DNA from: Fonticula-like sp. SCN 57-25
Lineage: Eukaryota
Assembly: GCA_001724245.1 (NCBI GenBank)
Contig: MEDX01000037.1
Span: 1-36,895 of the forward strand
Direction: 5' to 3'
Length of the DNA stretch: 36,895 nt
The stretch's first letter is position 1. Each line of letters opens with the position of its first letter. This document shows, in pieces, positions 1-36,895 of the stretch. Both the position numbers and the translations under genes were made by a program. The notes below the pieces were generated by a model. The model was not told the DNA's origin and ran no database searches. It worked only from the letters and a program-made list of their open reading frames with translations.

Positions 1-601
1 GAGGTGCGCGATGGAAAGGCAGACAAGTGGACGATGAGCTGGAGTGCGACAAGGCCACTTGTGGCGCAGACGCCACCATGAGAGACGATATGACAAGGGG
101 GATGTGAGACGGTTTATGTATCTTTTAAGAGTTGTGTTTTTGTGGTTGCCCCGCGCGGGATGCTCGCTGCGCTCTGTGATGCGTGGGGGGGTCGTGCGAT
201 ATATGTATGTAGGGGCGGCGTGTATCCTCCTTTCGAGAGAAAATTAATGCAGTCGACAGTGATCATTGATGGTCTAATATGGTGGAAAATGGGTTTGGAC
301 ACTCTTAAAGGGCACTTTTTGAATCGGAAATTGCGCGGGAAAGTAACAAAAATTCACAATGATTATCCATAGAGTAAAGCATGAAAGGACGATATGGTGG
401 CAATTGATAGATCTGATTCCTTTAATGGAATGACGTAAGCAATTTTCACTTGATTCTGTACTGAAATCGGTCATGTCTGGCTACATTTACTTTCAATTGA
501 TCGATGAATAATGAATGATATGAATAGGAATAATAATCAAAATGCACAAAAGAAGAGATGTCTGCTGCGCTCTACGTGTCTCATGCCTCTCTCTTTTCAC
601 T

Positions 602-3600
602 TTACCCCATAGCAAACCTCTTGATGGCGCCCAAGAACGACACCTTTTCACTGGTCATCTCTGGCGGCAGCGCATCCCTCGGCTCCAATTCGAGCGACAT
701 CTTGTACAGTAACGTCGGCGTCGACTGGTGCGCCTCCAGATCGGCCACGATCGCCGCCTTGTGCGCCGGATCAGGCACGTCATACTGGCACACGCGCTGG
801 AACTCGAGGAACGCCGACAGAATGTTGTACAGCAGCGCGCGCTTTGTCCAGTTGATGAGTCCGTCGGGCGTAAAGTTTGGGTTGCCGTCCTCGATAAAGG
901 TCAGGTCCGAGAGGATGACGCCCATGAACGGGATGACGGGGCCCGTCGCGGCGCGCAGGCTCGCGCGGTACGTCCGGAACGAGCCGAGCGAGCTCATCTC
1001 AGTCTCAATGTCGGCCTGCATCTTGCGGAAGCGCGCGGGGAGGTCGCGAAGAGTGTACTTGAGGCGCGTGACGGCGGCGGAAGAGAGGCCGGCGAGGACG
1101 CCCATGACGCCGTGAAAGTTGTTGAGCGAGCGAAGGAACTGGCACAGGAGGATCATGTTGGACATGATCTTGCGGCGCGTGCGCATGCGCGGCTCGCTCA
1201 GGATGGCGTAGGCGACCCAGATGGAGACAAGGTTCGTGTGGTTGACGAGCTTGGTGAGGTTGGGCGCGCGCGTCTTGGCGTCCTTCTTGCTCCAGGCCTG
1301 GCCGGCAAGCTCATACAGCTGGGGGGGGGGTCAGTAGAAGAAAGGGAAAGTGGGAAAAATGACAGAAAAGTAGCCAGAAAATAGCCAAAAAGTAACCAAA
1401 ATAAGATAAAATTTAGCCAAAAAGTAGCCAAAATCAATCAAAATCAACCAAAAAGTAACCAATTCATATTCAAAAACCACACAAAAACATTCAAAAATGT
1501 GCCAAAAACGTACACGAATGGCGCGGAAGTATTCAGCGTCGACCTGCGTGAGAATGACCGCGACCTGCTTCGGGTCAAACTGCAACATTGTGCGAATGAT
1601 TGACGCGTCGCTCGGCCCTACTGGCCTGTCGACAATTCCCTGCGCGAGCTTGCGATGGTAAAGGAAACGCTCTCCCGAAATGTACAGCGAGAGGCACTGC
1701 TGCAGGTTATCTGCAAGGTACTCCGAGTCCTTTCGAACGACATTGTTGATAAAAGCGATAATTTCGTCGATGACGTGCGGCTTGTGCGCCAAATCCTGGT
1801 CGTAACGGTTGATGATCCACTTTTTAAACACGTTGCAGACGCGCATCTGCACCGGATTGCGCACGTCGCTCTCATAGTTTACGTAGTTGATGCCGTCGGG
1901 GCACGGCGGCACGTCGTACCGCTCGACCATCTTTTTCACAAAGATCTCGGGCTCGGTGAACGTCTGGAGGGTCATCATGAACGTCTTGTAAAAGTCAGAG
2001 CCGCTGAGGGCGTCCGCCGCATTGTCCAGCGGCGAGGTAAGGTGCACGACAAGCTGGTTGAGGTTGCCCGCGCGGACAACAAAGCGGTTGTTTTCGCGCA
2101 CAAACACAAGCTGCGTGTTCTCGTTCCAAATGTGGTCCGCGGCAAGGTTGGAAAACTGCTTGCGAGCGGCGCGCTCATTGGACGCGTCCAGCGACATGGC
2201 GCCGGCGGCGGCCGTCGTCTCCATGAGCTTCTTGAGCGACTGCTGCTGCTCCTCGAGCTCGTCCAGCTTTTCTTCAATCGTCTTGATCGCGCTCTTGACA
2301 ATGCTCTGGCCCGCCGTCTGCGCCTTGTTCTTCTCGTGCGTCCGGCGCACCTTTTCCTCCACGGCATTCACGGCCTGCTCGTCGTCGGCGCCCGCCCCGT
2401 TCAGCCGCATCCCAGACGTCCGGCGAACGTGGCGCATCATCGGCGTCTCGCCCACCGACACGCCGTTGCGCGACGCAGCGGCCGCGGCGACGGCGCCCTC
2501 GCTGTCGTCCGCGGGGCGCAGCAGCTCCTCGGGGACGCCGTCCTCGTACTTGTAGTCCATGTGGATGAACTCGCGCGCCTGCTCGGCCTCGGACAGGATC
2601 GGGTCGTCCGTCGAAGACGCGCGGCTGAGAATGGTGTTGTCGAGCGGCGCCGCCGGCAGCAGCGTCTGCGAAAGCTCAACGAGCTTGTCCACTGACTGGT
2701 ACGCGCGCAGCAGCTGCGCGCGACGCTCGGCGGCCTCGGGGCCAAAACCGTCCGCGCCGTTCTCGAGGATCGCGTTGGCCGCCTGCAGCAGCTCGCGGCT
2801 CGTCTTGTCCACGCGGTCCTGCAGCGCCGCCGCGGCGTTAAAGTCCTCCTCGCTCACCGGCACGACGACCAGGTCGGACGCGGCGGGCGCGGCCGGCGGC
2901 TCCTGCTTGAGCTGCTCGGCGTACTGCGACAGGTGCGCCTCGGCCTCGCGCGCAATCTCGGCGAGCGTCTGCCGCGCCTCAACGACGGGGCTCGCGAGCG
3001 CTTCCTCGCCGTGCACAATCTTTTCGCCGAGCTTGATGCGCAGCTCGCGCGACGGGCGGTCGGTGCGCGCCGACAGCTGGCTCATCGTGCGCTGCAGCGT
3101 GCGGCGCACATTGTTGTGGCTGTCCTCGACAAAGCGCACCTGCTGGTCCGGCCGCAGCGTCTTGGGGTCCGTGCGCTCAATGGCAGTGCGCACGGCGGCA
3201 AGCTCCTGCGTCTGCGCGAGAAGCGACTCGCGCGACGCCGGCGGGCCGTTCGCCAGCACATACGCCGCCTGCGCGCTCAACGCGTGCAGGTTGTTGGTCG
3301 CCGCCGAGACGGCGCTCTTGAGCATGCTCGCGTTCCCGCCGCCAAGGCCGCCGCCGCCAATAGCCGCCGCGGACCCGGGCGCCGCCTCCGACATGCCGTA
3401 CTGGATGCCCTCGAGCGCGACGGCCATGCGGTCCGTCTCAGTCGCCAGCTTCATCATCGCGTCCGACGGCTGCGAGCCGGTCGCAGCAGTGTACTGGCGC
3501 AGCTGGTTCGCCGCGCCGGAGCGCTCAATGCCCTCGAGGCGGCCAGCGTGGGCCTCCTCGCGAACGTGGCCGGACCGAGCGGCGTCCTCCATTACGCTGA

Positions 3601-4712
3601 TAAACAGCGAAAAGAGGTCCTGGCGGCGCACGTGGAGACGCTCCTCGTTCATAAAGCCGTAAATGTCGTCAACGAGCGACTCGATCTCCTTGATCACCTG
3701 CATGACAAGGTACTGCGCGTCGGCCTCCTTGCTCGGCGGCGCAGACGTGGAGCTGAGCGGCAGAGGTGAGCAAACAACAAATATATAAAAGAGACGCACT
3801 CATTGATGCGGTTGGCAAGGCGCTCGTTCAGGTTGTTAAGCGCATCAAAAGTGTCGTTTAGCGACTTGCTCAAAAGCTCGGGCGTCGTCGGCTGCACGGC
3901 CATCTTGCTGCACGACTCGGCAAGCCTAAAAGTACGATCAGAATCGGCGCGCGGAAAGAAAGGACATTGCGCACCGTGCCAAAACTGTTGTGGCAAGGTC
4001 AAACTTGTCCACCAGGCGCTGCTTGGACTTAAGCGACTCGGAGCACAGCTGCAGCGATCGCGACGCGAGCTTGAGCTCAGCTTCGACTTCCTCTACGTAG
4101 CACAGCCTCGCGACATCGTGCGCAGTGCAGCTGGAACGGGTGTCAGCAAACTCTCCGCGCCACAGGCAACCAAACGCACCATGCAGACGCCAGCGCCTTG
4201 TAGCCGGCAAGGTACACTTTGTAAAAGGCTTCCGGTGCCAGGTGTTCGATGTCGCAGTTGGCCGTCAGGATCGAATACTCAACCTCAATCTTGGCGGACG
4301 CGCGCTCCATCTTGGAGCGAATCTCCTCGTGGTCAGGCGACAGCGACTGCGCCACCTGCTGACTCCATGTAAACTTGCTCTGAAAGATCCTGTTCGCGGA
4401 GGAGGCGAGGGGGGAGGACGGGGCCAAGGATTAGCACATGGAACATGAGGGGTTGGCAGCACGCGGCATGACGTACCGCTTCGCATTGTCCAAAAGGTTT
4501 TCCATAGACGGCTTATGTCCCACTTTCTTGCTCTGGAAGCCAACGGCGCGCACTCCCAGCGTCACCAGGCTGGTTAGGAACGGCGGCAGCGGGCCGCCGT
4601 CGTGCGCCATGCTTTCACGCTCGGTTGGGATGACCACTAGGCGAAAACGGTTGACAAGATGCGCAATTTCCTGTTTGGGGAAGTATCGGACAAATATGGT
4701 GTGATTGTCCAT
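602..4712 (-). CDS. Large Ras guanine-nucleotide exchange factor (REM + CDC25 domain) with long helical N-terminal region, ~1227 aa, 6 exons
   Basis: Exons 4477-4712, 4180-4389, 3975-4130, 3800-3925, 1514-3752, 602-1318 join in frame (3684 nt) across GT-AG introns. REM motifs: VRAGNLNQLVVHLT, FYKTFMMTLQTFT, QMRVCNVFKKWI. CDC25 motifs: LNNFHGVMGVLAGL, PVIPFMGVILSDLTFIEDGNPN, GLINWTKR. Confidence 0.9.
1340..1510. repeat. Degenerate ~10-11 bp tandem repeat (phased A-tracts) filling the 195-nt RasGEF intron 1319-1513
   Basis: Units such as AAAAGTAGCC / AAAATAGCC / AAAAAGTAACC / AAAATCAACC recur about every helical turn. Confidence 0.75.
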
Positions 4713-5197
4713 ATTTGGATGATGGAATGCAATGCCATTCGTCCGTTTGCTGCGCTCCAGGTGGTGTCGTAGTCGGGCAGAACATCGCATAGAAGAGAGC
4801 CAAAAAAAAATGGCCGCGGGTAGCGGGAAGGCCAAGTGGCCTCACACAGCGTTTCATGTATGTTCAGGAATATTTTTTTATATTGTGTAAAGTAAAGGTA
4901 TGGTTGGAATGATGAAATATGCTCCGGTATGCTATCCAAATTCCGCATGTCATAGTATACGCGGTACACCATGGGGCACATACGCCGCTGCAAGTGAGTA
5001 TTCAGCGAGGCACAATGCAGCCCTGTATTATGCCTCGTTTCTGCGCTCCTTTGATTCCCGCCGGCGCCCCATTTGAGCGTCCTTGTGCTGCGCCATTGTT
5101 TGCATACTTCCACGTGGCCAAATCTCAACATTTCAGGAGCTGCACGTTTCACCTTGGAATCGCCAAGCATTGCACGGTCGAGATTGCTGCGGGCAGC

Positions 5198-7275
5198 ATG
5201 TCGAACGTGTTTGACCCGCCGCCGTTTCCTCCCGGCGCGGCGCCGACGATTTCGATCCCGCCCGAGGTCTACGTGTACTGCGCGCTGGCCGTCACTGTGA
5301 TTACGCTCGTCAAGCAGTATGTGGACGTGATTGCGTCCCTCTCGACGTCGATCCCCAAGCTGCTCGTCATCTTTTACGTGATTGGCGCATGGGGTCTTGT
5401 GTACCTTCTTATCGTGGTTGCGGACTCGATGCTTGTTGCAAACGAGGCGCAGATAGGCTCTTTCCAGATGATCAGGTCGAGCCTACTTCTTGGCGCGGTG
5501 TTTTTGGTGCAGGGCCCGTACCTCCTGCTGCCCCCGCTGCGCAAGATCCTCGTCGAGCGTGGCCCGCTCAAGCACATTGTGCAGGGAGCGCAGCGCAAGG
5601 AGACGCGCTACGTTGCTCTGTTTCTTTTTGCATGCATCACGGCGGCGCAGGGCTTTGTTGCCTACAGCCTTTACCTCGTGATCTCGCGCGTGCTCGAGAT
5701 TGATCTCGCTCAGACACTCGGCATTGTGCTCGCCTACTGCCTCGTTTGTGTGTTTTACCTGTACGCCTTCCTGTGCTCGATGCTGAAGCGCAGCATCAAG
5801 GTGGCTGGTATCGATCCCTTTGTGCATTTCCGCGCCAACTTTACCTACGAGTCTCACGGCAAGATCGTGAACGCGCTCGAGACCAAGGCGTTCCTCTACC
5901 TGTACGTCTTTTCGTACATTTTTATTGCGCTCGGCTGCTTTGCCTGTGTCATCTACTACTTTGTCATCGACTACTTTGCCTACGTTGCGCGCGGCGCCGC
6001 CGTCGACGTCCTGATCATTGCGAGCGTCTTTTTCGGCCTGTGCATCCTGACCGTCCTCTGCTCTGCCGTCTTCATCCTCAACGAGGCGTTCCGCGTCGTC
6101 AAGGTGACCGTCATCGTGGACCTCTCCGGCGAGTCGGACCGCGAGGAAGAGTTTGAGGCAGAAGAAGAAGAAATCGCGGCGCGTGGCGCCCCGATCGAGA
6201 TGGAGGAGCGCCGCGAAAAGGCCTACTCGGACGACAGCAAAGAGCTGAAAAGTAAAAAGAGCAAGAGCAAGAGCTCATTGGCCGTCCACGCCGATGAAAG
6301 TGTGACGTACGCGTCAGCAAAGCCGGTGCCGCAATTCCGCGTTCCTGCTGCGCCCGTTCCCGCTGGCGGCGCCGTCATGCGCGGCGGCGGCGAATCGCGG
6401 CGGGAAGAGCAGCCGAGCATGGAGTATGCGGGGGATTCCCTGGACGAAGAGCTGGAGGCGTCGCTGAGCAACGTGCCAGTCATCCCGCGCAGCACTTCGA
6501 TTGCCTCGTGGACACCGCCGCCGCCGCCGCCAATCAGCGGCGCCCAGCTCGACCGGCCGCCATCCGGCCCGCCACCGCCGCCGCCGTCTCGCTCGCAGAT
6601 TCCGCTTCCGCCGCCGCCGACCGGCGGCATGGCCTCGCAGTCTGGTACGACTATTTTTTTGTCCTTTTCGTCGTGTTTGCTAACAATAGATTGTTTTCCC
6701 GCGTTTTAGGCTCGCTGGTGCGGCCAGAGTCGCTCGCTGAGATTCCGTTTGCGGACGCGCAGATTGGCGCGAATGGCCTTCAGGAGCTTTGGGGCGATCT
6801 TTTCTCGCGCTGGCTGAACAATATCGGTCTTGGCCACCTGCCGCCCGCCGTGCACGAGCTGAGCGGCCCGCACTTGCGCGACATGAACCGCCTCGAGATT
6901 GAAAACATGGGCGTGTCATTTGCCGATGCGACGCAGCTGCTGCTGCACGGCTTTATCACAGAGTACCGCCTGGGCGCGCCGCCGAGGTTCCTGCCGCCGC
7001 CCAACACGATGCTGCGCTGGGGCGTGCACGAGACCGCCACGTGGTTGATGCAGCTCGGCGATCCGTTTAACGCGCTCGCGGGGCTCGGATGGACGGGGCC
7101 GTGCCTCGCGTCGCTCACGCCGGCCATCATCATTGCCATGTCGGGCGGCGCAGTCAGCGTTACCGACGCAATGCGGCTCGTCGGGATCGTGCAGACCCAC
7201 CTACTCTCAGAGGACGCGCCGGAATGGACGCGCAGGTGGAACTCGAACGACACGATTTTGGACATGCTGCCATAA
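5198..7275 (+). CDS. Multi-pass membrane protein (~7 TM) with acidic/proline-rich linker and two C-terminal SAM-like domains, ~670 aa
   Basis: Exons 5198-6644 and 6710-7275; intron GTACGA...GCTAAC...TAG. Seven hydrophobic segments and poly-Pro tracts. SAM-like patterns RWLNNIGLGHL..LSGPHLRDMNRLEIENMGV and WGVHETATWL..GWTGPCLASLT. Confidence 0.75.
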
Positions 7276-7512
7276 GAGGAGGGGGGAGCGTCGCGGGACG
7301 AGCGCTCAAGGTAGAGCATTGTAGGTTTGAAGTTTGCCCGATAGGGGTTGTTTTGTTATTGTATTTTGGTCAGAGAACCATACTCAACTCAGCACATTAC
7401 AATGGAAATCGCACAATCAACAAAATGTACAGGGAAAAAACACGCAGTAAGAGTGTCGGGGACGGCACAAGTATAGTGTAAAGCAAATATACGTCGGAGG
7501 CAGAGAGGGGAA

Positions 7513-8056
7513 TTAGGATTCGTCGAGATCGTTCTCGTCCGACGAGCTGATGACTTGGATGCCCGCCACCTGCTCCTCCTCTTCCTCTTCGTCATCGTCG
7601 TCATCGTCATCGTCATCATCGCCGCTCTCATTCACGTCAATTACCGGAAGCCCTTCCGTTTCTGTCTGTCCGTCTGCCTCCGTGACGCCCAGGCCTAGCC
7701 GCATCTGGATGACAGACTCGCCTTGCCCCACGTCCTGGATGTCGACATTCTCTCCCCTCGCCATCTTGGCCGCGAGGTCGCGGTTCGCCGACTCCATGGC
7801 AGGCAAAAAGGCCTGCAGTCTTCCGAGCACTAGAGAAATAAAAAAAAAACGTTAAAATAGGGAACAGGAGCTTTCCGCTTGGCGAACCAGAGGAAGTTTC
7901 CCGAAAGGTCTTTGGCGGCTGCGGCATCGAAGGAGGCTGCATCAAGAGGGAGGCAGACGGCGCGCCAAAGGCGGCAGAATCCTCTGCTAGCAACAGATCT
8001 GTGCGCCGGGTGCGCTTCGAGGCATCAGCCGAGGACACCTCCTTAGCCTGCGACAT
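7513..8056 (-). CDS. NOPCHAP1: NOPCHAP1/C12orf45-like (DUF4598) C/D snoRNP assembly factor, ~161 aa
   Basis: Exons 7888-8056 and 7513-7829. Motif SVLGRLQAFLPAMESANRDL...VDIQDV...IQMRLGLGV followed by an acidic tail. Confidence 0.75.
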
Positions 8057-8535
8057 TGATCTCTACCGCGAGGATGCTACGATGTTCGGTGGACAGGATC
8101 GCTGCGTGGTGAATGATGACTGCGCACTACGGGGTCGGTGACCCTAAAACACAATGTGATGTGAGGTGCATAAAGACGCAAAAGAGCTCAACGCAGCAAA
8201 TGCACCGCAACGCAGTCGCCTGTTGCTTTGTTATTTCTATTTATTTCTGTATGTGTGGCTTGCGCTGTCCTTCGCCTCCTATGATCCGCCACTTTTGAAG
8301 GATGCCGTTTCAGGGCATCCCGGACGATCCACGTACGGCGGCGGCGCGGTGCTGCCAGCTACTGCTCTATCAGCACAGCAGCACAGCATAGTAAGCCGCC
8401 TACACACGGTGAAACAGAATGCCACTCCCATTGTGCTCAATGAAACTACTCGATTCCGGTATATAATAGGCGATGTTACAATTCAAGATCACTAAATAAG
8501 CGAATAAACAAAATAAAACAGAGCAAAGGCGGTGC

Positions 8536-9029
8536 TCAGTTTGCTGGCGTAGGCTCGGGGGCGTGAGGTACCTGCGCCCCCGCCTGCATGTCCGCCTTTT
8601 GCTTTTCAAGGAACTTTCTGTTGCACGACATTGTTAGCCACAGGGGAGGCATCCAACGAATACGCACTCTCTCTGCTGCATGAGCATCTGCTGCTTGCGC
8701 TTGATCAATACCGACTCGCGCTCGGCAGACGTTGTCCCCCACACCTGCACCTCCTTTTCGCTGATCGGCGTCGACGGGGAGCGGTCGATCGTCGATAGGA
8801 TGTGCTTGTATGTTGTCTTTTTAGAGTCGGGCGTCTGCACAGAGAGGGCAACCAGGATGCCCGCGTTAGATCCTCAGAGCCGCGCGCACAATAAGGAAAA
8901 GCGTACCGACGGCGACGTCCGATCAGCCGGCCCGCCAGGGGACGCGTTGCCGGCTCCAAAGAGGTAAATAACGACGCGCGTAACCAGAATGAGGCCGCCA
9001 AAGAACACAAGCAAATTCAAAAGAGACAT
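8536..9029 (-). CDS. Small N-terminally anchored protein with C-terminal Ube2g2/Ubc7-binding (G2BR-like) helix, Cue1-like, ~123 aa
   Basis: Exons 8907-9029, 8668-8834, 8536-8617 (372 nt, in frame). N-terminal TM MSLLNLLVFFGGLILVTRVVIYLF. WGTTSAERESVLIKRKQQMLMQQREKFLEK resembles the gp78/AUP1 G2BR. Confidence 0.7.
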
Positions 9030-9230
9030 TATCACTCTCGTCAATCTAGATATTCGCTTGATTGAAAAACACCCCTCCTAGCTGTGTTGATCAAGTTGCC
9101 ACGACGCCCTTTAGCCGACTGTCGCGCAGCAAAAAAGCGCGGGATCCGCAGCTGACCAGCTGACGTAAAGCAGGTGTCAGGGGTGATTCAGCCCCAGACT
9201 GTCAATCACCAAACAGATCACGTGGCCGCG

Positions 9231-10595
9231 ATGGTGCACTCGTTGGCGCGGTCGGCTCGGCGGCCGGCCGTTGTGGAGGATCTTTACGACAGGAATGAGT
9301 GGGGCGGTGCGTGGTCATTTGGCATTATTGTGTTTGTTGGACTGTGCATTTGTAGGTGACTGTGAACGCCGCTCTGCTTTTTGTATTAACTGCCGCTAAC
9401 CATCCTGTTTTGCTGTTTGTTTAGTGAGCGTGTCGCGTTCGCGCGTCGTGTCGCCTCGCCACCAGTCGTGGCGGTCTCACTTTTTCCTCAATTCCTACGG
9501 TTTTGACAGCGTTGCGATTGCGGAGCATCTCCTGCGGTGGTCGGCTGGATGGCCAAACTACCCGCTTGACGCGCCGGCGGTCCATTGGCTCGAGTACCGC
9601 GGGCGCTTTGCGCAGGACTCGTACCTGGTCGATCTCGGTGCGCGCGGCCCGCGCCTCCCGCGCGGCTTTGATATGTGGGTGGGCACAGACGCGGTAAAGA
9701 CGCTCGGCGCGTCGCTCCTGCAGCGCGGCGAGACGGCGCCGTACGTCGCGCAGTGCGCGGCGCACTCGACAAGCGCGAACCGCACTCTTCAGGCTCGCAT
9801 CTTTGCGCAGAACTGGACGCCGTCGCTGCCGCTCGGGAGGCCGTTTGAGTGGGACTCGGGGAGGCAAGCGGACGGCGCGGCAGGCGCGGGACAGGGCTCC
9901 ACTGTGGCGATCGCGGGTGCGAGCATCGCAGGTCTGTTTCACCTGAGCCCCACCATGGCTGCCGGAGCAGAGGCGCTTGTCGCGGCCAACTGGAAGCACG
10001 CAGATAGAGGTGCGCGGGGTTTTTATTAATTTTTGCTGATTTTGCCGTGTTTTTACCGTGCTTTTATGTGTTTTTGTGAATTTTATTCTTTTATGCTGAC
10101 TTTTTTGACGCAGCTGCCGACTACACTGCGCTTGGGACGCTGGGCGTCCGCTGGTTTGTCCAGCCATGGTTGTGCATGTCTGCGTCTTTTACCTCTCGCC
10201 TTGAGGGCCGCCTTGCGCTTGCCTTCCGCGACGCCCCCGGTGGCTCGGTTCGCGCCGAGCTGACGCACATTGTCACGCAAAACAACAATGTCAAGGCCAT
10301 CGGATCAGTCTGCTACGAGACGGCGCATCGCACATACGTCACCGCGGCGCGCCGCACGTCGCCCGTTGTGCTCAAGACGCGAATTGAGCTTGCCACAAAC
10401 GACCGGTACGGCCTCGTGGCCGAGATCGCGGCACCGGATGCCGGCATCGCATTGTCGATGCGGACGGTCTACTCGAGGGACGCGGGCGCGTGCCTCGTCG
10501 GCGCAGAGATCCACATCAACGAGCCTATTGCGCGAATCACAGACCTTTTTGCGTACGCCTCTCATTTCTCGCGCTGTGAACGCAGCCGATACTGA
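9231..10595 (+). CDS. Divergent mitochondrial outer-membrane beta-barrel, Tom40/Mdm10 (eukaryotic porin) superfamily-like, ~380 aa
   Basis: Exons 9231-9306, 9425-10009, 10114-10595 in frame; an optional in-frame 33-nt intron at 10553-10585 is possible. Alternating amphipathic strands. GLFHLSPTMAAGAEALV and LGTLGVRW resemble Tom40/Mdm10 segments; near-terminal strand LVGAEIHI. Confidence 0.55.
10010..10113 (+). repeat. Intron with ~10-nt periodic T-tracts
   Basis: TTTTATTAAT TTTTGCTGAT TTTGCCGTGT TTTTACCGTG CTTTTATGTG TTTTTGTGAA TTTTATTCTT... Confidence 0.6.
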
Positions 10596-10978
10596 CGTGG
10601 CGTAGTGGGGCGTCGGCGCTGATGGGAACTGCGGCGGGGGCGCAGAGGTAAATTGTATACGCTCAGCGACCATTTTTGTGATGACTGTATAGATGAATCT
10701 CCACTTGCTCGGCGCATTGTCTAGAGGAATATCTCTGGAACGCGCTGAATGTTTCAGTTTGTGCCCGTTGCTGTTGTACGAGCGAATGCATAATTATTAT
10801 TGTGAAATCTTGTTGCATGCGAAGGCACTTTTAACCATAATCAGCAGCAGAAATAGTCCTATTTCACATGTAGCAGCGTCCGCATTGCCTTTCTGTTCCA
10901 CCACTCGGGCCCGTTATTGCCATCAACGCAGGGTCCACTTATCCTTTGGCGCCGTTCCGTTTCCCGCGCAAATCCGCC

Positions 10979-11896
10979 ATGTCACGTGTCGAGTCCTGGC
11001 CTTCGGATGCGCCGCTCCGCCTGGTGCAGAACGGCCTTGAAGGCGTTCGCTCGGTGACAGGGCTGCCGTGGTGGGGCAGCATTGTCGCCTCGACCGTTGT
11101 ACTGCGTGCAGCAGCGACGCTCCCTGTGTCGGTCTTTGTGCATCGCAATGCCGCTCGGCTGCAGATCGATGCCGCGCCGCAACTTGAGGCGTGGAAAGAG
11201 CGGATCGCCGTTGAGCTCCGGCACAAGTACCGCCACGAAGGAAAGTCGTTTGAAGAGTTTGAAAAGGCGTTCCGGTCCGAGTACGCCGGTCGCGTGAAGC
11301 AAGTGATGAAGGAGAACGGGATCCGCGGGCCGATCTTTTCGCTGGCGGTTCCGCTCGTGCAGATCCCGATGTGGGTGGTCGTGTCGCTGACGATCCGCCG
11401 CATGAGCGCGGCGCCGCTTCTGTGGTTTGAGCCGCTCCCTGAGCCCGTTGCTGGCTTTGTGGACGGCGGCATCGGCAGCTGCAAGGACCTCACGGTGCCC
11501 GTGACATCATACGGGATCCCAGTCGCGATTGCAGCGGCCAACCTGTTCAACATCTACTGGGGATCGCTCTCGCGCAAGCCGTCGGCGAGGCCACTCTACC
11601 GCTACGTGACCAACGCAATGAAGGTGCTGTCGCTTGCGATGATCCCCGCGGCAGGATCGGTGCCATCGGCGCTGGCCGTCTACTGGCTCACATCCAGCGG
11701 GTTCAGCGTCTTGCAGAACCTCGCGCTCTACCACCCGCGCGTGAGGCGCGTCTTCCGTATGAGGACCCTGCCGGGAGAGCGCGGGACGCCCGTGGCAGAG
11801 GCGATCAGGCTGTGGAGAGAGGGCTCGCTCGCTAGCACAACGTGGAAGGCTATCAGAGAATGGAAGAGGCCAATGTGGTGGAGGCCGCTGCGCTAA
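10979..11896 (+). CDS. COX18: Oxa1/YidC-family mitochondrial insertase, Cox18 type, ~305 aa, intronless
   Basis: TGLPWWGSIVASTVVLRAAATLP, LVQIPMWVVVSLTIRRM, SALAVYWLTSSGFSVLQNL; short C-tail typical of Cox18. Start codon uncertain. Confidence 0.85.
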   Translation: MSRVESWPSDAPLRLVQNGLEGVRSVTGLPWWGSIVASTVVLRAAATLPVSVFVHRNAARLQIDAAPQLEAWKERIAVELRHKYRHEGKSFEEFEKAFRSEYAGRVKQVMKENGIRGPIFSLAVPLVQIPMWVVVSLTIRRMSAAPLLWFEPLPEPVAGFVDGGIGSCKDLTVPVTSYGIPVAIAAANLFNIYWGSLSRKPSARPLYRYVTNAMKVLSLAMIPAAGSVPSALAVYWLTSSGFSVLQNLALYHPRVRRVFRMRTLPGERGTPVAEAIRLWREGSLASTTWKAIREWKRPMWWRPLR

Positions 11897-12291
11897 CGCC
11901 CTGTAATATGTGTGTATTATTTGTGTACATTCAATATAGAACGTGAAATGAATGTAAAAGGAGGAACGATTTGCTTGTGGAGCTATGAAGGGAAACATAG
12001 CAAGGGATGTGCACGAAGGATAGGAAAGATTTGCCTTGATACTGCTCGAGCACTATGGGCTATCAAAACAATGCCGGAACCTTTGCCACTAAATTATCAC
12101 AGTACTATATACAATAATAAAAATCAACGCTATTGGCACTATTATGCATTCTCATTAAAAGTCAATGAAGCAGGCTGTGGTATGATACCAATATATGAGC
12201 TGGCATGCTGCTGGAATGCTGCAAATCCAAGTCGGCCCTGAATCGTGACACACCATTCTGCCCCGCGGGAAACCGGGATCAGGGCACGCGG

Positions 12292-14108
12292 ATGGCAGGA
12301 ACGTACGCGCACTTGGAAGAGTATGATGAGGTGCCGCTCGTAGCTGCGTCCGAGATTGAGCTTGTGCCGCTTGGCTCGGACGGCGCGGATCTCGCTGGCG
12401 AGCAGAGTGACTCGCTGGACAGGGAGGAACAGTCAGAGCCCGACTTTGTCGACGCGCCGGCTCCTCGATGCGGCCCGTTCCCCACGTCGGTGTACTTGAT
12501 TGTAGGAAATGAGTTTTGCGAACGCTTCTGCTTCTACGGCATGAAGTCTGCGCTGTCGCTGTACCTGACGAGCTACCTCTTGATGAATGAGGACTCTGCC
12601 ACGGCCGTCGTGCACACGTTCAACTTTTTCGCCTACCTCTTCCCACTGGCGGGCGGCATCATGTCCGACACGTACTTTGGCAAGTTCAACACGATCCTCT
12701 ATCTCTCTATGGTATACTTTGTTGGCATGCTGCTCTTGTCGGTGACTGCGATCCCGGGCGTGACAGGCGATCCGCCTGGCGCGTGGGGCGTCGCTTTGTC
12801 GCTGTTCCTCATCGCTGTCGGCACGGGAGGAATCAAGGTACGGCGACTTGTTGTATTATATTTTGTTGTTCTAATTGTGTGCAATGCAGCCGTGCGTGTC
12901 TGCGTTTGGCGGCGACCAGTTTTCGTCTCGCCAGACGTCTCAACTTGAGCTCTACTTTTCCGCGTTTTACTTTTCCATCAACATGGGCAGCTTTCTCGCA
13001 ACGATGCTGACGCCGTTCCTCCGCGGCGACGTGTCCTGTTTTGGCTCTGATCAGTGCTACCCGCTTGCCTTTGGCGTACCTGCTCTCCTTATGCTCGCTG
13101 CGATCGCGCTCTTCTTTGGTGGCCGGTCGCTGTACCGCCGCCTGCCCGCCTCTGGCGAGAACATTATTGTGCAGGTGTGGCGGATCATTGCCTCGAGCTA
13201 CCGCCGCCGGCGCGAGCCGCTCCCCGCGGGCGGCCACTGGCTTGACCGCGCGGTGCCGGAGCATGGCGCGCGCGCGGTGAGCGACGTGCGCCGGCTGCTG
13301 CGCGTGCTGACGGTGCTCACTCCCGTGCCGCTCTTCTGGACGCTCTTTGATCAGCAGAGCTCGCGCTGGACGTACCAGGCCGTCGCCATGGACCGGTACG
13401 TCTACACGGGCACCGACGAGAGCGGCGAGCCGACCTTTTTTATTATCAAGCCCGACGTCATCCAGGTCATGAACGCCGTCCTCATCCTCGTCCTCATCCC
13501 GGTCATGTCAAAGGGCGTCTACCCGCTCCTCAGGCGCCTCGGCTTTGCGCTCCGGCCGGTACGCGCGCCCTTTCTTAACGTATGTTTCTCATAAAGGGCA
13601 TTAGCTGCAGAGGATGGGCGCGGGACTCGCGCTTGCGGCGCTGACGTTCCTCGTCGCCGCCATCATCCAGCTCAGCATCGACAAGTCGGTCATGGGCCCC
13701 GACCCGAACGACCCAGTATGCGCGGGCGACGATTCGTGCTGCGTCGAAAACTGCGTCAGCGTGTTTTGGCAGATCCCGCAGTACGTCATCATCACGGCGG
13801 GCGAGGTACTCTTCTCCGTCACGGGCCTCGAGTTTGGTACGGATCGGCGCGGTCATTCATTTGTGCTGACGCTTCCGCTGGTATTAATAGCGTATTCGCA
13901 GGCGCCGCAGTCCATGAAGGGCGTCTGCAGCGCTGCGTGGCTGTTCACTGTTGCCATTGGAAATTTGCTTGTCATCCTCGTGTCGGCCTTAAAGCTGTTT
14001 GGCGACCAGGCGACAGAGTTCTTTGTCTACGCGGGCCTCATGGTCCTCGTCGTTGGCATTTTTGCACTCCTGGCGTCCAAATATGTCTACGTATCGACGG
14101 GAAAGTAG
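12292..14108 (+). CDS. Proton-dependent oligopeptide transporter (POT/PTR2/SLC15 family), ~554 aa
   Basis: Exons 12292-12837, 12890-13558, 13605-13836, 13891-14108. Motifs EFCERFCFYG, GTGGIK|PCVSAFGGDQF, FYFSINMGS, LFWTLFDQQSSRWT, EF|AYSQAPQSMK. Confidence 0.95.
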
Positions 14109-14261
14109 GGGAGTAAGCAGCAGGAAGGGTATACTATTATTTTGTACATTATAGATACTGTACAGTGTTCATATATAAAGGGTGAAGCAACAATAAAACT
14201 GCTCTGTATGTTATATGCGGCACCTTGCGGCACTTTGGTGCGGCTCACCCGCGTCAGTAAA

Positions 14262-14909
14262 TCACCAAAACTTGTACCATGGCTTGGCTTCGGGCGATGG
14301 AGCGGCGACTTCCCATGATGCCTCCTTTTCTGCCTGGTCCTTCTGCTGCTGCGCAGCCGCCGCGGCCTGCATGAAGCTAGGTAGCGTTACTTTCCCGCCG
14401 AGATCACGCTGTAAACTAGCGAGCATCGCCTGCATGCCCACCACCTGCCCCTGCAGCTCCTCAACATGCGCCTCTAGGATACCCATTTTCGCGTCCTGTG
14501 CAGCAGCAAACTCTTTGTTTCGGTCCTCTTTGGCCTTGTTCCTACAAGCAAGCGCAACGGCCGCGCGAGTGAGTAATACCGTTTATGAGCAAACCGAAAT
14601 GCACCTGGACCAGTCGATGTAGACAACGGTGCCGGCTGCAAAAATGATTAGAGACTCGCCAATGAGGTCAACTACAAGCTCAAGCGCCTGGTTAGGGTCC
14701 ATGCTGCGGGCACTGGCTGAGCCGGGCTGGAGGCCGAGGATGCGCCGGCGGGTGCGCGTCTCCAGGTTCTGGTACGCATTGGCCATGGTAGTTAGTGTGT
14801 TTGCAAATGTCTTGTTTTTCTTGAGACGATCTTGCAACACGCGAACAACGGGACGAGCCACCTGGCGGACGAGCAGCCCGGCAAGCTTGATCATCGGTAG
14901 GTGAGCCAT
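14262..14909 (-). CDS. OPA3: OPA3-like mitochondrial protein, ~194 aa
   Basis: Exons 14605-14909 and 14262-14541. LPMIKLAGLLVRQVARPV...ALELVVDLIGESLIIFAAGTVVYIDWSR followed by a coiled coil. Confidence 0.85.
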
Positions 14910-15097
14910 GGTGACGCACGCTCGTGCACCTTGGCCCTCCCACCTGAAAGCGTGACGAATTAACGACCAATCAGCAAATTTTTTGCTGATTTTATTCGCT
15001 CGCCATTGGCTGCCATTCATGGCCGACTGTCAAGTGTATAAACAAGATGAACAAAAAAGGTTTATTGCGAAATAGGTCAAAACTCGTTAAAATTGCA

Positions 15098-17205
15098 TCA
15101 TTCCTCAATGTTAATATGAATATCCATCTCTCCTTGTGTAGCGAGTAATGTGATTGCCGCCAGCTCCTTATTAAACTCTCTCATGGCGATGTATGCAAAG
15201 AGCAGTCTATCGTCCTCGTCGTCGTCCCTCTCCTCCGCCATCTCGACTGCGCGCTCCGCACCGCCGTCCGTGAGCTCGACGATGCGACGCTCGGCGTGCT
15301 GAATCTGCTCGACGAGCGCCACAAGCATTGTGCTTGCGCGCGCGACGGCGCCGAACACTGTTGTCTTGCTTAGGAACAATGACGGCGAAAACATCTGCGC
15401 GCGAGCAGCCGGGCTCCACGGATACAGCAGCGCCTGCGCGATGCATCCGGAGAGGATGAGCGTGTACCGCAGCGACCTGTCGGGGATGCGCAGGATGAGG
15501 CCCGGCAGGTACGCCCAGAGCGGCCCGTCGGCGGCCGCCAGCTGGCCAGCATCGGTAGACTCGCGCCACCTGCGCGCCGCGTCCACCTGCCGCAGCGCAA
15601 CGTCCTCATAAAACACATTGTCTACCTCGTCCCACACGGCCGATTCGCTGTCCACCATGAGCGACACGATGCGCGCGGCGACCTCGCGGCCGTCCTTGGC
15701 GAGCGCGTAGCCGTCCACGCCGAGGCCGCCGTCGAGGTCGCCCAGGAGGTCCGTCGACGACGAGCACAGGAGGGCGGCCGCGGCCTCGTCCGAGAACGTG
15801 CCGAGGACGTCAAGGATCAGCGTGAGCGTCGCGGTGACCATGTCGGCGTCGTCCGAGTTGACGCGCGGGAGCAGCTCGGTGATGAGCGCCGGGCCGCCGG
15901 GTGTCTGCGCGCCGCTGCCCAACAAAAAGGAGGCCAGAAGAGGGCCCAGCGAGCCGGAACGCGCTTTTTGTAAAAGGCGGACAGTGTACTGCGTCGCCGC
16001 AAGCGCGATGCCAGGCGAGCTCTGCCGAAGCCGGTCACGCAATACAAGGTCAAGGAAAGAGGCGCGGAAATGGTGCAGCAGTGCGGCCGACAGCGCAGTC
16101 TCGCCTTCCGCTGTGCCTAACCAACAAAGTGCTTAGCAAAAGTGAATTAACACCGAGCAAGCAAGCGTACCACGCGCTTTCGCAACACACGTGTCGTAAA
16201 AGCCCACAAATATCAAAAACCGCCGCATCGGCCCCTCCACCGCCTCCTTTGCAGACTCGAACGTCTACGTCGCGGTCAGTACAATGTTGCAAAGGAAGGC
16301 GCTGCGCACGTCTATCGACTGCGGGAGCCTGCACAGCAGCTCAATAAGGTACTCTGCAAGCATTTTCGGAAAGTTGAGGTCGTTTACAAAGTACGAGCCG
16401 AACGGGTCGACAAGCGGGATGATTTCGATGCAATTGTTGACCACCTTGATTGCGAGCTTGGCGCGCGTTCCGGGCATGCGGATGCACTCAACGGCGACGC
16501 TCAGGGCCGAGTGCAGCACCGAGTTGACGAGGTCACCTCGCGGATCGAGCACGACAAATGAACCGGGGAACTGCTTGATCTTTTCGAGCACGGCGTTCAG
16601 CAGCTGGAGGAACACGACCGCCTCAGCAACGCTGTCGCTACGCTCGTCCTCGTCGCTCAGCGCCGCGCGCGCGTGCTTTGCCGAAACCGAGAGCAGGTTG
16701 GAGAGCGGCTCGTGCACGCTCGCCTCCGGCAGCATGGCAATATCTGTCGACTTTAGAAGCTGTGTCGTCGCCTCGAGCACCACGCGCATCATCGTCCGAG
16801 TGTCCGACTGCGCGCGCCGAACAAGGTGCATCAGCATTCGCTTCTCAAAGAACAGGTCGAGGCAGACGCCGACGCCGTCGTCAGAGTCGGGTAAGGGAGT
16901 GTCATCGCCGATGTGCTTGAGGATCTCGTGGAGATGCGCGGAAACGCTGTCGCACTGCGACTCGGAAGTGGCGTCCGGGTTATAAGCAAAGATCTGCTCA
17001 ACTGCAACGGGGATCGTCAGCAAACCGCCGACGTGACACAGCAAGACAAAAAGTGCGTACTGTGCGACCAGTGGTACAGTACGCTCTCTCGTGGGCTGTG
17101 ATCGCGAACCTGGAGCGTCGTCTGAGCTGTCTGCGCGACATTCTGCGCTAGACTGAGCGCATTGCTCGTCGTGTTCTGCAGAAAGGAACTAAAAGACTGA
17201 AACAT
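15098..17205 (-). CDS. FHIP/FAM160 (RAI16-like) FTS-Hook-interacting protein, ~649 aa
   Basis: Exons 17061-17205, 16310-17001, 16171-16264, 15098-16116 in frame. Motifs SVLYHWSH, GVCLDLFFEKRML, MLPEASVHEPLSNLL, C-terminal MREFNKELAAI. Confidence 0.8.
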
Positions 17206-17682
17206 CCTACGACTGGAAGGCGGCGATAGCGGCGGAGCAGGCACGGAAAGAGGGTCACAAGGCGGGATAGAAGGCACGGCCGAGGCGGACATCATGGTTA
17301 GCAAAGCGCGGGCAAGCAGCGGCAGAGAGGCGAGTGAATCACGTACGCTCTTATGGAGCGACGAAGCGACGCTCACACACGCCACTCGACGCCAGGGGGG
17401 CAACACGCGCGCACTGGGTACAATAGCTAACCGCCCGCGCAACCAGTACGATAATATGGGAAAAGGGGCCGGCAACGAGTGACGCGATCCTTCACGCCGC
17501 CGCCACCGTGACGCACTCTAGTTTGATAGGATGACCGCACACTGATTCTCATGATTTTATATCTGATTCCCTCTGATCGTGAGAAAAGTGGCATCAAAAA
17601 GCCATTTCAGTCTGGCATTGAAGAAATGTAAAGAGAGTAAAAAAACATGCATTCGAGTGGGAATATCAGTTAGAATACAAAA

Positions 17683-19494
17683 TCAAGAATAGTAGACGGG
17701 AAGCGATGGCGGCGTGCCCACCCTCAGAGAAAAGGCGTAGCACTCGCGCTCTTCTATGGTCACGTTCTCGAACATTGTATCAGGCAGCGAGTCCAACAGG
17801 AGCAAGTTCCCACGGGCAATGAGGACACTGACAAGGTACCCCCCCAGGCGCGATGTAGGCTTTGGAAAGAGTAGCGCGCGACTGCGCTCGCCAAACGTGC
17901 CCAGCCGCTTACACCTCTCGGGCACCCGCACGCTTCGCATAAACATGCCGATGACTCCCTGAACCGTCGCTGCAAGTTCGTTGTCGCACATGTCTTGCAC
18001 AATGTCGTAGACAAGCTGCGCATGACGGCTGACGTCCAGTCGCAGCGGCTCGTCTTCCTGCTTCTGGCAGTGGTCGCAAAGAGCCCTGCCGGCGCACAGA
18101 CGCTGCAGTCGAGGAGCGGCGCACACGTCACTCACACCGGCGGACAGTATCCAGCGGCGGCAGGCCTGCAGCGACGCGTAGAGCCAAACCTCTTCGATGC
18201 GCTGGTGTCGCGGGGCTGTAAAGTCAAGCATCTTTGTCCGCAAGACAGGCATGCTCGGCGGCACGCCACCCGCCTCCCTGACCACCTGCTCGCGAGCCAA
18301 CCTCAACAACATGGGCGCCCACGTCACATGATCCGAGCGCGTGGCGAGGAGGTAGGAGACAGCGGGGCGGCCGTCCCGGCCAGCGCGGCCGCTCTCCTGC
18401 TGCAGGGCGCTCAAGGACGACGGCATCTCGAGATGAATAACAAAGCGGCATAAAGGGCTATCAACGCCAATGCCATAGAAAGAGGACACCACCAGCAATT
18501 TGACGTCGCCGCTCGCCCACTGCCGAGCGCTCTCCTTGTTTTGTTCGTAGCCCATACACTCGTGGCACTGTGCGACAGGCAGGTCCTCGCCGAAACGCTC
18601 GCGGATCTCTTCGAAGACAAAATCGCAGGCCCCAGCGGAAGCGACAAACACAATGCCCGACTCGGTCGGATGCTTTGCTAAAAGCTCAAAGAGCGGCTCG
18701 CATGCGTAGCGGATGCCCCGACCGTCGCGGTCTGACCTGGCGCAAAAAGAGATATTTTTGTCGCGGTCGACGTCCCCAAAGATGATGCGCGGCGCAGGGC
18801 ATCGCAGCACTCTTGCAATCTCGGATGCAGCCGCGGGAGAAGCGGTACTCGTCAGGGCAAGAACACTGCTTTCAGGAAACGTTTCTTTGAACAAGCCCAA
18901 GGTGTTGTAGGCGGTGTGAAACTTGGTCACGTCGAGGATGCACTGCGCCTCGTCGACGACGAACCGCAGCGGCCGGCCAAGTGACCGCAAAAATGGGACA
19001 AAATCGGGCCTCCTAGGTCTGTCGGGAGTGACTATCAGAATCTTTGCCAGCTTGGGATACGTGACTAGGGTGTGGACGGCAAGCCTGGAGTTGTGGGAAT
19101 GGTCAGAAACAGATCCAAACAACCCCCGCCTCGCGTACCGCATCCTGTCGGCGATAAGATGGGGGTGCATGTACACCGTTCCGACCGACCTGGAAATAAG
19201 ACTTTCGTACATGTCATCCACCATATGCATATATGGGAGGACGACAACGGTGAGCTCGGGTCCCAGAAGGGCCGGGACAGCAAAAAGTTGCGTCCTTTCA
19301 TCCCCAGTCTTGCACACGGCTACAACGTCCTCTTTACGGATGGCTGAATGAAGAATAACGTCAGCTTGAATGCCATGAAAACTGGAAACCTTGAACACCA
19401 GCCCCTTTGCGTAGCGGTGTCTCTCCAAACGGTTAGTTTCCCTTGGCGTGACATCGCCATGCTGGGTGGAAGCGGCATCATCGATGGCACTCAT
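17683..19494 (-). CDS. RecQ-family helicase-like protein with degenerate Walker A, ~603 aa, intronless
   Basis: Motif II VVDEAQC, motif III ALTSTA, ESGIVF, motif V YGIGVD, motif VI QESGRAGRDG, RQC Zn site CRR...C...CDHC. Motif I reads CKTGDERT instead of PTGGGKS. Confidence 0.85.
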   Translation of the reverse strand: MSAIDDAASTQHGDVTPRETNRLERHRYAKGLVFKVSSFHGIQADVILHSAIRKEDVVAVCKTGDERTQLFAVPALLGPELTVVVLPYMHMVDDMYESLISRSVGTVYMHPHLIADRMRYARRGLFGSVSDHSHNSRLAVHTLVTYPKLAKILIVTPDRPRRPDFVPFLRSLGRPLRFVVDEAQCILDVTKFHTAYNTLGLFKETFPESSVLALTSTASPAAASEIARVLRCPAPRIIFGDVDRDKNISFCARSDRDGRGIRYACEPLFELLAKHPTESGIVFVASAGACDFVFEEIRERFGEDLPVAQCHECMGYEQNKESARQWASGDVKLLVVSSFYGIGVDSPLCRFVIHLEMPSSLSALQQESGRAGRDGRPAVSYLLATRSDHVTWAPMLLRLAREQVVREAGGVPPSMPVLRTKMLDFTAPRHQRIEEVWLYASLQACRRWILSAGVSDVCAAPRLQRLCAGRALCDHCQKQEDEPLRLDVSRHAQLVYDIVQDMCDNELAATVQGVIGMFMRSVRVPERCKRLGTFGERSRALLFPKPTSRLGGYLVSVLIARGNLLLLDSLPDTMFENVTIEERECYAFSLRVGTPPSLPVYYS

Positions 19495-19778
19495 CACGCA
19501 TCAAATAGAATGAGGCAAAGGCGCAGTAGGCGGCCGGAAGAAAGAGGGAATGAAAAGGCGATTCATGGGCAGTAAATTTATAACTGCCAGAGAATTGCGT
19601 TTTGATAGTGCAAGGATTGCAAACGGGAGGGTGGTCGTTTGACGAAAACTTTTGTTTGTTCAGGGGCGGACTCTACCCCAGACGTTCGAAGTTTCAACCT
19701 TTGATGTCGGTTCTTTTTCTGAACTTGACAGCAGATCGCGCACCGCCGCCTCCGCCTCAAGAGGAATCAGCATCGACA

Positions 19779-20435
19779 ATGGCGGAAAACATCGAGATCA
19801 CGGTGGACCTTGGACCAGGAGACGATATGGCCATGGGCGAAGGTGCGAGGCGCTGGCTGCGTGTCCTAAAACTTGCGGACTGACTTTGTGCGCTGAAAGA
19901 TGTGATGGAGCGCCTTAAGAGTAATGCGACGCGCCGCCGTGGCCGCGGCCTCCAGCGTGGTGCGTCCTTCCTTTTCCGCTTCTCGTTTATTCACCTTTTC
20001 TGTGCTTGATATCAAAGATACGCGGGATGCCGACGCCATGGATGTTGGAGAGACGTTTGAAACGTTTGCTGGCGATGATGCCGGGAATGCCGTCCGCTGT
20101 ACGCCTCGCGCTCTCGCGCTGCTCCCCCCTTGCCCTGACCCTGCGCCCACGTAGCCGTTGAGGGATACATTATCTTTGTGACTGGCGTGCATGAGGAGGC
20201 GTCCGAGGACGACGTCCGCAACAAGTTTGCCGACTTTGGTGAGATCCGCGCTCTCCACCTGAACCTCGACCGGAGGACCGGCTTCGTCAAGGGCTACGCG
20301 ATGATCGAGTACGAGTCGCTGGCAGAGGCGGAGGCCGCGATCCGGGAGGCGGACGGTACCGACCTGCTCGGCCAGAAATTGAGCTGCGCATGGGCTTTCT
20401 CAAAGCCGACGCGCGGGGGACCCCGTCGTCGGTGA
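19779..20435 (+). CDS. RBM8A: Exon-junction complex RRM protein Y14, ~161 aa
   Basis: Exons 19779-19842, 19900-19959, 20018-20098, 20155-20435. Motifs [39 protein letters not shown]. Confidence 0.95.
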
Positions 20436-20755
20436 AAAATTGTGGGTTTTTGAGGTGATAGCATCTTTTGTGTTGATATAATAAAATCGTTTCGCACGCA
20501 TGGCTACCCAGTGCTCCCTGCACGCTGCGCAAGTATGGACACCAGAGATGAAAAGAAACGATACCGGGATGGGGCATTATGATATGTATTGAATGGAGCG
20601 CCAAGTTTCATGGCTTGGGCCGAACTTGGGGTTCAAAAACACTGAAATGGCTAAAACGGAAACTCCGCAAAAAGAAGGGAAAAAAGAGAGAAATATGACA
20701 GATAGAGAACTTGTCTGTTGTTTGTTGTTGTAGTTGCTAATTCGATGTTGAAAAC

Positions 20756-22930
<2,175 letters not shown>

Positions 22931-23762
22931 GATGGGCTTTAGCAGGAAGCGACCAAAGGGGACAAGAAAACCACGCGCAAGATGCTTTCAAGCTGTGGGG
23001 CTGCTTTTCCTGCTGCTAGAGATGCCGGAGGGGGGGCCGCTGTGAGCTGGAGGAAACGCAGAATTGGAGGGCCGCGTACCAAGGAAAGAAACTGAACCGG
23101 ACCAACTGCAAACTTCCACGCTTTTCTCAAAAACACAAATAGAAAGTCGTGGGCAGAGTCTTAGGCATTGAAGGTACGTATTCGACCCACCCCCGGTATG
23201 CTTTGGGGGGGTGACCAATTCGAACCACCCATCTCGCTGTAATTTGATCGAGCCACTTCGAGTTGCTTCTAGACATCATCGTTGTGTGTCGGGGAATAAC
23301 CCCGTGACGACCTTAATTGATGGTAAATTGTTCCGCAGCACCTAAAATGGACAATTCCAATCCAAATATGGGCGAGTCTTCCGAATCAGGAAACGACGAA
23401 ACGTTTTTTTTGTTGGTTACGTCATCCCGGCATACGCATACTTGTGACCTTCTCCTTGCAACGTCGCTATTACGCGTCTGCACCTGTGACCACCGCCTGA
23501 CTGCTTAAGAGGATCCGGTTTTTGGTTTCTGCATTCAACTGTCTTCTCGCCTCACCGTCTACCTCTGACTTTGTCTGCCTTTCTCAAGAAGAGGCAGTTT
23601 GTGTTCCAGTAGCTTTTCACCTCTCGCGGCCGGTCTTACCACCCCACCCCGCGTTTGTAATCACCCGACCCTCCTCAGGCCGGACAATTAATTGCAACCG
23701 GCCTCACCAGCTCTCCGCCTACTCTGACGACGTTCCGCACTTCTTCTTCGTCGCGCGCGAGC

Positions 23763-24380
23763 ATGTCTCCCAGCGTTAGTGAGCACGACTGGCACTACGC
23801 TGCCGCCAACATCAAGATGGAATCATCTGATATTTATGATTCGTCACCAGTCCGACCGACGCGCTCGGCCGTCACTTCGGCACCCACCCAGAGCCCCCCC
23901 TCGGCGGACTCGAGGTCCCGAGCCGAAATGGTGAAGGATGAGTGTATTGCTGCGGACAAGGAATTTCTCGAGTACCTTGACGAGAAGGGCCGCATCAGCG
24001 TCAAGCAGCTTCGCGAGACGCCCAAGCTGCGCCATCTATACAAGATCTATGACCGTGTTTCTGTTCAATTGTGCCGCGCCGAGAGGAGGCGCAATGCCTC
24101 TGCGCACACGCCTCCGCCGTCGCCAAAGTCGCGGCCAAGCGAGCAATTTGACGATGACTCGACATCGCCCATCTCTGACCCCGAGATGGACGAGCTCCCG
24201 ATCAAGATCTCCACCAGGCGCTTGTCGCCGTCCGCCGTCGCCGCAGCCGCTGTGGCGCCTACAAAACAAAAGGTGGGATTCGAGGCGGCTTACCGTTCGC
24301 CGGCCAAGTTGCGCGACCAGGATGTTGTCGAGGCGGCCAACGCGCTCTGGCTCATGCGCGGGCCACAGATGACCGCCTAA
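23763..24380 (+). CDS. Hypothetical protein, 205 aa (Ser/Pro-rich, central helical basic domain, C-terminal EAANAL motif)
   Basis: Intronless ATG-initiated ORF with coding-like GC-rich codon usage, flanked by pyrimidine-rich 5' and AT-richer 3' non-coding DNA. Confidence 0.7.
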   Translation: MSPSVSEHDWHYAAANIKMESSDIYDSSPVRPTRSAVTSAPTQSPPSADSRSRAEMVKDECIAADKEFLEYLDEKGRISVKQLRETPKLRHLYKIYDRVSVQLCRAERRRNASAHTPPPSPKSRPSEQFDDDSTSPISDPEMDELPIKISTRRLSPSAVAAAAVAPTKQKVGFEAAYRSPAKLRDQDVVEAANALWLMRGPQMTA

Positions 24381-25065
24381 GTGCTCTAGCGCGTCCCTCG
24401 ATGGAATCGACGCTGCTTTCATCACTTTTCGTTTGGCATTCCTCATTTCTGTCATTTCGTGCATTTATCCTGTGATTATTCGTTCTTGTTGATATCGGTG
24501 GGTTCGGAGGTCGTTCCCTTGTGTCCCATCATTCAGGGAAGCCTGCTCTGCCACATTTGTGCCATTGTCTTGTGTATTCGCCACTTTCGTATTCCGACTG
24601 TATATTCATTTGTGTCTGTGTAGTTAAGTCGCGATAGCTCTGTCGTCTGTTTTGCCTTTACGAATGTTTGCCCGGTACCAATTTTATTCGCTGCGTTATC
24701 GCAGCGCTTGGTGGCCGAGCTCTTTGTACTAGGATTCAGCAGCATTTATTATATTGTCCTGAAATATCTTATCCATTCTAATATACTGCTGGATACTTGA
24801 CCTTTGAGAAACAAAGAGATGTCCACGCCAATACATGCTTGGTCTATTACTGTAGCTCACCTCTATGGGGCGTACTGCAGTTCAGTCTTCCTGACTGCAA
24901 AGCGACCCCGCTGCTGCCCAAGCAACGCTGCTAAGTGAGTCTAGTGACTTTCAGCTGACTTCTAACAACTGCTAGCAGCAGATAGCAGCGGATAGCAGGG
25001 CCAAAACAGGGCCAAAACGCTGACACCGCAGATCACGTGTCCGTCACGTCGTTGAACGCGGGGCG

Positions 25066-26610
25066 ATGGCGAAGAGGTCGAGGTCGCCCGTGCACGAGCC
25101 AAAGCTCCCCTACACACTTGAGGACGCTGGTTCGCCGTACACTGGCCCCACTCGTCACTTTATCAACAATGAATGGCGAGCGTCGCTTGCCGGAGGTGAG
25201 ATGGCGACGGTCAATCCCTCGACAGGGGCCGAGATTGCGCGGGTGAGCGCCGGGCTGTCGGCTGATGTTGATGCAGCGGTGGAGTGTGCGCGGAATGCTT
25301 TTACAACGTGGTCGCAGACGCCTGGCGAGAAGCGCGGCCATCTTCTTCGTCGTTACGGCGACTTGATTCTCGCCAATCAGGAGACGCTTGCACGGCTTGA
25401 AGGGCTCGACAATGGCATGTCTGTTGTGCTTGGCCGCGGCGTGGTCTTCCAGGCTGCGCAGTGGGTGTACTACTACGCCGGCTGGGCGGACAAGCTCGAG
25501 GGGACGACGCACAATGATCTTCTTGATCGCCGCCTGTTTACGTACACTGTCCGCCAGCCGTACGGCGTTGTCGGCGCGATCGTACCGTGGAACTTTCCCA
25601 TCGCGCTGCTGGTGTGGAAGCTTGCACCTGCGCTTGCATGCGGCAACACGCTTGTCATTAAGCCGTCCGAGAAGACACCGCTGACGGCGCTGGCGCTGGC
25701 GGACCTGGCGATGCGCGCGGGCTTCCCGCCGGGCGTCGTCAACGTCGTACTCGGGTTGGGCACGACCGCGGGCGACGCGCTCGCGCGCCATCCTCACGTT
25801 GACAAGATCAGCTTCACGGGCTCCACCGGCGTCGGTCGCGCCATCCTCCGCGCGGCGGCTGAGACCAACCTGAAGCGCGTCACGCTCGAGCTTGGCGGCA
25901 AAAGCCCCGTCATCGTCATGCCGGACGCGGACCTCGACGAGGCCGTCGCCTTTGCGCACAGCGGCCTCTTCATCAACCAGGGGCAGTTTTGCGCGGCGGG
26001 GTCGCGCGTCATCGTCCACGAGGACGTCTACGAAGAGTTTCTCGCAAAGTCAGCTGAGCTCGCGCGTAAGCGGAGGGCGCGGGTCGGCCACGCGCTCGAC
26101 GAAAAGGCGACACACGGCCCCGTCGTCGACCAGCTGCAGTACAACAGGGTGCTCGAGTACATCGAGGCCGGCAAGAGGGATGGCGCTAGGGTTGTTGTCG
26201 GGGGGGAGCGCGTGGCCGCCCACAAGGATGAGAGCATCCGGGGGGGCTTTTACATTGAGCCGACCATCTTTGCCGACGTAGAGCCGCGCATGAGGATAGC
26301 GCAAGAGGAGATTTTTGGGCCCGTCATGGCCGTCATCAAGGTGCGCAGCGTGCAGGAGGCGATCGCCGTCGCGAACCAGACAGAGTATGGGCTCGCTGCG
26401 GGCGTCTTTTGCAGGGACATCAAGTCGGCGCTCGCCATCGCGCACGCCGTTCACGCGGGCACTGTGTGGGTCAACACGTATGGCAAGATGATGCCGCAGG
26501 CCGCGTTTGGGGGGATGAAATTGAGCGGCATCGGGACGGAGAACGGAGAGGCAGTGCTCAGAGAGTACAGCCACTCAAAGACAGTCACCATGGCGCTCGC
26601 AAAACTGTAG
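25066..26610 (+). CDS. Aldehyde dehydrogenase (ALDH1/2-like), 514 aa, intronless, ends in AKL
   Basis: PWNFP, KPSEKTP, FTGST, LELGGKSP (catalytic Glu), NQGQFCAAGSR (catalytic Cys), EEIFGPV. Confidence 0.96.
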   Translation: MAKRSRSPVHEPKLPYTLEDAGSPYTGPTRHFINNEWRASLAGGEMATVNPSTGAEIARVSAGLSADVDAAVECARNAFTTWSQTPGEKRGHLLRRYGDLILANQETLARLEGLDNGMSVVLGRGVVFQAAQWVYYYAGWADKLEGTTHNDLLDRRLFTYTVRQPYGVVGAIVPWNFPIALLVWKLAPALACGNTLVIKPSEKTPLTALALADLAMRAGFPPGVVNVVLGLGTTAGDALARHPHVDKISFTGSTGVGRAILRAAAETNLKRVTLELGGKSPVIVMPDADLDEAVAFAHSGLFINQGQFCAAGSRVIVHEDVYEEFLAKSAELARKRRARVGHALDEKATHGPVVDQLQYNRVLEYIEAGKRDGARVVVGGERVAAHKDESIRGGFYIEPTIFADVEPRMRIAQEEIFGPVMAVIKVRSVQEAIAVANQTEYGLAAGVFCRDIKSALAIAHAVHAGTVWVNTYGKMMPQAAFGGMKLSGIGTENGEAVLREYSHSKTVTMALAKL

Positions 26611-26963
26611 GATTATAGCTGGAAATGTAAAAAGGGTAATAGAAAATTCGAATTTAACTTGCATTGTGGATTATCTAATAGAACAATTTACACGGAATGA
26701 TAGAATACACAACAAAAAAGGCTTGACCTGGGAAACACAACGGGTTGCTTGCTCGCCTCGATTGGCAAGTGCAGAAGCAAGATTAATGCATGCGGAAAAC
26801 AGGAATAGAACGCATATAACGCCCTCGCCACAAAAAACTCTTCAAGAGCCACTGGCTCTCTCTGTCTCTCTTTCTTAAACTACGCTCTCTATCGCTCACC
26901 ATACGCGCGTACGCCCACGCCCTCGCTCCCTCGTGGCTTGTGCCCCACCACTTGCGAAAACAA

Positions 26964-29190
26964 TCATAGCACAAGAACTCCGCTGACAGGGCTTATTCCG
27001 GATGACCTCGCGTTGCGCATCTGCAGCTGAACGAGCTCGTACCGCTCGCGAATCTTGCTGGCGTACGTCGCGACAATATTCCTGTGCTCGGACGACAGCT
27101 TGAGGTCCTCCGTTTGCATGAGCGCGTCCAAAAGCAGCAGTGCCTGGCGGTACTTTTGCACGCCAGGCTCGTCCTCGTCAAAGGCGCCCTCGTGCGAAAG
27201 CGACTTTGCACTGTGGAAGACGAGCTGAAGAATACGGAGCGACCGCTGGGGGCTCGTGACGGACGTGTACGACCGGCGGAGATCTGTCTGCAGACTTTCG
27301 GCGCGCTCGAGGCAGCTCTGATAAGCCTCATCCATGCTGGCAACAATGTTCTGCAGCGTGCCCGTGGAGCTCCGGAAGCGCGAGTAGAAATGGCGCGCAC
27401 GGCGGAAAGCAATGGAAAAGAGCGAGAGGGTGTAGCAATAAAGCGTGTAGGTGTCCTGCTTGTCCTCGGTTGATTCCGCCAGGCGAAGGACAGCCATGGC
27501 GGTCTGGCGCGCATGTTCAACCGACTCGAAGCTTTCGCGCTCGGCAATGGACGAATTCATCAGCGAGGAGCTGCTGAACGTCGCATTCGGCGGCGACGAG
27601 GACGGCTTGGTAGAGGCGGAACTGACCACCTGTTGTGTGTCCTGGGGCGCCAGCGTGAACCCGAGGCTGTTCGACGCGAGCTTCACAGCCCCAAGCAAGA
27701 TGTCCTTCGGGCTCGTCGTCCAATGAGACTGAGGCGACGAGCCCGGCGCGGGATGCGTAGTCGCGGGCTGAGGCGGCGAGTCGGGCGGCGTCAAGACTGC
27801 TGCCTTGGAGGGCTTTCGGATGACCGACCCCGAAAGAGAAAAGGACAGCGAAGACGATGAGGAAGAGCTGAGAATGTCGCCGCTCGTTTGCTTGGCTACG
27901 CTCGTCGCGCCAACCAAGGGCGACTGCCCAGCGATCGGCGCCTGGCCGTTGGCAATGATGTCCACCGTTTGAAAGTTTGCGATCTGTGCCTTGTCAATCA
28001 TGACAAAATCATCCGATCCTCGCATCTGGGGGCTCGCGCTACCCAGCGCCGGGTTCGTCGTCAGCGGGTTGGACGGGAGGGGCGACGCGTGCGTCATGTC
28101 GGCGGCAAAGTCCGTAGCAGACAAGACTTGCTGGAGATAAAACGACGTGCGGGTGGGCGGCAACGCGGCAACGCGAGGCGAAGCGTCAGGCGCGTCCAAT
28201 GATGAGGAAGCCGGAGAGAACGAAAACGCGCGCTGAGAGGACGAACCCTGGCTGCGCTCGCATGCCTCCACCGCTTCCCTGCCGTTTTGCACAAACGGAT
28301 GCCAGAAGAATTGCGAAAACGTCATACGATGGATGGGGTCGCGACGAAGCAATTTCCGCACAAGATCAAGGCAGTCCTCCGAGACGGTCGTCGATGGCGG
28401 AAAGTCAATTGTCTTAAACTGCTTGATCTTTTCAAAGAGCTGGACTTGGTTTTGCGCGTTAAAGGGAACCTTGCCGCACACCATCTCATAGAGGATGCAG
28501 CCAACAGACCACAGGTCAGCCTTGTAGTCGTAGGGGCGGTTCAAGAACACCTCTGGGGCCATGTATAGAGGCGTTCCGCACGAGGTAGAGGCCAGGTCCG
28601 TCTCGCCAAGCACTCGTGCGTAGCCAAAGTCGGCAAGCTTGAGCGTCGTCTGTTCGGCCGTGCTGGCGAGCAGAATGTTGCTCGGCTTCAAATCGCGATG
28701 AATCATGTTGTTTTGGAACAGAAAATCCAGCGCATTCGCTTCAATGGGAAGAGAGTGTGAGCAAAAAAAAACACAAAGGAAAGAGCGCACCGAGCTGGAA
28801 TAAATAAAACTGCACGAGGCTCTCCGACATGCCCTTCTTCATGCGCTTCCCAAGCTCGCCACCTTCGCAAAGCTCCATGACCATGCAAATATCACGGTCC
28901 GTCTCCTGCGATCGCAAAAGTTAACAGCCGACCAACATAAAATTCGGAGAGCGTACAAAGGTTCCATAAAGCTCGACAATGTTCGGGTGCTTGTTTTGCT
29001 CCAGAATGCGAATCTCATTGCGCAGGTTTGCGACGAGCTTTTCTGTGTCCAGTTTGGACTTTGGTACATTCTTGATGGCAACGATGTTGCCCGTGCTCTT
29101 GTGCCTCGCACGGTTCACAACTCCATAAGTGCCTTGGCCAACCACATTGTTGGGAAGACTCTCAAAATCGCTCGCAGAAAATGTTGTCAT
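26964..29190 (-). CDS. ATG1: ATG1/ULK-family Ser/Thr kinase, ~707 aa
   Basis: Exons 28957-29190, 28791-28905, 26964-28738. Motifs GQGTYG, VAIK, HRDLKPSN, LKLADFGYAR, CGTPLYMAPE, YDYKADLWSVG; disordered Ser-rich middle with DDFVMI (AIM-like); helical MIT-like C-terminus. Confidence 0.88.
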
Positions 29191-30058
29191 GGTGAATTCT
29201 GCAGGTTGAATAAAACTGGGAAATGAAACTTTCTTGGTGGTCAGTCTCGGTGCATTCCGAGGACCAGCGCCTGTGCAACAATGTTAGCAATCTAGGAAGG
29301 GTACCATTAAAAACGTACCAGGAAGCCGCGCCGACGGGATGGCGTTAGGCGAGGCCAGCACGATAGCTCTGAAGAGTACTGCGGCGGTCGACGGCGAAAA
29401 AAACCAGCAGTAGAAGGCCCTTGTTGGCGCCTCTCGAGATGCCGGTCAACGCAATAAAAAAAATAGCACGACCTACGAGGTACGCTAGCTTCTCGGTCTC
29501 AGAGGCCGCGCAGGTTAACGTAAACAAACTCGTGTACCGGAACGATAAACGAGGGCCCGAGCCACCAACACGACCAGGAGAAGGGGGCGGCGGGGAGGGG
29601 CAACAAACCACGAAATTTGACTGCGTCAACCGACGTAGTCAAAGACGAAATCACAATAATCCGCGACGGGAACGAGCAACGAGCAACGTTCAGCACTGGT
29701 CAGCCTCTAGCCCACTGTTGCCTGTGCGGTAAACGATGGCTTGCTTTTCCTTGGAAGGGGGGGGCGCCGAACGGTCCAGACAACACTGCTGGGCAGACGT
29801 AGGGCGGGAACTCGGTCGTTGTTGGTAAACGGTCAATTCAATAGAGTCACCTGAAAGTTGCCTACCCGGTGATTTTGTTGAAGGAAACACCTGACTTTCG
29901 AACCACACGGGTAGCCGATCTCAGTACACCCTCCATTTTATTGATGACGTCAATGTGCGCAATGTTCGTGATTGTGGGGCCAAATCCACGGTGGAATCCA
30001 CCCTGGATTTGACTATCGCCCACAGTGATGTGACAGTACTGCCCTTCTCGATCACCGG

Positions 30059-30066
30059 TATAAAAG
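30059..30066 (+). promoter_or_regulatory. TATA box (TATAAAAG) upstream of the RNase MRP RNA
   Basis: Canonical TATAAAAG beginning 36 nt before the first base of the MRP P1 helix. Confidence 0.6.
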
Positions 30067-30094
30067 CACCATGTGGCTCCCTTTTCTTTTCTTT

Positions 30095-30445
30095 GAGGAA
30101 CACGTCGAAGGCCCGCCGATCGGAGGCGCACGCACGGGGAGGTGTTGGTAACAATGTCCTCCTAGTCTATACCTTATTTGGAACCTCTGGGGAAGGTCCC
30201 CGGACGCAGGACAGAAAGTGTCAGCCGTAAAGGCCATCCCCTCCCGCTTACCTCCGCCTTGCGAAGAAGGAAGCACGCGAAGGGTATGCCGCCTCTCTTT
30301 CTTTCCTTTGATTGCCCCTGACCCTTTTTTTTGCTAGTGTGTTACTGAGCTGCGGCTTGCGGGGGGTAGTTTGTCCTAGCACAGTTATGCGGGCCTGCTT
30401 CTTTTGAAGCAGAACAGAACGGGGCCCACTCTCGACGTGTTTCTC
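30095..30445 (+). ncRNA. RMRP: RNase MRP RNA (351 nt genomic; ~297 nt if intron 30284-30337 is removed)
   Basis: P1 GAGGAACACGTCGA (30095-30108)/TCGACGTGTTTCTC (30432-30445). P2 AGGCCCGC/GCGGGCCT. CR-I GAAGGTCCCCGG pairs with CR-V ACAGAACGGGGCCCACTC (P4). MRP-diagnostic P8 GACA-GAAAG-TGTC (GARAR loop). P9 GCC-GTAAA-GGC. CR-IV AGTTA. P19 GCTTC-TTTT-GAAGC. Confidence 0.92.
30284..30337 (+). other. Putative 54-nt spliceosomal intron inside RNase MRP RNA
   Basis: GTATGC donor, pyrimidine tract, CCCTGAC branch site, T8, TAG acceptor, and a typical intron length for this window. Removal creates the hairpin AGCACGC-GAAG-GTGTGTT. Confidence 0.75.
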
Positions 30446-30628
30446 CCCATACCCACTCCCACAAAGAAATATGTCGTGTCAGTTTCCTCACCCTTATGTT
30501 CTCTGCACTCACTCGCGTAGGACCGACGTGCTCTTCTGGACTGGATTTCTGCCCACCCTCGCTCAAGGTATGTACTAGGAACTGGCTATTTGGGTTGGGA
30601 GTGGGTTCTATACCTCGTTATTGAAGAC

Positions 30629-30700
30629 GTGCAATGATGGTTGAATTTCTTCACCTGATCCTCATGAAGATCAAAACTCGAGCTTTTTAAATCTGAGCAC
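30629..30700 (+). ncRNA. SNORD36: Box C/D snoRNA, snR47/SNORD36 (U36) family, double guide, intronic
   Basis: Terminal stem GTGC/GCAC; box C ATGATGG (30634), D' CTGA (30655), C' ATGAAGA (30664), D CTGA (30693). D' guide TTGAATTTCTTCAC is complementary to LSU rRNA GTGAAGAAATTCAA. D guide CGAGCTTTTTAA is complementary to SSU rRNA TTAAAAAGCTCG. It lies within intron-like 30568 (GTATGT) to 30776 (GCTAAC...TAG). Confidence 0.92.
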
Positions 30701-31276
30701 ATTCTTCTTTTTTGCTTGCTATTTTTGCTTTTATATTCTTGCCGCTTCTGTTTGCTAACTCCTCAATTTGGACTAGTCTGTGTACTGCTCGACTTTTTGC
30801 ATGCATACTCAAGCTTGCGACCACTAATGTATTACAATATTACTACCGAGTTCCTTTCCCGCGCCCACCAAACCCCTAGTGCGATAAGAGCATGTCCAAA
30901 GAGAAAGCGATACTTCTAGTCTGCATGCACTATGCTCTACATGGTTGACACTCCTTTGCAAATTGCGCTAAAAGGCGCCCATCCTTCACACGATTTAGCT
31001 ACTGAATACTGCAGTCCAGCAGCACCATAGAGGGTGTCCTTTGATTCTTGCGAGTATGACCCATTTGAGCGATAAATCGGTGGCCCAACGACCATGCTGG
31101 TCAACGACGGTCGATCATGTCCAAAGCGTTGATTGGCCAAAAATGTGATTGCAAAATGCAAACTGTGTTACGTGGCCACAGATCCCGTTTTTCTTTTCCA
31201 CGCTCGTGCGCTTTTTCCATACTCCGTCGAGTCGTCTTGGTCGCCCACAGCTTGCCACTGCCAGGTTGCCAGTAGC

Positions 31277-33725
31277 ATGACGTTTGCCCTTGCTGGTGTT
31301 GTGCGCGTACGCCATTCTTTCTACGATAATGCATTTATTGTTGCTCACTTTTGCTCCTAATAGCGCCCTTTGGCGGCCATGACTGCCACCCGCGCCCTCG
31401 CAACTGCGGCAACTGCCCGCGTTCCGATGAGTCAGTTTGAGCAGGACCAGTTCATCAACTACAAGGCCATCGAGGACCGCCTTTTGGTTGTGCGCCGTCG
31501 CCTCAACCGCCCCCTTACGCTTTCGGAGAAGATTGTGTATGGTCACTTGGACGACCCCGAGCACCAGGACATCAAGCGCGGTGTCTCGTACCTCCGTCTG
31601 CGTCCTGACCGTGTCGCGTGCCAGGACGCCACCGCTCAGATGGCTCTTTTGCAGTTCATGTCGTCGGGCATGTCCAAGGTTGCTGTTCCCACCACTGTTC
31701 ACTGCGACCACCTCATCGAGGCCCAGAAGGAGGGCATTGCTGACCTGGCGCGCGCCAAGTCGCAGAACGCTGAGGTCTACGACTTCCTCAGCTCCGTTTG
31801 CGGAAAGTACGGCATCGGCTTCTGGAAGCCCGGTTCCGGCATTATTCACCAGATTCTCCTGGAGAACTATGCTCTCCCCGGTCTCCTCATGATCGGTACC
31901 GACAGCCACACCCCCAACGCCGGTGGTCTCGGCACCATTGCCGTTGGTGTCGGTGGTGCCGACGCCGTCGACGTCATGGCCAACATTCCGTGGGAGCTCA
32001 AGTGCCCCAAGGTTATCGGTGTCAAGCTTACCGGTCAGCTGACTGGCTGGGCTACGCCGAAGGATATCATCCTCAAGCTTGCCGGCATTCTCACGGTCAA
32101 GGGTGGAACCGGCGCCATCGTCGAGTACTTTGGCCCCGGTGTTGACACCATCTCTTGCACTGGCATGGCTACCATCTGCAACATGGGCGCTGAAATTGGT
32201 GCCACCACCTCGGTGTTCCCCTTCAACGGCCGCATGAAGTCCTACCTTGAGGCTACCAACCGCAGCGCGGCTGCTTCCCTCGCCGAGTCGTTCTCTGAGA
32301 ATCTGCGCGCGGATCAGAGCGCCCAGTATGATCAGCTCATCGAGATCAACCTCTCTGATCTCGAGCCGCATGTCAACGGCCCCTTCACGCCCGACCTTGC
32401 TACCCCGCTTTCGCAGTTTGCCGCCGCCGTCAAGTCCAACAACTGGCCGTCGGATCTCCGCGTCGGCCTCATTGGCAGCTGCACCAACAGCAGCTACGAG
32501 GACATGGCGCGCTCGGCGTCCGTGGCCCGCCAGGCTCTTGACCACGGCGTCAAGGCCAAGTCGGCCCTCACTGTGACTCCCGGCTCGGAGCAGATTCGTG
32601 CCACCATTGAGCGCGATGGCATCATGGGCACGCTCCAGGAGGCTGGCGCGACCGTCCTTGCCAACGCCTGCGGCCCTTGCATTGGCCAGTGGGATCGCCA
32701 GGACATCAAGAAGGGTGACAAGAACTCGATTATCACGTCGTACAACCGCAACTTTACTGGCCGTAATGATGCCAACCCTGCCACCCATGCCTTCGTTGCT
32801 TCCCCCGAGCTCGTCACTGCCATGGCCTTTGCCGGCGACCTCACCTTCAACCCGCTGACTGACTCTATTCGTGGAGCTGACGGCAAGGAGTTCAAGTTCA
32901 CTTCGCCCAGCGGCCATGAGCTTCCCCCGCGCGGCTATGACCCGGGAGAGGACACCTACCAGGCCCCGACCTCGGATCCCAAGTCTATCGAGGTCAAGAT
33001 TGACCCCAAGAGCACCCGCCTTCAGAAGCTTGAGCCGTTCGCTGCCTGGGACGGCAAGGACTACGACAAGCTCCCGATTCTCATCAAGGTCAAGGGCAAG
33101 TGCACGACCGATCACATCTCCATGGCTGGTCCCTGGCTCAAGTACCGTGGTCACCTCGACAATATTTCCAACAACATGCTGATTGGTGCGCTCAACTCTG
33201 AGAACGACAAGGTCAACTCTGTCTACGACCGCCTCCGCAAGACCTATGACAGCGTGCCCGCTGTCGGCCGCAACTACAAGGCGAACGGCATCAAGTGGGT
33301 CGTCGTCGGCGAGGACAACTACGGAGAGGGCTCTAGCCGCGAGCATGCCGCTCTCGAGGTTCGCCACCTCGGCGGTGTTGCCGTCATCGTGAACTCGTTC
33401 GCTCGTATCCACGGTACGCTTGAACTACCTTTACTCTTTGTATTGTTTTGCTGACAAATGCTGTTTTGCAGAGACCAACCTTAAGAAGCAGGGCGTTCTT
33501 CCGCTTACTTTCCAGTCCCCCAAGGACTACGCTCGCATCCAGCCGAGCGACTCCATCTCCATCGTTGGCCTCGCCGACCTCACCCCCGGCAAGCCTGTCC
33601 GCGCCATCCTGACTCACGCCGACAACTCGACCGAGGAGCTCCTCCTTAATCACACTCTCAACGAGGGCCAGATTGGCTGGTTCCGCGCTGGCAGCGCCCT
33701 CAACGAGATGGCGGTCAAGGCGTAA
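31277..33725 (+). CDS. ACO1: Mitochondrial aconitate hydratase, ~777 aa
   Basis: Exons 31277-31306, 31364-33413, 33472-33725. Motifs [72 protein letters not shown]; presequence-like N-terminus. Confidence 0.97.
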
Positions 33726-34237
33726 AGCTGTGTGGTAGTTGTTTTCAATCTCTTCTCTTTCGCTCTCCATCTTTTGTGGATGGATAATTTTCTTCTTGCA
33801 CCCTGACCTCCCCCTTCTTTCTCGTGTATATGAAATATATGAACAAACATTCAGTTATCGAGTGTGTCGTGGACAATTGTACCACCATGAGCCACGATAC
33901 CGCCCCGTTTCAGAATGGTGCACACCCAAAATACATTCCTCGGATGAAGCCCGTACAAATGATATACAACATGACATACGGGTGCCATTAATTGGGACGA
34001 CGCTGTGCTTGATATTTCAGTCGCCCAACCTAATACCAGGAACACTTTTGTAATACACCTGGCACACATATGATCCATACTACCATACGCACATGGTGTG
34101 AGTTTCAGATGATGAGTATTTCCTTGAAACCTTTCGGTTTGCATCAGCCAATGAGGACTGGCCACCCCGGTGGTAAGCCAATCACGTCTTGCCTGTTCAT
34201 CTCCATCTGAAGCGACGCCTTCTGTGCCTGAGACAAC

Positions 34238-36745
34238 ATGGGTGATCGGGGTGCCAAGTCGCCCTCGTCTGCGCACACGGTGGTAAGCATCTCGTTTTCT
34301 GGTTACTTGACATTCGGTTAGCTAACCTTTGCTGCTGCAGCGGGATGATTCTGGTCTGCTTCTTTCGGACAGGAAGAGGACGATGTTCGAGAAAGCATTC
34401 AAGTTTGCCAGCAAGACGGAGGACTTGCTGGTGGCGAAATCATGCAAGTATGAGAGCACTAGCGGGCATGTATTCTGCACAAAAACCACCCTCCACTTTT
34501 ACGGAAAACTTTTCACCAAAAAGATCAAGGTGCGTTTTACCCGTCGATTGACTTGTTGAACGCTCAGCGTTTGCTTCGCTCAGCTCTCGATCAACTATGC
34601 GGACATCCGCAACATTGAAAAGAAGAAAACTGGTTTGTTGCCGAACGCTATCCGTGTCAGTACCGACCACTTCAAGCTTACCCTGAAGGACTTTGCCCAC
34701 CGCGACGCCGTGTACGACGCATTGTACAACGCTTGGAGACAGGTCGACCCTTCCCGCGAGCCGCAGGAGACTCTGTCGACTGAGGACGACACCATTCGTG
34801 ACGAGTCTTCCGAAGAAAGCGGGTTCTTGGTTGTTCCCTCTATTCGCCTTGTAGAGGTGCGCACGGTTTTTGCACTCGCGTGCGCGTGTGTGCAAGCATC
34901 TGACATGTGTGCATCCATTAGGAGGAGGACGGGAATGATGACGAATACGAGTACGGCCTAACGGACGACGAAGAGAGCGGCCATCGTACTATTCCTCTTA
35001 GTGGCGGCGGCGACGGTTCGGGTGTTGTTGAGGACCTTGAGTTGCAGGACCGCACGGATTTGCGCCGCTCCCGTTCCCATTCGGATGCTCGCAGAGAGAG
35101 CTCAGGGCGGCTGCGCGCTCGGGGAAGCGTTCAGGAGCCGACGAGAACGCAGACGGACGTGCGTGTGATTTGCCTTTTTTTTTTTTGTTTCTCATTGCGA
35201 TTTTGATAGGGTGATGTGACGGATTCGCCTCAGAAGCCCCCCAAGTCACCGCGCCCTGCGCCTCTTTCGATCCCAACTTCCACTACTACTCCAGACACAA
35301 ATGCACGTTCGGGGTCCGTTACTCCGCAGAAAGGCGGTGCCGCTGCATTGAATGCTCCTGTAGGTACTTCTCCTCCAAACACGGTGCTTTCCTCGACGCC
35401 TCCCGATGATCCCTCTGCTGCTGCTGGATTGGCTCGCAGGCGTACCATCGGATTTAAGGAACAGGGGCAGCAGGCTGGCGCTGCTTCTGCGACTACTGCC
35501 CCATTGCCTCAGGCCAGCGGATCCTCTGACACTCTTGTTTCGGCTTCAAAGGGTGGTGTTCCTGCATCTTCGTCCGCTCCTGTGCTGTCGACGGTGACTC
35601 CGCAATCACCTGATGTCTCCACGCCGATTTCTGAAGTTAGCGTCACGCACGAAGGAACCGTCGTTACAAAGGCCTTGATTAATGCCCCTCTTGCAACGTT
35701 CGTCTCGGCGATGTGGGAAGATGATGCCGAGCTTTTCAAGAAATTCCATAACAGGCGCAAGAACATCGGTACGCGACGACCAGCTTGCATGAAGACGTTG
35801 CTAATTTGCGTGTGTTGGATAGATCTTGTGGTTCCTAGCTGGGCACCTGCATTTGCTCCTGAGGGGAGTCGCGAGGTTACCTATACGATGCCGTGCAAAA
35901 TTCCGATGTGTACGATAACTCCTGGTACCTAATTATGATCCTAATGCCCGTGGCTTGCAGACTCCAAGTCGTTTACGCCTGTGCTTGATACACAGCGTAT
36001 TGTCCGTCAGGAGCCGCTGTGCGTGTTTTCTGTGGTTTTTGCTTATTCAACGTCAACTAACTGGTGACGTAGGATTTTTGTCATTCAAACCGAAACTCGC
36101 AATCCTGATGTTCCTTTCGGAGATTACTTTTCTGTGTTTTGCAACTACTACATGACGGCTGTATCTCATACAACGTCTCGGTTGGTTATTTCGACAACCG
36201 TCAAGTTTGTGAAGAGCACGATGCTCAAGGGCAAGATTGAGCGTGCTGCGGTTGATGGAATGAAGCCGGTGTTTAGTGATATGTTGAGCGAGATCAACGG
36301 GGCTTACGGAGTTCCAACATCCGCTCCTGGCACCGCCGGTGCTGGGGATGGGTCCGCCGACCTTGCTGGTGTTGATCAGGCGGGGGACGGCAAGTCAGGC
36401 GATTCCAAGGTGCCCGACTTCTTCACTGCGCTATTCCATCGTGGAAATCTGGTCAAGTCTTCCAGTATTGTGCTAGTGTGCTTGCTCCTTGGTGCGTTAA
36501 TCGCTACGCTGGCTGGTTTTGGGGGCACCGCTCCGCCGACCGAGTATGCTTTGCTACGAGAGTATCAGGCGGCTCGTTCTTCTGGTGATCTTGCGTTAAG
36601 CACTCTTCACGCGGGTTATCTTCAGCACAGTCGAGCTGTTGCCGACGTCAACTTTGAGCTAAACACGCTTCATGCCGAAATCGCGCAGCTCGACTCGAGG
36701 CTCGGGGTCACTCGCGAGCAAGCGGTGTTTGTAGAGTCGGAGTAG
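34238..36745 (+). CDS. GRAM + VASt (StARkin) domain ER-anchored sterol transfer protein (LAM/Ysp2/Aster family), ~706 aa, 8 exons
   Basis: Exons 34238-34282, 34341-34529, 34584-34856, 34922-35158, 35210-35768, 35823-35909, 35961-36018, 36073-36745 in frame. GRAM: GHVFCT...LHFYGKLF...IRNIEKKKTGLLPNAI. VASt: PDVPFGDYFSV, VKFVKSTMLKGKIE. C-terminal TM plus coiled coil. First exon less certain. Confidence 0.88.
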
Positions 36746-36895
36746 TGCATCCGTTTGCATTCGTGTTTGGTTTGAGTGTTCGTGGTGCTGAAGTGTCAAT
36801 GTTTCATGCTTGCCGGAACTTTGTGTTCTTGCAAGATATATGGGTTTCTTTTTGTTTGTCAGTAGGTAGTTTTGCATGCACAGGATGACAACGGC

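Follow-up and report, generated by a model that had tools for sequence, protein, structure and literature searches.

An intron-containing RNase MRP RNA gene upstream of a predicted intronic snR47/U36 snoRNA on contig MEDX01000037.1

Results

The gene for RNase MRP RNA on contig MEDX01000037.1 of Fonticula-like sp. SCN 57-25 (assembly GCA_001724245.1) is, in all probability, interrupted by a 54-nt spliceosomal intron, and it is followed on the same strand by a U36/snR47-type C/D box snoRNA which is predicted to reside in an intron of a non-coding host. [quoted passage not shown] The window, i.e. the whole stretch of 36,895 nt that was analysed, contains the following elements in and around the locus.

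Up to 29190, minus strand: protein kinase gene, flanking
30059..30066, plus strand: TATA box TATAAAAG, read from the sequence, with a putative promoter function
30098..30441, plus strand: RNase MRP RNA gene, match to the full RF00030 model; 344 nt genomic, 290 nt spliced
30189..30205, plus strand: MRP core element GGGGAAGGTCCCCGGAC, mCR-I type, from the cmscan alignment
30210..30222, plus strand: MRP P8-type hairpin GAC-AGAAAGU-GUC, read from the sequence
30284..30337, plus strand: spliceosomal intron of 54 nt (GTATGC, CTGAC at 30317-21, T8, TAG), identified by the skip in RNA contigs, the cmscan insertion and the intron profile
30413..30433, plus strand: MRP 3' core AACAGAACGGGGCCCACTCTC, mCR-V type, from the cmscan alignment
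30442..30477, plus strand: trailer of 36 nt after the predicted MRP 3' end, without a T tract
30478..30520, plus strand: candidate intron of 43 nt with atypical sequence signals (GTCAGT at 30478, CTCAC at 30508-12, TAG at 30518-20)
30521..30567, plus strand: candidate exon of 47 nt, deduced from the splice signals
30568..30776, plus strand: predicted snoRNA-hosting intron of 209 nt (GTATGT, branch GCTAAC at 30754-59, TAG at 30774-76)
30629..30701, plus strand: U36/snR47-type C/D box snoRNA, match to RF00049 (clan CL00051)
30777..31000, plus strand: candidate downstream non-coding exon with an arbitrary end coordinate; no ORF and no credible Rfam match
ATG at 31379, plus strand: mitochondrial-type aconitase gene, flanking

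The RNase MRP RNA gene

The match to RF00030 extends from 30098 to 30441 on the plus strand and covers the model completely (positions 1-266 of 266); its score of 121.4 bits is well above the gathering score, which is 50, and its E-value is 1e-33. The closing P1/P2 helix is formed by AACACGUCG and CGACGUGUU, with a terminal helix of 9 bp, and the loop of the P8-type hairpin contains GAAAG (30214-18), which fits the GARAR consensus that has been described as a criterion for this element (PMC4287351). The full-length model match, the core elements, the GARAR loop and the P1/P2 helix together identify the predicted product as a member of the RNase MRP RNA family.

In a comparison with a protein atlas, the product of the neighboring aconitase gene was of the 'Ascomycota-type'. 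This result and the intron signals of the window are the grounds on which the source is taken to be a fungus. No ORF of at least 50 aa was found on the plus strand between 30050 and 31100, and a permissive Rfam scan of 29200-31400 yielded no further credible ncRNA beyond the MRP RNA and the snoRNA; a match to rli36 (30938-31023), which with 27.6 bits and E 0.065 stays far below the gathering score of 50, was taken as a chance hit. A scan for promoters and terminators of the bacterial type is uninformative for a eukaryote.

A preliminary description of this DNA, which was made from the sequence, had proposed a TATA box at 30059, an MRP RNA, a snR47/U36 C/D box snoRNA within a 209-nt intron and the lack of a convincing ORF across the exons. 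All elements that it listed are present at the positions given there, and the identity of both RNAs is borne out by the model matches, as is the lack of an ORF by the search above; what had been overlooked is the 54-nt intron inside the MRP gene.

The 54-nt intron within the MRP gene

RNA contigs of four runs, out of nine RNA runs which each share a small part of the window, were mapped on positions 29400-31600. Six contigs mapped, every one of them within 30104-30423, and the junction is present in four of these. The contigs with the 54-base skip, one per run and at least 99% alike, come from all four runs, which belong to three studies, and no RNA contig that retained 30284-30337 was found among these runs. 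The skip was set at 30284-30337, with GT..AG ends, after the cut had been shifted by one base. For one run (X2), the aligner placed a skip of the same length at 30281/30336, which would fit the same junction if that strain differed by a single base. Of the other two contigs, one stems from a relative (90-95%) and counts 57 letters against 112 in the window, or against 58 if the window is spliced.

The position of the skip coincides exactly with a 68-nt insertion in the cmscan alignment to RF00030. Thus, it is very probable that the MRP RNA gene holds a real spliceosomal intron, and the removal of this piece in RNA argues that the spliced MRP precursor is real as well. An alternative explanation, a DNA-level indel between strains instead of splicing, might draw on the origin of the contigs from mixed-community samples, in which strain differences are seen (e.g. 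C>T at 30185), and on the placement of the junction in run X2, which is 1-2 bases off. However, the missing piece has GT..AG ends, a CTGAC branch with 16 nt between the branch A and the AG, and a pyrimidine tract of eight T, and its length and signals match those of the other candidate introns of the window: when all of the window was scanned for intron motifs, 19 candidate short introns were obtained on the plus and 20 on the minus strand, all of them motif matches only, which are mostly 41-65 nt long with CTGAC or CTAAC branches, and the MRP intron is typical of this set. In addition, the 54 bases are lacking in all four runs from the three studies and present in none, and their removal restores an Rfam-like hairpin, since in the spliced RNA of 290 nt the exon ends pair across the junction in a 7-bp hairpin with a GAAG loop. 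An indel is, accordingly, regarded as highly improbable.

Promoter and polymerase of the MRP gene

An MRP gene of Pol III type 3, as in animals and plants, would be expected to lack a T-run terminator within the gene, to carry poly-T directly after it and to have no spliceosomal intron. The gene in the window departs from this pattern in each of these respects. A T8 run is located inside the gene (30325-32, within the intron), as is a T4 run, no run of at least four T occurs within 140 nt 3' of the gene, and the gene has a spliced intron. The TATA box TATAAAAG is located 39 nt 5' of the start of the MRP RNA. The spliced intron, the T8 run inside the gene, the missing T tract behind it and the TATA box upstream thus point to a gene of the Pol II type which depends on the spliceosome, and transcription by Pol III appears unlikely.

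The snoRNA and its predicted intron

At 30629-30701 on the plus strand, the sequence matches the model of SNORD36 (RF00049) with 71.4 bits against a gathering score of 30. Box C (30634-40), box D' (30655-58) and box D (30693-96) are present along with a terminal stem GUGC/GCAC, and the two guides at 30641-54 and 30678-92 are identical to the Rfam consensus letter for letter. Model score, boxes and stem thus place the predicted RNA in the SNORD36/U36/snR47 family. Human U36 corresponds to yeast snR47, the targets being Am2218/2220 in the LSU and Am619 in the SSU rRNA (PMC3511168); the organism's own rRNA is not part of the window. The splice signals around the snoRNA are strong, and the distance from its end to the branch A (30758) is 57 nt, close to the 55 nt or so that had been estimated in the preliminary description. 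A GT-AG intron, a suitable branch distance and the lack of an ORF indicate that the snoRNA is intronic in a non-coding host, as far as can be predicted from these signals.

The spacer and the candidate 43-nt intron

Between the MRP 3' end and the 5' splice site of the snoRNA intron there are 126 nt, in which no TATA sequence was found. The trailer and exon region (30436-30600) is predicted to fold no better than shuffled sequences (z 0.72) and gives no sign of a stem of the RNase III type. In this spacer, the preliminary description had placed a 43-nt intron, the signals of which are indeed located where it had put them but are weak and atypical: position +3 is a C, the branch does not conform to CTRAY, the distance from branch to AG is 9 nt, the length is at the low end, and the candidate was not passed by the strict motif scan of the window. 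Alternatively, 30521-30567 may be part of a continuous 5' exon tail of 126 nt (30442-30567). A short first intron as a conserved feature of such loci was also considered; a CTGAC...CAG stretch is kept in the spacer of two related loci (L019 and L027, see below), but it has no 5' splice site upstream, and the idea was dropped.

The sequence GTCAGT, which would form the 5' splice site of the candidate, starts 36 nt after the MRP 3' end. It occurs 14 times in the window, where 18 occurrences are expected, and the chance of meeting it in a 126-nt spacer is about 3%. It is not conserved in L019, L027 and L034, where ordinary 5' splice sites are located further downstream.

Comparative loci

A search with the conserved MRP core pattern GGGGAAGGTCCCCGGAC yielded 38 loci from metagenome contigs, which comprise 97,152 bases. 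The Rfam model for RNase MRP was matched at the gathering score in 31 of the 38; L019, L027 and L005 scored just below it, and no Rfam MRP match was obtained in L001, L009, L014 and L021. According to tblastx, the window shares no neighbor genes with any of the 38 loci.

Two groups of loci resemble the window in their layout. The first consists of L019 and L027, which are 91% identical over the aligned unit and 96% over MRP. Here, a SNORD36 match of 43 bits follows MRP at a distance of about 225 nt and in the same orientation, within an intron that starts with GTAAGC or GTATGC at +186, has CTAAC 55 nt past the snoRNA and ends with YAG; the latter two signals are conserved. In the second group (L034, L023 and L006), in which the MRP sequences of L034 and L023 are 99% identical, a 5' splice site GTGAGT is located at about +70, after a spacer of 71 nt, and a conserved YAG is found at about +266. 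A block of about 100 nt with diverged flanks is identical between L034 and L023, and it has a C box ATGATGT at its start and CTGA at its end. This block was not recognised by any Rfam model at E-values up to 5. All that ties the L034-type snoRNA to snR47 is the guide of 11-13 nt which the two have in common and the conserved C box/D box block, and the assignment is to be taken as putative. AATAAA motifs and a convergent gene are located within about 130 nt after the YAG in the L034 group. In both groups, five or six T in a row occur 10-15 nt past the 3' end of MRP, and no such tract is present in the window. A comparison with the protein atlas gave no taxon for L019. Large insertions in the MRP sequences of L008 and L034 were considered as further introns and rejected, as they rather look like paired expansion helices.

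The LSU guide 11-mer GAATTTCTTCA was found in 5 of the 38 loci when both strands were searched, against 0.05 expected, and it is always located 137-241 nt downstream of MRP on the MRP strand (+202 in the window). If only the seven loci are taken into account which have an MRP match of at least 300 nt and at least 300 nt downstream of it, a snR47-type guide is present in five; it is absent from L036 and L037. L036 has GTATGT at +71 and a putative element that resembles a C/D box snoRNA. MRP identity among the lineages of the window, of L019/L027 and of L034 is only 49-58%. The recurrence of the same order, i.e. MRP, a spacer of 71-186 nt, a 5' splice site and an intronic snR47-type snoRNA, in lineages as diverged as these argues that the layout is old and has been maintained. 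Synteny of MRP and snR47 in related genomes had been proposed as a check in the preliminary description; among the metagenome loci, the order of MRP and a snR47-type snoRNA recurs in two diverged lineages.

Discussion

One transcript or two

The arrangement of the locus raises the question of whether MRP RNA and snoRNA are produced together. We lean, with some reserve, towards a single Pol II transcription unit. The proposal of the preliminary description, in which the MRP precursor is at the same time the host transcript of the snoRNA, thus finds partial support. In favor of this reading are the 126-nt spacer without a TATA box or a stable structure, the same order and strand in two lineages in spite of an MRP identity of 49-58%, the position of GAATTTCTTCA, which is invariably downstream of MRP on the MRP strand, and the situation in L034, where, given the convergent gene and the AATAAA motifs, a host could be no more than tiny and non-coding. 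The MRP-snR66 tandem of budding yeasts, together with the Pol II occupancy and the exonucleolytic 3' trimming of NME1, was also counted for it. A spacer of this size is, moreover, too short to accommodate comfortably a terminator plus a conventional promoter. Counted against the single unit were the RNA contigs, which end at 30423 and thereby before the spacer and the junctions 30477/30521 and 30567/30777 (in themselves they speak neither for read-through nor against it), the T5/T6 run after MRP in L019, L027 and the L034 group, at which transcription could terminate, TATA-less promoters, which are possible in the spacer, the lack of the guide in two of the seven assessable loci (L036 and L037), and the annotation of yeast NME1 and snR66 as separate genes. 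Moreover, two genes with so little sequence between them may stay neighbors over time without being co-transcribed.

If, instead, two Pol II units abut each other, MRP transcription would end soon after 30441, and a TATA-less promoter overlapping the 3' part of the MRP gene would start a small snoRNA host at 30445-30567, the first intron of which carries the snoRNA. Such an organization, which we hold to be possible if somewhat doubtful, agrees with the T5/T6 run after MRP in related loci, as it is described for yeast NME1 (PMC12129344), with the annotations of yeast and Candida, in which MRP and the snoRNA behind it figure as separate genes, and with the many small non-coding snoRNA hosts reported from N. 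crassa (PMC2780460); as the 43-nt intron is unconvincing, 30521-30567 could belong to the first exon of such a host. However, the MRP gene in the window is followed neither by a T tract nor by another recognisable terminator, the spacer has no TATA box, and termination and initiation would have to fit into 126 nt, or into as little as 71 nt in the L034 group. A further arrangement, in which the aconitase gene (ATG at 31379) has a long 5' UTR that includes the snoRNA intron, without any connection to the MRP gene, is most improbable. The ORF for aconitase does begin 600 nt further downstream in the same orientation, and fungal snoRNAs often reside in introns of protein-coding genes (PMC2780460), but the pair of MRP and snoRNA has other neighbors in L019/L027 and in L034/L023/L006, without synteny in tblastx, the next gene in L034 is convergent, and a leader of 600 nt would hold several upstream ATGs.

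The locus is a compact non-coding locus of a fungus, and with a single unit, both RNAs would derive from one Pol II transcript which starts near 30098. The spliceosome would take out the internal MRP intron and, as predicted, the snoRNA intron; the snoRNA would be trimmed out of the debranched lariat, and the MRP 3' end might be formed by cutting the trailer or by 3'-to-5' trimming back to the P1 helix, which would be protected by protein.

A possible role of the GUCAGU site

To our knowledge, the formation of a 3' end by spliceosomal cleavage that is halted after the first step has been described so far only for telomerase RNA. In S. cryophilus and S. octosporus, both of them fission yeasts, GUCAGU is located 14-27 nt past the mature end of TER1, where it stalls splicing beyond the first step, and the released 5' exon, once trimmed exonucleolytically, is the functional RNA; as a 5' splice site, GUCAGU is very rare, since in two fission yeasts it is used by 3 of 5,702 introns and by 1 of 5,350, respectively (PMC4299874). 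The window resembles TER1 in that a candidate 5' splice site occurs within tens of nucleotides behind a functional ncRNA, GTCAGT being 36 nt away. It differs in that a cleaved form was not seen, that GTCAGT could be present by chance and that the related loci have ordinary sites. By analogy, it might be speculated that the biogenesis of MRP RNA in this fungal lineage depends on the spliceosome at both ends, with intron removal providing the fold, first-step-only cleavage at GUCAGU providing the 3' end and the rest of the precursor yielding snR47. We consider this unlikely, and cleavage of MRP RNA at a GUCAGU-type site may be taken as a lead rather than a result. As a possible second case in which the spliceosome forms the 3' end of an ncRNA, the site is directly amenable to testing.

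Comparison with known systems

Loci with MRP and a snoRNA in tandem are not new but known from budding yeasts. In S. cerevisiae, NME1 and SNR66 adjoin on the same strand (PMC9731477), and in four yeasts of the CTG clade snR66 follows RNase MRP after 147-246 nt, likewise in the same orientation, with both RNAs annotated as 'non-genic exon' (PMC5033589, S1 Table). The view put forward in the preliminary description, that the arrangement has no known counterpart in model organisms, does not hold in the light of these reports. Both NME1 and snR66 show Pol II occupancy in yeast (10.1101/352906), and the T tract after NME1 reportedly terminates transcription by Pol II as well as Pol III, the short tail being trimmed by Rex3 (PMC12129344). 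Budding yeasts and the window thus share an MRP gene followed by a C/D box snoRNA on the same strand. They differ in that the yeast snoRNA is snR66 and exonic by annotation, whereas that of the window is snR47/U36 and predicted to be intronic, that the yeast MRP gene has no reported intron, and that the two yeast RNAs are annotated as separate genes. What is new is, therefore, that the MRP gene holds an intron, that the snoRNA behind it is predicted to be intronic and is snR47/U36 instead of snR66, and that the layout is conserved outside the budding yeasts. A full-text literature search retrieved no report of an intron in MRP RNA or of co-transcription of MRP and snR47, although prior mention is possible; a paper on the ncRNAs of A. 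fumigatus mentions neither MRP nor U36.

Many intronic snoRNAs of filamentous fungi and Candida are reported to be carried by non-coding hosts (PMC2780460; PMC5033589). The locus in the window is similar to such UHG-like hosts with respect to the C/D box snoRNA in a GT-AG intron and the lack of coding potential, but here the upstream sequence is, or abuts, a functional catalytic RNA gene and not a throw-away exon. [quoted passage not shown] In both cases, a catalytic RNA of the P/MRP family is tied to Pol II and to a longer spliced transcript; unlike Drosophila RNase P RNA, the MRP RNA of the window is exonic and itself bears an intron.

The intron within the MRP gene has several consequences. 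It makes the production of an enzyme of pre-rRNA processing dependent on the spliceosome, it is a clear sign that the gene is in a Pol II state, and it implies that the mature MRP sequence is not readable straight from fungal genomes. If the spliceosome-dependent reading is true, some of the 'expansion segments' in MRP sequences of filamentous fungi that were taken from genomes may be introns. A conserved coupling of MRP RNA to a methylation-guide snoRNA would, if true, provide a simple co-regulation of two RNAs required for ribosome biogenesis, and no 'useful exon' other than MRP RNA would be known from the host gene of a snoRNA. Spliceosomal introns are also found in the small RNA genes of S. 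pombe U6, yeast U3 and fungal snRNAs, and the MRP gene of the window is similar to these in that such an intron interrupts the gene of a structured ncRNA.

Small RNA genes next to MRP RNA in other loci

Among the metagenome-contig loci that had been selected by the conserved MRP core pattern and compared with the window, L004 carries its MRP RNA gene within a group of C/D snoRNA matches on the same strand, which spans positions 464-1499 according to Rfam.

L004, 464-559, same strand as MRP RNA: snoZ159, score exceeds the gathering score
L004, 604-709, same strand as MRP RNA: SNORD33-like, weak match, one flank of MRP RNA
L004, 968-1235, +: MRP RNA
L004, 1396-1499, same strand as MRP RNA: snR56-like, weak match, other flank of MRP RNA

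Judged from the sequence, this arrangement looks like an MRP gene residing within a snoRNA cluster of a different eukaryote.

Other small RNA genes were also observed close to MRP RNA. In three contigs that are nearly identical to one another, a selenocysteine tRNA gene is located 47 nt 3' of MRP RNA on the same strand, and in L030 (1284-1678) a Metazoa_SRP match adjoins or overlaps MRP RNA, again with both on the same strand.

L015, 2216-2623; L016, 2411-2818; L020, 675-1082: MRP RNA and selenocysteine tRNA, same strand
L030, 1284-1573, -: MRP RNA
L030, 1538-1678, -: Metazoa_SRP match, truncated at the contig end

Sequences directly behind the MRP gene

The first 10-130 nt past the MRP gene were compared within a group of loci with MRP genes of about 281 nt. 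Four of these (L012, L029, L038 and L032) have GTATGT 8 nt past the predicted MRP 3' end, the position being taken by GTGCGT or GTGCGC in L011 and L018. In all six, an early T tract is absent after MRP, and conserved blocks, including …CGCTGCTGGG… and …TTTTTGAGCT…, follow the hexamer. These loci possibly represent a further lineage in which MRP is directly followed by a splice site or by a second small RNA.

C/D-like elements also occur behind MRP. In L028 (2444-2710), whose MRP RNA is short (199 nt), ATGATGA, 16 nt after MRP RNA, and CTGA lie about 58 nt apart in a C/D snoRNA-like element which matches no Rfam model. In L036, GTATGT at +71 past MRP precedes both a repeat of the form (TGTGTGGT)n and a candidate C/D-like element, GATGAGGA ... 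CTGA ... CTGA; region 480-781 yielded no Rfam match and lacks the snR47 guide.

L036, 782-1129, -: MRP
L036, 480-781, -: downstream region

L019 and L027, the related pair with an intronic SNORD36 behind MRP, are nearly identical over the first ~48 nt past the MRP 3' end (L019, 2764-2811, and the L027 equivalent), where five or six T occur in a row, and this near-identity is lost over the following ~30 nt. These ~48 nt may represent a 3' trailer or a terminator under constraint; alternatively, MRP RNA may in truth extend further downstream than the model places its end.

Insertions, introns and base differences

The MRP genes of L002, L008 and L024 are very long (457-486 nt), each with two large insertions forming long, purine/pyrimidine-paired helices, and contain T6-T8 runs. 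The insertions look like expansion segments rather than introns.

In a motif scan over the whole length of the window, most candidate short introns, which are motif matches only, start with GTACGY or GTGCGY; their branches read CTGAC or CTAAC, and their lengths cluster near 45-60 nt. At window position 30185, runs X2 and X3 both yielded RNA contigs with T in place of C, and the junction placement in X2 suggests a further base difference adjoining the MRP splice junction, at 30282. Both differences are probably strain variants in the sampled communities.

Follow-up and report, generated by a model that had tools for sequence, protein, structure and literature searches.

A 54-nt spliceosomal-type intron very probably splits an RNase MRP RNA gene at the tip of its P12-like hairpin

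The RNase MRP RNA gene found in a contig of Fonticula-like sp. SCN 57-25 very probably carries, at the tip of P12, a spliceosomal-type intron of 54 nt that is spliced out of the RNA, and the gene is most likely transcribed by RNA polymerase II (Pol II). RNase MRP is the enzyme that cuts ribosomal RNA precursors, and its RNA is a universal and essential ribozyme RNA of eukaryotes, the genes of which are, to our knowledge, treated as contiguous. Throughout this work, the window means the whole stretch of DNA that was analyzed, 36,895 nucleotides in length, and all positions are those of the window.

In the explanation that we favor, the gene would be transcribed, most likely by Pol II, as a 344-nt precursor in which a U2-type GT..AG intron of 54 nt (30284-30337) lies one base 3' of the terminal loop of a P12-like hairpin. 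The spliceosome would then excise the intron and ligate 30283 to 30338, and this ligation would complete a 7-bp P12 tip with a 4-nt loop, yielding a mature and presumably functional RNA some 290 nt long.

The RNase MRP RNA gene and its insert

The Rfam model of RNase_MRP (RF00030) matches the + strand of the window over its full length at 30098-30441, with 121.4 bits against a gathering score of 50, an E value of 9.7e-34, and all model positions (1-266/266) covered. Judged by this family match, the locus 30098-30441 is an RNase MRP RNA gene. The alignment to RF00030 contains P1, P2, P3, CR-I, P8, P9, P10/P12, CR-IV, P19, and CR-V, with a longer loop in the P3 arm and a weakly paired P9. Both CR-I (30189-30205) and CR-V (GGGGCC, 30421-26) are aligned with high posterior probability. 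The P8 hairpin (30210-30222) consists of a 4-bp stem and the loop GAAAG (30214-18), which fits GARAR, a pentaloop on P8 that has been described as the signature telling MRP from P RNA (PMC4287351). In P4, the alignment can be read as containing a compensatory GG/CC change, with A to G in CR-I and UU to CC in CR-V; the P4 pseudoknot is absent from the Rfam structure line, so this pairing is unscored by the model. An earlier reading of the DNA, made from its letters without database searches (hereafter the sequence-only reading), had placed the gene at 30095-30445 and listed the MRP hallmarks that it carries. Both the coordinates and the list hold when set against the RF00030 alignment, the P4 GG/CC pair being a reading of that alignment.

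Between AAGAA and CUGAGC, at the tip of the P12-like arm, the model assigns about 69 nt (about 30268-30336) to insert states. The parts of the gene around this insertion are as follows.

30098-30283, + strand: exon 1, with P1, P2, P3, CR-I, P8 with its GARAR loop, and P9 (Rfam alignment); it ends, at 30272-30283, in the P10/P12 5' strand (AGCACGC, the GAAG loop, and G); supported by RNA contigs at 30104-30282/3
30284-30337, + strand: spliceosomal-type intron of 54 nt, GT..AG (sequence, and absence from RNA contigs)
30338-30441, + strand: exon 2, with the P12-tip 3' strand (30338-43), CUGAGC, and the P12/P10 3' strands, and then CR-IV (about 30381-90), P19 (about 30394-30413), CR-V, and the P1 3' strand (Rfam alignment); supported by RNA contigs at 30337/8-30423
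30272-30343, + strand: P12-tip hairpin across the exon junction (ViennaRNA fold of the joined exons)

The sequence-only reading had described the insert as a 54-nt piece with GTATGC, CCCTGAC, a T8 tract, and TAG, and this description proved exact. The 5' site GTATGC occupies 30284-89, the branch motif CCCTGAC lies at 30316-22 with its A, position 30321, lying 16 nt from the intron's 3' end, and the T8 tract (30325-32) is followed by the acceptor TAG at 30335-37. The insert is 78% pyrimidine and has a G+C content of 46%, compared with 58% in the exons. When folded alone, it has a minimum free energy (MFE) of 0.0 kcal/mol, versus -3.4 +/- 1.9 kcal/mol for 300 shuffles, so that no fold is predicted for it and the possibility that these letters form a stem, which the earlier reading had raised against itself, finds no support.

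The rarity of such an arrangement was estimated with a strict intron-like pattern, defined as GTRHGY, a length of 45-75 nt, and CTRAY placed 10-25 nt from a YAG end. The window contains 26 start-end pairs of this pattern, compared with 8.7 +/- 3.6 in 100 Markov-1 simulations, and the sole match in 30000-30500 is 30284-30337. The chance rate under the Markov-1 model is 1.2e-4 per base and strand, which corresponds to about 0.04 expected matches per 344-nt gene before any demand that the match be positioned inside the insertion of the model. Chance does not account for the intron-like element at 30284-30337.

A handful of mRNA introns from the same DNA, identified by reading frame, are available for comparison. 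According to Pfam, the MRP gene is flanked by a protein kinase gene on the - strand and an aconitase gene on the + strand, and the kinase gene contains two short introns.

28906-28956, - strand: kinase-gene intron of 51 nt, GTACGC..TGTTAAC..CAG (reading frame)
28739-28790, - strand: kinase-gene intron of 52 nt, GTGCGC..T9..GCTCAC..AAG (reading frame)

Both of them split the kinase domain of this upstream gene, which encodes an Atg1-like protein kinase, and in the intron at 28739-28790 the sequence GCTCAC is a non-consensus branch-like motif standing beside the T9 tract. With T9, GCTCAC, and TGTTAAC present in the kinase introns, long T-runs and relaxed branch motifs appear to be normal for this genome. 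A heuristic that joins open reading frames (ORFs) gave 123 intron candidates and is noisy in GC-rich DNA; only those in Pfam-confirmed genes were used, namely 12838-12889 (52 nt), 33414-33471 (58 nt), and 22280-22343 (64 nt). The MRP insert had been said to have the length, branch site, and acceptor of host mRNA introns, and within this handful the likeness is borne out (54 nt versus 51 and 52 nt in the kinase gene). On the side of the aconitase gene, both strands are open for ~700 codons (31115-33412 on the - strand and 31370-33454 on the + strand), with a Pfam match only on the + strand (aconitase, E 1e-148). Long ORFs on the antisense strand are thus frequent in this GC-rich DNA, where ORF length alone is a poor guide.

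The exact removal of the insert was also expected, from the letters, to create a hairpin of 7 bp with a 4-nt loop, and folding with ViennaRNA of exons joined in silico reproduced it at -8.6 kcal/mol. In this fold, 30272-78 pairs with 30283 and 30338-43, the loop is formed by 30279-82, two of the seven base pairs are G-U pairs, and the exon junction lies one base past the C-G pair that closes the loop. The joined exons make up a 290-nt RNA in which the other parts of the predicted P12 arm are unaltered. In the MFE prediction for the unspliced RNA, the outer stem can still form, with the last G of the intron replacing 30283, and the region of the 5' splice site pairs with the stretch directly past the branch motif. 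Such pairing in the precursor would bring both splice sites together.

RNA contigs lacking the insert

Nine RNA runs from five studies, described as compost, soil, or unlabeled metatranscriptomes, matched the window. The shares of words by which these runs matched are small (0.08-0.17) and are no evidence of habitat. Four of the nine runs, one from each of four studies and called here X1, X2, X3, and X8, were examined against 29500-31500. The evidence that they provide consists of assembled contigs, which show presence and not absence and which give no strand, ends, or lariat.

Each of the four runs contains one contig (217, 235, 235, and 190 nt) that lies over about 30104-30423 and skips exactly 54 nt, with a depth of 2.5-3 for these bridging contigs. 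The contig of X1 is identical to the window in 217 of 217 aligned letters. Its joint was reported at 30282/30337 as 'GT..AG (cut +1)', which equals the removal of 30284-30337 and the ligation of 30283 to 30338. The contig of X3 has the same joint as X1, plus two other letters. In the contigs of X2 and X8, the joint was reported at 30281/30336 (GG..CT), with no shared letters, and agreement with canonical splicing would require that G>A at 30282 be present in those strains. Such a substitution is plausible, if unproven, because C>T at 30185 is also shared and X3 has its two other letters. The change C>T at 30185 is common to the contigs of X2, X3, and X8, which therefore represent a second allele; given G>A at 30282, the loop at the spliced P12 tip of this allele would be GAAA, compared with GAAG in the present strain.

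Letters of the intron occur in none of the seven RNA records aligned from the four runs. Three other records of the seven are lower-identity pieces of MRP RNAs from relatives. In one record from a relative (record 6 of X8, depth 38.9), 57 letters correspond to 112 letters of the window (30248-30359), and the spliced form of the present gene has 58 there. Also present in these metatranscriptomes, at higher abundance (depths of 6.5-74), are MRP RNA contigs from other, more distant fungi (records 6 and 7 of X8 and record 4 of X3). They align on 30184-30405, where only the conserved core (CR-I/P8 and CR-IV) matches and the variable arms are different over their whole length.

On both sides of the gene, at 29500-30103 and 30424-31500, no RNA contig cover was present in X1, X2, X3, and X8. 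With the cover confined to the MRP gene, its source looks like a discrete stable RNA and not like contaminating DNA, and the ends of the contig-covered RNA look roughly as Rfam predicts. Support for the proposed spliceosomal-type intron, which would split the gene at the P12 tip and be removed from its RNA, thus comes from the 54-nt skip in four of four runs and from the GT..AG cut of X1. At the contig level, a junction of the kind that the sequence-only reading had asked for is present, and retention of the 54 nt is seen in no contig.

Three of the four bridging contigs stem from a strain that differs slightly (C>T at 30185), and the joined form is known from RNA contigs. This would fit an origin of the contigs from an intron-less allele or a retro-copied MRP gene, with the copy in the window either keeping its 54 nt or being silent. 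Such an origin is nevertheless improbable, since the contig of X1 agrees with the window in every aligned letter, the piece that is absent has GT..AG precisely at its ends and a branch motif at the right distance, and a contig with the 54 nt was found in none of the four runs. Moreover, were a DNA copy to lack a piece so precisely bounded by GT..AG, its derivation from spliced RNA would be the best explanation.

The chance that the skip is a technical artifact, produced by template switching of reverse transcriptase or by misassembly of contigs, is slight in the extreme, even though the whole of the RNA evidence comes from low-depth assembled contigs. The same 54-nt skip recurs in four libraries from four studies that used differing protocols, among them polyA, rRNA-depleted, and random, its boundaries are GT..AG, and the two sides of the joint share 0-1 letter, leaving no repeat on which an assembler could collapse or an enzyme could switch. 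It is the agreement of four unlike libraries, together with the lack of a repeat at the joint, that makes an artifact unlikely. Splicing of the transcript of the MRP gene is, accordingly, the reading that we keep to below.

Transcription and the neighboring snoRNA

Elements that bear on the transcription of the gene are found on both of its sides, on the same strand.

30059-30066, + strand: TATA-like box TATAAAAG, 32-39 nt upstream of the predicted MRP RNA 5' end (motif scan)
30568-30776, + strand: apparent 209-nt intron, GTATGT ... GCTAAC ... TAG (read from the sequence)
30629-30701, + strand: SNORD36-like C/D box snoRNA (Rfam RF00049, 71.4 bits against a gathering score of 30)

The TATA-like box is a putative promoter element. 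A tract of eight T is expected to stop RNA polymerase III (Pol III); in S. cerevisiae, NME1 is a Pol II transcript. No T-run of five or more letters occurs in either exon of the window gene or within about 240 nt past 30441. From the T8 tract within the gene, the absence of a T-run downstream of it, and the TATA-like box, we infer transcription by Pol II, which the spliced form would likewise imply for the MRP gene in this lineage. Animal MRP RNA genes are described as Pol III units that end in a poly-T stretch (PMC4287351), and a tiling-array paper on C. albicans lists NME1 as an 'RNAP II-associated ncRNA' (PMC2926782).

The snoRNA is located inside the intron at 30568-30776, which belongs to a seemingly non-coding host whose 5' splice site lies 126 nt past the end of the MRP RNA. 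In a sequence scan, neither a TATA box nor a T-run of at least five letters nor a Pol III terminator was found between the MRP gene and the snoRNA intron. It is conceivable, but rather doubtful, that the MRP RNA constitutes the first two exons of a spliced non-coding Pol II precursor that runs on into the intron with the SNORD36-like snoRNA. No RNA contig linking the MRP RNA to the snoRNA intron was found in the four runs, in which contigs show presence and not absence. If the two were co-transcribed, a single transcript would deliver a ribozyme cleaving pre-rRNA from its exons and a guide modifying pre-rRNA from its intron, and the 54-nt intron would help to mark the transcript for processing coupled to the spliceosome.

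Split RNA genes and expanded MRP RNAs

Intron-split genes for structured non-coding RNAs are already known, and the MRP RNA example appears to be new: in a search of the full-text literature, which a mention in supplements or in comparative MRP surveys would escape, we found no report of a spliceosomal intron within an MRP RNA gene. Introns also occur in U1, U2, and U5 in Rhodotorula. Those of U6 adjoin its catalytic center and are thought to arise by reverse splicing; we know of no contact between MRP RNA and the spliceosome. One name encountered in the literature was set aside, as the 'NME1' of PMC10498592 is the human metastasis gene and not the MRP RNA.

The closest parallels are offered by U3 and U6. 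As presented in a survey from 2017 (PMC5832005), spliceosomal introns are known in fungal U3 genes (S. cerevisiae snR17A/B and Neurospora crassa) and in the U6 snRNA genes of Schizosaccharomyces pombe and other fungi, and no small structured RNAs other than U3 and U6 are as yet known to contain introns often. On the same account, U3 resembles the window gene in having a short canonical GT..AG intron with its branch site about 15 nt from the acceptor, in being an independently transcribed structured RNA of pre-rRNA processing with a TATA-type promoter, and in carrying its intron within a hairpin, so that removal gives the functional fold, as is predicted for the MRP RNA (PMC5832005). In contrast, U3 is a box C/D snoRNA, whereas MRP RNA is a ribozyme of the RNase P/MRP family. 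The U3 intron is, in the genes described, located in a functionally critical 5' hairpin, whereas that of MRP lies at the tip of a variable peripheral hairpin. U6, as far as these descriptions go, is like the MRP RNA in that an mRNA-type intron lies within the gene of a small catalytic-core RNA and is removed by the spliceosome, as it presumably is from the MRP precursor. The two differ in that U6 is a Pol III transcript, whereas the T8 tract of the MRP gene argues for Pol II.

If the present interpretation is correct, MRP RNA would be the third class of small structured RNA to pass through the spliceosome, after U3 and U6, and one more step of ribosome biogenesis would lie downstream of splicing. 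In fungi, ribosome biogenesis is already described as depending on splicing through the introns of U3 and through intronic snoRNAs (PMC5832005, PMC5033589). The coupling of pre-rRNA processing to spliceosome activity that the sequence-only reading had drawn from the split gene would thus be plausible. Splicing may, however, be dispensable for the activity of the RNA, because the P12 tip takes large insertions in other MRP RNAs, and the intron, which sits at an exposed and variable site, seems to be an insertion that is tolerated or slightly beneficial, not a regulatory device. The gene would provide a natural case for how introns enter structured RNAs, in this instance at the exposed tip of a hairpin, where the junction is AG|GT-like.

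A different relation to introns has been described for the RNase P/MRP RNA genes that are located inside introns of host genes in Drosophila, other insects, and Caenorhabditis, and for which splicing is reported not to be required (PMC4287351, PMC9849065, PMC1796607). As these genes are presented, they resemble the window gene in tying the family to Pol II transcription and to introns. Their topology is the opposite, with the whole RNA contained in an intron of the host, whereas in the window gene it is the RNA itself that is divided between two exons.

The remaining comparison is with MRP RNAs that are enlarged in the same region. The 54 nt could be a lineage-specific expansion of P12 that is retained in the mature RNA, its intron-like signals being coincidental. 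P12 and domain 2 are hypervariable; domain 2 of the MRP RNA of Pezizomycotina is described as having 'extra helices' (PMC3879985), and Candida MRP RNAs are reported to reach 0.9-2.2 kb (PMC5033589).

For further examples, metagenomes were scanned with the CR-I motif, which gave at least 120 stretches. Among the matches listed, a GARAR-like motif just downstream of CR-I was present in 9 of 120, most matches being due to chance, and a blastn match to the MRP gene was present in 16 of 120, the best having 82% identity over 68 nt. Rfam recognized RNase_MRP, again among the matches listed, in 11 of the 15 loci tested (L045 left out), with lengths of 237-460 nt. None of these 11 MRP loci, among the matches listed, is a close relative of the window gene. 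Eight of the 11 are at most 282 nt long and thus have no room for such an insert, and in the alignments of the three longest, the extra letters are helical or lack GT..AG splice signals. In two near-identical genes, L063:578-1034 and L018:540-999 (457 and 460 nt, 62-63 bits), both the P12 tip and P19 are enlarged by long purine/pyrimidine helices.

The expansions of Pezizomycotina, Candida, L063, and L018 are, as far as described, like the window insert in occupying the same variable site, from AAGA to the P12 3' strand, and those of L063 and L018 amount there to ~100 nt. They are, in contrast to it, helical and presumed to be retained, whereas the insert of the window is unstructured, bears splice signals, and is missing from the RNA. 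A retained expansion is accordingly very unlikely: the inserts of L063 and L018 are purine/pyrimidine helices without GT..AG ends, the 54 nt, pyrimidine-rich and without a predicted fold, are absent from four of four bridging contigs, and its set of signals would arise by chance in only about 0.04 of cases per gene, even with the exact position not yet required. An intron that is spliced out thus accounts better for the insert at the P12 tip than a retained helix does.

Covariance models report genes of this kind as one hit whose variable domain shows an 'expansion', and similar introns may therefore hide in published fungal MRP structures. If they do, published mature lengths and P12 models may be wrong.

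Two further features were seen in the enlarged metagenome genes L063 and L018. A stretch of about 7 U occurs within their P19 expansion, and the Rfam alignment leaves only 1 nt for the 43 model positions of P3.
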